A program made the translations under genes and the position numbers. Of a DNA stretch of 64,000 bases, positions 1 through 64,000 are shown one piece after another. The stretch spans positions 31,630-95,629 of the forward strand of contig CAYZRE010000001.1 in assembly GCA_964479835.1 (NCBI GenBank). The letters run 5' to 3'. Under the pieces are notes generated by a model. It ran no database searches. It saw only the letters and a list, made by a program, of their open reading frames with translations, and had not been told where the DNA came from. The number at the start of each line of letters is the position of its first letter. Position 1 is the first letter of the stretch. This DNA comes from an uncultured Candidatus Saccharibacteria bacterium (GTDB taxonomy: Bacteria > Patescibacteriota > Minisyncoccia > 2-02-FULL-40-12 > GWA2-44-9).

Positions 1-48
1 CTCCTTCGGAGGGAGATATCCTATCCATTGAACGACAAGAGCTCGTGC

Positions 49-333
49 TTAATTGTCCTGCGAATCGACCTGCTTGATGATAGCATCCTCTAACTCGAAA
101 TCCTGGTCGTATAGGATGGTCCCATCCACATCCGTTACCCGGATGTGTTTCAGGTGCCTGCTATCTTTAATGCCATCGCGAAACTGGTATTCAACTTTCG
201 CCAGCCCTTTATCAACTCGTTCCATTGCGGCGTCCAGCGCGGCATCGAATTGATCGTGGATTGATTCCAGATTGAAGCGCTGACTCTCCACTTGGCGAGG
301 CGTCGGTTTATCTGATTGTTTTTCGTTGGTCAT
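49..333 (-). CDS. hypothetical protein (~94 aa)
   Basis: Minus-strand ORF 49..381. Start trimmed to internal Met (MTNEKQ...) at 333, because the longer version would overlap tRNA-Leu at 341-424. No recognisable motif. Confidence 0.35.
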   Translation of the reverse strand: MTNEKQSDKPTPRQVESQRFNLESIHDQFDAALDAAMERVDKGLAKVEYQFRDGIKDSRHLKHIRVTDVDGTILYDQDFELEDAIIKQVDSQDN

Positions 334-340
334 GGTTATG

Positions 341-424
341 TGCTCGGGGTCGGAGTCGAACCGACAAGGCCTTACGGCCACAACATTTTAAGTGTTGCGT
401 GTATACCAATTCCACCACCCGAGC
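341..424 (-). tRNA. tRNA-Leu(TAA)
   Basis: Minus-strand cloverleaf read from reverse complement: acceptor GCTCGGG/CCCGAGC, discriminator A73. Anticodon arm CAACA-CTTAAAA-TGTTG (anticodon TAA). Long variable arm GGCCGTAAGGCC, T-loop GGTTCGACTCC. CCA not encoded. Confidence 0.8.
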
Positions 425-434
425 ATAAATTGTG

Positions 435-506
435 AGGCGCAAGGGGGAATCGAACCCCCGAATAAGGGTTTTGCAGACCCTCGCCTTACCACTTGGCTAT
501 TGCGCC
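435..506 (-). tRNA. tRNA-Cys(GCA)
   Basis: Minus strand: acceptor GGCGCAA/TTGCGCC, U73 discriminator typical of Cys. Anticodon loop CTGCAAA (GCA). T-arm GGGGGTTCGATTCCCCC. Confidence 0.75.
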
Positions 507-510
507 CTCA

Positions 511-2037
511 TTATAACAGCTGTTTGACCTGCTCTTCGGTGATGAACTCCAGTGTATCACCTTCCTGAATATCGCCGCCGAAGCTTGATGTGTCAATGCG
601 CATCCCGCACTCCACGCCCTGGCCTACCTCTGTGGTGTCCACTTTTTCCTGCTGAAGACTGGAGATTTTCCCGACGCGCGTGACGGCCTCGCCGCGCACG
701 AGGTCCACGACGGCGCCCTTTCTGACAACGCCCGACACAACTCGGCCGCCTAGGATAATGGAGCGCGCATCTTTCTTGAACAAGGCCAGTACGCGCAGTT
801 TTCCGATGACCGAGCGCTGGGTCTGTGTCGGCAAAAGTGCAGCGAGATTATTGCGGATGGCTTCGATAAGTTCGTAGATGATATCGAATGATGTGACGAC
901 GATGCCGTCGCGTTCTGCGAGCTTTGCGGCGGCCGGGTCCGTTTGCACACGAAATCCTATAATGACGGCACCTTTTGCGGCGGCGGTCTTTACATCTGCT
1001 TCCGAGATATTTCCGATGCCGGAATCGAGGACGCGGATACCGACCTGCTCGTTCTTAATGGCGCCGATAGACAACTCGATGGCCTCCAGCGAGCTTGCGA
1101 CATCGGCCTTGAAGATAATATTTAGCGTGATGCGCTCGCTTCCGGATGGCTGTTCGCCGCGATAGGTGTCAAACGCCACCGGCGGGGGAGTGATGGAGTC
1201 GGCCGCCAATTCTTCTGCCGCCTTCTTTGCTTTCGCAGTGCGAAACTGTTCGCCGACGCGCGGCGACTCCTGCCATCCGGTCAGTAGTACCGGTTGTGAC
1301 GGGCGGGCCTCTTCGAGTGCGTGCCCGAGGAAATCTTCCATGCTCTTGACCTTGCCAACCACATGACCGACCACAATCCAGTCGCCGACATGCAGAATAC
1401 CAACTTGCACCAGGGCAGTCGCAACATAGCCGCGTTGCTTGTCGAGGTTTGATTCGATAATGATACCCGACGCCGGCCCGGCGGTTATTTCTTTCAGTTC
1501 CTGCAGTTCGGCGACCAGCAGTACCATCTCCAACAGCTCGGGGATACCGGCGCCGGTCTTTGCCGATATTTCCACGGCCGGAGTCTGTCCGCCCCATTCT
1601 TCCACTAATATATTCTCCTGGGCCAGGTCCTGCTTCACTTTCGCGGGACTTGATCCTTCCTTGTCGGTCTTGTTGATGGCAATAACGCAGGGCAGACCCG
1701 CTTCTTTGATGATACCGATTGCTTCTTTCGTTTGGGGCTTTACTGATTCATCGGCGGCCACGACCAGAATAGCGATGTCGGCAACTTTGGCGCCACGACT
1801 GCGGATAGCGGTGAAAGCTTCGTGCCCGGGGGTATCCAGAAAGGTGATGAGCTTGCCGTGAGCTTCTGCCTGGTATGCGCCGATGTGCTGGGTGATGCCG
1901 CCCGACTCACCCGCAACAATATTCGTCTTCCGAATAACATCCAAAAGCTTCGTTTTTCCGTGGTCGACATGCCCCAATACCACCACAACGGGCGGGCGTA
2001 CTGCAGAGGGCTTGTTGTCGGGGGCAATGGACGTCAT
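511..2037 (-). CDS. infB: translation initiation factor IF-2 (short form, 508 aa)
   Basis: GTPase G1 motif GHVDHGKT shortly after the start; the rest of the ORF is of IF-2 length and composition but was not read in detail. Lacks the long N-terminal region of classical IF-2. Confidence 0.9.
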   Translation of the reverse strand: MTSIAPDNKPSAVRPPVVVVLGHVDHGKTKLLDVIRKTNIVAGESGGITQHIGAYQAEAHGKLITFLDTPGHEAFTAIRSRGAKVADIAILVVAADESVKPQTKEAIGIIKEAGLPCVIAINKTDKEGSSPAKVKQDLAQENILVEEWGGQTPAVEISAKTGAGIPELLEMVLLVAELQELKEITAGPASGIIIESNLDKQRGYVATALVQVGILHVGDWIVVGHVVGKVKSMEDFLGHALEEARPSQPVLLTGWQESPRVGEQFRTAKAKKAAEELAADSITPPPVAFDTYRGEQPSGSERITLNIIFKADVASSLEAIELSIGAIKNEQVGIRVLDSGIGNISEADVKTAAAKGAVIIGFRVQTDPAAAKLAERDGIVVTSFDIIYELIEAIRNNLAALLPTQTQRSVIGKLRVLALFKKDARSIILGGRVVSGVVRKGAVVDLVRGEAVTRVGKISSLQQEKVDTTEVGQGVECGMRIDTSSFGGDIQEGDTLEFITEEQVKQLL

Positions 2038-2069
2038 ATGACGCTATAATCTAACATATTATGGGCATT

Positions 2070-2103
2070 TTGGCAAAAAACAAACGGGCCCCGAAGGGCC
2101 CGT
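2070..2103 (-). terminator. intrinsic terminator downstream of the membrane-protein gene
   Basis: 8-bp GC stem ACGGGCCC/GGGCCCGT with GAA loop, followed on the minus strand by TTGTTTTTTG. Confidence 0.55.
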
Positions 2104-2124
2104 TGCGTATACTAGCCTCGGAAG

Positions 2125-2550
2125 TTAATGGTAGTGTGACCTGATCTGGAACAGCAGATACAAATAAATGCCGGTTCCGATAACAAGTCCAAACAGGTCC
2201 ATGCGCAGGATGGAGTAGACTGCTCCGACAAGCGCGTTGTAGTACACGAAGCGCCATCCGACCGTAAGCCGCGCGAAGAGACCGCGAATCGATAACCCGA
2301 GCAGAACGACATTCAAGATAGAGAACACAAGAGCCAATGTGCCGCCGTATGCGCCCCATCCGCCGCCCGCTCTCAAAATCGGCCCCGCAAGTGCACCCAG
2401 ACCCAGAAGGGCCAGGATTGCCGGAAGCGACAATACAACGCCGATCACCGCAAGATACGGAGCTATCTTTACGATACTTGCCTGAACACTGGCTGGCAGA
2501 TTCGGAAGCTTTCCGAACAGGCCCGAGAGAAACTTGTCTAATTCCTTCAT
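2125..2550 (-). CDS. hypothetical integral membrane protein (141 aa)
   Basis: Complete ORF, 3-4 predicted hydrophobic helices, Gly-rich segment GGGWGAYGG, followed by a terminator. Confidence 0.5.
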   Translation of the reverse strand: MKELDKFLSGLFGKLPNLPASVQASIVKIAPYLAVIGVVLSLPAILALLGLGALAGPILRAGGGWGAYGGTLALVFSILNVVLLGLSIRGLFARLTVGWRFVYYNALVGAVYSILRMDLFGLVIGTGIYLYLLFQIRSHYH

Positions 2551-2651
2551 AGGTATGATGAGATTAATACGTTACCGTCATTGTACCACGCAATCCCAGG
2601 GGATACCACAAGGCCCATGGGGTTGATATCTGCGGAGAGGGTGGGCTAGCA

Positions 2652-3077
2652 CTAATGTCGAACCTGGTTCTTATGTATGATTCCGACCGCTTTGCTCAGT
2701 CGTTTGTATCGGGCTTTGAGCTCGTCGAAGCGTTCGGGAGAGATGTTGGTTTCCTCCTCCAGAGCATTCATGAGGGTGACGATAGGGATGAGTGCTTTCT
2801 TTGCGGATTCCCGTAACGGCTCGTTTGCCATGTCTTCCGGACGAAGGTCAATGATGGCATTGAGCTCGTCTAGGGAATGCCGTGCCTCAAAGTCCTCCAG
2901 CATGACTTGGAATTCTGCAACTTCTTTTTCGCAGTCTCTGCGCTCTGTTTCAACCTGCTCATACCGTGAAAGGTTCTCTTCAGCCATCAAGCGCTCTTCC
3001 GCGGTGAGACCATCTTCGCCTCGTTCGGGGGATTCAGGGGATACCCCGCCCATTCCTTCGAATTTATTCATGGACAC
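2652..3077 (-). CDS. hypothetical acidic coiled-coil protein (141 aa)
   Basis: Complete ORF, Glu/Arg-rich heptad-like sequence. No catalytic motif. Confidence 0.4.
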   Translation of the reverse strand: MSMNKFEGMGGVSPESPERGEDGLTAEERLMAEENLSRYEQVETERRDCEKEVAEFQVMLEDFEARHSLDELNAIIDLRPEDMANEPLRESAKKALIPIVTLMNALEEETNISPERFDELKARYKRLSKAVGIIHKNQVRH

Positions 3078-3104
3078 ATAATAACATATCTACCTTCAAT
3101 ACGG

Positions 3105-3191
3105 CGGAGAGGGTGAGATTCGAACTCACGGGGCTCTTGCGAGCCCGGCGGTTTAGTAAACCGCTGCTTTAGACCGCTCAGCCACCTCTCC
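3105..3191 (-). tRNA. class II (long variable arm) Ser-type tRNA with apparent anticodon ACU (loop TTACTAA)
   Basis: Minus strand, 87 nt. Acceptor GGAGAGG/CCTCTCC, G73 discriminator, 3-bp D-stem with long D-loop. Anticodon stem GCGGT/ACCGC, loop TTACTAA. 18-nt variable arm hairpin GGGCTC-GCAA-GAGCCC. T-arm GTGAG-TTCGAAT-CTCAC. Confidence 0.6.
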
Positions 3192-3193
3192 AG

Positions 3194-3372
3194 GGAATTG
3201 TAACGGAAGGATTCATCCTCCGGGTAAACGGCTCACAGTCTGAGCCGTTTACCTCCGGGCTCCGGCCCTCGTGGTATCGGCTACTGCCGATACATCACTC
3301 CGGGCTTCGAATCCTTCCGCGTATTCTACATGATACACAGACAGGTGCCACATGGCACCTGTCTGTGTATAT
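3194..3372. repeat. hairpin-rich spacer containing fragments of tRNA-Ser 3-prime ends in both orientations
   Basis: Copies of GGAAGGATTC / GAATCCTTCCG (matching the T-arm/acceptor of the adjacent tRNA-Ser) at 3202-3216 and, inverted, 3304-3319. Perfect hairpins at 3228-3258 (13-bp stem), 3280-3299 (8 bp) and 3336-3369 (15-bp stem, loop ACAT). Confidence 0.4.
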
Positions 3373-3462
3373 GCGGAGACGGAAGGATTCGAACCTTCGG
3401 TTCGGTTTGACCCGAACACCTCTTTAGCAAAGAGGCTCATTAGACCACTCTGACACGTCTCC
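3373..3462 (-). tRNA. tRNA-Ser(GCT)
   Basis: Minus strand, 90 nt. Acceptor GGAGACG/CGTCTCC, G73. Anticodon arm CCTCT-TTGCTAA-AGAGG. 20-nt variable arm, T-arm GAAGG-TTCGAAT-CCTTC. Confidence 0.8.
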
Positions 3463-3520
3463 AAAAAAGCCTTGCCATTCTACCATTTTTCAGTACTATA
3501 TTCAACAGCGGAGGTGGCCA

Positions 3521-3772
3521 GTGAACTTCTTGCAGGCGCACTACAATCAGTACCGTCAGGCTGGTGGCGATCACACTTCATATGTCATCGTCAACGACCT
3601 CGACGATGCGATGGCCGACACGCTTCAGCAGGCATACGACAAAGAGTTCCCTACCCCCGTATCCGAACAGAAGCAGCGCGAGTTCAAGGAGGGCTTGGAG
3701 GGGCAGACGCAGGAATCGGCGGCCCGCGACGACCTAGAGTGGCTGACAGGAACGGGCCGCTACGGACAGTAG
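3521..3772 (+). CDS. hypothetical small acidic protein (83 aa, GTG start)
   Basis: ORF with GGAGGTGG RBS 4-11 nt upstream of a GTG start, followed by a strong intrinsic terminator. No motif. Confidence 0.4.
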   Translation: MNFLQAHYNQYRQAGGDHTSYVIVNDLDDAMADTLQQAYDKEFPTPVSEQKQREFKEGLEGQTQESAARDDLEWLTGTGRYGQ

Positions 3773-3784
3773 AGAGGGCACCTC

Positions 3785-3813
3785 GGGAGCGCATGAGCGC
3801 TCCCTTTTTCTTT
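3785..3813 (+). terminator. intrinsic terminator
   Basis: GGGAGCGC-ATGA-GCGCTCCC hairpin followed by TTTTTCTTT. Confidence 0.6.
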
Positions 3814-4525
3814 ACCCGCGTGCCACAACAACCGCCGACACCGAAGCCGCGCCGGATTCTTTGAGGGCGCGGGCGCAGTCTTCCAGCGTTGCGCCGGTGG
3901 TGCACACATCGTCGACGAGTACGATGTCGCGGTCGGCGACCATTTCAGGGCGCTGGACGGCGAACGCGCCACGCATGTTATCTAACCGCTCAATGCGCGA
4001 GTGCGTTCGTACCTGACTGCCGGTGTGGCGGATGCGAATCAACGCTGATTCCTCCAGTGGCATCGCTGCCGCAATTGCCAGCCGACGGGCCAACAGTGCG
4101 GCCTGATTGTAATCGCGCTCGCGTAAACGGGTCGGGTGCAAGGGCACCGGCATAATAAGGGGATTGGCGCCGAACATGATTCGGGTACTTGGCCGCAGAC
4201 CGACGACTGTGGCCGTCCAATCGCCCAACGGGATGGCGAGTTGTTGCATGGCGCGGTACTTAAGTGCGTAGACAGCGGTTTCAGCGATGTCTCCCATCGT
4301 GGTGGCCGCAATAAATCGGTCAAGATAGGTATGACCCCGACAGCTTGAGCAGGGAATACCGAGAGTATTAGGACGCCGACACACCAGACAACGCTGCGCC
4401 GACAGCGGTTTGAGTTTCCCGAGACACCCGGCGCACAAGTCGACGCCAAGTATGTCGCATCCGATGCAACGAGCAGGCCAGAGAAGTTCAGCGAACCAAT
4501 GCAGTATTTGGTGTGAGTAATCCAC
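3812..4525 (-). CDS. comFC: competence protein ComFC-like phosphoribosyltransferase (double zinc ribbon plus PRTase)
   Basis: N-terminal CxxC...CxxC...CxxC...CxxC zinc-ribbon pairs and C-terminal PRTase motif VLVDDVCTTGAT. Confidence 0.75.
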   Translation of the reverse strand: MDYSHQILHWFAELLWPARCIGCDILGVDLCAGCLGKLKPLSAQRCLVCRRPNTLGIPCSSCRGHTYLDRFIAATTMGDIAETAVYALKYRAMQQLAIPLGDWTATVVGLRPSTRIMFGANPLIMPVPLHPTRLRERDYNQAALLARRLAIAAAMPLEESALIRIRHTGSQVRTHSRIERLDNMRGAFAVQRPEMVADRDIVLVDDVCTTGATLEDCARALKESGAASVSAVVVARG

Positions 4526-4549
4526 AAGTGGGTCGGTGAATCGGTACGC

Positions 4550-4559
4550 GTGGTATAAT
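4550..4559 (+). promoter_or_regulatory. extended -10 (TGGTATAAT) for pilM, about 11 nt before the ATG
   Basis: TGGTATAATC at 4550-4559 and no RBS before pilM, suggesting a leaderless or very short-leader transcript. Confidence 0.35.
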
Positions 4560-4569
4560 CTAATTACGC

Positions 4570-5664
4570 ATGGTATTCAACCTCTTCAAGTCAAAGAGCA
4601 AGCTTGGTATCGATATCGGAACCTCATCGATTAAGGTTGTTGAGTTGTCGCTCGAAGGTGGTCGCTGGAAACTGGAGAACTACGGCACCTACGAACTTCA
4701 CGGTATAGAAGGGATGGCTGACACCGCAAAGACGGTGATGGACTTATCTGATGCAGAGATTGCCCAAGCAATCAAGAATATTCTGCAGTCGTCCGGCATG
4801 AAGAGCCGCGACGGAGTTGCGGCTATCTCATCATTTTCCACATTCGCCACAGTTATCGAGATGCCGTACATCAGCGAGGAGGATTTAGCAAAGACGATTC
4901 CGTTTGAAGCGCGAAAATATATTCCGGTTCCGCTGGATCAGGTGGTGCTGGACTGGTCCATCATCGGCGTTGTCGGTGCAAAAGGAGAATCTGTTCCGTT
5001 ACCGGCGGTTCCCACCGCACCGGGCACGAGCGTCACGGTTGAAGTATTTCTGGCGGCGGTACCCAAAGACGAAACAGCCCGTTACCAGCGCATCATGAAA
5101 GCCGCGGGCGTTAATCTGCTCGCTCTGGAGTTAGAAAACTCAAGTCTTGTGCGCGCGCTATTGGGCAACGATCTCTCTTCTACTGCCATCTTGAATGTCG
5201 GTGGGCGCAGCTCATCAATTTTGGTAGTCAGCAAGGGCTACGAGCGAGTGAGTCATAACTATGAAATCGGAGGATATGAGATGACTAAAGCTATCGCTGC
5301 TGCACTGGGTATCGGTCCTGACCAGGCGGAAGGTCTCAAGCGCAAATACGGATTAATCGACAGTCCGGAGAACCGGGCCCGTGCGGCAATGATGCCGCCG
5401 GTGGACATGATGGTGTTTGAAACGAAGAAAACGATTGAGTCATTTGAGCAATCATGGGGTGCGAACATCAGCCGTCTTGTGCTCGTCGGGGGATTGGCCA
5501 ACATGCCGGGGCTTTCGCAATATGTGAAACAGCGCATTCCGCGGGATGTGCTTATCGGCAATGTGTTTGCTCGTCTGATATACCCTCCCGAATTAACGCC
5601 ATTACTGCAGACGCTTAGTAATACGCTTTCAATTGCCGTGGGTTGTGCAATGCGTGAAACATGA
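4570..5664 (+). CDS. pilM: type IV pilus assembly protein PilM (actin-like ATPase fold)
   Basis: N-terminus MVFNLFKSKSKLGIDIGTSSIKVVEL is typical of PilM. 364 aa. First gene of a pilMNO-pilB-pilC cluster. Confidence 0.85.
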   Translation: MVFNLFKSKSKLGIDIGTSSIKVVELSLEGGRWKLENYGTYELHGIEGMADTAKTVMDLSDAEIAQAIKNILQSSGMKSRDGVAAISSFSTFATVIEMPYISEEDLAKTIPFEARKYIPVPLDQVVLDWSIIGVVGAKGESVPLPAVPTAPGTSVTVEVFLAAVPKDETARYQRIMKAAGVNLLALELENSSLVRALLGNDLSSTAILNVGGRSSSILVVSKGYERVSHNYEIGGYEMTKAIAAALGIGPDQAEGLKRKYGLIDSPENRARAAMMPPVDMMVFETKKTIESFEQSWGANISRLVLVGGLANMPGLSQYVKQRIPRDVLIGNVFARLIYPPELTPLLQTLSNTLSIAVGCAMRET

Positions 5665-5691
5665 TTCATGATATAATTAAGTAGATTTCCG

Positions 5692-6264
5692 ATGCCATAT
5701 AAAGGAGGGGTACAACTGTTGCCCGAGACCGAGCGTCGACCAACGCTGTCATCCTATACGAGCGGTAACGCTTATTTCTATGCGGCCGTAGTCGTGGGCG
5801 TGGTTATCCTTGTGATAGGCGCTATCTTGGCAGGTTACAAAGCAAATCTGGAAGACCAGATTAGTGTGCTCGATGGTAAAATGAGTGTCGGCGAGAGTTC
5901 GCGCGACAAACAAAAGGAGCAGGAACTCATAGATGCGTCCAAGCAGTCCCGCATTATTAAAGATTTGCTGACCAATAAACTGTACTGGTCGCAGGCACTA
6001 GAGCGCATGCAACAGATGATGCAAGCGGCGGTGACACTCACGGAGATGAATGCAACGGTTACCAAAGGAACCATCTCATTTCGGGCGACGACTGACAGTT
6101 ATGCATCGGTCGCACGCCAACTGGCGACATTCATAGCCGCGACCGGCGTGAATGATATCTCCGTTAATAATATCAAGACCACATCGGAGGGGACGGTCGA
6201 GTTCGACGGGGAGCTGTTTATCGATACCAAATCAATGCTGACGAAACAACAACCAAAAAAATAG
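5692..6264 (+). CDS. pilN: PilN-like bitopic pilus assembly protein
   Basis: Short cytoplasmic N-terminus, single TM (AAVVVGVVILVIGAILAGY), then a coiled-coil periplasmic part, located after pilM. Start uncertain: the AGGAGG at 5703-5708 suggests an alternative TTG at 5719. Confidence 0.55.
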   Translation: MPYKGGVQLLPETERRPTLSSYTSGNAYFYAAVVVGVVILVIGAILAGYKANLEDQISVLDGKMSVGESSRDKQKEQELIDASKQSRIIKDLLTNKLYWSQALERMQQMMQAAVTLTEMNATVTKGTISFRATTDSYASVARQLATFIAATGVNDISVNNIKTTSEGTVEFDGELFIDTKSMLTKQQPKK

Positions 6265-6265
6265 C

Positions 6266-6793
6266 ATGAATCCAAAGAACATATTTGGTGCATTCACGCT
6301 CGCCATCGCACTGTTCTTTTTCTGGCCGGCCGTATACGGATCATGGCAAGAGATGCTCGCACTCCGGTCGGGTGTGAGCGAACGGCAGCAGTTATTGGAT
6401 GCTCGTACTGCCATTTTAACGAATGCGGACCGGGAGTACACGAAATATCAAACCGCAATCAGTGGCGATGCAGGCCGGAATTTTATCCAGCTGGTACCCG
6501 TCAAGAAAAACACTGCAGAACTGATATCTGCGATGGAGGATATCGCCCGGAGTTCCGGTGTGCAACTCTCGCAGGTGCAGATAACGGAGACCAAGGGAAA
6601 AGAAAACGAACAGTACAAAACACTTTCGCTGTCACTTGGGATGAGCGGTTCATATCCCTCACTCCGCAGTTTTCTTAGTAGTCTTGAACAGTATGTGCGC
6701 ATCCTCAATGTGGGGAGCATCCAGGTCTCGGCTGATAAAACAACCGGACAGCTCGAGTATACGGTCAAGGCGGACGCCTATTTTATCAAATAA
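6266..6793 (+). CDS. pilO: PilO-like bitopic pilus assembly protein
   Basis: N-terminal TM (FTLAIALFFFWPAVYG) followed by a coiled-coil and an alpha/beta domain; located after pilN. Confidence 0.5.
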   Translation: MNPKNIFGAFTLAIALFFFWPAVYGSWQEMLALRSGVSERQQLLDARTAILTNADREYTKYQTAISGDAGRNFIQLVPVKKNTAELISAMEDIARSSGVQLSQVQITETKGKENEQYKTLSLSLGMSGSYPSLRSFLSSLEQYVRILNVGSIQVSADKTTGQLEYTVKADAYFIK

Positions 6794-6795
6794 CT

Positions 6796-7062
6796 ATGCC
6801 ACCAACGAAACAAGGATCAGTGCTTCTCTATGTCATCATGGCGTTTGGTTTTATTATGGGCTATGTCTACAATATGCAGGCCGATCCGGTGGCCGCCGTA
6901 CCCGTTCTGGATAACCGTTTTCAGCTGACATCGTTGAAGAACTTGGAAGGCGCGCGCATCGATGAGTCCGTGTTTTCCAGTGAGCAGTACCAAGCGTTGC
7001 GGATTTTCGGCTCGTTGCCGGTCCAAGCGGGTGGCGGCGGAAAAGATAATCCGTTCCAATAA
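6796..7062 (+). CDS. small single-TM protein (88 aa), possible pilus accessory (PilP-like position)
   Basis: One N-terminal TM helix, located between pilO and pilB. Confidence 0.35.
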   Translation: MPPTKQGSVLLYVIMAFGFIMGYVYNMQADPVAAVPVLDNRFQLTSLKNLEGARIDESVFSSEQYQALRIFGSLPVQAGGGGKDNPFQ

Positions 7063-7074
7063 TCACCGTATCCG

Positions 7075-8856
7075 ATGTCGGGTAAAGCCCCTCTGACACT
7101 CATCAATGAATTGGTGCGCATCAACCGCCTGTCGAAGGCGGACGCTGATGGATTGGTCGCAAATGCTCTTAAGGAAGACAAGGATGTAGGCGCGGCGCTT
7201 ATTGAATCGGGCGTGATGTCCGACGGTGAGCTTGCGAAATTCAAGAGCGACCTGTACCGCATCCCGCAGGTGGATTTGGAGAAGACGGAGCCTGACCCGA
7301 ACGCGTTCCAAGAAATCAGCGAGGATGTTGCCGGATTTTATCGTGTGGTTCCATTTGCGGTGGGCGACGGTGTCTTAAAGGTAGGCATCATCGACCCCGA
7401 AGATATCAATGCGCTGGAAGCGCTCAAATTCATCTCATCCGACAAGAAGTTGAAGCTTGAGAAGTTCGTTATTACCTATAAAGACTTCGGCACAACGCTC
7501 AAGAAGTTCAAATCACTCACCGGAGAAGTCGGAAAGGCGTTACAGTCCATCGCCGAGGAGGCCGGTAAAGAGGGAAGTGTTGTGGAAGAGGAGCTGTCGC
7601 TTGACCAAATCACCGCCGAGAGTCCCGTTACCAAGGTGGTCTCGGCGATGCTCAGCTACGGTATTGAGAGCAGAGCATCGGACATCCACATTGAACCGTT
7701 CGATGACCACACACGGGTGCGTTTCCGTATCGACGGTGTCCTGCAGACCGTATTGAATCTTCCCAAGAATCTACACATGGCGGTGGTGACGCGCATCAAG
7801 ATTTTATCCACCCTGAAAATTGATGAGACGCGCGTGCCGCAGGATGGACGATTCAGTATCTTCCAGACAAAGATGAAATTCGATTTCCGCGTCAGCACCT
7901 TTCCCACCAAAGCGGGGGAAAAGGTGGTGATGCGTATCCTTGACCCACTTTCCAGCCGTATCGATCTGGCGACGCTGGGTGTCACCGGCCGCAGCAACGA
8001 ACTCCTGCAGGAAGCCATCATTCGTCCGTTCGGCATGATTCTTATTACGGGACCGACCGGGTCGGGAAAATCAACCACCATTGCCGGCATTCTAAAACAA
8101 ATGAATACGGAAGAGGTAAATATCGTCACTCTCGAAGACCCGATTGAATATTTTATTGATGGGGTCAACCAATCCCAGACGCACGAGGAAATTGGCTACA
8201 CATTCGCCAATGGATTGCGTTCTATTTTGCGCCAAGACCCCGATGTCGTCATGGTTGGTGAAATCCGTGACCGTGAGACCGCAGGTCTTGCGGTGCAGGC
8301 GGCGTTGACCGGCCATATCGTACTCTCGACTCTGCACACCAACGATGCTCTGGGCGTCATCCCACGCCTCGTGGACATGGGCGTGGAAAAATATCTTCTG
8401 CCACCGGTGCTTAATCTCGCGGTGGCGCAACGGTTGTTGCGGCGGCTGTGTGCGACCTGTAAAATAAAAGATACGGCCAACACGGCCGAGGCGCAGATTA
8501 TCAACGACGCACTGACGATGATGCCCGCAAAAATTGCAGCTCCCTACCTCAAGCCACAACATGAAATCTACCGTCCAAATACCAAGAACCCCTGTAAGGA
8601 ATGCGGCGGGAAGGCGTTCAAGGGACGCATCGCTATCTTTGAGATGATTAAGATGACCGACGAACTGGAGAAGATTATTCTGGGTAACCTCTCCGAGTCC
8701 TCTTTGCGTGAAGAGGCGCAGCGACAAGGAATGGCGACGATGTTCCAGGACGGTATTACCAAAGTGCTTGACGGCATCTCTTCCCTTGAGGAGCTCCTCG
8801 AAGTGGCGCAGAGTGCTAGGGAAGAGGAGGAGAAGCCATTAGCTATGAGCCAATAG
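7075..8856 (+). CDS. pilB: type IV pilus assembly ATPase PilB (GspE family)
   Basis: Walker A GPTGSGKST, Asp box, His box, and a C-terminal tetracysteine CxxC...CxxC. Confidence 0.9.
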   Translation: MSGKAPLTLINELVRINRLSKADADGLVANALKEDKDVGAALIESGVMSDGELAKFKSDLYRIPQVDLEKTEPDPNAFQEISEDVAGFYRVVPFAVGDGVLKVGIIDPEDINALEALKFISSDKKLKLEKFVITYKDFGTTLKKFKSLTGEVGKALQSIAEEAGKEGSVVEEELSLDQITAESPVTKVVSAMLSYGIESRASDIHIEPFDDHTRVRFRIDGVLQTVLNLPKNLHMAVVTRIKILSTLKIDETRVPQDGRFSIFQTKMKFDFRVSTFPTKAGEKVVMRILDPLSSRIDLATLGVTGRSNELLQEAIIRPFGMILITGPTGSGKSTTIAGILKQMNTEEVNIVTLEDPIEYFIDGVNQSQTHEEIGYTFANGLRSILRQDPDVVMVGEIRDRETAGLAVQAALTGHIVLSTLHTNDALGVIPRLVDMGVEKYLLPPVLNLAVAQRLLRRLCATCKIKDTANTAEAQIINDALTMMPAKIAAPYLKPQHEIYRPNTKNPCKECGGKAFKGRIAIFEMIKMTDELEKIILGNLSESSLREEAQRQGMATMFQDGITKVLDGISSLEELLEVAQSAREEEEKPLAMSQ

Positions 8857-8863
8857 TACCGAC

Positions 8864-10075
8864 ATGCAATTTTCATACCAAGTCAAAGCACAAAATGGCG
8901 TAGTATCCAACGGGCTCATTGAGGCACCTGATGAGAATGCGGCCGTCGCCGAGCTACACGTCCGAGGATTCGTTTTGCTGTCTCTCGGGGTAATCGAAGA
9001 AGGGGTATTTAGCGGTGACATCATGCGTTACTTCAATCGGCCGAAGACGCGGGATGTGGTGATATTTACACGCCAGCTGTCTACGCTCATTGAAGCCGAT
9101 ATCCCGCTGGCCGAAGGTATCAGGACGCTGGCGAATCAGAGCGACAATCCTATATTTTCCAAGATGATCGCCGATATCAGTGACAAGATTGAGGGCGGCT
9201 CTTCATTGTCGGCGGCGTTTGCGGAGCATCCGAAGCTGTTTACGCAGTTCTATGTCAAACTCATCCGGGCCGGTGAAATATCAGGCCGTCTCCAACAGTC
9301 TCTCATCTATCTTGCCGATTACTTAGAACGCAATCAGGCCATTACCAGCAAAGTACGCAACGCATTGGCGTACCCCATATTCGTCATCTTTGCCATGGTG
9401 GTGGTGGCGATTATTATGGTGGTATATGTCTTACCTCAGCTATTAGTTATTTTTAAAGAGGCCGGCGATATACAATTACCCATCACGACGCGGGCGCTTA
9501 TCGCCGTCACCGATTTTGCAAACCACTACATTCTGCTGATTTTGGTGTTCATTATTATCGTTGTGGTCGGTTCCCTCCAGTGGGTGCGTACCCCGGACGG
9601 TAGGATATGGTGGGACAAGTTCAAAGTCAGGATTCCGGCGTTCGGCATCATCCTTAAATCGCTCTACCTGTCGCGTATCGCCGAGAATATGGCGACGCTC
9701 ATTAAATCGGACATCGCTATCCTTGATGCTCTGCGGGTCACTGGCGATATCGTGGACAATGTCGTGTACCGTGACATCCTTCTGCATGCCGAAGAGGAAG
9801 TACGCGGGGGAGGGAGTATCTCTGATGTGTTCCGCCAATATAAAACCCAGATTCCGGCGCTGATGACCTCGATGATTGCCATCGGCGAACGCACAGGAAA
9901 AATGGACTTCATGCTCGGACACGTCAGCAAGTTCTACCGTGCAGAGTCCGAAAACCGCATTGAGAGCATTTCATCGCTTATTGAACCGGTGCTGGTCGTC
10001 GTGCTGGGGCTGGGAGTTGCCGTGCTGGTCTCCAGTATCCTTCTGCCGCTGTACTCACTGGTCGGCATCTCGTAA
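8864..10075 (+). CDS. pilC: type IV pilus inner-membrane platform protein PilC (GspF family)
   Basis: 403 aa, two GspF repeats, three TM segments. Confidence 0.9.
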   Translation: MQFSYQVKAQNGVVSNGLIEAPDENAAVAELHVRGFVLLSLGVIEEGVFSGDIMRYFNRPKTRDVVIFTRQLSTLIEADIPLAEGIRTLANQSDNPIFSKMIADISDKIEGGSSLSAAFAEHPKLFTQFYVKLIRAGEISGRLQQSLIYLADYLERNQAITSKVRNALAYPIFVIFAMVVVAIIMVVYVLPQLLVIFKEAGDIQLPITTRALIAVTDFANHYILLILVFIIIVVVGSLQWVRTPDGRIWWDKFKVRIPAFGIILKSLYLSRIAENMATLIKSDIAILDALRVTGDIVDNVVYRDILLHAEEEVRGGGSISDVFRQYKTQIPALMTSMIAIGERTGKMDFMLGHVSKFYRAESENRIESISSLIEPVLVVVLGLGVAVLVSSILLPLYSLVGIS

Positions 10076-10153
10076 ATCTCGTCCTGTTGATAACAGGGCA
10101 TTGTGTCGGGGAGAGAGAGGTATAAAGTATAGGAGTACTGCTAACGAACCACG

Positions 10154-10666
10154 ATGAAAAATTTGAAGGACACCATAATTAATCTGCGACGGAAGGGAAC
10201 CCGAGGTTTTACGTTGATTGAATTATTGGTGGTCATCGCCATCATCGGTATTCTCGCAACACTGGTATTGTTGCAACTAGGTGCTGCTCGGGCAAAGGCG
10301 CGAGACACCCAACGCATCACGGCAGTCAACCAGATTCGCAGTGCCGTCGAGCAATACTATGAAGACAATAATGCATACCCGGCTGGGGTTACCGACCTAC
10401 TTCTGTCAAAGTACTTCTCCAACGGCAAGGTACCCTTGGATCCCACTACGTTGGTCGGGTACAACTACTGCATGAGTGGAGTGAAATATCAGATTGCGGC
10501 CGAGCTTGAACAAAAGGCGGCGGCACTGAAAAGTGACTCCGACCTGACGGTAGCCGATATAGGACCGGCAACATGTAAGAATGGGGTGGGAGATGCAGCG
10601 GGGTCACCAAATGAGGTATGCACTGCTGGAGCCGATGACTGTGTTTACGATCAGGGGCAAAAGTAA
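10154..10666 (+). CDS. pilA: major type IV pilin (prepilin, class III signal peptide)
   Basis: Prepilin cleavage motif RG|FTLIELLVVIAIIGILA. 170 aa with C-terminal Cys residues. Own terminator downstream. Unusually long 19-aa leader. Confidence 0.8.
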   Translation: MKNLKDTIINLRRKGTRGFTLIELLVVIAIIGILATLVLLQLGAARAKARDTQRITAVNQIRSAVEQYYEDNNAYPAGVTDLLLSKYFSNGKVPLDPTTLVGYNYCMSGVKYQIAAELEQKAAALKSDSDLTVADIGPATCKNGVGDAAGSPNEVCTAGADDCVYDQGQK

Positions 10667-10680
10667 CTACTCATGGAGTA

Positions 10681-10712
10681 CAGAAGACCCGCATATGCGG
10701 GTCTTCTGTTAT
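10681..10712 (+). terminator. hairpin terminator after pilin gene
   Basis: 12-bp stem CAGAAGACCCGC/GCGGGTCTTCTG, followed by TTATACT (weak U-tract). Confidence 0.45.
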
Positions 10713-10723
10713 ACTAGGGGAAC

Positions 10724-11482
10724 ATGATAATCCTCGTCGCAGTTTTGGTGGGACTTCTCTTGGGCAGCTTCTTAAGCGTGTTGTTGGACCGTTGGCCGCA
10801 CTGGCGGGGTGCCGCTACCGGGCGGTCCCAATGCCCACAGTGCCACCAAACACTGAAATGGTTCGATTTGATACCGTTGATCAGTTGGCTGGTCCTTGGC
10901 GGTAAGTGCCGCTATTGCCATGCGCCGATATCAAAACTATATCCGGCTCTGGAGCTCACCATGGCCGGCGTATTGGGTCTCTATGCGTTCCTATTCGGCG
11001 TTCCGTCGTCGTGGTATGTAACAGATTATCTCGTGCTGTTCGCCCTAGTGTCGCTGTTTTTCTTCGATTTAAAGCATCGTGTACTTCCCGATGCCATTCT
11101 TCTGCCACTGCTGATTGTCGTCGGGGCACGACTGCTTTCGCAACGACCCGATATGCTCGTCAACGCATGCGCTACCGGCGCACTTATGGCCGGGTTACTG
11201 GGACTATTATATCTGGTGTCCCGCGGGCGCTGGCTTGGACTGGGTGATGTGAAGCTCGCATTTGTTATCGGCATCTTGTTCGGCTATCCCGGCGCAGTGG
11301 GCGTTACGCTGATTGCCATTTGGTCCGGCGCGCTCGTCGGCGTAGCATTGATACTTGCTAAACGCGCGAATATGAAGACGGCATTGCCATTCGGCTCATT
11401 CTGGGTCGCGTCTGCTATCATTGCTATGATGATGCCCGGTCCGATATACTTTATAAGCGGGCTGTTCACGCCAATGTTCTAA
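10724..11482 (+). CDS. pilD: prepilin peptidase PilD (A24 family)
   Basis: N-terminal CPxC...CRYC zinc motif and DLIPLISWLVLGGKC. Multi-pass membrane protein. Confidence 0.85.
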   Translation: MIILVAVLVGLLLGSFLSVLLDRWPHWRGAATGRSQCPQCHQTLKWFDLIPLISWLVLGGKCRYCHAPISKLYPALELTMAGVLGLYAFLFGVPSSWYVTDYLVLFALVSLFFFDLKHRVLPDAILLPLLIVVGARLLSQRPDMLVNACATGALMAGLLGLLYLVSRGRWLGLGDVKLAFVIGILFGYPGAVGVTLIAIWSGALVGVALILAKRANMKTALPFGSFWVASAIIAMMMPGPIYFISGLFTPMF

Positions 11483-12000
11483 TGAAAGGATTTACGCTTA
11501 TTGAGGTGCTCGTGGTGATAAGTATCACCGGCATCCTTACCGGCCTCTTGGTTGTGAACTTTTCGCGGACGCGTGTGGACCTGAATCAGACCACGCTGAC
11601 CGTGAAGGCCGCCATTCGCGAAGCACAATCCACGGCACTCTCGGGCGCACTATTCGGAACGCCCAACGTTTCCCGATGCGGATACGGGATTCATTTTACC
11701 GCGAATGGGTACGCCATCTATGCGGGACCGATATCCGGTCAGAACGTTTGTGTGGTTCAAAACTATGGCTATGCCATTAACAGCGAAGTTGTTCGACTTG
11801 GTCTCCTTTCAAATTCCGTACTTGAGATTGTCATACCCGCACCGGATATTTTCTTTGAACCGCCTGATCCGAAAACTTACTTTATCGGCTCCGGTTGGGG
11901 TAAAACGGCGATTATCACTATCCGTGTTAAAGGAACCACCACATGCCCTTCTGCGGATTGCCGACAAATCAATGTCACGACATCAGGACAAATACAGTAG
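11482..12000 (+). CDS. minor pilin / pseudopilin (prepilin N-terminal methylation domain)
   Basis: MKG|FTLIEVLVVISITGILTG N-terminus. Confidence 0.7.
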   Translation: MKGFTLIEVLVVISITGILTGLLVVNFSRTRVDLNQTTLTVKAAIREAQSTALSGALFGTPNVSRCGYGIHFTANGYAIYAGPISGQNVCVVQNYGYAINSEVVRLGLLSNSVLEIVIPAPDIFFEPPDPKTYFIGSGWGKTAIITIRVKGTTTCPSADCRQINVTTSGQIQ

Positions 12001-12499
12001 CACGAGAAATGCCGGCTTCACGCTCGTGGAAGCGCTGGTGTCATTAGTATTGCTCACGACGGCTCTGGTGCCGGCCTTTATTCTTGCCACCGACGCTCTG
12101 AAATTGTCGACCGGTATACGCAATTCGCTCATCGCGGCAAATCTTGCGCAAGAAGGAGTTGAGATAGTTCGTGCGATTCGTGACACGAACTGGTTCGCTG
12201 GTGTGCCGTTTACTACGGGACTGGATACATGCGGTGCAGGCTGTCTGGTCGTGTGGAACGGGTCACCACCGTGGCCGTTGCCCGTGGGTGATACAACGCC
12301 GCCGCTGATGTGGGATAAGCAGTCCGGATTGTACCAGTACGTGACCGGCGTTGTTTCGCCATTCAGCCGGAAAATAACTATTGCGCCAAGTTCCGGGTCT
12401 GTTGTCGAACTTGTTGTGCAAAGTGAAGTAACTTGGGTTGAGCGTTCAATTCCGAAGACTATCGTTGTTGAGTATCACCTCTATGATTGGGTCCAATGA
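11972..12499 (+). CDS. minor pilin / pseudopilin
   Basis: Internal start of ORF 11705..12499 chosen at the Met preceding NAG|FTLVEALVSLVLL. Overlaps the end of the previous pilin gene by 29 nt. Confidence 0.55.
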   Translation: MSRHQDKYSSTRNAGFTLVEALVSLVLLTTALVPAFILATDALKLSTGIRNSLIAANLAQEGVEIVRAIRDTNWFAGVPFTTGLDTCGAGCLVVWNGSPPWPLPVGDTTPPLMWDKQSGLYQYVTGVVSPFSRKITIAPSSGSVVELVVQSEVTWVERSIPKTIVVEYHLYDWVQ

Positions 12500-13041
12500 C
12501 AGGCCATGACCACAAACAATCCGGCTTCTCGCTTGTTGAACTGCTGGTTGCAGCGACCATCTTCACATTCGTCGTGACGGCGGTGAGTGGTTTGTTTCTG
12601 CAGGCACTGGATATTCAGCGTCGTGCAGCAGGCATCCAGAAAATTCAGGAAAATGCGTTGTATGTCCTTGAATCCATAACTCGCGAAGTTCGCGTCAGCG
12701 TTGTCACCAGCGGCGATGCCGATTGTTTGTCACCCGTCTCGCTCACAACAACGCTCACAATAGACCATCCAGTGAACGGTCCCGTCATCTATGAGTATAG
12801 CCAGCTTGTCACTAGTGGCGGGACAATCGGCATGATTAAACGCAATGGTGAACAGATTACATCGGCGGATGTCGATGTTACCGCATTCGCATTCTGTGTG
12901 AGTGGGTCGGGGGCTGATGGTCTGCAGACACGCGTCACGATTCCTATGACGCTGCAGACTGTAGGGGGCAAAACCATCAACGCTGTATCGTTGCAGACCA
13001 CAATTGTTTCCCGTGATGTATCGACTGATATAGTACAATGA
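12487..13041 (+). CDS. minor pilin / pseudopilin
   Basis: KQSG|FSLVELLVAATIFTFVV N-terminus. Confidence 0.65.
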   Translation: MGPMTGHDHKQSGFSLVELLVAATIFTFVVTAVSGLFLQALDIQRRAAGIQKIQENALYVLESITREVRVSVVTSGDADCLSPVSLTTTLTIDHPVNGPVIYEYSQLVTSGGTIGMIKRNGEQITSADVDVTAFAFCVSGSGADGLQTRVTIPMTLQTVGGKTINAVSLQTTIVSRDVSTDIVQ

Positions 13042-13406
13042 CTATGAAAAATCAGCGTGGCTCCATCCTTATCTATACTATGCTTACCATGTCCGTGATG
13101 TTGGCCATCGGGCTGACGCTCAATTCGCTGTTTCTGGGTAAACTCAAAGGCGCTGCAGCAGCGCGAGACTCGGTTGTGGCGCTGTATGCTGCCGACAGTG
13201 CGGCAGAGATGTGTTTGTATGAGGCGCGCCAAAAAAGTCAGCAACCGCCTATCATTTTTTCCAATGGCGCGACATACACGATTGTCGATAGTAAAACCGA
13301 CGTCGACATTACCGATGACTGCTCGGTGCTGGTGGGCGACTCGTTCCAATTTCGGGCGACGGGTACTTATCGGGGCGTTCGCCGCTCACTGGAAATAAAC
13401 CAGTAA
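13038..13406 (+). CDS. PilX-like minor pilin
   Basis: N-terminus MKNQRGSILIYTMLTMSVMLAIGL resembles the PilX N-terminal domain. Last gene of the pilin block. Confidence 0.5.
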   Translation: MTMKNQRGSILIYTMLTMSVMLAIGLTLNSLFLGKLKGAAAARDSVVALYAADSAAEMCLYEARQKSQQPPIIFSNGATYTIVDSKTDVDITDDCSVLVGDSFQFRATGTYRGVRRSLEINQ

Positions 13407-13428
13407 GCGATATAGAGTAGGGATAGTT

Positions 13429-15444
13429 ATGAATAAGACGCAAGCACAAGAACGCGTCGGGAAACTGCGTGTGCTTATCGATACCTATCGGTACGAGTAC
13501 CATGTGCTCGACAAGCTTTCGATTTCCGAAGATGCGCTGGACTCTCTGAAGAAAGAATTGTTCGATTTGGAACAACAGAATCCGGAGCTCGTGACGCCTG
13601 ATTCGCCGACCCAACGCGTTGCGGGCACGCCGCTGGAGGGGTTCACGAAAGTCCAACATCCAGGGCGTATGATTTCGCTCAACGATGCGTTTTCAGAAGC
13701 AGATTTGCGTGATTGGTTGGAGCGTCTGGAGAATGTTCTGGGCCACCCGTACACGGACGAGTATTACTGTGATCTGAAGATGGATGGACTTGCGATTGAG
13801 TTGCGCTACGAAGACGGTCTGCTGGTGCAGGCGTCAACTCGCGGTGACGGTATGATAGGGGAAGAGGTCACGCAGAATATTCGTACCGTAGATGCGGTTC
13901 CGCTCCGACTGCGTTCCGATGAACATAAGGTTCCTTCGCTCCTGCTCGTGCGCGGGGAGGTATTCCTAAAGAAAAGTGAATTCAAGCGCATCAACAGAAA
14001 GCTTGAACACGATGGTGAAAAAATATTCGCAAATCCCCGTAATCTTGCCGCCGGTACCATTCGGCAACTTGATTCTGCCGTCACCGCAGGACGGAAGCTT
14101 TCCTTTTATGCGTACAGTATTGTAGGTTCCGACGGCTCGTACGGTGACAACTTCGATTCACACAAAGCTGAATACGACGCACTACGCCAGTGGGGCTTAG
14201 CGGTGAATCCGCACGGCCGGGTAGTGGCCGGTACAGCAGAAATTTTTTCGTTCTACCATGAATGGGAGACCAAGCGCGACGCACTGGACTACGAGTTTGA
14301 TGGCACGGTTATCTCTGTTAACGACAACGACACTTATCGGCTGGCTGGTGTTGTCGGCAAGGCACCGCGAGGTGCGATTGCATTCAAGTTTGCGCCGCGG
14401 CAAGCGCAGACTGTTATTGAAAATATCATTGTGCAGGTGGGTCGTACCGGCGTACTGACACCGGTTGCCGTGTTACGCCCGGTGAACATTGGCGGCACCA
14501 CAGTCGCGCGCGCGACACTGCATAATATGGATGAAATTGCGCGGCTGGGGGTAAAAATCGGGGACACGGTCATCGTCGGCAGGGCGGGGGATGTGATCCC
14601 CGATATCATTAAAGCGCTTCCTGAACTACGGACCGGCAAAGAGAAAGTATTCCACATGCCGAAGCGTTGTCCCGTCTGTGGGGAGTCGGTACAAAAGGAC
14701 CCCGAACAGGTTGCGTATAAGTGCGGCAATACAGATTGTCCCGCAAAGAAGCGCGAAGCCATCTACCACTTTGTCAGCCGCAACGCCATGAATATAGATG
14801 GAGTCGGCCCGAAAATCATTGACGCGCTCATGGATGCCGGTTTTGTACAGGACGCCCCAGACTTGTACGCCCTGTCGGTAGACGACATCATGAACCTGGA
14901 TCGTTTCGGCGAGGTATCCGGCCGCAATGTGGTTGACGCGATGCATGCACGCAGAAAAGTACCTCTGAACCGCTTTGTGTATGCGTTGGGCATCGAGCAT
15001 GTAGGAGAGCAGACCGCCCGCGCGTTGGCGGCACATTTTGGTACGCTGGGGAACATAAGCACGGCAACAGTTGAACAGCTCGAATCGGTGCCGGATGTCG
15101 GTCCCGTTGTTGCCCGCAGTATCAGTACATGGTTTTCTCGCGCATATAACCGGAAACTGCTGGAGAAATTTGTTCGCGCAGGCATGAAAATTGAACCGGA
15201 GAAGACCATAAGCCGAGGCGTGCTGTCGGGAAAAACCTTTGTGATTACCGGGACACTGGACACGATGAGTCGTGACGAAGCAAAGCAACGCATTCGCGCG
15301 CTGGGCGGGGATATCAGCGAATCGGTTTCTAAGAAAACTTCGTATGTCGTTGCCGGTGCGCAGCCGGGTTCAAAACAGCAGAGAGCGCAAGAATTGGGCG
15401 TCCCGATACTCGATGAACCGGGCCTTCGCAAGCTCTTGAAATAG
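13429..15444 (+). CDS. ligA: NAD-dependent DNA ligase LigA
   Basis: Adenylation motif CDLKMDGLA (KxDG), OB fold, Zn finger CPVCGESVQKDPEQVAYKCGNTDC, HhH and BRCT regions. Confidence 0.9.
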   Translation: MNKTQAQERVGKLRVLIDTYRYEYHVLDKLSISEDALDSLKKELFDLEQQNPELVTPDSPTQRVAGTPLEGFTKVQHPGRMISLNDAFSEADLRDWLERLENVLGHPYTDEYYCDLKMDGLAIELRYEDGLLVQASTRGDGMIGEEVTQNIRTVDAVPLRLRSDEHKVPSLLLVRGEVFLKKSEFKRINRKLEHDGEKIFANPRNLAAGTIRQLDSAVTAGRKLSFYAYSIVGSDGSYGDNFDSHKAEYDALRQWGLAVNPHGRVVAGTAEIFSFYHEWETKRDALDYEFDGTVISVNDNDTYRLAGVVGKAPRGAIAFKFAPRQAQTVIENIIVQVGRTGVLTPVAVLRPVNIGGTTVARATLHNMDEIARLGVKIGDTVIVGRAGDVIPDIIKALPELRTGKEKVFHMPKRCPVCGESVQKDPEQVAYKCGNTDCPAKKREAIYHFVSRNAMNIDGVGPKIIDALMDAGFVQDAPDLYALSVDDIMNLDRFGEVSGRNVVDAMHARRKVPLNRFVYALGIEHVGEQTARALAAHFGTLGNISTATVEQLESVPDVGPVVARSISTWFSRAYNRKLLEKFVRAGMKIEPEKTISRGVLSGKTFVITGTLDTMSRDEAKQRIRALGGDISESVSKKTSYVVAGAQPGSKQQRAQELGVPILDEPGLRKLLK

Positions 15445-15488
15445 AGCTAGAATCGTGCTATAATAGAAAGAACGAGTCAGGAGGTGTT

Positions 15489-15953
15489 ATGCACATTCCG
15501 GGGTGGCTTGAGTGGGTACTTCGCTGGGGCATGTGGCTTTTCAGGCCCAAATACCTCGCCGGGGTCTTTCCCGTCTGCCTCGACGACGCGGGGCGCGTGC
15601 TTCTCATCCGTAAGCGCCTGGGCGCGGCTATCGGTTGGCAGTTGCCCGGCGGCGCCAAAGAGTACGGGGTATCCCTTGAGCGGTCGGCGTGTCAGGAGCT
15701 TAAGGGCGAGACAGGGCTCACGACAGAGCCGGGTTGCCTTGTGCTCATGAGCGTCCACTGCGTCGAGGCGCATCGGGACCTGAACTTCGTCTATCTCGTG
15801 CGTTCGTGGGGCGGTGAGCTTGGACCTCGCGACACAACCGAGATTGCCGAAGCCCGTTGGGTTTCTGTCTCCGATGCGTACAAGATACTGTATCCGCCAC
15901 ATCTCCTCATGCTCATGGATGCCCTCGACCAGCGGTACCTATCGGGCCAGTAA
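15489..15953 (+). CDS. NUDIX hydrolase
   Basis: Nudix box GGAKEYGVSLERSACQELKGETGL. Confidence 0.6.
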   Translation: MHIPGWLEWVLRWGMWLFRPKYLAGVFPVCLDDAGRVLLIRKRLGAAIGWQLPGGAKEYGVSLERSACQELKGETGLTTEPGCLVLMSVHCVEAHRDLNFVYLVRSWGGELGPRDTTEIAEARWVSVSDAYKILYPPHLLMLMDALDQRYLSGQ

Positions 15954-15958
15954 TCCTG

Positions 15959-15990
15959 AAGAGCCTCGCGTGCGGGGCTCTGTTTTTATT
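15959..15990 (+). terminator. intrinsic terminator
   Basis: GAGCCTCG-CGTG-CGGGGCTC hairpin followed by TGTTTTTATT. Confidence 0.6.
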
Positions 15991-16018
15991 ATGTCAAAGA
16001 AATTGCTAGGATTGTGTA

Positions 16019-16095
16019 GGCGGTGTGGCGAAGGATAACGCACAGGGCCTGCAAACCCTGTATCGGTGGGTTGAAATTCCCACCCGCTGCCTCCA
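16019..16095 (+). ncRNA. tRNA-like element (Cys-GCA-like, 8-nt anticodon and T loops, encoded CCA); possible unusual tRNA or tRNA pseudogene
   Basis: Folds as acceptor GGCGGTG/CGCTGCC (two G-U pairs), D-arm GCG-AAGGATAA-CGC. Anticodon arm CAGGG-CCTGCAAA-CCCTG (one extra nt relative to CTGCAAA). T-arm GTGGG-TTGAAATT-CCCAC. Ends ...T-CCA. Followed by its own terminator. Confidence 0.35.
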
Positions 16096-16117
16096 ACCCG
16101 TTCTTTCTTCTGGTGAG

Positions 16118-16154
16118 TCTCCCTGAACGAATTCGTTCAGGGGACTATTTTTTT
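16118..16154 (+). terminator. intrinsic terminator after the tRNA-like element
   Basis: Perfect 9-bp stem CCCTGAACG/CGTTCAGGG (loop AATT) followed by GACTATTTTTTTG. Confidence 0.55.
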
Positions 16155-16181
16155 GCCGAAAACCGTGGTATTTTTGTGCAT

Positions 16182-16484
16182 ATGCTGACGGATACAGAGA
16201 TAGAACACATCGCGAAATTGGCGCGCATTGGGCTGTCGGGTGAGATGCACGCACACATGAAACATGACCTGTCCAAGGTCCTCGATTATATTGCGCTGCT
16301 GGAGAAGGCTGACACTGCGGGAGTCGAGCCGTTGTACCAGGTGACCGGTTTGCAGAATCAGACCCGTCCTGACGAGCGACGGGGCGATTTTGTTATGGAT
16401 GCGAAATTGATGGAATATCTGATCGGGCAAGCTCCGCATTCGCAGGAGCGGTTCGTAAAAGTAAAATCGGTGAAAGCAAAATGA
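16182..16484 (+). CDS. gatC: Asp-tRNA(Asn)/Glu-tRNA(Gln) amidotransferase subunit C
   Basis: About 100 aa, [19 protein letters not shown]... typical of GatC. Internal start of ORF 16023..16484. Stop overlaps the gatA start (ATGA). Confidence 0.75.
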
Positions 16485-17890
16485 CAGACACAGGCTACAC
16501 CATAGCATCAGCGCGCGAGGCATTCGCTTCGGGGAATCTGACGCCCGAGCGCCTCTTCGAACACTATCGGGGGCGCGTCGGCGAGCGCAACGAGGAGCTT
16601 AATGCGTTTCGTAATACTGATTTTTCGTTTGTGCAACGCGAGCTCGACACCTCGGTTCTCACGGGGATTCCGTATGCTCTGAAAGACAACATGCTCGTTG
16701 CGGGCACCGTCGCAACCGGCGGTTCTCGAATTTTGGAGCATTATGTCTCGGCGTACGATTCCACTGTCTTTACCAAACTCGATACTGCAGGTGCGCAATT
16801 GTTGGGAAAAACAAACATGGATGAATTTGCGATGGGAAGTTCGGGGGAGAACAGCGCCTATGGCGTTGTCCGCAATCCGTGCGACACGACTCGGGTGCCT
16901 GGCGGCAGTTCGGCCGGTTCCGCGGCCGCGGTGGCCGGTGACCTGTGTGTTTTTGCGCTTGGCTCTGACACTGGCGGTTCTATCAGGCAGCCCGCCGCGA
17001 TGTGCGGCGTTGTCGGTCTCAAGCCCACCTATGGGCGCGTTTCGCGCCACGGCCTGATGGCCATGGCTTCTTCGCTGGACCAGATCGGCCCCCTGACAAA
17101 AACAGTCCGCGACAGCGCACTGGTGTTGAGCGCTATCGCAGGACATGATGTGTTTGATTCCACGACTGTGCCGCGCGATGTTCCGGACTATATTGAGACA
17201 CTTGAACAGGACATTACCGGATTACGCGTCGGCGTGCTTGCCGAGCATTTCGGAGAGGGTTTGGCACCGGAGGTCAAAGAGCGTGTGGAAGAGGCAATCG
17301 CGATATTGAAAAAACGCGGAGCAGTTATCACGCCTATTTCGCTTCCGCACAGCGCGTATGCATTGGCGGTCTACTATATCGTTCAGCCCTGTGAAGTTTC
17401 GGCGAATTTGTCGCGGTATGACGGCATCCGCTACGGATATTACGCGCGTACTGCGGAAAATCTGTTGGAGGTATACACGAAAAGTCGCGCACAGGGACTG
17501 GGCGCCGAATCCCTACGGCGCATTATGCTGGGCACCTACGCGTTATCGGCAGGTTACTTTGATGCGTACTATCTCAAAGCACAGAAAGTCCGTGCACTCA
17601 TCCGGCAGGACTTCGACCGTGCATTCGAGAAGGTGGATATTATTGCCGGCCCCACGACGCCTACCGTTGCCTTCACGATAGGGGAGAAATCAGACGACCC
17701 ACTAGCCATGTACCTCTCCGACATCTACACGGTGCCGGTGAACCTTGCAGGCGTGCCCGCAATTTCTGTGCCCTGCGGAGTCGGTGCACAGTCTGGCCTG
17801 CCGGTCGGCCTGCAACTCATCGGTGATATGTTTCAAGAAGCGACGATATTGCGCGCGGCGTGGCATGTCGAGCAAGGACTTCAACGATAG
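16481..17890 (+). CDS. gatA: Asp-tRNA(Asn)/Glu-tRNA(Gln) amidotransferase subunit A
   Basis: Amidase signature GGSSGGSAAAVA. 469 aa. Confidence 0.9.
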
Positions 17891-18499
17891 ATGATGTTCT
17901 ACGAAAATATTCCCACAATTGTCAACTCAACAGTGCAGGCGCTCTACCAGGGCGTGTATAGGCCCTGGGATATACTGTCTCCCGCGCGACTGTTTGATTT
18001 TGTACAGACAAACAACCAGGTTGCCAGTATCAAGGTGCTTCTGTCGCAGGTCTCACTGGTGCTGTCTGCGGTGTTTACGCTGTTTATTGTCTTTGTCATG
18101 ATGCAAAAGCGTGTGCTCAAGGCGCAACAGGAACCGACGACAACCACATCGTCCGCACGAGGCACCACAGAAGTGCCGGCCGGCATCCTGCGCAACCGAT
18201 GGAACGAGCTTTGTAAACATTTGGAGTCTACGCACGAAGCCCAATGGAAGATGGCAGTCATCGAAGCGGACAAACTGGTTGATGATGCGCTGGTAAAATC
18301 GGGATTCCCGGGGGATACTTTCGGCGACCGTTTGAGCAATATCCAGCCGGGTACATTACTATCGCTGGATGGTATTTGGTGGGCGCACAAGGTACGCAAT
18401 CGACTTGCGCACGAGGTCGACTATTTTTTGCGGTATACCGAAGCACGTCAGGCTATCGGATACTTCGAGGCCGCGCTCTCTGAACTAAAACTTATTTGA
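17891..18499 (+). CDS. hypothetical membrane protein (202 aa)
   Basis: One TM (VSLVLSAVFTLFIVFVMM), Thr-rich linker, C-terminal helical domain. Confidence 0.4.
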   Translation: MMFYENIPTIVNSTVQALYQGVYRPWDILSPARLFDFVQTNNQVASIKVLLSQVSLVLSAVFTLFIVFVMMQKRVLKAQQEPTTTTSSARGTTEVPAGILRNRWNELCKHLESTHEAQWKMAVIEADKLVDDALVKSGFPGDTFGDRLSNIQPGTLLSLDGIWWAHKVRNRLAHEVDYFLRYTEARQAIGYFEAALSELKLI

Positions 18500-20322
18500 C
18501 GATGTTCCGAATATTCCGCGCACAATCGCCGATGCACAGAGCCCTTATCGGGACAGCTGTTGTTGTGATTGCGATATTCATCGCATCGGGGGCAGACGCT
18601 TGGTATTTCTCAAATCGCATTGTGTCGCGGACGTGGGTTGGCAGTGTTGCGGTAGGCGGCATGACGCGCGACCGGGCTGCGGCAAGCATTCAGGAAGCGG
18701 TCGACACGCTCGATACTGAGGGCATCCTACTTTCCGTCGAAGGCTCACCAGAGGTCATTGTACCTGATAGTATCGCACTCGATCTGAATTTAAGCGAAGC
18801 AATCGATGGCGCGTTTCTGCGAGGGCATGAAGGAGGAGCACTGAAACAGACATGGCAGCGGGTGTCCGCGTTATGGTCACCGCAACATTTCGATGCGCCC
18901 GTGCGTATCGACGAAGGGGCTTTGCGTGTTCAGATTTCCGAAGTTGCCAATGCCACTGATTTTGAACGAAGTGATATCAGATTGCAGGTTATCGCTGCTA
19001 AGGTTGCGTTGTTGACCGACACGAAGCCCGGTCGCGCCATCGATCAGAATGAAACTTTCAATCTTATCCAAAACTCTCTGCGGAGACTGGACCATGAGCC
19101 GATTGTTCTGCAATTACATGATGATATACCCCGTGCCGACGCGGTAAAAGCGCAGTCAGCGGTGATGACCGCTCAAAAAATGATTTCTCGCTCACTATTA
19201 CTTCGGTACGAAGATATTCAGTTTTTCATCAGTCGCGAACGGCTTGGCTCATGGGTGATATCCGAATATGACGGTGACCAACTCAGACCGGGCCTGAATC
19301 GGGGAACAATCAGTATTTATGTGACGACTGTTGCCGATGCGCTTAATATTGCCTCGGAACCTCCGCAGATCACCACGCAGGACGGCCGCGTCACGGGATT
19401 CATGCCTTCGAAGGTCGGCCGTTCAGTGGAGGAAGACAAGCTGACGGATATGATTGTCGATGCGGTTACCGCCCGTATCGGAACCGATAAAGTCGGTGAC
19501 ACGCTCGTCGTCCCGCTGAAGTCAACCAGATTGGCACTTATCGGCTTGGACACAGCTTCGGGTATTACCGAGATTATCGGCAAGGCGACCACGACATTTG
19601 CCGGAAGCCCGAGGAACCGTATCTCCAACATCAAGAACGGGGTCAAATTCCTTTCCGGTGCGGTCATACAGCCGGGGGATGAATTCTCGGCCCTGGCGAC
19701 CCTGGGGACCATCGATAACACGACAGGTTACCTTCCCGAGTTGGTCATCAAAGGGGACCGTACAATCCCTGAATTCGGTGGGGGATTGTGTCAGGTATCA
19801 ACGACGCTCTTCCGCGCCGTCATGGATACCGGTCTCCCTATTACGGCACGGCGGAACCACAGCTTTCGCGTCTCGTACTACGAAAAAGACGGCAATGGGG
19901 TGTTTATCGGTCCCGGCCTGGACGCCACTATCTATGAACCGAATCCCGATTTCAAGTTCCGCAACGATATGAGCACACCCGTGCTCATCATTGGCTATGT
20001 CATCGGCGATAAGGTCTCGTTCGAGCTCTATGGCACGGGCGACGGGCGGACCAGTCAGATTATCGGTCCCACGCTGCTGACCACAATACCCGCAGGCGAG
20101 CCGGAATACATCGAAACACTCGACTTGGCACCCGGAGTGATTAAGCAGGTAGAGGTTCCGCACCCGGGCGGCTCCACGAAAGCGACCTACATTATTAAAT
20201 ATGCTGACGGCCGTACGGTGCCGCAGGAGTTCTTGAGCTGGTATCGTCGCTGGCCTGCCAAGTATCTCAAAGGGGTGGCAGTGTTGTCTTCTCCGACCCC
20301 GATCCCGACCCCTGCGCCGTAA
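18496..20322 (+). CDS. VanW domain-containing membrane-anchored protein
   Basis: N-terminal TM. VanW core FGGGLCQVSTTLFRAVMDTGLPI...RNHSF. C-terminal Pro/Thr tail PTPIPTPAP. Confidence 0.7.
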   Translation: MTMFRIFRAQSPMHRALIGTAVVVIAIFIASGADAWYFSNRIVSRTWVGSVAVGGMTRDRAAASIQEAVDTLDTEGILLSVEGSPEVIVPDSIALDLNLSEAIDGAFLRGHEGGALKQTWQRVSALWSPQHFDAPVRIDEGALRVQISEVANATDFERSDIRLQVIAAKVALLTDTKPGRAIDQNETFNLIQNSLRRLDHEPIVLQLHDDIPRADAVKAQSAVMTAQKMISRSLLLRYEDIQFFISRERLGSWVISEYDGDQLRPGLNRGTISIYVTTVADALNIASEPPQITTQDGRVTGFMPSKVGRSVEEDKLTDMIVDAVTARIGTDKVGDTLVVPLKSTRLALIGLDTASGITEIIGKATTTFAGSPRNRISNIKNGVKFLSGAVIQPGDEFSALATLGTIDNTTGYLPELVIKGDRTIPEFGGGLCQVSTTLFRAVMDTGLPITARRNHSFRVSYYEKDGNGVFIGPGLDATIYEPNPDFKFRNDMSTPVLIIGYVIGDKVSFELYGTGDGRTSQIIGPTLLTTIPAGEPEYIETLDLAPGVIKQVEVPHPGGSTKATYIIKYADGRTVPQEFLSWYRRWPAKYLKGVAVLSSPTPIPTPAP

Positions 20323-20334
20323 CCACCAAGAACT

Positions 20335-23300
20335 ATGTCCGATTTCAAGGAGCTTGAAGAGCGCATGCTCGCATTCTGGGAAGACAACGATGTCTTCCGA
20401 AAAAGCATGCATCAACACGAAGGACGGAAGCCATTCGTGTTCTTCGAGGGGCCGCCGACAGCCAACGGAAATCCCGGCATCCATCATGTCATCGCGCGCG
20501 TCTTCAAAGACCTCATCAGTCGCTACAAAACAATGCGCGGACACTTTGTATTGCGCAAAGGCGGATGGGATACCCATGGACTACCCGTTGAAATACAAGT
20601 CGAGAAAGAATTGGGATTCAAGAGCAAGAAAGATATCGAAGCGTACGGCATCGCCGCCTATAATGCCAAGTGTCGTCAGTCTGTATGGAAATTCAAGGAA
20701 GAGTGGGAGCGCTTCACGCGCCGCATTGGATACTGGGTAGACCTCCAGAATCCGTATGTGACCTATGAGAATCCGTACATCGAATCGCTCTGGAACATCA
20801 TCGGCCGCATCTGGGACAAGAAGCTACTCTATCAGGCGCACCGTGTCGTTCCATTCTGCACTCGCTGCGGTACGCCGTTGTCCAGTCATGAAGTCGCACA
20901 GGGCTATAAAACGGTCACGGACAATTCGGTGTATCTGAAGTTCAAAGTGAAGAGTTCCAAGCTCAAGCTTCCCAAGAATTCGTTCATTCTGGCATGGACC
21001 ACAACGCCGTGGACATTACCGGGCAACGTCGCACTCGCGGTTGGTCGCGACATCAACTATGTCCTCGCCACATCAAGCGGAGGAGACGAGCATTATATTA
21101 TTGCTGCTGACCTGGCCAATAAAGTACTGGGTGCGCCGCTTGCTATCGAACGCCAGTTCACGGGCCGTGAACTCATCGGCACTTCCTACCAGCCGTTATT
21201 TGCCGTCAAAGCTCTCAAAAAACCGAAGTCATACAAAGTGTATGAGGCCGATTTTGTTTCAACTACTGATGGCACGGGTGTCGTACACACAGCGGTTATG
21301 TACGGTGAGGACGATTATCAGCTGGGCACGAAGCTCGGACTAGTGAAACAGCACACCGTTGATGAACAGGGGAAATTCTTCGGTGTATCGAAAGAGTTGG
21401 ACGGAGCATATGTCAAAGCCGTGAGTACAGAAGCCATTATTCTGGATAAACTGAAAGCTGATAACGCATTACTCACGACTGCTCCCTTCGAGCATGAGTA
21501 TCCGTTTTGCTGGCGTTGTGATACTCCGCTGTTGTATTACGCGAAGGACAGCTGGTTCATCCGCATGAGCGCAATCAATGCTCAACTGCTTGCAAATAAC
21601 GATACGATTAACTGGGTTCCGGAACATCTCAAAGACGGGCGTTTCGGCCAGTGGCTTCGCGAAGGAAAGGATTGGGCGTTTTCTCGTGAGCGCTACTGGG
21701 GTACACCGCTTCCCATTTGGCAGGCCCGCGACAAGAAAGGCAAGGGGACCGGGCAGTGTCTGGTCGCTCACTCAATGGAAGACCTCGACACCTATCGCGG
21801 CGATAAGCCGGCTCACTTCTGGGTGATGCGCCACGGTGAAGCGCGCAAAAATGTGGACCATATCATCGACCAGGGCGAACTTGAGTCGCCGCTGACTGAT
21901 GTCGGCAGAGAGCAGGTAATCAGCGCGGCGCGGGCGCTCAAAAAACAATTATCTTCCGCGCGCACGAAATTGACCGCCGTCATCTCATCACCGATTCAGC
22001 GAACACTGGAGACGGCCGAGATTGCAGCGCAGGAGTTGGGCATAAAGACCATCGTTACCGATGAACGATTGCGCGAAATTAAACTCGGTCCGACACTGGC
22101 CGGATGTCATGACGGTAAGTACCACGAGCTCTACCCGACCTACGAGTCCAAGTTCACCCAGCAGCCGCCCGGGGGTGAGTCACTCGCCGATTTGAGGACC
22201 CGCATGTGGCAGATGCTTACGGAGCTGAACACGAAGTACTCCGGCAAAGATGTTTTGCTGGTCAGCCACGAATATCCCATCTGGATGATGACGGATGCAG
22301 CAAACGCGTGGAACAGGGAGCAGTCCATTACCGAGAAACAGAAACGCGGGAATGATTTTATCGGGTTTGCGTCCGTCGAGCAGCTGGTTGTGCGCAATCT
22401 ACCGCGCGACCCCGCAGGTATGCTGGACCTACACCGACCGTTCATCGACGATATTGTTCTGAAGTATCCCGATAGTTCTGCCAAGCTATATCGCGTGCCG
22501 GAAATTGCCGATGTGTGGTTCGATTCCGGTGCTATGCCCTATGCGCAGTGGCACTGGCCATTTGAGAATGAAAAAGTTTTCCAACAGCAGTTCCCGGCCG
22601 ATTTCATCTCCGAGGCCATCGATCAAACCCGCGGATGGTTCTACACGCTGTTGGCGGTCTCTACATTATTAGGTGACGGTGCACCGTACAAAAATGTACT
22701 GTCTCTGGGGCACATCTTAGATGAGAAGGGTCAGAAGATGTCAAAATCGAAAGGCAATATCGTCATGCCTGACGATGTATTCAGCGCGGTCGGCATTGAC
22801 GCAACGCGTTGGTATTTTTATACGGTAAATGCGCCGGGCGATACAAAGAATTTCTCCATGAAGGAGGTGCGCGAGCGTTTGACCGGTTTTATGATGACAC
22901 TCAACAACTGTCTGCGTTTCTATGAACTGTACCGAGCACAGCACGATACGATTCATCCGGAATTTTCCTCGGAGTCTTCTTCGAACTTGCTGGACAAGTG
23001 GATTGTGTCGCGACTGCGCGAGGTTACCGTGCTGGCGACTGCGCGACTGGACACCTACGATATTACCGTGGCTGCCCGCGAGCTGGAGCGATTCGTCGTA
23101 GACGATTTTAGTCAGTGGTGGCTTCGTCGCAGTCGCAAGCGCAGCGATGCTCTGCCGTTGCTGAGGCATATCCTGCGCTCGTTATCACTACTTCTCGCCC
23201 CGTTTATTCCGTACACAGCCGAGGAGCTGTGGCAGAAGCTCAAGTCGGAAGGGGACCCTCTCTCGGTACACCTTGCCGATTGGCCCGCCACCGGCGACAA

Positions 23301-23811
23301 GACGGCGATTGATGTGCAACTACACCAACAGATGATGCAGGTACGCGAGTACATCAGTGCCGGACTTGCGGCACGCAAAGAAAATCAGATTAAAGTCCGC
23401 CAACCTCTGCAATCAGTGACCGTCCCGGGCAAAAAATTGCACAATGACTTGGAAGATCTTATCCGTGATGAACTCAATGTGAAAGAAGTGAAATATGAAC
23501 CCGGTGCCGCAATTATGCTCGATGTGCACATTGGTACGCAATTGCGCGCGGAAGGATTCGCGCGTGAAGTGATGCGTACCGTGCAGGATATGCGCAAGGA
23601 ATTAGGCTGTCAGGTGACCGACCGCGTGTACTGCCAATGGTTTAGTGAGGATGCAGAAGTCAGCGCTGCGCTTCTTCAGCACGGCGACATGATTGCCCGC
23701 GAGACGGGCCTGTCGGCATTCGTGCATCAGGCCGACGATAAGACGCTTACCATTGAGAAAAACTTCGAGCTTGCTCTCGGTAAAGCTCTTTGGATTGGTA
23801 TCCGAAAATAA
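20335..23811 (+). CDS. ileS: isoleucyl-tRNA synthetase with embedded histidine-phosphatase (PGM-like) domain
   Basis: HIGH variant PPTANGNPGIHHV, KMSKS (KMSKSKGN), WCxRC, GTPLPIW, DVWFDSG. About 250-aa insert carrying RHGE...SPLT...VSHE histidine-phosphatase motifs between GTPLPIW and DVWFDSG. Confidence 0.9.
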   Translation: MSDFKELEERMLAFWEDNDVFRKSMHQHEGRKPFVFFEGPPTANGNPGIHHVIARVFKDLISRYKTMRGHFVLRKGGWDTHGLPVEIQVEKELGFKSKKDIEAYGIAAYNAKCRQSVWKFKEEWERFTRRIGYWVDLQNPYVTYENPYIESLWNIIGRIWDKKLLYQAHRVVPFCTRCGTPLSSHEVAQGYKTVTDNSVYLKFKVKSSKLKLPKNSFILAWTTTPWTLPGNVALAVGRDINYVLATSSGGDEHYIIAADLANKVLGAPLAIERQFTGRELIGTSYQPLFAVKALKKPKSYKVYEADFVSTTDGTGVVHTAVMYGEDDYQLGTKLGLVKQHTVDEQGKFFGVSKELDGAYVKAVSTEAIILDKLKADNALLTTAPFEHEYPFCWRCDTPLLYYAKDSWFIRMSAINAQLLANNDTINWVPEHLKDGRFGQWLREGKDWAFSRERYWGTPLPIWQARDKKGKGTGQCLVAHSMEDLDTYRGDKPAHFWVMRHGEARKNVDHIIDQGELESPLTDVGREQVISAARALKKQLSSARTKLTAVISSPIQRTLETAEIAAQELGIKTIVTDERLREIKLGPTLAGCHDGKYHELYPTYESKFTQQPPGGESLADLRTRMWQMLTELNTKYSGKDVLLVSHEYPIWMMTDAANAWNREQSITEKQKRGNDFIGFASVEQLVVRNLPRDPAGMLDLHRPFIDDIVLKYPDSSAKLYRVPEIADVWFDSGAMPYAQWHWPFENEKVFQQQFPADFISEAIDQTRGWFYTLLAVSTLLGDGAPYKNVLSLGHILDEKGQKMSKSKGNIVMPDDVFSAVGIDATRWYFYTVNAPGDTKNFSMKEVRERLTGFMMTLNNCLRFYELYRAQHDTIHPEFSSESSSNLLDKWIVSRLREVTVLATARLDTYDITVAARELERFVVDDFSQWWLRRSRKRSDALPLLRHILRSLSLLLAPFIPYTAEELWQKLKSEGDPLSVHLADWPATGDKTAIDVQLHQQMMQVREYISAGLAARKENQIKVRQPLQSVTVPGKKLHNDLEDLIRDELNVKEVKYEPGAAIMLDVHIGTQLRAEGFAREVMRTVQDMRKELGCQVTDRVYCQWFSEDAEVSAALLQHGDMIARETGLSAFVHQADDKTLTIEKNFELALGKALWIGIRK

Positions 23812-23813
23812 CT

Positions 23814-24215
23814 ATGACACTAGGCTGGATTTTTCGTTCTGTTTACCGACAGCGGCCATCCGTGGCGCGTGTCCAGTACCTGCGCCATCGGGAAGGTGCT
23901 CGCGAGTTCATTGCGGCGCGTATTGCGTACTGGCAGAGTGTGCAATTATTCGCGGTTGAGCGGGTGAGCATCAAAAATCACAGCCGTATCTGGGGCAGTT
24001 GTTCAAGTCTCGGCAACCTAAATTTTAACTGGCGACTCGTGCATCTTCCGGTAGAGCTTGCCGATTATGTTGTCGTGCACGAATTGTGCCATACCATTGA
24101 ACATAACCACTCGCGCAGCTTCTGGGCGCTTGTGGAAGCTCTGATGCCCGACTGGCGTGTCCGTCGCGCGGCCCTGCGTCACCATCACCCGATGAGTTCA
24201 GTCTATGCCATATAA
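23814..24215 (+). CDS. DUF45/YgjP-like metal-dependent hydrolase (HExxH)
   Basis: HELCHTIEHNHS motif. Start 3 nt after the ileS stop. Confidence 0.5.
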   Translation: MTLGWIFRSVYRQRPSVARVQYLRHREGAREFIAARIAYWQSVQLFAVERVSIKNHSRIWGSCSSLGNLNFNWRLVHLPVELADYVVVHELCHTIEHNHSRSFWALVEALMPDWRVRRAALRHHHPMSSVYAI

Positions 24216-24431
24216 AATAGCAAAACGGACGGGCGCCAGGCCGTGGAAGATTATCAACCTCGACCGTAATGAGGTAGTCGGATCTAGTATGACAAAAAAG
24301 ATTGCCGAGGCGTCGGTACGCGCACGCCTAGCCGGTGAGCACGGGGGACTTGTGCAGCGCAAACGCCGCTAGAATGCATAGAGGGATAAGAGTATACTCT
24401 CAACGGGTACTCGTGATATCATAAAAAGACT

Positions 24432-24986
24432 ATGACAAATCGACACATCATATTTCAGGATCCGCCAGTAGCCCAGTCCATGTTTGGCAGTACGAAGACC
24501 GCATTGTTCTGGTTGGTGGTTCGGTTGTATGTCGGATGGGCGTGGATGGAGTCGGGGTGGGGAAAAATCCACAACGCTGCATGGGTAGGAGATAAAGCGG
24601 GTAGTGCGCTTTCCGGTTTTGTACAGGGCGCACTTGCGAAAGCAAGCGGGCCACACCCTGATGTGCAGAGTTGGTACGCGTGGTTTCTTACACATGCAAT
24701 CCTTCCGAATGCTCCGGCTTGGGGCCATGTCGTCGCATGGGGAGAATTGGCCGTCGGTATTGGGTTAGTGCTCGGCGTACTAACCGGGGTTGCTGCATTC
24801 TTCGGTGCGTTCATGAATCTGAACTTCCTGATGGCCGGCACGGTAAGCGTGAACCCTATATTGGGTATCATGGCGCTTGGCTTGGTGATGGCATGGAAGG
24901 TTGCCGGCTACATCGGCATTGACCGGTGGCTTCTCCCTCTGCTAGGTACGCCGTGGCAGCCGGGGAGAGTGTTCCACGGCAAGTAA
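24432..24986 (+). CDS. DoxX-family membrane protein
   Basis: Four predicted TM helices with a DoxX-like arrangement (FWLVVRLYVGWAWMESGW...). Confidence 0.45.
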   Translation: MTNRHIIFQDPPVAQSMFGSTKTALFWLVVRLYVGWAWMESGWGKIHNAAWVGDKAGSALSGFVQGALAKASGPHPDVQSWYAWFLTHAILPNAPAWGHVVAWGELAVGIGLVLGVLTGVAAFFGAFMNLNFLMAGTVSVNPILGIMALGLVMAWKVAGYIGIDRWLLPLLGTPWQPGRVFHGK

Positions 24987-25009
24987 TTCATTTAACTTTA
25001 TTATCTCCT

Positions 25010-25345
25010 ATGGACGAGATGCGTGTTTCTTCGAAGGGTCCGGAGCATGAAAAGGCGGGACAGGCAGTAGAAGATGTGGGCGCTGATGCAGCGGTGCTTC
25101 TGGATGTCAGGGGTGATGATGAATGGGTTGCTGGTCACGCGAAAGGCGCCACTCATTGGGAATTGGCTCGACTTGAGGCCGGAGAGTTGCCCGATATTCC
25201 GAAAGATGCTCGTGTGTATGTGCATTGTGCTGTAGGTGGACAGGCACAGGCAGCCAAAGAGATACTTACACAGAACGACTGGAACGATGTAACTAATATC
25301 GGTGGTTTGGAAGACTGGGAAAACGCCGGTGGAGAGGTCGAATAG
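25010..25345 (+). CDS. single-domain rhodanese (sulfurtransferase)
   Basis: Active-site loop VHCAVGGQAQ, about 110 aa. Confidence 0.65.
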   Translation: MDEMRVSSKGPEHEKAGQAVEDVGADAAVLLDVRGDDEWVAGHAKGATHWELARLEAGELPDIPKDARVYVHCAVGGQAQAAKEILTQNDWNDVTNIGGLEDWENAGGEVE

Positions 25346-25346
25346 A

Positions 25347-25802
25347 ATGAAAACCGCATTTCTCATCCTCGGGCTCGTGGTTGCACTGTCAGGTGCGGCG
25401 GTGTTCGGGCGCTCTCTGGTGAAGCAACCGACGGCAACTTCGTCAGCCACACCATCACCGTCAGCGACACCGGACCCAATGATTGTTGTTGACGAACCAA
25501 AGCCCGGGGCAGTAATTTCGTCTCCGCTGAAAGTGACCGGTAAGGCGCGCGGTAACTGGTATTTTGAGGCGAGTTTCCCTGTTGTTCTGACGGACTGGGA
25601 CGGCAAGATTATTGCCCAGGTTCCTGCGCAAGCGCAAAGCGATTGGATGACGACCGATTGGGTTGAATTTGAGGCGACGCTCACCTTCACGAATCCCGGC
25701 GCGGTGGTCAGTAGCCGTGGCGCACTGACTCTCCAGAAAGACAACCCATCCGGTTTGCCCGAGTATGACGATTCTCGCGAGATACTTATCTTTTTTAAGT
25801 GA
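25347..25802 (+). CDS. secreted Gmad2-like immunoglobulin-like domain protein
   Basis: Signal peptide MKTAFLILGLVVALSGAAVFG, Ser/Thr/Pro linker, WYFEASFPVVLTDWDGKIIAQVPAQAQSDWMTTDWVEFEATL. Confidence 0.5.
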   Translation: MKTAFLILGLVVALSGAAVFGRSLVKQPTATSSATPSPSATPDPMIVVDEPKPGAVISSPLKVTGKARGNWYFEASFPVVLTDWDGKIIAQVPAQAQSDWMTTDWVEFEATLTFTNPGAVVSSRGALTLQKDNPSGLPEYDDSREILIFFK

Positions 25803-25810
25803 GCATTGAT

Positions 25811-26206
25811 ATGTCGTACCAATCAAGCATTACCCGCGACACGAAGGACAACAGCAACTTCCGCAAAGTCCTTTTTACCGGTCCCCGAAGCCAGTTGGTA
25901 GTGATGGATATCCCGCCCGGCGGTGAGATTGGAAAAGAGACACACGAGCATGTTGAGCAGACGCTTTTTTTCCTGTCCGGCTCGGGTAAGGCGATACTCA
26001 ACGGCGTGGAGTCTTCTGTCGTCGCGGGCGACGCGGTTGTCGTCACGCCCGGCACCGAGCATAACTTTATCAATGACGGTTCGGAGCCATTGAAGATTTA
26101 CACTGTCTATGCGCCACCCAATCATATCGACGGGCGCGTGCACGCGACGAAGGAGGATGCTGACGCTGACACCGCCGATGAAGATTTTGGACACAGTACG
26201 CGCTAA
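25811..26206 (+). CDS. cupin-domain protein
   Basis: Cupin motifs G(D)x5HxH-like (ETHEHVEQTLFFLSGSG ... VVVTPGTEHNF). Start could be GTG at 25799. Confidence 0.5.
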   Translation: MSYQSSITRDTKDNSNFRKVLFTGPRSQLVVMDIPPGGEIGKETHEHVEQTLFFLSGSGKAILNGVESSVVAGDAVVVTPGTEHNFINDGSEPLKIYTVYAPPNHIDGRVHATKEDADADTADEDFGHSTR

Positions 26207-26211
26207 CCGAT

Positions 26212-26787
26212 ATGAACATCGAAGCTACCGTCATTAGGAAGATGCCTATCCGTGAGCACGACCAACTGGTCGTGCTTTACAGCAGGGAAGTAGGTAAGAT
26301 GACCGCCGCCGCCCGCGGTTCGTTGCGCATCCATAGTAAACAGGCGCTTGCGCTTGATGAAGGCAACCTGATCCATTGTGAATTGGTTGACGGTAAAGCA
26401 GGTCCGATTATGACCGGAGCACAAGCGGTTCGTTCATACAGCAGTGCAAAAAGTTCAGTGCTCCGATGGGCGGCGGCGCAGTTTTTCTTGCAGACTATCG
26501 ATGCTCTTGTATACGACGAACAGCCCGATGTCCTTTTATGGTCATGTCTGACCGATACTCTCACCCGACTGGACGAGGCCGCAGACGGTGATGCGCTTTC
26601 GGTATTTCGTCGATGCCAGGGGTCCTTGTTAGAGGTGCTGGGGTACGGCGCACGGAACGAGACGGCAGTGGCATCGGTGCGCATACACCGCGGCGCGATG
26701 GACGAACAATTTGAAGTAATCGCACAGCGCAGACTTACTGCCTTGGATTTGTTCTACGATGTGGCCGCACGCCAATATTCGTGGTAG
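26212..26787 (+). CDS. recO: DNA repair protein RecO (short form)
   Basis: N-terminal OB fold IEATVIRKMPIREHDQLVVLYSREVGKMTAAARG, typical RecO_N. Confidence 0.6.
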   Translation: MNIEATVIRKMPIREHDQLVVLYSREVGKMTAAARGSLRIHSKQALALDEGNLIHCELVDGKAGPIMTGAQAVRSYSSAKSSVLRWAAAQFFLQTIDALVYDEQPDVLLWSCLTDTLTRLDEAADGDALSVFRRCQGSLLEVLGYGARNETAVASVRIHRGAMDEQFEVIAQRRLTALDLFYDVAARQYSW

Positions 26788-26798
26788 AATAAGCAACG

Positions 26799-28637
26799 AT
26801 GCCCGCCGATTTCGAGATTTCGCCACTTATCACTCCACCACCGCTGGAGCCGACTCCGGTGTCACCGACCCCGCCGGCTTTACCGCCGGTACGATTGCCG
26901 ATGACTTCTTTAATCATGACAAAAAAATCCAGCCAAATGCTCAAGTGGCTCATTCTGGTTGCCGCCGGCCTCATTGTTGTCACGGTCGGAGCATTATGGT
27001 GGGGTGGCAGTTCTTTCTCCGATAAGGATGTCATACTGACACTCGAGGCACCTGATCACGCAACCTCCGGAGATGAAATTACCTACAAAATTTCGTACCG
27101 CAACAATACGCGTTTGTCGTTGTCGGCGATGAGTTTCCGTTTATTCTATCCGGAGGGGTCACTCGTACTCAAAGACGGACAGCCAACGACACCGGAGAGC
27201 GAAGGATTTGTGGTGGACAAATTGGATCCGGGACAAAGCGGAACAAAAGAGCTCAAAGTGTTCATGGTGGGGGATAAGGGCACGATTCGTAGCGCACGGC
27301 TGAATCTGATATTCAATGCGGGGACGCTGAAATCGTCATTTCAAAAAGAGGCTACTGCTGCCACTACTATTACGACACTGCCCGTGACGTTGACACTGGT
27401 AGCTCCTCCCACGACAGTTACCGGCCAGCCCATCCAGTACCTTTTGGATATCCGTAACGATTCCGGACAGGATCTGACCGATTTAAAGCTTGTTCTCAGC
27501 TATCCGGACGGATTCGTCGTGCAAAAAATGAATCCGAACCCGTCGAGCGGTAACACGATCTGGAATATCGATACCCTTGGCACCAGCGGCGGCAAACGTA
27601 TTACGGTCGACGGCGTCCTTCAAGGCAGCGAACGGGAGACAAAGACGGCCACCGCCGTACTGCAACGCAATTTGAACGGTCAGTATGTGGATTATGTTCG
27701 CACCGAAGCGTTCACCATGATTTCCAGTCCGTTGTTGTCGGTGACGATATCACCCGAAGGCGGTCGCGATTTCGTAACCTTCCCGGGAGATACGCTTCGT
27801 TACACCATCACCTATACCAATAATTCCCGATTCACACTTCTGGGTCTCTTGTTGGGGGTGAAGCTAGAAGGGGATATGTATGATCTGGCACGTCTGCAGA
27901 CGCAGCAGGGATTCTTCGATGATGCTACCCGCACGCTCGTCTATGATTCGGCCGGCGTGCCGGACCTCGGAGCATTAGTTCCCGGACGCACCGGCAGACT
28001 TACTTTTTCAGTTCCTCTCAAAGCCGGACTGTCGGGCTCATCGAGGGGTGGCGCATCGAGTTTCTTCGTCAAAGCAACCGCAAAATTGAGCACAAGTAAT
28101 GTGCCCAGCGGTATTGACGGGAACGAAGTATTCGCACTTGACAGTGTCATCACTAAAATCGGCTCTCAACCGACGCTCGCGCAGGCCGTGCTGTACGACA
28201 ACGGAGCGGGTTCCGGACCAATGCCGCCGGTCGTCGGATCCGAGACAATCTTCACGATGCGCTGGCAGCTCACGAATCCCGGCAATGATGTCCGTACTGC
28301 AAAAGTAACCGCTACGCTTCCTCCCGGCGTCTCATTTAAAGATGCGTCGACTGCCACCAACGGAACACCGCCGGTATACGACCAGACGCGCAACACGGTG
28401 ACCTGGACGGTCGGTACTCTGGCGTTCGGTACAGGCAACGGCACTCCCCGGTACGAGGCGACATTTAAGATTTCTATCAAACCGTCTTCTTCCCAACAAA
28501 ATACGAGCGTTAAACTTATCAGCGGCTCCACGCTGTCCGGTACCGACGGATTCACCGGCCAGACCGTGCAATCAAAGCCGCGTGATGTGACGACCAATGA
28601 TGTCGAAGGCCATCTCAACGAAGGCACGGTGCAGTAG
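26799..28637 (+). CDS. large cell-surface protein with repeated Ig-like (DUF11/conserved-repeat-like) domains
   Basis: Pro-rich N-terminus, TM/signal anchor LKWLILVAAGLIVVTVGALWW, then about 5 repeats of about 100 aa with a TY.I.Y.N....L pattern. Alternative start at 26916. Confidence 0.55.
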   Translation: MPADFEISPLITPPPLEPTPVSPTPPALPPVRLPMTSLIMTKKSSQMLKWLILVAAGLIVVTVGALWWGGSSFSDKDVILTLEAPDHATSGDEITYKISYRNNTRLSLSAMSFRLFYPEGSLVLKDGQPTTPESEGFVVDKLDPGQSGTKELKVFMVGDKGTIRSARLNLIFNAGTLKSSFQKEATAATTITTLPVTLTLVAPPTTVTGQPIQYLLDIRNDSGQDLTDLKLVLSYPDGFVVQKMNPNPSSGNTIWNIDTLGTSGGKRITVDGVLQGSERETKTATAVLQRNLNGQYVDYVRTEAFTMISSPLLSVTISPEGGRDFVTFPGDTLRYTITYTNNSRFTLLGLLLGVKLEGDMYDLARLQTQQGFFDDATRTLVYDSAGVPDLGALVPGRTGRLTFSVPLKAGLSGSSRGGASSFFVKATAKLSTSNVPSGIDGNEVFALDSVITKIGSQPTLAQAVLYDNGAGSGPMPPVVGSETIFTMRWQLTNPGNDVRTAKVTATLPPGVSFKDASTATNGTPPVYDQTRNTVTWTVGTLAFGTGNGTPRYEATFKISIKPSSSQQNTSVKLISGSTLSGTDGFTGQTVQSKPRDVTTNDVEGHLNEGTVQ

Positions 28638-28674
28638 TTGCAGGAACCGCGCTGACACGATAATCTGAGCCCTT

Positions 28675-29964
28675 ATGCCGAAAGAACAGGATTTAATGGA
28701 TGCAGTCGTCTCGCTCTGCAAGCGGCGCGGGTTTGTGTACCCGGGCTCGGAGATTTACGGAGGGCTTGCCAATAGCTGGGACTACGGCCCGTTGGGCACG
28801 GAGCTGAAAAATAACATCAAGCAATTGTGGTGGAAGAAGTTCGTGCAGTCACGCGATGACATGGTGGGTATCGATGCTGCGCTCATTATGAATCCCAAAG
28901 TATGGGAAGCATCGGGGCATATCTCACACTTCAGCGACCCGCTCGTAGAATGCAAGAAATGCCATACGAGATTTCGCGCTGACCAGATTAAAGGGGAGTG
29001 CACGAATTGTGGCGCGAAAGAGTTCACGGAAGCAAAGCAGTTCAACATGATGCTCAAGACATTCCTTGGACCTGCCGAAGAAGAAGCAAATGTTGTCTAT
29101 TTCCGTCCTGAGACGGCGCAGGCGATGTTCGTAGATTTCAAGAATGTCCTCGATACATCCCGAAAAACATTGCCGTTTGGTATCGCTCAAATCGGAAAAG
29201 CATTCCGCAACGAAATAACCCCGGGCAACTTTATTTTCCGCACGCGCGAGTTCGAACAGATGGAAATTGAGTACTTCGTCCGCGAGAATGAATGGGAACA
29301 GCATTTTGAATACTGGCAGAAACAGATGCGCGAATGGGTCACAGAAATCGGCATCGATTCGTCACATATCCACGAAGTCGATATTCCCGACGGCGAGCGT
29401 GCCCACTACTCAAAGCGCACGATCGATTTTGAATATGACTACCCGTTCGGTCAGAAGGAGCTCTATGGTTTGGCGTATCGCACTGATTTTGATTTGAGGA
29501 ATCACTTCAAGGAACCGCCGTACAAAGACCCACAAACAAGCGAAGCATCATATCCGCATGTCGTTGAACCCACCTGGGGCGTCGATCGGTCAGTGTTGGT
29601 AGCGCTTCTGGAAGCATACAGAGAGGAAGAAGACCGGGTTGTCCTGAAATTGCCGCCCAAACTCGCACCGTTCAAGGCGGCAGTTTTTCCGTTGTTGAAA
29701 AATAAGCCGGAGTTGGTGGCGAAAGCGAAAGAAATCTACGCTGTGCTCCGCAAAGATTTTACTGTTGACTGGGATGACCGTGGTAACATCGGCAAACGCT
29801 ACTATGCGCAGGATGAAATCGGCACACCTGCCTGCATTACCATCGACTTCGACACACTTGAGAATGAAACGGTCACCGTGCGCGACCGTGACACGAAGGA
29901 ACAAAAACGAGTTGCCATCACCGAACTTTCTGCTCTCATCGACGCCTCTCTAGCGGCGCATTGA
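28675..29964 (+). CDS. glyQS: glycyl-tRNA synthetase (alpha2 dimeric type)
   Basis: Class II motifs. N-terminus RGFVYPGSEIYGGLANSWDYGPLG. Confidence 0.9.
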   Translation: MPKEQDLMDAVVSLCKRRGFVYPGSEIYGGLANSWDYGPLGTELKNNIKQLWWKKFVQSRDDMVGIDAALIMNPKVWEASGHISHFSDPLVECKKCHTRFRADQIKGECTNCGAKEFTEAKQFNMMLKTFLGPAEEEANVVYFRPETAQAMFVDFKNVLDTSRKTLPFGIAQIGKAFRNEITPGNFIFRTREFEQMEIEYFVRENEWEQHFEYWQKQMREWVTEIGIDSSHIHEVDIPDGERAHYSKRTIDFEYDYPFGQKELYGLAYRTDFDLRNHFKEPPYKDPQTSEASYPHVVEPTWGVDRSVLVALLEAYREEEDRVVLKLPPKLAPFKAAVFPLLKNKPELVAKAKEIYAVLRKDFTVDWDDRGNIGKRYYAQDEIGTPACITIDFDTLENETVTVRDRDTKEQKRVAITELSALIDASLAAH

Positions 29965-30021
29965 CGAGAAGAAAAATTCTTGTATTAGTGGAATCAGTTT
30001 CATTTCCAATGAGGAGGCGCT

Positions 30022-30981
30022 ATGCGCACAATGCTCGTGGCAATGCTCGTGGCGCTCTCCTTGAGCGCCTGTGGTGGAAAAGGCGGTTCACCGACTGTCC
30101 CCAGTGATGGCCCGGTTTCATTCACTCTGACCATTCGTGCCGCGCGCTTGCCACAGGATCCGATTGTCGGCGCAATTGTTGCGACGGATGATTCCCGCGA
30201 GTACAACACCGATGGCGAGGGAATCGTTTCGTTGAGCCTGACTGATGTGGGCAGGAGACTGCGCGTTACGGCACACGGCTACACTGGCCCCAGCACTATC
30301 ATCTTCCGGCCTAACGGGCAGGGGATGACGCATTATCTGTTGCCCGACGATGCCGAGATGCCGTACTCCTGGCTCAAAGAGGCGTTCTACCGTAGCGACG
30401 ACGGCCAATGGTTGTGGCGTCCGATGCCCGGGCGTCTGGATGTAGAGCTGTCCAACGAAGGCAGAGCAGACTCCCGAGTGTCCGACGCGCTTGCGTGGGG
30501 CTCGGACACGCTCAACAATGCCCAACGCCAGGTTTCCTTCAATGTTGTCGGAGCGGGTCAGACCGGTGCGGTAAAGATATACCGCGACCCATCTGACCCC
30601 GTCTTTCGGACAGCGGGTTACGAAAATGTGTGGGCGTTCACCGCCATTACGACCAGCGGTCCCGTTGTCGTCGGAGCGCGCATTGTTTGGAAGTTTTTCT
30701 TGGACTACCCAAACAGTGCCTTGCCCGAGCACATCGGCAAAGCGATGGGCCACGAGCTTGGCCATGTCATCGGTATCCAGGGGCATCCCTGTTGCGGTGG
30801 CATCATGAACTCGCCGCTCGTTCTACAGGATTTCAGTCAGCAGGAAAAAGAAGCATTCGGCTATCTGTTCCTGCGTCCACCCGGTACCCGTCCGCCTGAC
30901 AACCTGGCGGCAGCACCACAGATGTCGGCTTCATCAAGAGGTGAGCGGCGCGAGATGCTGGTCTGTGTCCTTCGTCAGTGA
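30022..30981 (+). CDS. lipoprotein zinc metalloprotease (metzincin-like HExxHxxGxxH)
   Basis: Lipobox LSLSAC. HELGHVIGIQGH zinc-binding motif. Confidence 0.6.
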   Translation: MRTMLVAMLVALSLSACGGKGGSPTVPSDGPVSFTLTIRAARLPQDPIVGAIVATDDSREYNTDGEGIVSLSLTDVGRRLRVTAHGYTGPSTIIFRPNGQGMTHYLLPDDAEMPYSWLKEAFYRSDDGQWLWRPMPGRLDVELSNEGRADSRVSDALAWGSDTLNNAQRQVSFNVVGAGQTGAVKIYRDPSDPVFRTAGYENVWAFTAITTSGPVVVGARIVWKFFLDYPNSALPEHIGKAMGHELGHVIGIQGHPCCGGIMNSPLVLQDFSQQEKEAFGYLFLRPPGTRPPDNLAAAPQMSASSRGERREMLVCVLRQ

Positions 30982-30985
30982 CCCC

Positions 30986-31016
30986 GGGCCGCGAGCTACC
31001 CTCGCGGCCCTTTATA
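30986..31016 (+). terminator. intrinsic terminator
   Basis: 10-bp stem GGGCCGCGAG/CTCGCGGCCC followed by TTTATATT. Confidence 0.55.
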
Positions 31017-31059
31017 TTCTGCCTTTGCCGCTTCTTCGATTCTGGGTTACCATTTCGAC

Positions 31060-31533
31060 ATGCCAAAAGTCACACTACTTAAAAAGAAAAGCTATCTGGC
31101 CATGGTGCGCAATGCTGCCAAGGGGGGAAATTATATGTTTCAGAACAAGTACGCCCTGGTTGATGGGGTAGAGCACGATATCCTTGATGGGGGAGCGCTC
31201 TCGTGTTCGTTCTTCCTCTCTGGCGTGCTTTATGTGAACAAGCTTATTAAAGACATGCATACTAATATGCTTGGTCTGGAAAAAGATCTGGAAGCCAGCG
31301 GATGGCAGCAAGTCACAGAATTACGCGAAGGAGCGCTGCTGGTGTGGGAGGCCCGCCCGCCGGTCAAGGAGCGTTCGTGGGAGCCGACGCAACTCCACGC
31401 GGGAATCTATATCGGCAATGAGCGAGCAGTATCAAATGGCTCCAATACAACACTAATGCCCGAAGAACATCACTACACCTACGACGGTGCTCGCAAGATT
31501 TCTCGCATCTGGTGGCACCCGGAGTTGGAATAG
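31060..31533 (+). CDS. NlpC/P60-like papain-fold cysteine hydrolase (putative)
   Basis: Cys in GGALSCSFFLSGVLY and His in QLHAGIYIGNERAV, spaced as in NlpC/P60/CHAP. No signal peptide. Confidence 0.4.
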   Translation: MPKVTLLKKKSYLAMVRNAAKGGNYMFQNKYALVDGVEHDILDGGALSCSFFLSGVLYVNKLIKDMHTNMLGLEKDLEASGWQQVTELREGALLVWEARPPVKERSWEPTQLHAGIYIGNERAVSNGSNTTLMPEEHHYTYDGARKISRIWWHPELE

Positions 31534-31620
31534 TTGCATTTCTCTTAAAAATGGGTTATGATGGAACTTGCATTTAGCCCGGTGACAGCGGGTATACTCC
31601 CGAGTTACCGTTGGCCCGAT

Positions 31621-31694
31621 GCGGGCGTAGCTCAGCTGGTTAGAGCGTCCCCCTGTCACGGGGAAGGTCACCGGTTCGAATCCGGCCGCCCGCG
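31621..31694 (+). tRNA. tRNA-Asp(GTC)
   Basis: Acceptor GCGGGCG/CGCCCGC, G73. D-arm GCTCAGCTGGTTAGAGC. Anticodon arm TCCCC-CTGTCAC-GGGGA. T-loop GGTTCGAATCC. Promoter-like TTGCAT-17-TATACT upstream. Confidence 0.85.
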
Positions 31695-31699
31695 CAGAT

Positions 31700-31732
31700 A
31701 CCAAAAGCGCTCACATAGGGGGCGCTTTTGGT
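31700..31732. terminator. hairpin after tRNA-Asp (possible terminator)
   Basis: ACCAAAAGCGC...GCGCTTTTGGT 11-bp stem with an 11-nt loop. The A/T tracts are part of the stem, so the orientation is ambiguous. Confidence 0.35.
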
Positions 31733-31745
31733 ATACTATAACCAT

Positions 31746-32126
31746 ATGCGCATCAAGCCTTCATTGGTAACAGGTGCAGCCACAATCGTGGCGCTCGCGG
31801 CCGTGGGCGTCGTGGTATTGGCGACCGAGCCGTCACAGGATCAGCAGGAACTGATAATGCTGTTGTGGGCCGCATTGTTTCTGACGATGTGGGGTTTTAT
31901 GTGCACACTCCTTTTATTGATGCGGCAAACGATTGCACAGGCTCTGTGGACTGCGCTACCACCGGCGGTAGCGGCCGTTGGCCTGCTGGCAGCACTCCAT
32001 CGCGGAGTGCTGGGACAACGATTGCTTGAGGGTATTATTTTGACTACAGTGGTGCTATCCTCCGTTATCCGGTGGAAGCTTCGCCGGGAAAAAGCGCATA
32101 CAGGGCACACTTCAGAAAATCAATGA
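31746..32126 (+). CDS. hypothetical membrane protein
   Basis: Three to four TM helices. Start chosen at the second Met of ORF 31728..32126. Confidence 0.4.
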   Translation: MRIKPSLVTGAATIVALAAVGVVVLATEPSQDQQELIMLLWAALFLTMWGFMCTLLLLMRQTIAQALWTALPPAVAAVGLLAALHRGVLGQRLLEGIILTTVVLSSVIRWKLRREKAHTGHTSENQ

Positions 32127-33259
32127 ACATCACCATAGAGACGCCGGAAGCATTAGCGATTCGCAAACATCTGGAAGCGAGACACGACGCAGTCAGCGAG
32201 CGGCTGAAGCGCTTTTTAGCACTGCCAGACCTGTCACGCACCCCGGGAAGCCCCATCAATGAGCTAGCCGAACGGATTACTTCTATCCCGGACTTTAAAG
32301 ACTTTGATATCGTTGATGTCCCGGAAATCGTGCCTGCGGACAAAAGCTTCGACCTCTTTGATTTTGCTGCCGACCATCCGGCCCGCAGTCCGTCTGATAC
32401 CTATTATGTCGACGGCAATACTATCCTGCGTACGCACACGACGATCTCGTGGTATTACTACCTGACATCGGACCGGGCAAAAGAAAAGATTAAGAATCAT
32501 GAGCCGCTCGGCGTCTTCACCTACGGAAAGGTATACCGCAAAGACGAGATCGATCGGAATCACATGAATATCTTCCATCAGATGGACGGCTATTACCTGA
32601 TGCCGAAAGACAAAGGCATCGTGAGCGTTGATGACCTGAAGGATGTCCTCACAAAAATAGCGCAGGCGGTATTCGGACCGGATGTGAAGTATCGCTTCAA
32701 TGCGGATAATTTTCCGTATACTGATCCGAGTTTAGAGATGGAGATCGATAAAGGCGGAAAGTGGGTTGAAGTGCTGGGAAGCGGCATGGTGAAGGGGAGT
32801 GTACTGGAAAAACTGGGCATTGATTCGTCTCGCTACACAGGTTGGGCGTTCGGATTCGGCCTTGAGCGTTTGGCAATTATCAGCATGGAGCTACCTGATA
32901 TCCGGTTGCTGTGGTCCCATGACCCGCGCGTGTTGAAGCAGTTGAAGCTCGGAAGCAAATTCAAAGAAGTGAGTAAATTCCCGCCGATTACACGAGATAT
33001 TTCTTTTATCGTGCCGAAAGATTTTACGCCGAATAATTACTTTGACCTCATCCGTGATCTTGGCGGCCAGCTGGTCGAGGAAGTCACTCTCTTAGATCAT
33101 TACGACAATGACGATAAGTTCGGGTCGGACAATACCAGCTATACCTACCGCATCGTCTACCGCTCCAACGAGCGCACGCTTGCCACGGCTGAAATCGATC
33201 CGATTCAGGCGAAAATCACCCAAGAGACTATCTCCCAGTTTGGCGCGCAGGTCCGATAG
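32123..33259 (+). CDS. pheS: phenylalanyl-tRNA synthetase alpha-type catalytic subunit fused to a C-terminal FDX-ACB anticodon-binding domain
   Basis: Class II motifs (DHPARSPSDTYY..LRTHTT, FHQMDG, GWAFGFGLERLAI) plus a C-terminal FPPITRDISFIVPKD...YRSNERTLATAE FDX-ACB signature. No pheT downstream. Confidence 0.8.
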   Translation: MNITIETPEALAIRKHLEARHDAVSERLKRFLALPDLSRTPGSPINELAERITSIPDFKDFDIVDVPEIVPADKSFDLFDFAADHPARSPSDTYYVDGNTILRTHTTISWYYYLTSDRAKEKIKNHEPLGVFTYGKVYRKDEIDRNHMNIFHQMDGYYLMPKDKGIVSVDDLKDVLTKIAQAVFGPDVKYRFNADNFPYTDPSLEMEIDKGGKWVEVLGSGMVKGSVLEKLGIDSSRYTGWAFGFGLERLAIISMELPDIRLLWSHDPRVLKQLKLGSKFKEVSKFPPITRDISFIVPKDFTPNNYFDLIRDLGGQLVEEVTLLDHYDNDDKFGSDNTSYTYRIVYRSNERTLATAEIDPIQAKITQETISQFGAQVR

Positions 33260-33359
33260 TAAACGGCTCGCCGCCGCGGCGTCCTGTCGAGGACTACCTC
33301 CGGGATAACAAGCCGTTTAAATGGCCATTTATGGGCCTTTTCTGATGGCCTGGGGGTGT

Positions 33360-35518
<2,159 letters not shown>

Positions 35519-35567
35519 CGCTTTGGGGCAGTTCTGGTACTATGCCCCCATCGCCTCCGGGCGCTTT

Positions 35568-35599
35568 TGATTCCAATTTGTCTATACAAATTGGAATCA
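35568..35599. promoter_or_regulatory. perfect 13-bp inverted repeat (TGATTCCAATTTG-N6-CAAATTGGAATCA) upstream of secE
   Basis: Palindrome read directly in the sequence. No following U-tract, so it is not a canonical terminator. Candidate operator. Confidence 0.35.
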
Positions 35600-35657
35600 G
35601 GCAGATTTGATGCCGATAGGCCTAATCAAATCTGAGTTACATTGTATACTCAAGCCG

Positions 35658-35840
35658 ATGGACAAATTTATCACATTCTTGCGCGAAGTGCGCGTCGAGC
35701 TGGGCAAGGTCACCTGGCCTTCCCGGCAGCAACTGCTCGCCTATACCGGGGTTGTGCTTGGGTTGTGCTTATTTTTCGCCCTCTTTCTGGGGGGTCTTGA
35801 TACAGTTTTTGGGTGGGTCCTCAACCGCCTGGTCGGGTAA
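35658..35840 (+). CDS. secE: preprotein translocase subunit SecE
   Basis: About 60 aa with a single C-terminal TM; conserved position before nusG. Internal start (MDKFITF) of ORF 35607..35840. Confidence 0.65.
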   Translation: MDKFITFLREVRVELGKVTWPSRQQLLAYTGVVLGLCLFFALFLGGLDTVFGWVLNRLVG

Positions 35841-35857
35841 ACCATTATCTTCACTCC

Positions 35858-36403
35858 ATGCCGAAGCAAGTAATCACCGGTCAGCGCGAATGGTATGCGA
35901 TTCATACCTATTCAGGATACGAGGATAGCGTTGCCCGTAGTCTCAACCAGCGCGTCGAATCACTTGGCTTCGAGGGAAAGATTTTCAATATTTTGGTTCC
36001 CAAAGAGAAAAAAATCCGGGTTAAAGGCGGCAAGCGCGAGGTCGTGGAGGAAAAGATTTATCCCGGCTATGTACTCGTAGAAATGATTGTTTCCGATGAC
36101 AGTTGGTATGTCGTTCGTAATACACCCAGTGTCACCGGTTTTATCGGGGCAGGAACCACGCCAACGCCGCTGGCCCGGTCAGAGGTGGACACCCTGTTGG
36201 CTCGCATGGGCGTTGAGGAGCCCAAGTATAAGGTGGATGTCGTGGTAGGTGAACGGGTCAAGATTTCCGACGGCCCCTTCAAGGACTTTGACGGTAAGGT
36301 CAGCGAAGTTGATGTGGAGAAGGGTCGGGTCAAGGTGCTGGTTACCATTTTCGGTCGCGAGACACCCGTCGAATTGGATTTCCTTCAGATGAAGAAACTG
36401 TAA
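35858..36403 (+). CDS. nusG: transcription termination/antitermination factor NusG
   Basis: NGN domain [12 protein letters not shown]-terminal KOW; about 180 aa. Confidence 0.85.
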
Positions 36404-36426
36404 TTTATCACTTATCATTTCCCCAC

Positions 36427-36849
36427 ATGGCAAAGAAAATAAAAACAATCGTCAAACTGCAGGTCGAAGGTGCCCGCGCCACGCCGGCGCCACCGGTCGG
36501 TACTGCACTCGGACCGCATGGCATTAATCTGCAACAGTTTGTGATGCAGTTCAACGAGGCGACCAAAGATAAGGCCGGCCAGGTAACACCGGTAGAAATC
36601 ACTATCTTCGAAGATCGTTCGTTCGAATTCAAACTCAAAACCCCGCCTGCAGCATATCTGTTGCGTGTTGCAGCCGGTCTGGAGAAGGGAAGCGGAGAGC
36701 CCAACAAGAATAAAGTTGGCTCCGTGACAAAAGCACAACTCAAAGAAATCGCCACACAGAAAATGGACGACCTTAACGCCAATGATATCGATGCCGCGAT
36801 GGAAGTCATCGCCGGCACTGCCCGCAGTATGGGTATTGAGGTGAAATAA
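36427..36849 (+). CDS. rplK: 50S ribosomal protein L11
   Basis: [34 protein letters not shown]. Confidence 0.9.
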
Positions 36850-36865
36850 TTCCGTTCTCGTCTCG

Positions 36866-36898
36866 GTAAGACCCCTCCTTGCGGAGGGGTCTTACTTT
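36866..36898 (+). terminator. intrinsic terminator after rplK
   Basis: 13-bp stem GTAAGACCCCTCC/GGAGGGGTCTTAC followed by TTTGG. Confidence 0.55.
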
Positions 36899-36933
36899 GG
36901 TATGCTGGCAATCCAGTTCTTTAGGAGGAATTC

Positions 36934-37566
36934 ATGATTATTCTGCTGGAGGGCGCAGAAGGAGCCGGTAAGACCACCAACGCCAAGCGACTGGAAGAGC
37001 ATCTCCGGCTTGCGGGTGTCGACGTGCTGTATACCCGTGAACCGGGAGGCAATCCAATCAGCGAGGCCATTCGCGGAATTCTACTGGACCCCATGTATGC
37101 GGGGCAGGTTGACCCACTGGCCGAGTTCTTCCTGTTTCAGGCCTCGCGAGTTCAGTTCATCAACCATGTCCTGCGGCCTGCCACCGAGGCCGGCCGGACG
37201 GTCATCTTGGACCGCTACGCTCTCTCGACAATCGCGTACCAGATCGCGGGGCGGGGATTGCCGATGGCGCAGTGTCTCAACGCAATCGAATTTGCCCTCG
37301 GCGGACTGTTGCCGGATCTGACATTCCTGCTGATGGCCAACTACGAGACGGGGCGCGCTCGTCAGGAGCTACAGAAGAAGAAGCTGGATCGGATGGAATC
37401 AGAGACGCGGGAGTTCCACGAGCGGGTTATCGATGGCTACTGGGCCTTCTCTAAGGTCCTCCCGGCATGGAACATCCACACCATCGAGACGGACGGGCTG
37501 CCACCCGACGGCGTGTTCAATCGGATGCTGGACATCATGCGCGCCGAAGAGGGGGTCATCGGGTAG
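36934..37566 (+). CDS. tmk: thymidylate kinase
   Basis: P-loop LEGAEGAGKTT, DRY motif; about 210 aa. Confidence 0.85.
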   Translation: MIILLEGAEGAGKTTNAKRLEEHLRLAGVDVLYTREPGGNPISEAIRGILLDPMYAGQVDPLAEFFLFQASRVQFINHVLRPATEAGRTVILDRYALSTIAYQIAGRGLPMAQCLNAIEFALGGLLPDLTFLLMANYETGRARQELQKKKLDRMESETREFHERVIDGYWAFSKVLPAWNIHTIETDGLPPDGVFNRMLDIMRAEEGVIG

Positions 37567-37568
37567 TC

Positions 37569-37595
37569 GGGGGCGTGAGAACGCCCCTTTTTCTT
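37569..37595 (+). terminator. intrinsic terminator after tmk
   Basis: GGGGCGT-GAGA-ACGCCCC followed by TTTTTCTT. A second 12-bp hairpin lies at 37598-37631. Confidence 0.6.
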
Positions 37596-37723
37596 CGTCC
37601 TGACATTATATAAACAATGTCAGGACGGGCAGAATCGCAACGCGAAGCGTTTAGGCGATTCTGAGTTACCATAGATAAAAGCTATGTATTCCTGAATATT
37701 TCCATGGTACAGTAGCACTACAC

Positions 37724-39220
37724 ATGACGGAATATCTCACGACAATCGGGCTCGAAGTACATGCGGAGCTGAACACGAAAACAAAGATGTTCTGCGACTG
37801 CGCCAACGACCCATTGGAGAAATCTCCCAACCTGAACATCTGTCCCATCTGTATGGGCCATCCCGGAACGCTCCCGGTTATCAATCGCGGCGCCGTCATG
37901 CGACTCATTGCGGCCGGTTTGGCGCTGGGGTGCAGTATCGAAAAACACTCATTCTTCGAGCGCAAGAATTATTTCTATCCCGACCTCCCCAAGGGCTATC
38001 AGATATCCCAGTTTCAGGTCCCATTTTGTCGGGAGGGCTCGTTGACCGTCAACGGAAAAAAAATTCGCATCGAGCGTATCCATCTGGAAGAGGATGCCGG
38101 AAAGCTGATACATGAGTCGGCAGGTGATGTAACGCTTGCCGATTACAACCGCGCCGGTGTTCCGCTCATGGAGTTGGTCACCCATCCCGACCTTACGCAA
38201 GCCGAAGAGGTGCGCCGGTTTGCCCAAGAGCTTCAACTCATTCTGCGTTACTTGCATGTGTCCGATGCTGACATGGAGAAAGGTCAGATGCGGGTTGAGG
38301 TTAATTTATCCCTACGGCCCAAAGGACAAAAAGAATATGGCACTAAAGTAGAGGTCAAAAATATCAATTCAATTTCTTCCGCCGCAAAGTCGGCCGATTA
38401 TGAAATAAAGAGACAGAGGGAGGTGCTTGAATCGGGCGGGACGCTCGTGCAGGAGACGCGAGGATGGGATGATGTGCATGACAAGACCGTGAGCCAACGA
38501 ATCAAAGAGGGGAGCGCCGACTACCGGTACTTCCCCGAACCCGACCTCCCGCCCATCGTATTTACCGATGAGGAGATAGAAGCCATCCGCGCATCGCTTC
38601 CGGAGCTTCCGGCGGCCCGTCGGGCGCGGTTTGGTCGCGAGTATGGCCTGCCCGAAGGCGATGTGGAAATTTTGACGGTGTTCAAAGAGTTGGGTGATTA
38701 TTTTGAAGAGGTTGTCTCGGAGTTGAAGGCAGAAGACGATCCCATTACGGGCGAGGCATTGAATGGTCTCGCTACGCGAGATCTCGCGAAGCGAGACAAA
38801 CTTTCAAAAGTAGCTGCCAACTGGCTTATCACGCAACTACAGCCGAAGCTCAATGCCGTCTCGGCAGTCCCCCAGGACACAAAAATTACTCCTGCGCTGT
38901 TCGCTGACTTTATCGTCCGTGTGGCGTCAGGACAGATTGGCAGTACCGCCGCACAAGTTGTATTGCAGGCGATGTGGGAGACGGGGGAAGACCCCGAAGA
39001 CATTATTAAATCAAAAGATCTCGCGCAGGTGTCGGATTCCGTATCGATGAATAGCTTTGTTGAGGACGCTATCGCCCAGAGCGAAAAAATCGTTGCCGAC
39101 TTCAAGAGCGGCAAGGAGCCGGCCCTCAAGGCGCTTGTCGGCAAGGTGATGGTGCTCTCCAAAGGCAAGGCGGACCCGCAGGTGGCCGAGCAGATGTTAC
39201 GGGATAAGCTGAGCTCGTAG
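37724..39220 (+). CDS. gatB: Asp-tRNA(Asn)/Glu-tRNA(Gln) amidotransferase subunit B
   Basis: MTEYLTTIGLEVHAELNTKTKMFCDC. 498 aa with the GatB/YqeY C-terminus. Confidence 0.9.
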   Translation: MTEYLTTIGLEVHAELNTKTKMFCDCANDPLEKSPNLNICPICMGHPGTLPVINRGAVMRLIAAGLALGCSIEKHSFFERKNYFYPDLPKGYQISQFQVPFCREGSLTVNGKKIRIERIHLEEDAGKLIHESAGDVTLADYNRAGVPLMELVTHPDLTQAEEVRRFAQELQLILRYLHVSDADMEKGQMRVEVNLSLRPKGQKEYGTKVEVKNINSISSAAKSADYEIKRQREVLESGGTLVQETRGWDDVHDKTVSQRIKEGSADYRYFPEPDLPPIVFTDEEIEAIRASLPELPAARRARFGREYGLPEGDVEILTVFKELGDYFEEVVSELKAEDDPITGEALNGLATRDLAKRDKLSKVAANWLITQLQPKLNAVSAVPQDTKITPALFADFIVRVASGQIGSTAAQVVLQAMWETGEDPEDIIKSKDLAQVSDSVSMNSFVEDAIAQSEKIVADFKSGKEPALKALVGKVMVLSKGKADPQVAEQMLRDKLSS

Positions 39221-39353
39221 GGTTTGTGGATAACACATATTGACGCGACAAGCGACCCGGAATAAGTTGTAGGTGGGTCTCAAGAGAAAGAAAGCCAACC
39301 GCAAGGGGAAGCTAGGGAGTGTGTAACAAAACTATATCGCTCTTGGGGCCTAC

Positions 39354-39388
39354 AAAATGAACCACCATCGGTGGCTCATTTTGTTTTT
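39354..39388. terminator. bidirectional hairpin terminator between gatB and miaA
   Basis: 13-bp stem AAAATGAACCACC/GGTGGCTCATTTT (one mismatch) with T-tracts on both sides. Confidence 0.5.
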
Positions 39389-40314
39389 CCGGCAGACTTC
39401 AAGAATTTGTTTACCAGCCTTCGGGCATGAGCAGTGTTTTTTATCCTGACAATGTCGGGATTCTTACGCCACCAGGTGAGTTGGCGTTTTGCGTAGGCGA
39501 TAATGTCGCGCAGGAGCCCGTCGCGCATCGCTACGAGGTTCAACCTCCTCTGCTGCCGAGGTTGAACCTCGGCAGACTGCAGATACTGCGCGACCCAGCG
39601 ATACTCGAGGCCCAACACTTCAAGGCGCTTCCATGAGACACCGCTTTTGTGTAGACGATGAACCTCAGCAAGCATGCCATGTTTAAGCCGGGCATCCAAC
39701 CGCTTCCGGATACGGAGTTTGAGTTGTGCCACAGGGAGCGAAATGCCCAGATATAACGGCTCATACGGTGAGCCGTTTATCCTTTTGGGCACCGGACGGC
39801 CGGTAGTAAGGACGATTTCCAGTGCACGGATGAGGCGGACAGGGTTGTGACGGTCGATGGTCGCAGCGCGGGCGGGGTCGAGCTTCTCAAGGCGCGCAAA
39901 GAGCTGTGCCGAGGACAGTTGCCGCAGCTTAGCGCGTAGTTTCGCATTTGGTCTCACTGCGGGCAGGGAGAGGTCATACACGAGCGCATCTATCCAAAAT
40001 CCCGTACCGCCACAGATGATGGGGAGTTTGCCACGACGCACGATATCTCGGACGGCCTTCTGCGCCTTGCGCTTAAAGCGGGCCACAGAATACTGACGGG
40101 TAGGGGAGGCGACATCTAACAGCCAATGACGCACCAGTTCCTGCTCGCGTTTTGTGACTTTGCCCGTGCCGATATCCATGCCACGGTACACCTGCCGTGA
40201 ATCGGCGGAGATGATTTCTCCATTGAATCTTCGGGCCAGCGCAATCGCTATATCAGATTTTCCTGAAGCGGTGGGGCCTGAAATCACTACTATCTTCACC
40301 TTATCGGACGCCAT
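39376..40314 (-). CDS. miaA: tRNA dimethylallyltransferase
   Basis: P-loop GPTASGKS, ADSRQVYRGMDIGTGK. Start chosen at the Met before the P-loop; overlaps the thrS stop by about 14 nt. Confidence 0.8.
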   Translation of the reverse strand: MASDKVKIVVISGPTASGKSDIAIALARRFNGEIISADSRQVYRGMDIGTGKVTKREQELVRHWLLDVASPTRQYSVARFKRKAQKAVRDIVRRGKLPIICGGTGFWIDALVYDLSLPAVRPNAKLRAKLRQLSSAQLFARLEKLDPARAATIDRHNPVRLIRALEIVLTTGRPVPKRINGSPYEPLYLGISLPVAQLKLRIRKRLDARLKHGMLAEVHRLHKSGVSWKRLEVLGLEYRWVAQYLQSAEVQPRQQRRLNLVAMRDGLLRDIIAYAKRQLTWWRKNPDIVRIKNTAHARRLVNKFLKSAGKTK

Positions 40315-42049
40315 CCGATTTCGCCGCGATTTCTTTTTTGAGATTCGAGATGAACTGGTCAAGCGACATCTGTCCCAAGTCCTCGCCGCCGCGTTTGCGT
40401 ACCGACACAACCCCTGCGGCGATGTCTTTGTCGCCCAGTATCACGGCGTAGGGAACTTTCATCGTCTCGGTAGCGCGGATCTTCTTTCCGATGGTCTCTT
40501 TTGCGTCATCCACCTGAACGCGGATACCCGCAAGCAGCAGCTCGGGGAGCAGTGCATGCGCGGCGTCGCTATGTTTATCGGAGATGGGAAGTACTGCCAC
40601 CTGAACAGGGGACAGCCATAACGGAAGTGCGCCTGCGGTGTGCTCGATGAGCACTGCCATAAACCGCTCGAGGGAGCCCATAATGGCCGCATGAATCATT
40701 ACGATGCGCTCCTTCTCTGCTTTTTCGTTGGTGCAGGTGAGGTCAAAGCGCTCCGGCATGTTCATGTCGAGCTGAATCGTGGCAACCTGATGCTCGCGCC
40801 CGATGGCGTCGCGCCCCATGAAATCAAGTTTCGGACCGTAGAACGCAGCCTCACCAAGGCCGTCGATAGCATCAATATTTTTGTCGGAAACAATGGAGTG
40901 AAGTATCTCTTCAGCAGCTTCCCAATTAGCGGCGTTACCCAGATATTTCTCCGGCTGTGCAGGGTCGCGCAGAGACAACCGCACGCGCAGGGGGATACTA
41001 AACGCACCGTAGAATTCGTGAATGATATCCCATATCTTGAGGGCTTCCTCTTTCACCTGACTCATACGGCAAAACACATGGGCATCGTCCTGTGTGATTG
41101 AGCGTACGCGTGTAATGCCGGCGAGTTCGCCGGACTGTTCGTCGCGGTACACCATGGTTGTGTTTGCGTATCGCTGGGGAAGCTCGCGGTAGCTGTGAGG
41201 ACGGCGTGCGTAGATTTGTGCGTGGTGCGGGCAGTTCATGGGCTTCATGGCAAACTCATGCCCCTCGCGCGTGGTGATGCGGAACAGGTCATCTTTGTAT
41301 TTTTCCCAGTGGCCACTTTTCTCGTATAGCTCTTTTTTCGTGATGTGCGGGATTTCGACGCGCTCGTATCCGCGGGCGCGGCGCAATGACCAGACGAAAT
41401 CGTCCAGTAAGTTGCGTACCAGGGTGCCACGGGGAGTCCACAGCGGCAGACCGGAGCCGACCAATTCGGAGAAGGTAAACAGGTCGAGTTGGAGACCCAG
41501 CACTTTGTGGTCGCGCTTTTTTGCCTCCTCTATCATGGTGACATGCGCGTTCAGCGCTTCGGCGGTCTCAAACGCATAGCCGTAGATGCGGGTGAGCATG
41601 GTGTTCTTCTCGTCGCCCCGCCAATACGCGCCGGCAACCTTATCGAGCTTGAACGATGCTGGGTCGATAGAGGATGGGTCGTCGACATGACCTCCGCGGC
41701 ATAGGTCGGTGAAGTCTCCCGAGGTGTACAGCGTTATTTTTTCGCCTTTGGCGGCAATCTCTTCAATCAGTTCGAGCTTGTAGGGGTTGCCGTTGAAAAG
41801 CGAGCGTGCCTGGTCGGCCGACACCTCTTTGTGTAAAAAGGATTTCCAGGAGGGCAGTAGTTTCTTCATGGTCGCTTCGATGCGGGTCAAATCCTCGTCG
41901 CTGATGGGTTTGGAGAATTCGAAATCGTAGTAAAAACCGGTGTCGATGGCGGGTCCGATAGTGGGCTTTGCGTCCGGGTGCAACTCCGTAACAGCCGCGG
42001 CGAGCAGGTGGGCCAACGAGTGACGGATGTGTTCGATGTTCTGTGCCAT
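40301..42049 (-). CDS. thrS: threonyl-tRNA synthetase (lacks N-terminal TGS domain)
   Basis: Class II motifs, editing-domain HxxxH (IRHSLAHLLA), anticodon-binding C-terminus. 582 aa. Confidence 0.9.
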   Translation of the reverse strand: MAQNIEHIRHSLAHLLAAAVTELHPDAKPTIGPAIDTGFYYDFEFSKPISDEDLTRIEATMKKLLPSWKSFLHKEVSADQARSLFNGNPYKLELIEEIAAKGEKITLYTSGDFTDLCRGGHVDDPSSIDPASFKLDKVAGAYWRGDEKNTMLTRIYGYAFETAEALNAHVTMIEEAKKRDHKVLGLQLDLFTFSELVGSGLPLWTPRGTLVRNLLDDFVWSLRRARGYERVEIPHITKKELYEKSGHWEKYKDDLFRITTREGHEFAMKPMNCPHHAQIYARRPHSYRELPQRYANTTMVYRDEQSGELAGITRVRSITQDDAHVFCRMSQVKEEALKIWDIIHEFYGAFSIPLRVRLSLRDPAQPEKYLGNAANWEAAEEILHSIVSDKNIDAIDGLGEAAFYGPKLDFMGRDAIGREHQVATIQLDMNMPERFDLTCTNEKAEKERIVMIHAAIMGSLERFMAVLIEHTAGALPLWLSPVQVAVLPISDKHSDAAHALLPELLLAGIRVQVDDAKETIGKKIRATETMKVPYAVILGDKDIAAGVVSVRKRGGEDLGQMSLDQFISNLKKEIAAKSDGVR

Positions 42050-42182
42050 AGGCGCAGAATATCAGATATTACGGCCCTCGCAAAGACTCCTTGACAAAAG
42101 CATTTAACCCGTGATATTATTGAGACTCAAGGCCGCCACTCACGTGCCATGAGAGGCAGGGCCATTAATGATATCTGACAGA

Positions 42183-42233
42183 GGAGGACACTAGGAATGG
42201 CGCCATTGCTTCCGAACAGTCCACCGGGCTAAC
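42183..42233 (+). other. candidate mini-ORF (11 aa, MAPLLPNSPPG) with strong RBS
   Basis: GAGGAGG, 8-nt spacer, ATG at 42198, TAA at 42231, followed 5 nt later by a strong terminator. Confidence 0.2.
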
Positions 42234-42238
42234 AACGA

Positions 42239-42274
42239 CGGGGAGCGCTGAGGTCAGCGCTCCCCGTTTTCTTA
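42239..42274 (+). terminator. strong intrinsic terminator (plus-strand orientation) in the thrS-dnaE intergenic region
   Basis: 13-bp stem ACGGGGAGCGCTG/CAGCGCTCCCCGT followed by TTTTCTT. Confidence 0.5.
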
Positions 42275-45200
42275 TGCAACGATGGCGATTGGCTTCGCGG
42301 TGTCACAGAGCAGTTTGAGGTTACCGTCGCGGTTATCGAGTTTGCCGGACAACACGACCACCGTGTTGGGGGCCCAAGCGTTCGGGGACTTCTCCAGTAC
42401 GGAAGGGAAGACGACCACTTCAATTTTCGCCGTGATGTCTTCGATGATTGAGAACAGCATCGGTTTGCCGGTTTTGGTGAGGATTTTCTTTGTACTGGTG
42501 ATAAGACCGGCGATTTTTGCCTGCGAGCCGGGGATTGGCTTGAGATCTTTGATGGCCGTCGGCCGCTCAAGAGCAAGGCGTGCTTGATATTCGCTTAATG
42601 GATGTTCGCTGATGTACAGACCAATGAGTTCTTTTTCCCACCGGAGACGGTCGGCTTTCGCTGCGGGCTCAGCGGGCGTCAGTTTCACGGGCGGCAGTTC
42701 TGCTTGCATGGCCTCCCCGAATAGACTGACCTGTCCCATTGTGGAGTGTCTTTGCTTTTCTTTTGCGTGAATGAGGAGGGTCTCGATATTCGCCAGCAGT
42801 GTATTGCGTTCACCCATACTGTCGAGTGCGCCGCATTTTGCGAGCGTCTCCAGCGCTTTGCGGGACATGTCTTTATGCTGGACGCGGACAATTAAATCTT
42901 CGATGTCCGCGAATGGTCCGTTGGTGCGACGCTCTTGGATGATGGCACCGACCACGGACGCGCCGATATTCTTGACGGCAGTGAGCCCGAACCGTAGTGA
43001 TGGCTTTTCCGCTGTGCCGATGACGGTGAACCGCTCGGCACTTTCGTTGATGTCGGGGGGTAACACCTGAATATCCATCTGCCGCGCTTCATCTATGAGA
43101 AACGCAACGCGTTCAATGTCGCCGGTTTCCGAATTCATGAATGACGCCATGAATTCGTTCGGATAGTTTGCTTTCAGATACGCAGTCTGGTACGCAATCA
43201 TGCCATAGCAAGCCGCATGTGCTCGGTTGAATCCATAACTGGCGAACGGTTCTATGAAATTCCACACCTGTTCTGCGAGTGCGCGCGAGTGTCCGATAGT
43301 GACCGCGCCCTGACAGAATTTTTCTTTTTGTTCGTCCAAAAGTGACCGTATCTTTTTGCCCACTGCTTTACGCAGGATGTCTGCTTCTGCATAGGTGAAT
43401 CCGGCGAATGTGCGGGCAACCTGGAGCACCTGGTCCTGAGTAACGATAACTCCGTAGGAATCTTTTAGAACGGGCTCCAGAGAAGGGTGCAGGTAGGTGA
43501 CGCGCTTACGGCCGTGCTTGGCGTCAATGAAATCAGGAATGGCGTCCATCGGACCCGGTCGGTACAGCGCGACCATAGAGAGGATGTCTTCAAACTCCGT
43601 GGGTTTGAGTTCTTTGAGGTACCGCTTCATGCCGGACGATTCCAATTGGAACACGCCCGTGGTCTGTGCTTTCTGCAGGAGCTCGAATGCCTTGGGGTCA
43701 TCCATCGGGATAGTATCTATATCAATCGAGACGCCGAGGTTGGACCGGACCATGTTCACGGTATCCTCAATGATGGTGAGGTTGGAGAGACCCAAGAAAT
43801 CCATCTTCAACAATCCCAAGTCTTCGACCGCGTGCATTTCGTACTGGGTGATGATGTCGTTCTCGTTCGTGCCCATCTGAAGCGGCACATATTCGGTAAG
43901 TGGTTGTGGCGTGATGACCACCGCGCAGGCGTGCGTGGACGCGTGTCTCGCCACGCCTTCGAGTTTGCATGCCGCGTCGATGAGTGCTTTTGCCTGGGTG
44001 TCGGTGTGGTAGAGCCGAGTGACCTCTTCAACATTCTCCACGCAGTACTGGAGAAACGGTTTGCCGGTGCGCTTACCCGGATAGTCGGGAATAGGACCGG
44101 CCGGGATAATCTTGGCGATGGAATCACAGAAATCATAGGTGTATCCCAGAGCGCGGCCGGCATCACGGATACTGCCCCGGGCGGCCATGGTGCCGAAGGT
44201 AATGACTTGGGCGACATGATCTTTGCCGTACTTGTCTACAACATACTGGAGCACTTCGCCGCGCCGCGCATCGGCGAAATCAAGGTCAATATCCGGCATA
44301 CTGATGCGCTCGGGGTTCAGAAAGCGTTCAAAAATAAGATTGTATTTGATGGGGTCAACATTCGTGATGTTCAGGGCGTAGGTCACGAGACTTCCGGCGG
44401 CAGAACCTCTGCCCGGACCGACTAAGATACCCTGTTGCTTTGCCCAGTTCACGAAATCTTGGACGATAAGGAAGTAAGACGAAAAGCCCGTCTCTTTGAT
44501 AACTCCCAGTTCGTAGTCCAACCGTTCAGTGATACTTGGCGCAAGTTTCTTTCCGTATCTTCGTTGTGCGCCCTCGTATGCCAGGACTTTGAGATAATCA
44601 TACGCGTCCCTGTAGCCCTTGGGCAGCGCATACGGCGGCAGTTTTGTTTTCCCCAACTCAATAACCAGATTACAGCGATCGGCGATGGCGGTCGTATTCG
44701 CGAATGCCTCGGTAGTCACATCCGCCGGCAGAGAAGCGAACTTTTCTCGCATGGTCTCTTCGGAGCAGAAGGAAAAATCATCCTGATTCATGGAGAACCG
44801 CTTTTCATCGTGAATCGTGTTGCCCGTCTGCACCGCAAGCAGAATGTCGTGCGCTTTGGCATCTTCGGGGAGGCAGTAGTGTGAATCTTGACTCGCGACA
44901 AGTCCGATGCCCAGCTCGCGGGCGAGTGCGACGAGCTTGGGCGTCATCTCGTTTTGCTCCGGCATGTTGGTGTGCTGCTGCAGTTCAATGTAGAAGTTGT
45001 CGGGCCCCATGATATCGCGGTACTCGGACGCTATGCGACGAGCTTTCTCGTCAGCACCTGCCGCCAGCGCGCGCGATATCTCTCCGCCAAGACAACTTGA
45101 TAACGCGATGAGACCCTCGTGGTGTTCGCGCAGAAGTTGTTTGTCGATGCGCGGCTTGTAGTAGAACCCTTCCAGATGCGCCGCGGTGACGAGTTTCACG

Positions 45201-45532
45201 AGATTACGGTACCCGGTTTCATCTTTGGCTAACAGGATGAGATGCCAGCGTTTGTCGGTATCAATACCGGGGCGTTTGTCATGTCGCGTCGTGTCGGTGA
45301 TGTACATCTCGCACCCGATGATGGGCTTGATGCCGGCCTTCGTCGCTTTTTTATAAAATTCGATGGCACCATAGAGCACGCCGTGATCGGTCAGCGCCAT
45401 GGCGGTCATGCCGTGCTCTTTCGCGCGCTTTACCAGTGCATCGATTTTTGAGAGCCCATCCAAAAGCGAGTAGTGCGAATGCGTGTGCAGATGAACGAAT
45501 GGTGAGGTGGGCATGTCGATCAGGTGAAACAA
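42272..45532 (-). CDS. dnaE: DNA polymerase III alpha subunit
   Basis: N-terminal PHP domain HLHTHSHYSLLDG; 1086 aa. Confidence 0.95.
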   Translation of the reverse strand: MFHLIDMPTSPFVHLHTHSHYSLLDGLSKIDALVKRAKEHGMTAMALTDHGVLYGAIEFYKKATKAGIKPIIGCEMYITDTTRHDKRPGIDTDKRWHLILLAKDETGYRNLVKLVTAAHLEGFYYKPRIDKQLLREHHEGLIALSSCLGGEISRALAAGADEKARRIASEYRDIMGPDNFYIELQQHTNMPEQNEMTPKLVALARELGIGLVASQDSHYCLPEDAKAHDILLAVQTGNTIHDEKRFSMNQDDFSFCSEETMREKFASLPADVTTEAFANTTAIADRCNLVIELGKTKLPPYALPKGYRDAYDYLKVLAYEGAQRRYGKKLAPSITERLDYELGVIKETGFSSYFLIVQDFVNWAKQQGILVGPGRGSAAGSLVTYALNITNVDPIKYNLIFERFLNPERISMPDIDLDFADARRGEVLQYVVDKYGKDHVAQVITFGTMAARGSIRDAGRALGYTYDFCDSIAKIIPAGPIPDYPGKRTGKPFLQYCVENVEEVTRLYHTDTQAKALIDAACKLEGVARHASTHACAVVITPQPLTEYVPLQMGTNENDIITQYEMHAVEDLGLLKMDFLGLSNLTIIEDTVNMVRSNLGVSIDIDTIPMDDPKAFELLQKAQTTGVFQLESSGMKRYLKELKPTEFEDILSMVALYRPGPMDAIPDFIDAKHGRKRVTYLHPSLEPVLKDSYGVIVTQDQVLQVARTFAGFTYAEADILRKAVGKKIRSLLDEQKEKFCQGAVTIGHSRALAEQVWNFIEPFASYGFNRAHAACYGMIAYQTAYLKANYPNEFMASFMNSETGDIERVAFLIDEARQMDIQVLPPDINESAERFTVIGTAEKPSLRFGLTAVKNIGASVVGAIIQERRTNGPFADIEDLIVRVQHKDMSRKALETLAKCGALDSMGERNTLLANIETLLIHAKEKQRHSTMGQVSLFGEAMQAELPPVKLTPAEPAAKADRLRWEKELIGLYISEHPLSEYQARLALERPTAIKDLKPIPGSQAKIAGLITSTKKILTKTGKPMLFSIIEDITAKIEVVVFPSVLEKSPNAWAPNTVVVLSGKLDNRDGNLKLLCDTAKPIAIVA

Positions 45533-45687
45533 AATCCCTGCGGGCAGGGAATAACAAATTTGCAGGGGCGGCGGACCATGGAGGCATTGTAGTCCTATGT
45601 GGGGCAGGTCTCAATGTGGATAGTTTTTCGTCGCCGCGACGTCCTGTCGAGGACTACAATTGAGGCTATTGCATCGCGTCTTTTTTT

Positions 45688-45716
45688 GTGGTATTCTCAT
45701 CCGGCAGTTTTGCCCA
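45688..45716 (+). promoter_or_regulatory. putative promoter for rpmF
   Basis: TTGCAT-17 nt-TATTCT. Confidence 0.3.
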
Positions 45717-45768
45717 CGGGGGCGTACTAATATATACTGAAAACGACATGGGAGTTCCACGACACCAT

Positions 45769-45969
45769 ATGGCCAAGGGAAAGCAGCTGCGCCGTCGCAG
45801 CCACTTGGCGTTGAAAAAGCAGGTACTTATCGCCTGCAAGCAGTGCAAAAAGATGGGCAGACCGCACACGGTGTGCAAGTACTGCGGATACTACAAGGGT
45901 CGCGAGGTGGTCAATGTGCTGGCGAAGCAGATGAAGAAGGCAGAGAAGAAGAAGCATCAGGCGAAATAG
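45769..45969 (+). CDS. rpmF: 50S ribosomal protein L32 (with Lys-rich C-terminal extension)
   Basis: MAKGKQLRRRSHLALKK...CKQC...CKYCGYYKG zinc ribbon. Confidence 0.8.
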   Translation: MAKGKQLRRRSHLALKKQVLIACKQCKKMGRPHTVCKYCGYYKGREVVNVLAKQMKKAEKKKHQAK

Positions 45970-46013
45970 GTTCGAGATCGGTTTGTGAGGAGGGTCGGTT
46001 CCTTATTTAACTT

Positions 46014-46505
46014 ATGGCATCAAGACATCTGGCACGGTCGGTTGCGATGCAGTCCCTCTATGAGTGGGACTTCAAAAGTCGCAATAACGACCTGCTACCT
46101 GAAATCCTTGGGCATACGATTAAGGAGTTCGGCGAAGGGCTCGATGAGCCAGAATTCGTCGTCCAACTGGTGAAGGGGACGCTGGACCATGTTGATGAGA
46201 TTGACCGTATCATCGAGCGTGCCGCCCCGCAGTGGCCCATTGACCAGATTGCTATGGTTGACCGCAATGTACTGCGTCTCGGACTCTTTGAGCTGATGTG
46301 GGGCGATCGCGACGCGGTTCCGCCCAAGGTTGCCATCAATGAGGCCATCGAGCTGGCAAAATCATTCGGTGGCGAGTCCAGCGGCAGGTTCATCAATGGA
46401 GTGCTTGGAACCGTGTACAAAGAAATGGGTGAACCGGGCAAAGACGATGCTCCACCGCGCAAAAAGGAAGAAGAAAAGCCCCTAGAACTTTCAGAAGAAT
46501 CATAA
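46014..46505 (+). CDS. nusB: transcription antitermination factor NusB
   Basis: ARxxAxQxLY motif ([17 protein letters not shown]); about 160 aa. Confidence 0.8.
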
Positions 46506-46572
46506 TCACTTGGCCATAGACCAAGCATGGAGGCGATGCCGCCGTGCGTGATGTGTGGCTGGGCGTCACGAG

Positions 46573-47274
46573 ATGTCGAGTCAGAAGCTGGCGCCTCTTC
46601 AGGAGCGCATCGGATATTCGTTTAAAAACTCCAAACTGTTGGAGCAAGCATTGACGCACCGCTCGTATCTCAACGAGCATCCCGACTGGCCCATCGGCCA
46701 CAACGAACGACTGGAATTTTTGGGAGATGCGGTGTTGGAACTTATCGTCACTGATTATCTGTACGAGAACTATCCGACGAACCCGGAAGGGGAAATGACC
46801 AACTGGCGCGCCGCGCTGGTGAACGCCAATATTCTCTCGGAAATTACCGCGGATTTCGGACTCAACGACTTTATGTTGCTTTCACGCGGAGAAGCTCGCG
46901 ACATGGGACGGGCACGGCAGTATATTCTGGCGAATGCCATCGAGGCGCTCATCGGCGCGATGTACCTCGACGGCGGGTACGAGCCCTGCAAAGCATTTGT
47001 CACTAAATTTGTGCTCGTCCGTCTTGCCGATATTATCTCAAAAAAGTCATACCGCGATTCGAAATCGCTCCTGCAGGAACAGGCGCAAGACCGCATCGGC
47101 GTGACACCAACCTACCGAGTGACCGAAGAGTGGGGGCCAGACCATGCCCGGCAGTTCAAAATCGGTGTGTATCTGGGCAAGGAACATGTGGGCGAGGGAC
47201 AGGGCGAGAGTAAACAAGATGCGCAACAGGCGGCGGCTGAAGACGCTCTGCGCAACAAGGGTTGGAGGGGATAA
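46573..47274 (+). CDS. rnc: ribonuclease III
   Basis: Signature ERLEFLGDAVLELIVTDYLY; C-terminal dsRBD. Confidence 0.85.
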   Translation: MSSQKLAPLQERIGYSFKNSKLLEQALTHRSYLNEHPDWPIGHNERLEFLGDAVLELIVTDYLYENYPTNPEGEMTNWRAALVNANILSEITADFGLNDFMLLSRGEARDMGRARQYILANAIEALIGAMYLDGGYEPCKAFVTKFVLVRLADIISKKSYRDSKSLLQEQAQDRIGVTPTYRVTEEWGPDHARQFKIGVYLGKEHVGEGQGESKQDAQQAAAEDALRNKGWRG

Positions 47275-47285
47275 CTTATATATAA

Positions 47286-47657
47286 ATGGATACAATACCA
47301 ACTCCGATTTCCAACAATGACCCGCAACCCATAGAAGCAAGGTCGGGCTATTCTCGCTCGCGCATGTTTGCAATTGTGCTTCTTATTGCTCAATTATTCC
47401 TGATAGTACTATCAGCTTTGTTGGTGACCAGTGGACGAGGGCTACTCACGCTAGCCACCAGCTTCCTCATGACTCCTGTTACGCTGCTCGGGATTATTCT
47501 CTCCATTCGACTTATTGTAAAAGTAAGAGAAAGTCGCCTCCTCGGCTATGCCCTCCTGGTGCTATTTATTGCATTCTATTGGTATCAGTACGACATCGAG
47601 CATCTCCTTGTTGCCCAGTGGGATAACTATTATGAAAGCAGAACGAGGAGTTACTAA
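47286..47657 (+). CDS. hypothetical membrane protein (123 aa)
   Basis: Three TM helices. Confidence 0.4.
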   Translation: MDTIPTPISNNDPQPIEARSGYSRSRMFAIVLLIAQLFLIVLSALLVTSGRGLLTLATSFLMTPVTLLGIILSIRLIVKVRESRLLGYALLVLFIAFYWYQYDIEHLLVAQWDNYYESRTRSY

Positions 47658-47687
47658 AGAAAACGCCGCCCTCTTTCGGGGGCGGCG
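47655..47687 (-). terminator. intrinsic terminator (minus orientation)
   Basis: CGCCGCCC...GGGGGCGGCG 8-bp stem followed on the minus strand by TTTTCTTT. Confidence 0.45.
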
Positions 47688-47693
47688 GTGGCG

Positions 47694-47960
47694 TTAGCGC
47701 CATTGCATGGTCAGGTCGGCGATGAGGCTGGTGTGGATGGAGACGATGATGGTCTTTTCCGGCGACTCCCACAGTAGAGTGACCACCTCGTCCCCGAACT
47801 TTAGCCGCGTCGGCGGCTTGAGTGCCAGGGTGGTCTCTCCGCCGATGTTGTCGATATGGTCGATGACATCGAAGGGGAAGATCCCACCGATGTTGCCGGG
47901 CCTCCAGCCACGGTCGTCCACGAGCTGGAGCGGCTTGGTGAACTTGATGAGGACCAGCAT
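47694..47960 (-). CDS. hypothetical small protein (88 aa), second gene of a coupled pair
   Basis: Protein-like composition. Start ATG overlaps the stop of the upstream ORF (TAATG). The upstream part of ORF 47694..48251 was judged an alternative-frame artefact. Confidence 0.35.
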   Translation of the reverse strand: MLVLIKFTKPLQLVDDRGWRPGNIGGIFPFDVIDHIDNIGGETTLALKPPTRLKFGDEVVTLLWESPEKTIIVSIHTSLIADLTMQWR

Positions 47961-48325
47961 TATCTCTCCTTGACCGTCAAATTGGCAGGGATGCGAATCT
48001 CGCGTTGTCTCGCTCCCGCGATGACGAGCGTTTTTCCGCGACACATCACTACCAGGTCCTCGAGGGCACATGCGGCCGATTCGGCCATGGCCAACGGGGG
48101 CTGCATGGTTTCCCTGAGCCAGAGGGTCGAGGAACCGTTCACGCAGTCGATTCGCAGATTCGCAACCCACTCCTTGGAAATGTGATGGAATTCGACGCGG
48201 ATGATGAGGCGTGCCTTGCGGGCGAACCTTTCGAGAGTGGTCACTGTGCACTTCCTTTCAATGAGCGACGATTTAATCATACCACATGAATGCGATAATG
48301 GCAAATACTTGCCTTTTCTGCGCAT
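47961..48325 (-). CDS. hypothetical small protein (about 106-121 aa), weak PilZ-like features
   Basis: ORF divergent from rpsP. RxxxR-like ERFARKAR and a D/N..G segment. Assignment uncertain. Confidence 0.35.
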
Positions 48326-48345
48326 GTGGTGTAAGATAATGAACT

Positions 48346-48633
48346 ATGTTGATGATTCGTCTGCAACGCATCGGGAAAAAGAAACAAGCCCATTTTAAGG
48401 TGGTTGTGCTCGAGCACACCAAGAAACCCCAGGGCAAGTACCAGGAAATGCTCGGAACCTACGATCCCCGTGGTAAGGTGTTCAAGGCGGACCGCGAACG
48501 CGTTGAGGCCTGGATGGCCAAGGGCGCGCAGATTAGCCCAACCGTCAACAACCTCATGGTCAATTACAAGATATGGGACCGGCCGAAGATGGAGAGCTGG
48601 AAACCGAAGAAGAAAAAGGAAGAAAAGAAGTAA
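48346..48633 (+). CDS. rpsP: 30S ribosomal protein S16 (Lys-rich C-terminal tail)
   Basis: MLMIRLQRIGKKKQAHFKVVV. Confidence 0.85.
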   Translation: MLMIRLQRIGKKKQAHFKVVVLEHTKKPQGKYQEMLGTYDPRGKVFKADRERVEAWMAKGAQISPTVNNLMVNYKIWDRPKMESWKPKKKKEEKK

Positions 48634-48644
48634 TACGAAAATCA

Positions 48645-48677
48645 CAAGAGGGAGCCAAGGGGCTCCCTCTTGCTTTG
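48645..48677 (+). terminator. hairpin terminator after rpsP
   Basis: 12-bp stem CAAGAGGGAGCC/GGCTCCCTCTTG, followed by a weak U-tract. Confidence 0.45.
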
Positions 48678-48684
48678 AGAGACA

Positions 48685-49317
48685 ATGCAGATGCTCACCA
48701 TAGACCTCACCGCGGATTATATGCCCGCCACAGACCGGCTTGTCGCTGTGTTGCGCCGTGGTGGTACGGCGGTCTTCCCGACGGACACACTCTACGGGTT
48801 AGGATGTAACGCGTTGGACGGGACTGCGGTCGGCAGAGTATTTGATATTAAACACCGCAGTTATGTGAAAGCACTGCCGATGCTGGTTCGTGATCTATCA
48901 TGGGCTCGGGAGCTTGCCTACATCACTCCCGAACAGGAGAAAGTCATCGAGCGCTTCTGGCCGGGTAAAGTAACTTTTGTACTCCCACGTCGCTCACTGG
49001 TCCCGGCCGTCATGTGCGGGGGAGGGCAGACCGTCGGTATCCGCGCGCCCGACTACCCGTTCCTCCAGACGCTGTTGCGCCACTTGGGCTATCCGCTCAC
49101 GGGGACTTCAGCAAATGTGTCAGGTTCGGAACCGACCAGCGACGCCGTGCACATTGCCGCCGCATTTGCGGCTACGGCTCCTCAACCGGATGTGATTATT
49201 GATGCCGGGCCGTTGCCCGATTCACTCCCATCGACTGTTGTGGACCTTTCCGGTCGCATGCCGCGAATTCTACGCCAAGGCGCAGTGCGTGCTGACAAGA
49301 TATTGGCGCTCTTGTAG
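48685..49317 (+). CDS. tsaC: L-threonylcarbamoyladenylate synthase (YrdC/Sua5 family)
   Basis: FPTDTLYGLGCNALD motif; about 210 aa. Confidence 0.8.
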   Translation: MQMLTIDLTADYMPATDRLVAVLRRGGTAVFPTDTLYGLGCNALDGTAVGRVFDIKHRSYVKALPMLVRDLSWARELAYITPEQEKVIERFWPGKVTFVLPRRSLVPAVMCGGGQTVGIRAPDYPFLQTLLRHLGYPLTGTSANVSGSEPTSDAVHIAAAFAATAPQPDVIIDAGPLPDSLPSTVVDLSGRMPRILRQGAVRADKILALL

Positions 49318-49320
49318 GCC

Positions 49321-49485
49321 TAGAGCATATTTCAGAACCCTCTTTCGTAGCGAGATCACAGAATGGTGAGCGAAAGACGAAGAAATTTCCGAGGCATAGC
49401 CGGAGCTACGCCGAGGAAAGTTCTGAAGTCTTGCAGCCAGCATTCTGGGATTGCAGCAGAATACGGGGTTCTGAAATATGCTCTA
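49321..49485. mobile_element. MITE-like 165-bp element with 20-bp perfect terminal inverted repeats
   Basis: TAGAGCATATTTCAGAACCC at 49321-49340 and its exact reverse complement at 49466-49485. Internal short inverted repeats. No coding capacity. Confidence 0.4.
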
Positions 49486-49791
49486 ACACTTGGCGATGTG
49501 CACATGCATCTCCTGACCGCAGTGTTGGCAACGCTTTTCGGTCAGTGCGCACGAGAGGCAGAGATGAAAATCCTGGCTTGTCGTGTGCACTGAACAGTGC
49601 GTACAGGTGCCGTTGCGGCTGTCGACCCACGAACCGTCGCATTCACGACAGAGCAGATAGGATTCGGGCAACGGTTCCGACCGCTGACGCTCCTGCTTTT
49701 GTTTGTGTAATTGTTTCATCCCTCCGCGCACGCAGCGCGATACGCGCATGATAGCATGTTGATTTTCCTTGCAATGGGGGCAGGTGTGCAT
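49483..49791 (-). CDS. Cys-rich small protein with five CxxC motifs (multi zinc-ribbon)
   Basis: CPHC, CREC, CTHC, CLSC, CQHC. Stop lies inside the right TIR of the MITE-like element. Confidence 0.4.
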   Translation of the reverse strand: MHTCPHCKENQHAIMRVSRCVRGGMKQLHKQKQERQRSEPLPESYLLCRECDGSWVDSRNGTCTHCSVHTTSQDFHLCLSCALTEKRCQHCGQEMHVHIAKC

Positions 49792-50023
49792 AAATACAAA
49801 ACAAATAGGCGCCGACGGGATGTCGGCGCCACTGCAACTGCGGGTACCTAGGATTCGACTTCGACGACGGGCGGGCGTAACTTTCGCTTGGTCAGGCGCC
49901 GTGTGAGACGGCGATGACCGCGCTTGAGCTCGCGTGTCTGCCGAGCAACCACGCTCGGGTGCACTTCGCCGATGGCGAGGTGCAGTTCACGCCGCCGCGT
50001 CTTCGTCAGGGCTTTCAACGCCA

Positions 50024-50245
50024 CTAGTTTTCCTCCGATGAATCGACGCATCCGCTGCAGAAGTACCCTCCGAGCGTTTGGACGGCCCGTTCGGGACTCA
50101 CCTGGTGGCCACACTCGGCGCATACCAGACGGTCGTGTGACGGCTGACAGTTCAGCTGAATCTGCGCTTCGGTCAGCTGGACGAATACCGGGTGGGTGGT
50201 CTCGATGCGTCTGAGGCTGGAATCACTACTGACGGCTAAGGTCAT
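50024..50245 (-). CDS. DksA/TraR-family C4 zinc-finger protein (73 aa)
   Basis: CAECGHQVSPERAVQTLGGYFCSGC matches the TraR/DksA zinc-finger pattern. Confidence 0.5.
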   Translation of the reverse strand: MTLAVSSDSSLRRIETTHPVFVQLTEAQIQLNCQPSHDRLVCAECGHQVSPERAVQTLGGYFCSGCVDSSEEN

Positions 50246-50345
50246 TGCGTCTCCTTTATGGATGCTCCTGGCACTTCTCCGACTGGTGAACTACGCTATC
50301 TTTAATTATATCACGGATAACTGTAATAAGCAAGCTTCTCTTTTG

Positions 50346-50427
50346 TGCCCGGGGTGGGAGTTGAACCCACAAGCCTTGCGGCACACGATTTTGAGTCGTG
50401 CGTGTATGCCAATTCCACCACCCGGGC
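50346..50427 (-). tRNA. tRNA-Leu(CAA)
   Basis: Minus strand. Acceptor GCCCGGG/CCCGGGC, A73. Anticodon arm CACGA-CTCAAAA-TCGTG. Long variable arm. T-loop GGTTCAACTCC. Confidence 0.8.
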
Positions 50428-50526
50428 AATCGGACCGTATCATACCGCAAAAACAGCATCTTTTCAAGGCGCGGCGGGCACTTATCCGATTGCTTTTCTG
50501 TCGGTGGCCCGTACAATGAAAAGGTC

Positions 50527-51288
50527 ATGGCGCGCATTATTGCTGTCTGTAATCAGAAAGGCGGAGTGGGGAAGACCACTACATCGGTCAATCTTGGTGC
50601 GTATCTTGCCGCGCAGGGCAAATATGTTTTGCTCGTCGATTTAGATTCGCAGGCCAACGCTACCTTGGGGCTGGGCGTTCAGGTCCAGCCGACTGCGCAG
50701 AATGTGTACCATTCACTCGTCAGTGACGCCAATCCGTTGTCCATGGTGCGCAAAACATCCATCTTCGGCTACGATATTCTACCGGCCGCGCAATCGTTGG
50801 CGGGTGCGACCGTGGAGCTCGTAAGTATGGAAGAGCGCGAGTATCGCCTTCGCAAAGCACTCAATCATCTGCGCAACAACTACGATTATGTGCTTATCGA
50901 TTGTCCGCCGTCACTGGGACTTCTGACCATCAACGCGCTCGCGGCTGCCGACCATGTACTGATTCCGGTGCAGTGCGAATATTATGCACTCGAAGGGTTG
51001 GGCCAACTGATGCGTACCATCGACTTGGTGCGTGGTGGAATCAATCCCGACTTGAGCGTGTTAGGCGTCGTACTCACGATGCATGACAAACGCAACCAAC
51101 TTTCTCAGCAGGTAGTCAGTGAAGTGACACACAATTTTCCGGGCCGCGTGTTCCAATCCGTGGTACCCCGGGGTATCTCGGTGGCCGAAGCGCCCAGTTT
51201 CGGAAAAACAATTCTGGAGCATGACCCGTCCGGAAATGCCGCCATGGCGTACCGGCACTTGGCAGAAGAGATAATTCGTTTACACTAG
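50527..51288 (+). CDS. parA: chromosome partitioning ATPase ParA (Soj)
   Basis: Deviant Walker A CNQKGGVGKTTTSVNL. Confidence 0.85.
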   Translation: MARIIAVCNQKGGVGKTTTSVNLGAYLAAQGKYVLLVDLDSQANATLGLGVQVQPTAQNVYHSLVSDANPLSMVRKTSIFGYDILPAAQSLAGATVELVSMEEREYRLRKALNHLRNNYDYVLIDCPPSLGLLTINALAAADHVLIPVQCEYYALEGLGQLMRTIDLVRGGINPDLSVLGVVLTMHDKRNQLSQQVVSEVTHNFPGRVFQSVVPRGISVAEAPSFGKTILEHDPSGNAAMAYRHLAEEIIRLH

Positions 51289-51292
51289 GGCC

Positions 51293-52207
51293 ATGCCGAA
51301 AAAACTCTTTGGACTGGGAAAAGGACTTGGTTCGTTGATTCCCGATTCTGTCGCGGATGCGGTCAACAACCGCCGTGAGAGTATCTTTTTCGTTGAAGTT
51401 GCAAAAATACAACCGAACCCCGATCAGCCCCGCACTGATTTCGACCAGACAGCACTTGCCGAATTGTCGCGGAGCATCCGGAAGTTCGGCGTGCTCCAGC
51501 CGTTGTTGGTTTCAAAAGTAGAGGAAGACCTTCCGCGGGGGAGAGTGGTCACCTACCAACTCATCGCCGGCGAGCGCCGGTGGCGTGCGGCACAACTTGC
51601 GGGGTTGCCGACCGTGCCGGTGATTATCCGCGATGACCTCACGCCTGCCAGCTCCGGCACGAAATCAAATCGGCTCGAAGTCGCGCTCATCGAGAATCTC
51701 CAGCGTGAAGACCTTAACCCCATTGAGCAGGCCGAAGCGTATGTGCGGCTCGCCGGTGAATTCGGTCTCAGGCAACAGGAAATTGCCGACAAAGTTGGCA
51801 AGTCACGCGAGGCGGTCGCCAATGTCATGCGCCTGGTGAACTTACCCAAGTACATCAAGGACGCAACCCGTGAGGGACGCATCACCGGTACCGCAGCTCG
51901 CTCACTCCTGTCGTTCCAGGAAGCAGCCGCGCAGAAACACGCATATGAACAAATCACTACCGGCGGATTCTCTACCAAAGACCTCGAATATGCTGCATCA
52001 TCGGCAAAAGTTGCCGTCGGTCGGCGCAGGTTGCGACACAATGAGAAGTTCGATGACCTGATGCGCAATCTTGCCGAGCACTTGGGAGCCCCCGTCATCA
52101 TCCGTGCGCAGAACTCTTCAGCACGAGCCGGCCAAATCGTTATCCGCTTTGCCGACGAGGAGCACCTCAATACCGTCGTAAAAAAAATTATCGACAAGCC
52201 TGTCTAA
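51293..52207 (+). CDS. parB: chromosome partitioning protein ParB (Spo0J)
   Basis: ParB box [12 protein letters not shown] and an HTH. Confidence 0.85.
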
Positions 52208-53943
52208 CTCTGCCAGTCGGCCGAGAGAAGCCGCTGTGAATCAGCGGTTTTTATGTTGGCGCAATCGGCGACATGTACCGTGACGCCACGCGTGAGCGTG
52301 AGGTAGCCGATGACAGCGGAACTGGTGGTGGGCTCGCAACACTTGCCCAGGCGATACGCCAGCCCTCGTTGGCCGTCGATGAGAATTGGCGCCAAGACGG
52401 TCTTCAGTTGTGCGTTTCCTTTTGTTGGCCGTGGCTTTTTCAGTTTGCGTTTTTGCGAGGAGGACACCTCGTCGATTGGTTCCGAATCTTGACGCCGTGT
52501 GTACCAGCTGCGAATATGTTTTGCCGCCTGGTTGGTTTTGACGAATCGCAGCCAGTCTTTGCTGGGCTTGGCTTCTTTCCCCTTGATGATTTCCACGACA
52601 TCCCCGGACTGTAGTGCGGAGTTCAGTGGTACGATACGACCGTTCGCCAGTGCGCCGGTCGTGTGGTGACCGAGCTCCGAGTGAATAGCATAGGCAAAGT
52701 CCAGCGGCGTGGCGCCTTCAGGGAGGTCTCTGATGTCGCCATGAGGAGTGAGCACGAAGATGCGATTCTTGAAGAATTCTATTTTCAGGTCGGCCATACC
52801 CTGCGAAGTTTTGATATCGCGCAATACATTCTTGAGTTGGTTAACCCACGCAAGCTCCTGTTGTTTTGCTGATACCGCACGCGGTTTTCCCGCTTCAGTA
52901 TATGCCCAGTGTGATGCGATACCGTTCTCGGCATGGTCGTGCATCTCCGGAGTGCGGATTTGGATTTCGGCGATGCGGCCCCGTTCGCAAAACACGGTGG
53001 TGTGCAGTGAACGGTAGCCGTTGGGCTTGGGCAGGGCGATAAAATCCTTCACGCGTCCGGGCATTGGCTTGTAGTGTGCGTGGATGACGCCCATCGCTGC
53101 GTAGCAATCTTTTATTTCGGGCACGATGATGCGCATCGCGACGAGGTCGAGCACTTTATCGGGCTCCATGTTGTAGCGGTGCAGTTTTTCATACAGTGAC
53201 CACATCCGTTTTGCGCGTGCGTGGATATCGATGACAGGGATGCCAGCGTCAATCAGGAGACGCTTTACGACCGGGGCGGTTCGTTCGATGTAGTGCAGTC
53301 GGCTTTCGTACTTACCTTTGATGGTCTTTTTCAGCCACGCATATTCGGTGGGGTAGGCGAATGGGAAAGCCAAGTCATCAAGCTCGCCATTGAGACGACC
53401 CATACCGAGTCGTCCTGCGATAGGCGCGTATATTTCCATGGTCTCGCGGGCGATGCGTTCGCGGTCGGCAGCAGGCAAGTAGCGCAGTGTACGCATGTTG
53501 TGCAGGCGGTCGGCCAGCTTGATAATGATGACGCGCAGATCTTCGGCCATGGCGAAAAACATCTTCTTCAGCGATTCGGTCTGCAGGTCGGCGGACTTCT
53601 TGTCTTTGCGGGTCCCGCGTAGTGTGATGGCGGACAATTTCGTGACGCCGTCCACTAAAAATGCGACTTCTGTGCCGAATCGGCGTTCAAGCTCTTCTTT
53701 CGTGACCGGCGTATCTTCCAGGATATCGTGGAGTAAAGCTGCAGCTACTGTTGACGCATCAAATCCCAAGTCCGCAAGGAATGCGGCCACCTGAAGGGGA
53801 TGAGTGAAATAGGGTTCGCCGGAAGCCCGCAGCTGACCCTCGTGGCCGTGTTGGGCAAACTCAAACGCCTGCTCGATGAGCGTTTGGTCGGAAAGGCCAA
53901 AGCGGCCGATGATGTCGGACAATGCAGGTTCCATTTGACGCAA
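52204..53943 (-). CDS. relA: bifunctional (p)ppGpp synthetase/hydrolase (Rel/SpoT homolog, short form)
   Basis: HD domain HDILEDT, synthetase motif RIKDFIALPKPNGYRSLHTTV, TGS domain. No ACT domain. Confidence 0.85.
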   Translation of the reverse strand: MRQMEPALSDIIGRFGLSDQTLIEQAFEFAQHGHEGQLRASGEPYFTHPLQVAAFLADLGFDASTVAAALLHDILEDTPVTKEELERRFGTEVAFLVDGVTKLSAITLRGTRKDKKSADLQTESLKKMFFAMAEDLRVIIIKLADRLHNMRTLRYLPAADRERIARETMEIYAPIAGRLGMGRLNGELDDLAFPFAYPTEYAWLKKTIKGKYESRLHYIERTAPVVKRLLIDAGIPVIDIHARAKRMWSLYEKLHRYNMEPDKVLDLVAMRIIVPEIKDCYAAMGVIHAHYKPMPGRVKDFIALPKPNGYRSLHTTVFCERGRIAEIQIRTPEMHDHAENGIASHWAYTEAGKPRAVSAKQQELAWVNQLKNVLRDIKTSQGMADLKIEFFKNRIFVLTPHGDIRDLPEGATPLDFAYAIHSELGHHTTGALANGRIVPLNSALQSGDVVEIIKGKEAKPSKDWLRFVKTNQAAKHIRSWYTRRQDSEPIDEVSSSQKRKLKKPRPTKGNAQLKTVLAPILIDGQRGLAYRLGKCCEPTTSSAVIGYLTLTRGVTVHVADCANIKTADSQRLLSADWQS

Positions 53944-53945
53944 GT

Positions 53946-55988
53946 CTATAACTCTTTTGTGGCGGTATCAACCTTCGACTCCTCGGGTGCCGCCGCATCT
54001 TTGGCAATCTTTTCGGTGTGTTTGCATTTCGGGAAATTCACGCAGGCGATAAACTTGCCGAAGCGACCGGCGCGGTAGATGAGCTCACCTCCGTCTTTGG
54101 GGCAGACACGGCCGACTTTTTCAACCGGCGCGGTTGATTTTGGTTCTTTGAGTATGTTTTTGCAGGTGGGGAAGTTCGAGCAGGCGATAAATTTTCCGAA
54201 ACGACCGCGCTTGACCACCATCGGACTGCCGCACTTGTCACAGGTTTTATCGGTGGTTTCTACCTCGGAATCTTTGGAGACCTGCGCTTGCTCCATCTTT
54301 TCCTTGATGCCCAACGCCAGCGGCGCATAGAACGCGCGGATGGTAGGTACCCACTGGCGTGTGCCGGCGGCGATGTCGTCGAGCTGGTCTTCCATACCGG
54401 AGGTGAACTTCGGGTCTACGATGCGCGGGAATTGTTCCACCAGGTAGTCGTTCACATCCAAGCCGATTTGCGTGGGGTGAAAATAGCGGGAGCGGTCTTT
54501 TTCCACATACTTACGCAAAATGATGGTCGATATGATGGCCGCGTAGGTGCTGGGACGGCCGATACCTTCTTTTTCCAGTGTCTTGATGAGCGATGCTTCG
54601 TTATATCGGGGGGGTGGCTTGGTGAAGTGTTGTTCGGGTTTGAGCTCCTGCAGGGCAAGCGTTTCACCGGAGCGCACCAGCGGTAGATCGTTGTCTTCGA
54701 ACTTGGACGGCAGGACCTTGAGCCATCCGTCGAACTTGAGCACCGAACCGTTCGCGCGGAAGCCGTAGCTGACAGTTGGTAGCTTGTAGCTGGTAGCTCC
54801 GATGTCGATGGCGGTCGCATCAAACACCGCATCGGCCATCTGGGATGCCAAGAACCGCCGCCAGATAAGGTCGTAAACTTTCAGTTGCTGCGGAGACAGT
54901 GAGGCGGCCATGACTTCCGGCGTACGCTCGGGATCGGTGGGACGCACCGCTTCGTGCGCTTCCTGCGCGCTCTTGGATTTCGTCTTGAACTTACGGCGTT
55001 TGTAATAATTCGCTCCGTATTGAGATTCGATGAACGCTTTGGACTGCCCGAGCGACTGTTCGGACACACTGACAGAATCGGTGCGCATGTAGGTAATGTA
55101 GCCTGCTTCGTACAGACCTTGCGCGAACATCATCGTCTGCTTGCTGGAGTAGTGGAGGCGTTTGTTTGATTCCTGTTGGAGCGTGGAGGTCGTAAACGGC
55201 GCGTGCGGCATACGCGATGTTTCGGTGCGCTCAACCGCGGCGACCGTAAAGGGAGAGCCATCCAACGCCGCAAGTATCTTTTTCGATGTGATTTCGTCGG
55301 GGATGTCGAACTTGTCCAGGGGTTTGCCGTCGCGTGCCGTCAGTTGAGCGATGATGGGCAGGTCTTTGTGTTCGTCGGATAGCAGTGTCGCAGTGATGGT
55401 CCAGTATTCCGCCGGCTTGAACGCTTCGATTTCGCGTTCGCGGTCGACAATCAACCGTGTGGCGACAGATTGTACGCGCCCCGCCGAAAGGCCGCGGTAG
55501 TAACGCTTCCAGAGCACCGGCGAGAGCTTATAGCCGACCAGACGGTCCAGCACGCGGCGTGCCTGCTGGGCATCTACCAGATGACGGTCGATATCCCGCG
55601 GATTCGCGATGGCGTGCTCAATGGCCTGTTTGGTGATTTCATGAAAGACGATGCGCTGGATTTTGAGGTCTTTGTTTTTTTTCTTGAGCTTTGCCAGACC
55701 GAGCGCTTCATAGAGATGCCATGCAATCGCTTCTCCTTCGCGGTCTTCGTCTGTTGCCAGCACGATGGTGTCCGCTTTGGCCACTTCTTTTTTTAGCAGG
55801 GTGAGATTCTTCTTTGCCTTGGTCGGCACGATATAGGTTGGTGCGAACTCGTGTTCAGTGTCGATGCCTAGTTCTGATTTTGGCAAATCGCGCACATGTC
55901 CGTAACTTGAAAGCACGACAAAATCATCTCCCAGATACTGGGAGATAGTCTTTGCTTTCGTGGGGGATTCGACGATAACGAGTTTCAT
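53946..55988 (-). CDS. topA: DNA topoisomerase I
   Basis: Toprim MKLVIVESPTKAKTI and two C-terminal CxxC zinc ribbons. Start placed at the Met immediately after the dprA stop. Confidence 0.9.
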   Translation of the reverse strand: MKLVIVESPTKAKTISQYLGDDFVVLSSYGHVRDLPKSELGIDTEHEFAPTYIVPTKAKKNLTLLKKEVAKADTIVLATDEDREGEAIAWHLYEALGLAKLKKKNKDLKIQRIVFHEITKQAIEHAIANPRDIDRHLVDAQQARRVLDRLVGYKLSPVLWKRYYRGLSAGRVQSVATRLIVDREREIEAFKPAEYWTITATLLSDEHKDLPIIAQLTARDGKPLDKFDIPDEITSKKILAALDGSPFTVAAVERTETSRMPHAPFTTSTLQQESNKRLHYSSKQTMMFAQGLYEAGYITYMRTDSVSVSEQSLGQSKAFIESQYGANYYKRRKFKTKSKSAQEAHEAVRPTDPERTPEVMAASLSPQQLKVYDLIWRRFLASQMADAVFDATAIDIGATSYKLPTVSYGFRANGSVLKFDGWLKVLPSKFEDNDLPLVRSGETLALQELKPEQHFTKPPPRYNEASLIKTLEKEGIGRPSTYAAIISTIILRKYVEKDRSRYFHPTQIGLDVNDYLVEQFPRIVDPKFTSGMEDQLDDIAAGTRQWVPTIRAFYAPLALGIKEKMEQAQVSKDSEVETTDKTCDKCGSPMVVKRGRFGKFIACSNFPTCKNILKEPKSTAPVEKVGRVCPKDGGELIYRAGRFGKFIACVNFPKCKHTEKIAKDAAAPEESKVDTATKEL

Positions 55989-55990
55989 AA

Positions 55991-56872
55991 TTATTGAGGA
56001 GTGATTGCGTAGATGCCTGCGCCCTGATGACGGACTGCGTTGTACAACTCGAGCATCGCCACTGCCGCCATCGTGCGCGGCGTATCGTATCCGGTCTGCG
56101 AGGCGAGCGTGTCCAGATGCGTCGGACCATTTTGTCGCAGTAGTGTCAGTATACACTCTTGTACCGGGTCCGATGTGGACAGAGCCTGTTCAGGCAGGGG
56201 GATCTGACGCATTTTGTACGACTCCAGAATATCCGCCGCGCACAGCACGGGCCGCGCTCCTTGCTGGATAAGCCAATTGGAACCCACCGAACGCGGCCAA
56301 TAGATGCTGCCCGGTACGGCGAACACATCTCGGTTCTGATCAAGTGCGGATTTTGCAGTGATAAGCGAACCGGATTTCATATCAGCTTCAATGACGACGA
56401 CACCGCGAGACAGTCCGGAAATAATGCGGTTGCGCATCGGGAATGTCCACTGCTGGCCGTATACTCCTTCTTCGTATTCTGAAATCAAAAGGCCGTTGGC
56501 GGCGAGGATGTCATGCGCAAGCCGCACATTATCGACAGGAAAGATACTGGCGTCATCAAGGCCTGTTCCGAAGACTGCAATGGTGTTTCCTTTGGCATCC
56601 AGTGCGGCGCGGTGTGCAGCTGAATCAATGCCGGTCGCCAGGCCGCTCACAATCGTCACGCCGTTTTGTGCCAACTGGCCGGCAATATCGCCACAAGCTT
56701 GCCGGCCATAGTCGCTGGCCTTGCGGGTGCCCACAACACCCACGCAAAAGGAATCCATGAGTGCGATATTGCCGCGACAGTACAGTTGAGCGGGCGGATC
56801 AGAGATGCGCTTCAGTAATTCAGGATAGCGAGTGTCGCTTAAGCGAAGGGTGATGATTCCGGAGTTTTCCAT
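55991..56872 (-). CDS. dprA: DNA processing protein DprA (Smf)
   Basis: Rossmann-like core GVVGTRKASDYGRQ; about 290 aa. Confidence 0.85.
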   Translation of the reverse strand: MENSGIITLRLSDTRYPELLKRISDPPAQLYCRGNIALMDSFCVGVVGTRKASDYGRQACGDIAGQLAQNGVTIVSGLATGIDSAAHRAALDAKGNTIAVFGTGLDDASIFPVDNVRLAHDILAANGLLISEYEEGVYGQQWTFPMRNRIISGLSRGVVVIEADMKSGSLITAKSALDQNRDVFAVPGSIYWPRSVGSNWLIQQGARPVLCAADILESYKMRQIPLPEQALSTSDPVQECILTLLRQNGPTHLDTLASQTGYDTPRTMAAVAMLELYNAVRHQGAGIYAITPQ

Positions 56873-56962
56873 GCAGGTTGCATATAATATGGAAGGGAAG
56901 TGTATTTGTCAACGCCGGGGGCAGTTTCCATTACCGAAAGCTTCGTATACTATGGAGAGGTC

Positions 56963-57685
56963 ATGTATCTTTCTGTTGTCATTCCCGCCTATAATGAAGC
57001 GAAGCGCATCGGCTCGACATTGGAGGCAGTGTGTTCGTGGCTGGCAAAGCAGGATTTTGCTTCGGAGGTTATTGTAGTCAATAATCATTCTACAGATACA
57101 ACAACCGATGCCGTCAGAGAAATGATGAACCGGTATCGTTCTATCCGGCTTATTGATGAGAAGCGTCCGGGCAAGGGATACGCAGTGACAACGGGCATGT
57201 TGTTTGGCACGGGCGAGGTGCGGTTGTTCATGGATGCCGACAACAGTACCACTATCGAACATTTCGATGCCATGCGGCCGCTCTTAGAACAGGGGATAGC
57301 GGTAGTCATCGGCTCACTGGCAGTGCGCGGTTCTACCGTCGTTCGCGGGGGATCCGAACCGCTCTGGCGTCAGTTGTTGGGCAAGGCAGGCAATCTCTGG
57401 ATTCAGATGTGGGCGGTGCCGGGCATCTGGGATACCCAACGCGGGTTCAAGGCGTTTGCCGCGCGCGCGGCACAGGAAATATTTTCACGGCTCACGATTT
57501 TCGGTTGGGGATTTGATGTCGATGTGCTCGCATGCGCCCGTGCCCGCGGCTTCCGTATCCGTGAAATTCCTATCACCTGGAACAATCCTCCCGAGACCCG
57601 CGTGGACTTCTGGACGTATCCGAAAGTACTCATGGAGACGGTACTGGTCGGGTTCAAACGCATCCGTGGCGGATATAAGAAATAA
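56963..57685 (+). CDS. family 2 glycosyltransferase (polyprenyl-phosphate sugar transferase-like)
   Basis: YLSVVIPAYNEAKRI and DADNS (DxD) motifs. Confidence 0.7.
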   Translation: MYLSVVIPAYNEAKRIGSTLEAVCSWLAKQDFASEVIVVNNHSTDTTTDAVREMMNRYRSIRLIDEKRPGKGYAVTTGMLFGTGEVRLFMDADNSTTIEHFDAMRPLLEQGIAVVIGSLAVRGSTVVRGGSEPLWRQLLGKAGNLWIQMWAVPGIWDTQRGFKAFAARAAQEIFSRLTIFGWGFDVDVLACARARGFRIREIPITWNNPPETRVDFWTYPKVLMETVLVGFKRIRGGYKK

Positions 57686-57696
57686 AAAATAAACCG

Positions 57697-58719
57697 ATGG
57701 CAGTCAACGAATTCAGAAAAGATCTCGTCTCGGGCGAATGGGTGCTCATCTCCAGCTTGCGCGCCAAGCGACCGCATGACGGACAGCGCGAACGCCTCAT
57801 GCAAACGAAAGAGGGATGCGTCTTTGAGCCTGCGCGCATGAGTGACCAGTCCCCGCCATTGTATGTATACGACAACGGAAAGCCGATAAGTTGGCACGGC
57901 GACTGGGACGGGTCGTGGACCACCGCGGTCATTGGAAACAAATTTCCCGCGTTACAACCCGGTGTCTGCGGAGTACCCACGCAGGTCGGGCCGTATTTGA
58001 CGCAGGAGGCGAATGGTTTTCATGAATTGGTGATTACGCGTGACCACGACGCGCACTTCGCACAGTTCACTGATGCGCAAACGCAGGAGGTTCTGCAGGT
58101 GTATCGTGACCGATACGCGGAAATCTCAAAAGATGACTGCGGCGACTATATCAGTATTTTCCACAATCATGGGCGTGCGGCGGGTGCCAGTGTTTCCCAC
58201 AATCATTCGCAAATTATTTCTACCCCCATCGTACCGCCAGAGGTTGTCCGTTCACTCAAAGGATCCAACGAATACATGAAGCAGCATGGCGTACCGGTGC
58301 ATCAGGCAATGATTGAATGGGAGCTACGAGAAAATAAACGCATCGTGTACGAGAATGAGCAATTCATCGCGTTTTGTCCGTTTGTCTCCAAGGCAGGATA
58401 TGAGATGCGCATCTTTCCCAAGCGTCAGACACCGCAGTTCGAGTTGTCCGATGACGCCACACTTCTGCAGTGCGCCAACGCTCTGAATGTCGTGCTTCGC
58501 AAGCTGTACGTTGCACTGGACGATGTGGACTACAACTTTTATATCCATACCGCACCGGTTCTGCGTGATTCGCTTATTGACTATGATTTTTATCACTGGC
58601 ATATCGGGATTGTGCCGCGTATCCCGATAGCCGCCGGATTTGAGCTGTCTACCGCAATCTATATCAACGCGTTTGATCCCGATGACTGTGCGAAGCACTT
58701 GCGGGAAACGAAAGTATGA
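57697..58719 (+). CDS. GalT-like nucleotidyltransferase (HIT superfamily, HxHxQ)
   Basis: SHNHSQ motif, zinc-ligand His/Cys pattern; about 340 aa. Confidence 0.65.
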   Translation: MAVNEFRKDLVSGEWVLISSLRAKRPHDGQRERLMQTKEGCVFEPARMSDQSPPLYVYDNGKPISWHGDWDGSWTTAVIGNKFPALQPGVCGVPTQVGPYLTQEANGFHELVITRDHDAHFAQFTDAQTQEVLQVYRDRYAEISKDDCGDYISIFHNHGRAAGASVSHNHSQIISTPIVPPEVVRSLKGSNEYMKQHGVPVHQAMIEWELRENKRIVYENEQFIAFCPFVSKAGYEMRIFPKRQTPQFELSDDATLLQCANALNVVLRKLYVALDDVDYNFYIHTAPVLRDSLIDYDFYHWHIGIVPRIPIAAGFELSTAIYINAFDPDDCAKHLRETKV

Positions 58720-59495
58720 AGAAGCTCGTCGTCGCGAACTGGAAGATGAATCCGCGGACTCTTGCCGAGGCGCAGGATATTGTCGCGAAAATTGATGAAC
58801 ATGTCCGTGGGCTTGGCTCGGGGGCGCAACAACTGGATGTCGTGGTATGCCCGCCCTTTGTTTTTTTAGAAGATGTCTCTTCGATATTGGGTGAAGGAAT
58901 GCTGTCGGGTGTCGCAATGCTTGGCGCGCAAGACATAGCGGCGCGCGATGATGCCGCGCAGACGGGCGAGGTAAGTGGCCCACAGCTGGCAAAGCTCGGC
59001 GTGCGGTATGTGATTGTCGGCCACAGTGACCGACGGTATAAACTAGGAGAAAGTGACGAGATGGTGAACGCGAAGCTGCAGGCTGCGCTACGCAACGGAC
59101 TGGTGCCCATCGTCTGTGTGGGCGAACGCTCGCGCGACGGCGCATGGCAAGATGCGCTGAAGGCGCAAGTGGCCGCAACGCTCCGAGGACTGACGCCAGG
59201 GCAGGTCAGCCAGTGCCTTATCGCCTACGAGCCCGTCTGGGCCATTAGCACCAGTCCCGATGCCAGGCCCGACACGCCTGCCGGCGCCGTGCTGTCTATG
59301 GAGCTTATCCGCGAGGCGTTGGCCGATCATTTTGATGTAGCGCAGCACGCGTTCCTCTACGGTGGTTCGGTGACGCCCACGAACGCACAGGATTTTCTGG
59401 AGCGTTCGGAAATCGGGGGAGTGCTCGTCGGTGGCGCCAGCGTCCGCCCCGAGGACTTTTGTACTATTCTTTCCATTACCAGCCGTCACGCATGA
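58716..59495 (+). CDS. tpiA: triosephosphate isomerase
   Basis: VVANWKMN, VIVGHSDRR, and YEPVWAISTS (the AYEPVWAIGTG motif). Confidence 0.85.
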   Translation: MKKLVVANWKMNPRTLAEAQDIVAKIDEHVRGLGSGAQQLDVVVCPPFVFLEDVSSILGEGMLSGVAMLGAQDIAARDDAAQTGEVSGPQLAKLGVRYVIVGHSDRRYKLGESDEMVNAKLQAALRNGLVPIVCVGERSRDGAWQDALKAQVAATLRGLTPGQVSQCLIAYEPVWAISTSPDARPDTPAGAVLSMELIREALADHFDVAQHAFLYGGSVTPTNAQDFLERSEIGGVLVGGASVRPEDFCTILSITSRHA

Positions 59496-60544
59496 AGATT
59501 ATAGACCAACTCGAAAACCTGGAAGGCAAAAAAGTGCTGTTGCGTGCGGATTTCGATGTGCCGGTCATAAACGGCTCAATCGGTGAGCCGTTCCGGATCC
59601 AGCGCCAGAGGGAGAATTTACGCTATCTTCTCGATCATGGAGCGCGCGTGACCATAGCGGCGCACATCAGCGCTGTGCCCAGCTTCGAACCGCTCGTGCC
59701 CCAGCTGGAGAAGATTCTTGGTGTCGACATCCAATTCGAGAACGGTGACGGCCCCGTGGTTCTGCGGGAGAATTTGCGAGCTGACCCCGGCGAAGAAAAC
59801 AATAATGAAGCGTTCGCACAAAAGTTAGTGGCCGGGTGTGATATCTACGTGAACAACGCGTTCGCGGTCTGCCATCGTGAGCATGCATCCGTTGTGACGG
59901 CGCCGATGATGATTCCCGCCTACGCCGGTCTGCTGGTGAAAGAAGAGACGGAGACGCTTTCGCAGTTTATTGACGCGCCCGCGCACGGTAAGGTGGTATT
60001 TATCGCCGGCGCCAAGGGAAGTACAAAAGCTCCGGTCGTCCGGCATATTATCGGGAAGGTACAGCAGGTGGTCGTGGGCGGGGTATTGGCCAACGATATA
60101 CTCAAAGCACTGGGCCGTGATGTCGGCAGTTCACAAGTGGATGAGAACGCACATGAGCTTTTAGCGGGGCTGGACCTGCATGATCCGCGCCTGGTGATAC
60201 CGACCGATGCGATTATCGACAACGGTCAGATGGTCGATATCGGTCCGCAGACGACGACCGCATTCACGGCACTGGCGGCATCCGCATCTCTGATTGTGTG
60301 GAACGGCCCCATGGGGCGTTATGAGGATGCGCGGTTCATGGCCGGGACCGAAGCGATCGCTCGCGCTATTACATCAAGCGGGGCACTATCGATTGTCGGA
60401 GGCGGGGACACTATCTCCGCGGTTGATTCACTCGGCTTGTTGGATAAATTCAAATTCGTCTCAACCGGCGGGGGAGCGATGCTCGCATTCCTTGCGGGCA
60501 CACAACTGCCCGGCCTCAGGGTGCTCGGGTATTACCATGACTAA
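59492..60544 (+). CDS. pgk: phosphoglycerate kinase (short, about 350 aa)
   Basis: LLRADFDVP near the N-terminus and a C-terminal GGGA motif (FVSTGGGAMLAFLAG). Start overlaps the tpiA stop (ATGA). Confidence 0.85.
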   Translation: MKIIDQLENLEGKKVLLRADFDVPVINGSIGEPFRIQRQRENLRYLLDHGARVTIAAHISAVPSFEPLVPQLEKILGVDIQFENGDGPVVLRENLRADPGEENNNEAFAQKLVAGCDIYVNNAFAVCHREHASVVTAPMMIPAYAGLLVKEETETLSQFIDAPAHGKVVFIAGAKGSTKAPVVRHIIGKVQQVVVGGVLANDILKALGRDVGSSQVDENAHELLAGLDLHDPRLVIPTDAIIDNGQMVDIGPQTTTAFTALAASASLIVWNGPMGRYEDARFMAGTEAIARAITSSGALSIVGGGDTISAVDSLGLLDKFKFVSTGGGAMLAFLAGTQLPGLRVLGYYHD

Positions 60545-61427
60545 ATTTATCGAGCACCGTTCAGCCCGCCGCGCCGCCTCAAAAGATATCGTGGTTCTTT
60601 ATCATGCGGAATGCACCGACGGTTTTGGCGCAGCATGGGCAGCCTACGAAACGCTCGGCACCACGGCTGATTATCATCCCGTTGTGTATCAAGTACCACC
60701 ACCTGATGGGCTCGTAGGGAAGACAATCTATACGCTCGATTTCACCTATTCGCGTCCTGTGATGGAAAAACTCATCCGTGACAATAAGCAAGTTACCGCA
60801 CTGGACCATCACGTTACGGCACGCGAGACAACTGAACTGACCCACGACTTTCGGTATGCCCTGGACCATTCGGGTGCGATGCTTGCGTGGGAGTACTTTC
60901 ATCCCGGCGTTCCTCCTCCGTATCTCATTCGCATTATTGAGGACACTGACCTTCATCGGTTCGCTATCCCGGATTCCGTGACATTAAGCGATTGGCTAGA
61001 TCAATTTGATTTTGAGTTCAAGCTCTACTCAAAAATAGCCCGGACATTGGATTCCGCATCAGGTGTCCGACGCGCGCTTCTCCAAGGAGTCGCTATTCGG
61101 GCATATCGTGAGAAACTTGTGGAACGAATGGTGAAGAATACTTCATACGAAGTCGATTTTTCCGGATACCGGGTATTAGCGGTTACTGCGGAACAATTTC
61201 ATTCCGAAATTGGCAACGAGCTTGCCAAAGGCCACCCGTTTGGCGTTACCTGGCGCGTACGGCGCGACGGCGTTTGTGTCTCGCTTCGTTCGACGCCGGG
61301 GGGTATCAATGTTGCCGAGATTGCGCTTCGCTATGGCGGAGGTGGACATGAACATGCTGCGGGTTTTACGGTACCCACACTCGACGACCTGCCGTTTGTG
61401 GCAGTACACTCATCTGACGAACAATGA
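60537..61427 (+). CDS. DHH-family phosphoesterase (NrnA-like)
   Basis: DHH motif LDHHVT and DHHA1 GGGGHEHAAGF. Start overlaps the pgk end by 8 nt. Confidence 0.7.
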   Translation: MTKFIEHRSARRAASKDIVVLYHAECTDGFGAAWAAYETLGTTADYHPVVYQVPPPDGLVGKTIYTLDFTYSRPVMEKLIRDNKQVTALDHHVTARETTELTHDFRYALDHSGAMLAWEYFHPGVPPPYLIRIIEDTDLHRFAIPDSVTLSDWLDQFDFEFKLYSKIARTLDSASGVRRALLQGVAIRAYREKLVERMVKNTSYEVDFSGYRVLAVTAEQFHSEIGNELAKGHPFGVTWRVRRDGVCVSLRSTPGGINVAEIALRYGGGGHEHAAGFTVPTLDDLPFVAVHSSDEQ

Positions 61428-61867
61428 ATGTTTCCGTGTACACAATTTACACCGACGGCGGCTCACGCGGTAATCCCGGGCCTGCCGCATCAGGGTATGT
61501 CATCGAAGGGCCCGGCATGCGGCGTACGGAACAGGGCCATTATTTGGGAGTGGAAACGAACAATGTCGCCGAGTATTCGGCGGCTATTTTGGCACTGAAC
61601 AAATTGAAAACACTTATCGGAATGGAACGCGCCCGCTCGGCCCATGTTCGTATCATGTCTGATAGCGAGTTGCTGGTTCGACAAGTAAACGGGGAGTATA
61701 AGGTCAAAGATGCGGAACTCAAAAAACTATTTGTTGATCTGTACAACGCCCGGCAGGATTTCGCCAAGGTCACTTTCACGCATGTCCGCCGTGAACACAA
61801 CAAAGATGCCGACCGCATGGTCAACGAAGCGCTGGACCGTCAGGACTCTCCGAAACTCGAGCTGTAG
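61424..61867 (+). CDS. rnhA: ribonuclease HI
   Basis: YTDGGSRGNPGPA and an ...SD...E...D catalytic pattern. Confidence 0.85.
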   Translation: MNVSVYTIYTDGGSRGNPGPAASGYVIEGPGMRRTEQGHYLGVETNNVAEYSAAILALNKLKTLIGMERARSAHVRIMSDSELLVRQVNGEYKVKDAELKKLFVDLYNARQDFAKVTFTHVRREHNKDADRMVNEALDRQDSPKLEL

Positions 61868-61882
61868 TATAATAGAACTACT

Positions 61883-62647
61883 ATGAGCAGTCCGGAAACG
61901 ATTGAATTAGATATTAAGGAACAAGAGCGCACACTGGAAGCCCTGCAAACCGAGGAGCGGTCTGGCAGAAGCCTGCTTTCGCCCGAGCGCCTGCGTGTCA
62001 TGGGGGAGGCGCTCGAGGACAAAAAGCGCCACCTGGAAGAATTTAAACAGCGGCCGGGTGAAACTCCGAAGCTCTCACTTGAGCTCTATGATGAGCGGGT
62101 CCGCGATATTCTTACGGAAGTTGTTTCCCTTCAGGAAGTATTCGGATTTGTGCTCAAAAAAGGGCTGACGAAGAAAAAACTCCAGATGCTCCACGATGGT
62201 TTGGACGCTGCGCAAGATAAACTCCAGGAACTCGATGGTCAGACCGAAGATGCCGCGCGTTCCAAGGAGCGGCGAGCTCTGATGGGACTCATGGATAAAC
62301 TGCGAACCGACTATCCGGCAACTTTGCGGCAAATCGGGGAGCTCTCGGCCGTTCGCGACCTCCACCGCAGAGTTCGAGCAGCGTACACTTCGGTTCAGCA
62401 CACGCTCACCGTGGACCAGCGTCGCGAGATGCGCAAACAAATCGCCTCGTTATCATCGTTGGTTCGGCGTGCTGAAGATGAGCGACTGGCAGGAGTGAGC
62501 GCGGCCGTCTTTGCAGCGGTATCTCACGCCACAGAGCATGCTCCTGCCGTTGCACATGCCGCGGTCGCCAATATCCCAAAACAGATGCCGGTAACCGCCA
62601 AGAAAAGTCCGCTGGCAATGTTTGCCGCGGCATTCCGATTGAAGTAG
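61883..62647 (+). CDS. hypothetical coiled-coil protein
   Basis: 254 aa, Glu/Arg/Leu-rich heptads. Confidence 0.4.
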   Translation: MSSPETIELDIKEQERTLEALQTEERSGRSLLSPERLRVMGEALEDKKRHLEEFKQRPGETPKLSLELYDERVRDILTEVVSLQEVFGFVLKKGLTKKKLQMLHDGLDAAQDKLQELDGQTEDAARSKERRALMGLMDKLRTDYPATLRQIGELSAVRDLHRRVRAAYTSVQHTLTVDQRREMRKQIASLSSLVRRAEDERLAGVSAAVFAAVSHATEHAPAVAHAAVANIPKQMPVTAKKSPLAMFAAAFRLK

Positions 62648-62715
62648 TTTAGGAAGATTATCTATCCACAGATGATGTGCGACCCCGCTGTCAGAGCGGG
62701 GTATACTGTATCCAT

Positions 62716-63009
62716 ATGCCAGACGAACCGGCAGGTCAGGATGTGGCCGCACACGCGCAGGCATTAGGTGCTGATATTTTGGCGAAACTTGACGAACTGA
62801 CACAACAGCCGACACCGGCCGAAAGCGTCCCGGCCGGTGTGACACTGGAGGAGCGCAAGCGGCTTGCACAGCAGGCCGTCGACAAGATGGATGCCATCGT
62901 CGCCCGCTTTCTTGCGCAGGTAGAAGTACAACAGACCGCAGGACAAGAAGCACAGGCGGCCAGCGCGCAGGGAGAGATAGCACGCATCAAAGCGAGCATC
63001 GGTGCATAA
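62716..63009 (+). CDS. hypothetical Ala/Gln-rich small protein
   Basis: ORF only. Start uncertain: GTG at 62677 or ATG at 62716. Confidence 0.3.
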   Translation: MPDEPAGQDVAAHAQALGADILAKLDELTQQPTPAESVPAGVTLEERKRLAQQAVDKMDAIVARFLAQVEVQQTAGQEAQAASAQGEIARIKASIGA

Positions 63010-63013
63010 TGGC

Positions 63014-64000
63014 ATGACCAATACTATCCTTGAAGAACTCGAAATCCCGCGGCCGCCCTATCGCATGGCGCGTCCTGTCGCGTCGCTTGCAGTTGCCGAT
63101 GCACTTCCCGCACACCGAGCAGATACCATGAGCCCGGAAGCGTTACAGAGAGAATTCGCAGCTGCGCTCCCCGAACCAAAGCCCGAAGAGAAACCCGCAT
63201 CGCCCGAAGCGATTGACTCATCTGTTGATGATGCTAAACAAAAAGCCGAACAGCGTATTGTCGCTGTCCCGTCGCCGGACGTTAAAGCGAAAAATGATGC
63301 GAAGGGTAAGATAGAAGATGTTCGTGCCGAATATCACGCACAGGTGTCGCTAAGAGAGGGTCGTACCCCGGAGCAAGCGTCGGCAGAGTTTCGAGGCGAG
63401 GGGAAAGCTCTTAATTCAATTGAAGATGAATACGAAAGCACTGAAGCTGCTTTGCGGCGCGCAGAAACTGCTAAAAATCCACAAGAAGTAGAGCGTCTCA
63501 CAAAAGAAGCAAAACAATACAGCGATGTGATTGAACGCAAGGCGGCTGCCGAGGCCGCGCTTTCCGCAAAGCCCGAATCCGCACCGACGCCGGCAGGCAG
63601 CGGGGACGGTGCGCACGCGGGCGATATCATCACTGAAGGAAAGACGCGTGCGCGCGTTCTGGAGGTTGATGCCAAAGGCAGGCCCACGCGACTGGAAGTG
63701 ATTGAGGAGCCGCAACCCGAACCGGTTTCCGGCGAACCGATCCAAACTCCGTCGGGAAGACTCGGTGAATTTGGATTTGGCATGCAATTGACTCCGGAGC
63801 AACAGGCAGCACTGCGGGCGGCAAAGCCATCAGAAAAAGCGCCGACGCCCGAAAGTCCCGGCGAGCGTCAGCTGCAGGAAGAACGCGCCCGCAAAGAAGA
63901 TATTGCATTTAAAGGCGCCGTAACCCGAGCGCAAACAGAAGCGATTAAGAAAAATGAGGTACAAGAACAAGAGGGAAAGGCGGCTCGTGCCCCGCGCACA
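63014..64000 (+). CDS. hypothetical charged low-complexity protein (3-prime partial, continues beyond window)
   Basis: No stop codon across 329 codons in this frame, Lys/Glu/Ala/Pro-rich. Not in the supplied ORF track, presumably because the ORF is incomplete. Confidence 0.45.
   Translation, partial: MTNTILEELEIPRPPYRMARPVASLAVADALPAHRADTMSPEALQREFAAALPEPKPEEKPASPEAIDSSVDDAKQKAEQRIVAVPSPDVKAKNDAKGKIEDVRAEYHAQVSLREGRTPEQASAEFRGEGKALNSIEDEYESTEAALRRAETAKNPQEVERLTKEAKQYSDVIERKAAAEAALSAKPESAPTPAGSGDGAHAGDIITEGKTRARVLEVDAKGRPTRLEVIEEPQPEPVSGEPIQTPSGRLGEFGFGMQLTPEQQAALRAAKPSEKAPTPESPGERQLQEERARKEDIAFKGAVTRAQTEAIKKNEVQEQEGKAARAPRT

Follow-up and report, generated by a model that had tools for sequence, protein, structure and literature searches.

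What occupies the 165 bp that separate tsaC from a small Cys-rich gene in this CPR genome, at a place where every relative examined carries folD? The segment (49321-49485, assigned to neither strand) is palindromic along its whole length, folds into a single long hairpin, and fills the folD slot of all the relatives. Our best explanation, which we hold at roughly even confidence, is that the segment represents a lone non-autonomous transposable element, intact or as a relic, of the kind known as bacterial MITEs, and that it is linked to the loss of folD.

The element lies within the window, by which we mean the whole 64-kb stretch of DNA that was analyzed, in a neighborhood of housekeeping genes: dnaE, rpmF, nusB, rnc, rpsP, tsaC, a tRNA gene, parA, parB, relA/spoT, and topA. 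Both of its immediate neighbors are intact. Specifically, tsaC (48685-49317, + strand), to the left, encodes a 210-aa protein of the Sua5/YciO/YrdC family (PF01300) that is 91% identical to its nearest homologues over its full length; TsaC homologues labeled Paceibacterota/Yanofskybacteria assign the window to the CPR. To the right, on the - strand, lies the small Cys-rich gene (49483-49719), whose homologue-supported form encodes 78 aa within a maximal ORF that reaches 49791. The Cys-rich protein contains four CxxC motifs and a C-terminal Cys. The four motifs are invariant, and the nine homologues present among 5.8 billion proteins all belong to this clade. Against Pfam, the Cys-rich protein yielded no significant match.

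The original prediction described 165 bp with perfect 20-bp terminal inverted repeats (TIRs), enclosing 125 bp of non-coding DNA with further inverted repeats and starting 3 bp past the tsaC stop. The sequence reads exactly so. The left TIR, TAGAGCATATTTCAGAACCC (49321-49340, + strand), starts with TA and places a TAG in frame 3 bp past the tsaC stop (49315-49317). The right TIR, GGGTTCTGAAATATGCTCTA (49466-49485, - strand), is the exact reverse complement of the left one, and the Cys-rich gene has its TAG stop in the last three bases of this repeat. The element has TA as its first and last two bases. Between the TIRs, the 125-bp core (49341-49465, no strand) is imperfectly palindromic; its apex loop (49401-49404) reads CGGA, and the apical stem is flanked by symmetric internal GA/GA loops. 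Inverted complementarity continues inward from the TIRs: the arms are 72% complementary over 58 nt without gaps, and the whole element is about 70% self-complementary when compared over its full length with its own reverse complement. It is by a wide margin the longest inverted repeat of the window. With up to three mismatches allowed, the TIR 20-mer is found at two places in the 64 kb, both in the element, against a chance expectation of 0.01, and two matches were reached in none of 100 shuffles. The element is lower in G+C than its flanks (47.9% versus 55.2%). That the interior is non-coding agrees with a Pfam search of the ORFs overlapping the element, which gave no match at E values up to 1.

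The palindrome is not equally regular throughout. Because the outer 20 bp are perfect and the interior, at about 60-70% pairing, is far less regular, the pattern suggests that the termini were recognized or constrained separately, in the manner of transposase binding sites. A second copy of the TIR core, GTTCTGAA, occurs internally (49420-49427, + strand) and is complementary to 49331-49338 in the left TIR. This 8-mer, only marginally above chance, might be a subterminal repeat or might offer the left TIR another sequence to pair with, and it fits weakly with the idea of separate recognition.

The identity of the DNA that the element replaces comes from the relatives. We fetched loci whose TsaC is 81-91% identical to that of the window, together with contigs carrying homologues of the Cys-rich protein. 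In every contig that spans the junction, rpsP is followed by tsaC, then by folD (about 270 aa, + strand), and then by the Cys-rich gene on the - strand. The folD-bearing loci represent at least eight lineages (L001; L002; L003 with L004-L006; L007 with L008; L011; L012; L041; and L042-L044). FolD is the bifunctional methylene-THF dehydrogenase/cyclohydrolase, and its gene adjoins tsaC in all relatives examined. In these relatives the stop codons of folD and of the Cys-rich gene overlap by about 3 bp, and the Cys-rich gene is always convergent with folD. A blastn comparison with L002 defines the replacement: window positions 48302-49316 correspond to L002 1285-2301, and 49483-49799 correspond to L002 3137-3487. 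Between these collinear blocks, L002 has 835 bp containing folD and the window has the 165-bp element (window 49318-49482 versus L002 2303-3136). The comparison involves at least eight lineages lacking the element, but the site in those lineages holds folD and is not a simple empty site; it differs from that of the window by a whole gene, which does not directly demonstrate an insertion.

In a neighbor-joining tree of tsaC nucleotides, the window falls inside the folD-bearing relatives as sister to L011, with L007 and then L001/L003 further out. Since the window is nested among folD-bearing relatives, folD is ancestral and was lost in this lineage. A tblastn search of the 64-kb window revealed no folD elsewhere, and no folate or one-carbon genes were noticed in the window. 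The element is also unlike anything around it: no similar sequence was detected in its flanks, elsewhere in the window, or in 214 kb of the relatives' DNA. A decayed folD remnant was considered and rejected. Specifically, the best local alignment of the element to the folD genes of six relatives scores 20, compared with 22 +/- 2.2 for shuffles, and at the protein level tblastn with FolD gives only noise in the element. By sequence comparison, then, the element is lineage-specific DNA that either arrived or arose at a site of gene loss.

The same comparison settles two points of the original prediction. As an alternative to a transposable element, it had offered a large structured regulatory RNA, favored by syntenic conservation in relatives. 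All of the relatives carry folD at this place and none carries the element; the element is lineage-specific, so a syntenically conserved RNA is ruled out. The prediction had also stated that the right end of the element supplies the stop codon of the Cys-rich gene. The overlap itself holds, in that 49483-49485 (CTA) reads as TAG on the - strand. The stop codon, however, is ancestral, given that all homologues of the Cys-rich protein stop at the same invariant Cys, and the element merely overlaps it.

Two further features of the relatives concern the DNA near this locus. At a distance of only 1 kb, the rnc-rpsP spacer is variable, and the sets of small unannotated ORFs that it contains differ from relative to relative (window 47286-48300; L001 2033-2561; L003 1230-2396). 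In L012, a tandem AATAGAA/AGTAGAA-like repeat (1522-1558) fills the spacer between tsaC and folD, which indicates that the spacer upstream of folD is unstable in this clade.

The junctions offer a clue as to how the element could have arrived. On the left, the sequence runs ...CTC TTG TAG GCC and then TA GAGCAT...; on the right, it runs ...ATGCTC TA and then ACACTTGGCG. The GCC between the tsaC stop and the element (49318-49320, + strand) may have been the final codon of the lost folD, although three bases alone are not significant. When the element and one TA are removed, the sequence becomes GCCTAACAC, which is identical to the overlap of the folD and Cys-rich gene stops in L002 (ACC GCC TAA CAC). 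The flanks outside the TIRs, GGCC and ACAC, are not repeated. The junctions are compatible with insertion at TA and duplication of that TA, and a duplicated TA, being self-complementary, would be inseparable from the TIR itself. In one relative, L002, the sequence TAGAGACA stands where the left end of the element would lie. We considered whether the TAGAGCA of the left end is native tsaC-folD spacer; L002 alone has TAGAGACA there, the match is ambiguous, and we did not use it. That sequence could equally align with the first bases of the element, which would weaken the case for insertion at TA. The notion of a TA insertion is attractive but not proven, given the self-complementarity of TA, the small weight of three bases, and the presence of TAGAGACA in L002.

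If the element is mobile, copies and a transposase might exist elsewhere, and the original prediction had proposed looking for both. Within the host, the 64-kb window was covered: no second copy of the TIR, at up to three mismatches, or of any part of the element, by blastn at word size 7, is present in it. Public DNA was scanned by exact match. The exact 18-mer GAGCATATTTCAGAACCC has 10 matches in 596 Gb of representative genomes, where we estimate about 17 by chance on both strands, and 18 matches in metagenome contigs. All 28 matches are single arms in unrelated taxa, none extends past 24-28 nt, and none has an inverted partner nearby at up to five mismatches. In viral contigs the 18-mer has 0 matches and a two-arm gapped pattern found nothing, and blastn of the element at a distant setting gave no match to plasmids and phages. 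Thus, the expectation of multiple copies was not borne out, with none in the window and, in the genome and metagenome collections, nothing beyond single-arm matches at the level of chance. The expectation of a cognate transposase fared the same way: no domain of a transposase or an integrase was detected in any window ORF that is 90 aa or longer.

How much do these results say? Since the public scans were exact-match only and the host genome lies outside the collections, the absence of copies is weak evidence that counts little either way. Exact look-ups of the TsaC, S16, and Cys-rich proteins, the last in both its forms, had yielded no record. CPR genomes are typically about 0.8 Mb, a size that we assume here. 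The lack of an extra copy in the 8% of such a genome that the window represents argues against many tens of copies, not against a handful.

RNA folding underscores how far the palindrome extends. The + strand forms a single hairpin of -85.8 kcal/mol (z -10.4) with 62 pairs, 60 of them Watson-Crick and two G-U; the - strand forms the mirror fold, nearly as good, at -80.6 kcal/mol (z -8.9). For neither strand was any of 200 shuffles as good. Because G-U pairs are few (1-2) and the two strands are near-equal in stability, the element is palindromic at the level of DNA, and nothing suggests that selection favored one strand as RNA.

Several lines of evidence therefore converge on a MITE-like element: it is shorter than 200 bp, non-coding, bounded by perfect TIRs that end in TA, low in G+C, and a hairpin over its whole length, and it is foreign sequence absent from the relatives. 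The original prediction of a MITE stands as regards this anatomy and lacks the further copies and the parent transposase, so that MITE-like describes the element best and true membership is unproven.

The mechanism that we envision begins with insertion of the element at the TA common to the overlapping convergent stops of folD and the Cys-rich gene. Insertion would have duplicated the TA, and the inverted repeat continues with G, such that a TAG stop would be kept on each side. Subsequently, folD would have been deleted from just past the tsaC stop up to its last codon, the GCC. Alternatively, two copies of the element could have flanked folD, and recombination between them could have removed the gene and left one copy behind. 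Either way, the element now stands between two convergent genes whose ends would be 2 bp apart without it. Read-through transcription from either side would produce a hairpin whose basal stem has 20-21 perfect pairs. Such a hairpin would be a plausible barrier to transcription or to exonucleases and, by analogy with the Correia elements discussed below, a plausible substrate for RNase III. The rnc gene, encoding RNase III, lies 2 kb upstream of the element (46555-47274).

A hairpin of this stability, on both strands and placed exactly between the convergent 3' ends of tsaC and the Cys-rich gene, invites a different explanation, namely that the loss of folD was accompanied by the acquisition or evolution of a lineage-specific structured RNA or transcription barrier, not a mobile element, which now acts as a bidirectional terminator, an insulator, or an RNA-stability element. 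Its single-copy status in everything searched suits this explanation, as does a terminator scan that flagged the apex on the - strand as terminator-like (49404-49388, 5 pairs), with a U-rich stretch following the apical stem. The scan, however, found five terminator-like matches in the region versus 2.0 +/- 1.3 in shuffles, which is barely above chance, and the sequence just past the full hairpin is ACACUUGG on the + strand and GGCCUACA on the - strand, neither of which holds a U-tract. The other terminators of the window are short, ordinary hairpins, and 165 nt far exceeds the size that a terminator needs. Covariance models likewise point away from a known RNA: with Rfam 15, at E values up to 10 and with permissive filters, no family matched in 49200-49600, and at the Rfam gathering score the whole window contains six tRNAs only. 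A structure under selection would show itself by presence at the same locus and by covariation across relatives; the element is conserved in no relative, and covariation support is absent. Together with the few G-U pairs and the near-equal stability of the strands, which indicate a DNA palindrome, these results make a structured RNA unlikely in our judgment.

Could the palindrome instead have been made on the spot? In such a scenario, folD was removed by a break or deletion whose repair, through fold-back or template-switching synthesis, created a palindrome de novo, and the inner part of that palindrome later decayed. A repair or recombination scar of this type would account for the exact replacement of the deleted gene, for the uniqueness of the element in our searches, and for a palindrome that spans the entire length. 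Fold-back synthesis, however, copies local DNA, yet the element resembles neither folD nor the flanks, the window, or the relatives' loci. Moreover, random decay would not spare the outer 20 bp; we estimate the probability at about 0.7^20, below 0.001. The TA ends and the lower G+C resemble imported mobile DNA. We consider a scar distinctly improbable.

We also give a slim chance to something new: rather than a decayed transposon, the hairpin could be the working part of an undescribed process in which a chromosomal gene is swapped for a self-pairing cassette, or it could be a new single-copy structured RNA that a CPR bacterium with a reduced genome gained as folD was discarded. In the latter case, the RNA might be processed by RNase III and regulate the convergent tsaC and Cys-rich pair. 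We retain this reading because the element is unique, the replacement is exact to the base, both stops are kept, and the termini are constrained differently from the interior. Finally, an assembly or strain-mixing artefact, in which the junctions of tsaC, hairpin, and Cys-rich gene would exist in no single cell, deserves mention given that the source appears to be an uncultured CPR genome absent from the public collections and that palindromes are known trouble spots for assemblers, but it is very improbable: collinearity with the relatives extends on both sides up to the precise ends of the genes, the stops of both neighbors are intact, and assembler palindromes are perfect copies of adjacent DNA, usually at contig ends, whereas this one has imperfect arms, a unique sequence, and a position inside the window.

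A number of named classes were tried as candidates and set aside. For 6S RNA, the fold lacks the large central bubble and Rfam gave no match; SRP RNA, Y RNA, and retron ncRNA likewise had no Rfam covariance match at the element. An attC site is defined by RYYYAAC and GTTRRRY core sites at its two ends and by an integron integrase nearby. On the - strand, the GTTAGAG of the element ends in G, not Y, no RYYYAAC is present at the other end, and the window contains no integrase domain. With respect to REP/REPIN sequences, the element is single-copy and the window has no gene for a RAYT (IS200/IS605-like) transposase.

The window contains other hairpins and repeats. A short hairpin, AACGGCTCA-N5-TGAGCCGTT, occurs three times (3222-3253, 39755-39782, and 59567-59592) and may be a small repeated terminator-like or REP-like motif. 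One of its copies lies inside the miaA ORF (39376-40410, - strand); an apparent gap at 39220-40300 that we considered as a site for an unannotated RNA is the miaA gene itself, and Rfam finds nothing there. A perfect 18-bp inverted repeat with a 2-nt loop (3333-3370) lies between two tRNA genes (3105-3191 and 3374-3462). Two tRNA genes with long arms, 341-424 and 50346-50427 (- strand), are 85% identical over 47 nt. The second of these is located between parA and the region of the Cys-rich gene, at a distance of 860 bp from the element. In topA, a 53-nt direct repeat (54017-54069 and 54155-54207, 81% identical) reflects repeated C-terminal zinc-ribbon modules. Beyond repeats, the ORF for an isoleucyl/class-I tRNA synthetase (20335-23811, + strand, 1158 aa) includes a His_Phos_1 (histidine-phosphatase) domain at residues 496-661. 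That domain sits between two parts of the synthetase catalytic domain, an unusual insertion.

Why does a single palindrome matter? CPR genomes are small, and mobile DNA is usually considered scarce in them. A full-text literature search for MITEs in CPR/Patescibacteria found no paper describing one. If the element is a MITE, it would document a miniature transposon in a Paceibacteria-like CPR genome. It would also place such a transposon at the site where a metabolic gene, folD, was lost, providing a concrete case for the study of genome reduction. The loss of folD, for its part, raises the question of whether one-carbon (folate) metabolism has been lost in this genome. There is also a lesson for annotation: this hairpin is not to be called an RNA gene. 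On present evidence this is a single orphan element, which limits its general significance.

How does the element compare with known systems? Bacterial MITEs are shorter than 200 bp, non-coding, bounded by TIRs with 5'-TA-3' termini, and richer in A+T than their surroundings, and their transcripts form hairpins (PMC2229807). They range from one copy to hundreds per genome (PMC2229807; PMC10969869). Insertion at TA with TA duplication characterizes many bacterial MITEs and also RUP, which has an IS630-type parent (PMC2229807).

In architecture, our element is of the Correia/RUP type, with TIRs of about 18-20 bp, TA at either end, and a self-pairing body. The Correia elements, or NEMIS, of Neisseria share several traits with the element: they are about 100-160 bp, have TA termini, and are intergenic, often at the 3' ends of genes. 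They also have a TA duplication, which is a possibility for our element. Correia TIRs fall in the range of 20-26 bp, and to our knowledge their sequence is unrelated to that of the TIR described here. Correia elements resemble our element as well in having no known transposase. Their transcript forms a long hairpin that RNase III cuts in the TIR stem (PMC2229807; PMC10969869; PMC2649163), and this cleavage is experimentally established (PMC10969869; PMC2229807). Unlike the one copy of our element seen here, Correia elements exceed 100 copies per genome. The two differ, too, in promoter-like sites, which were looked for in our element and not found, and in the host, Neisseria for the one and a CPR bacterium for the other.

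RUP, a pneumococcal element mobilized by IS630-Spn1, is another short (107 bp) non-coding TIR element that inserts at TA (PMC2229807). If the junctions of our element are read as flanked by TA, they fit integration of the IS630/Tc1-mariner type. In contrast to RUP, with 108 copies and a parent IS bearing matching ends, our element has no copies, parent IS, or transposase in the window. Repeats of the ERIC/YPAL/REPIN type are imperfect palindromes of about 100-170 bp that form one hairpin, are often located where genes converge, and influence the stability of the mRNA once transcribed (PMC2229807; PMC10969869). They differ from our element in forming multi-copy families. In addition, REPINs need a RAYT transposase, of which the window has none, and YPAL lacks TA termini.

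Finally, MITEAba12 of Acinetobacter was defined from many copies across strains, whereas our element is without known relatives. MITEAba12 nonetheless ranges from one to 22 copies per genome and is single-copy in some genomes, as our element is in the window (PMC10969869). Among these systems, the 165-bp element joins no named family and is probably an orphan bacterial MITE or palindromic intergenic element.
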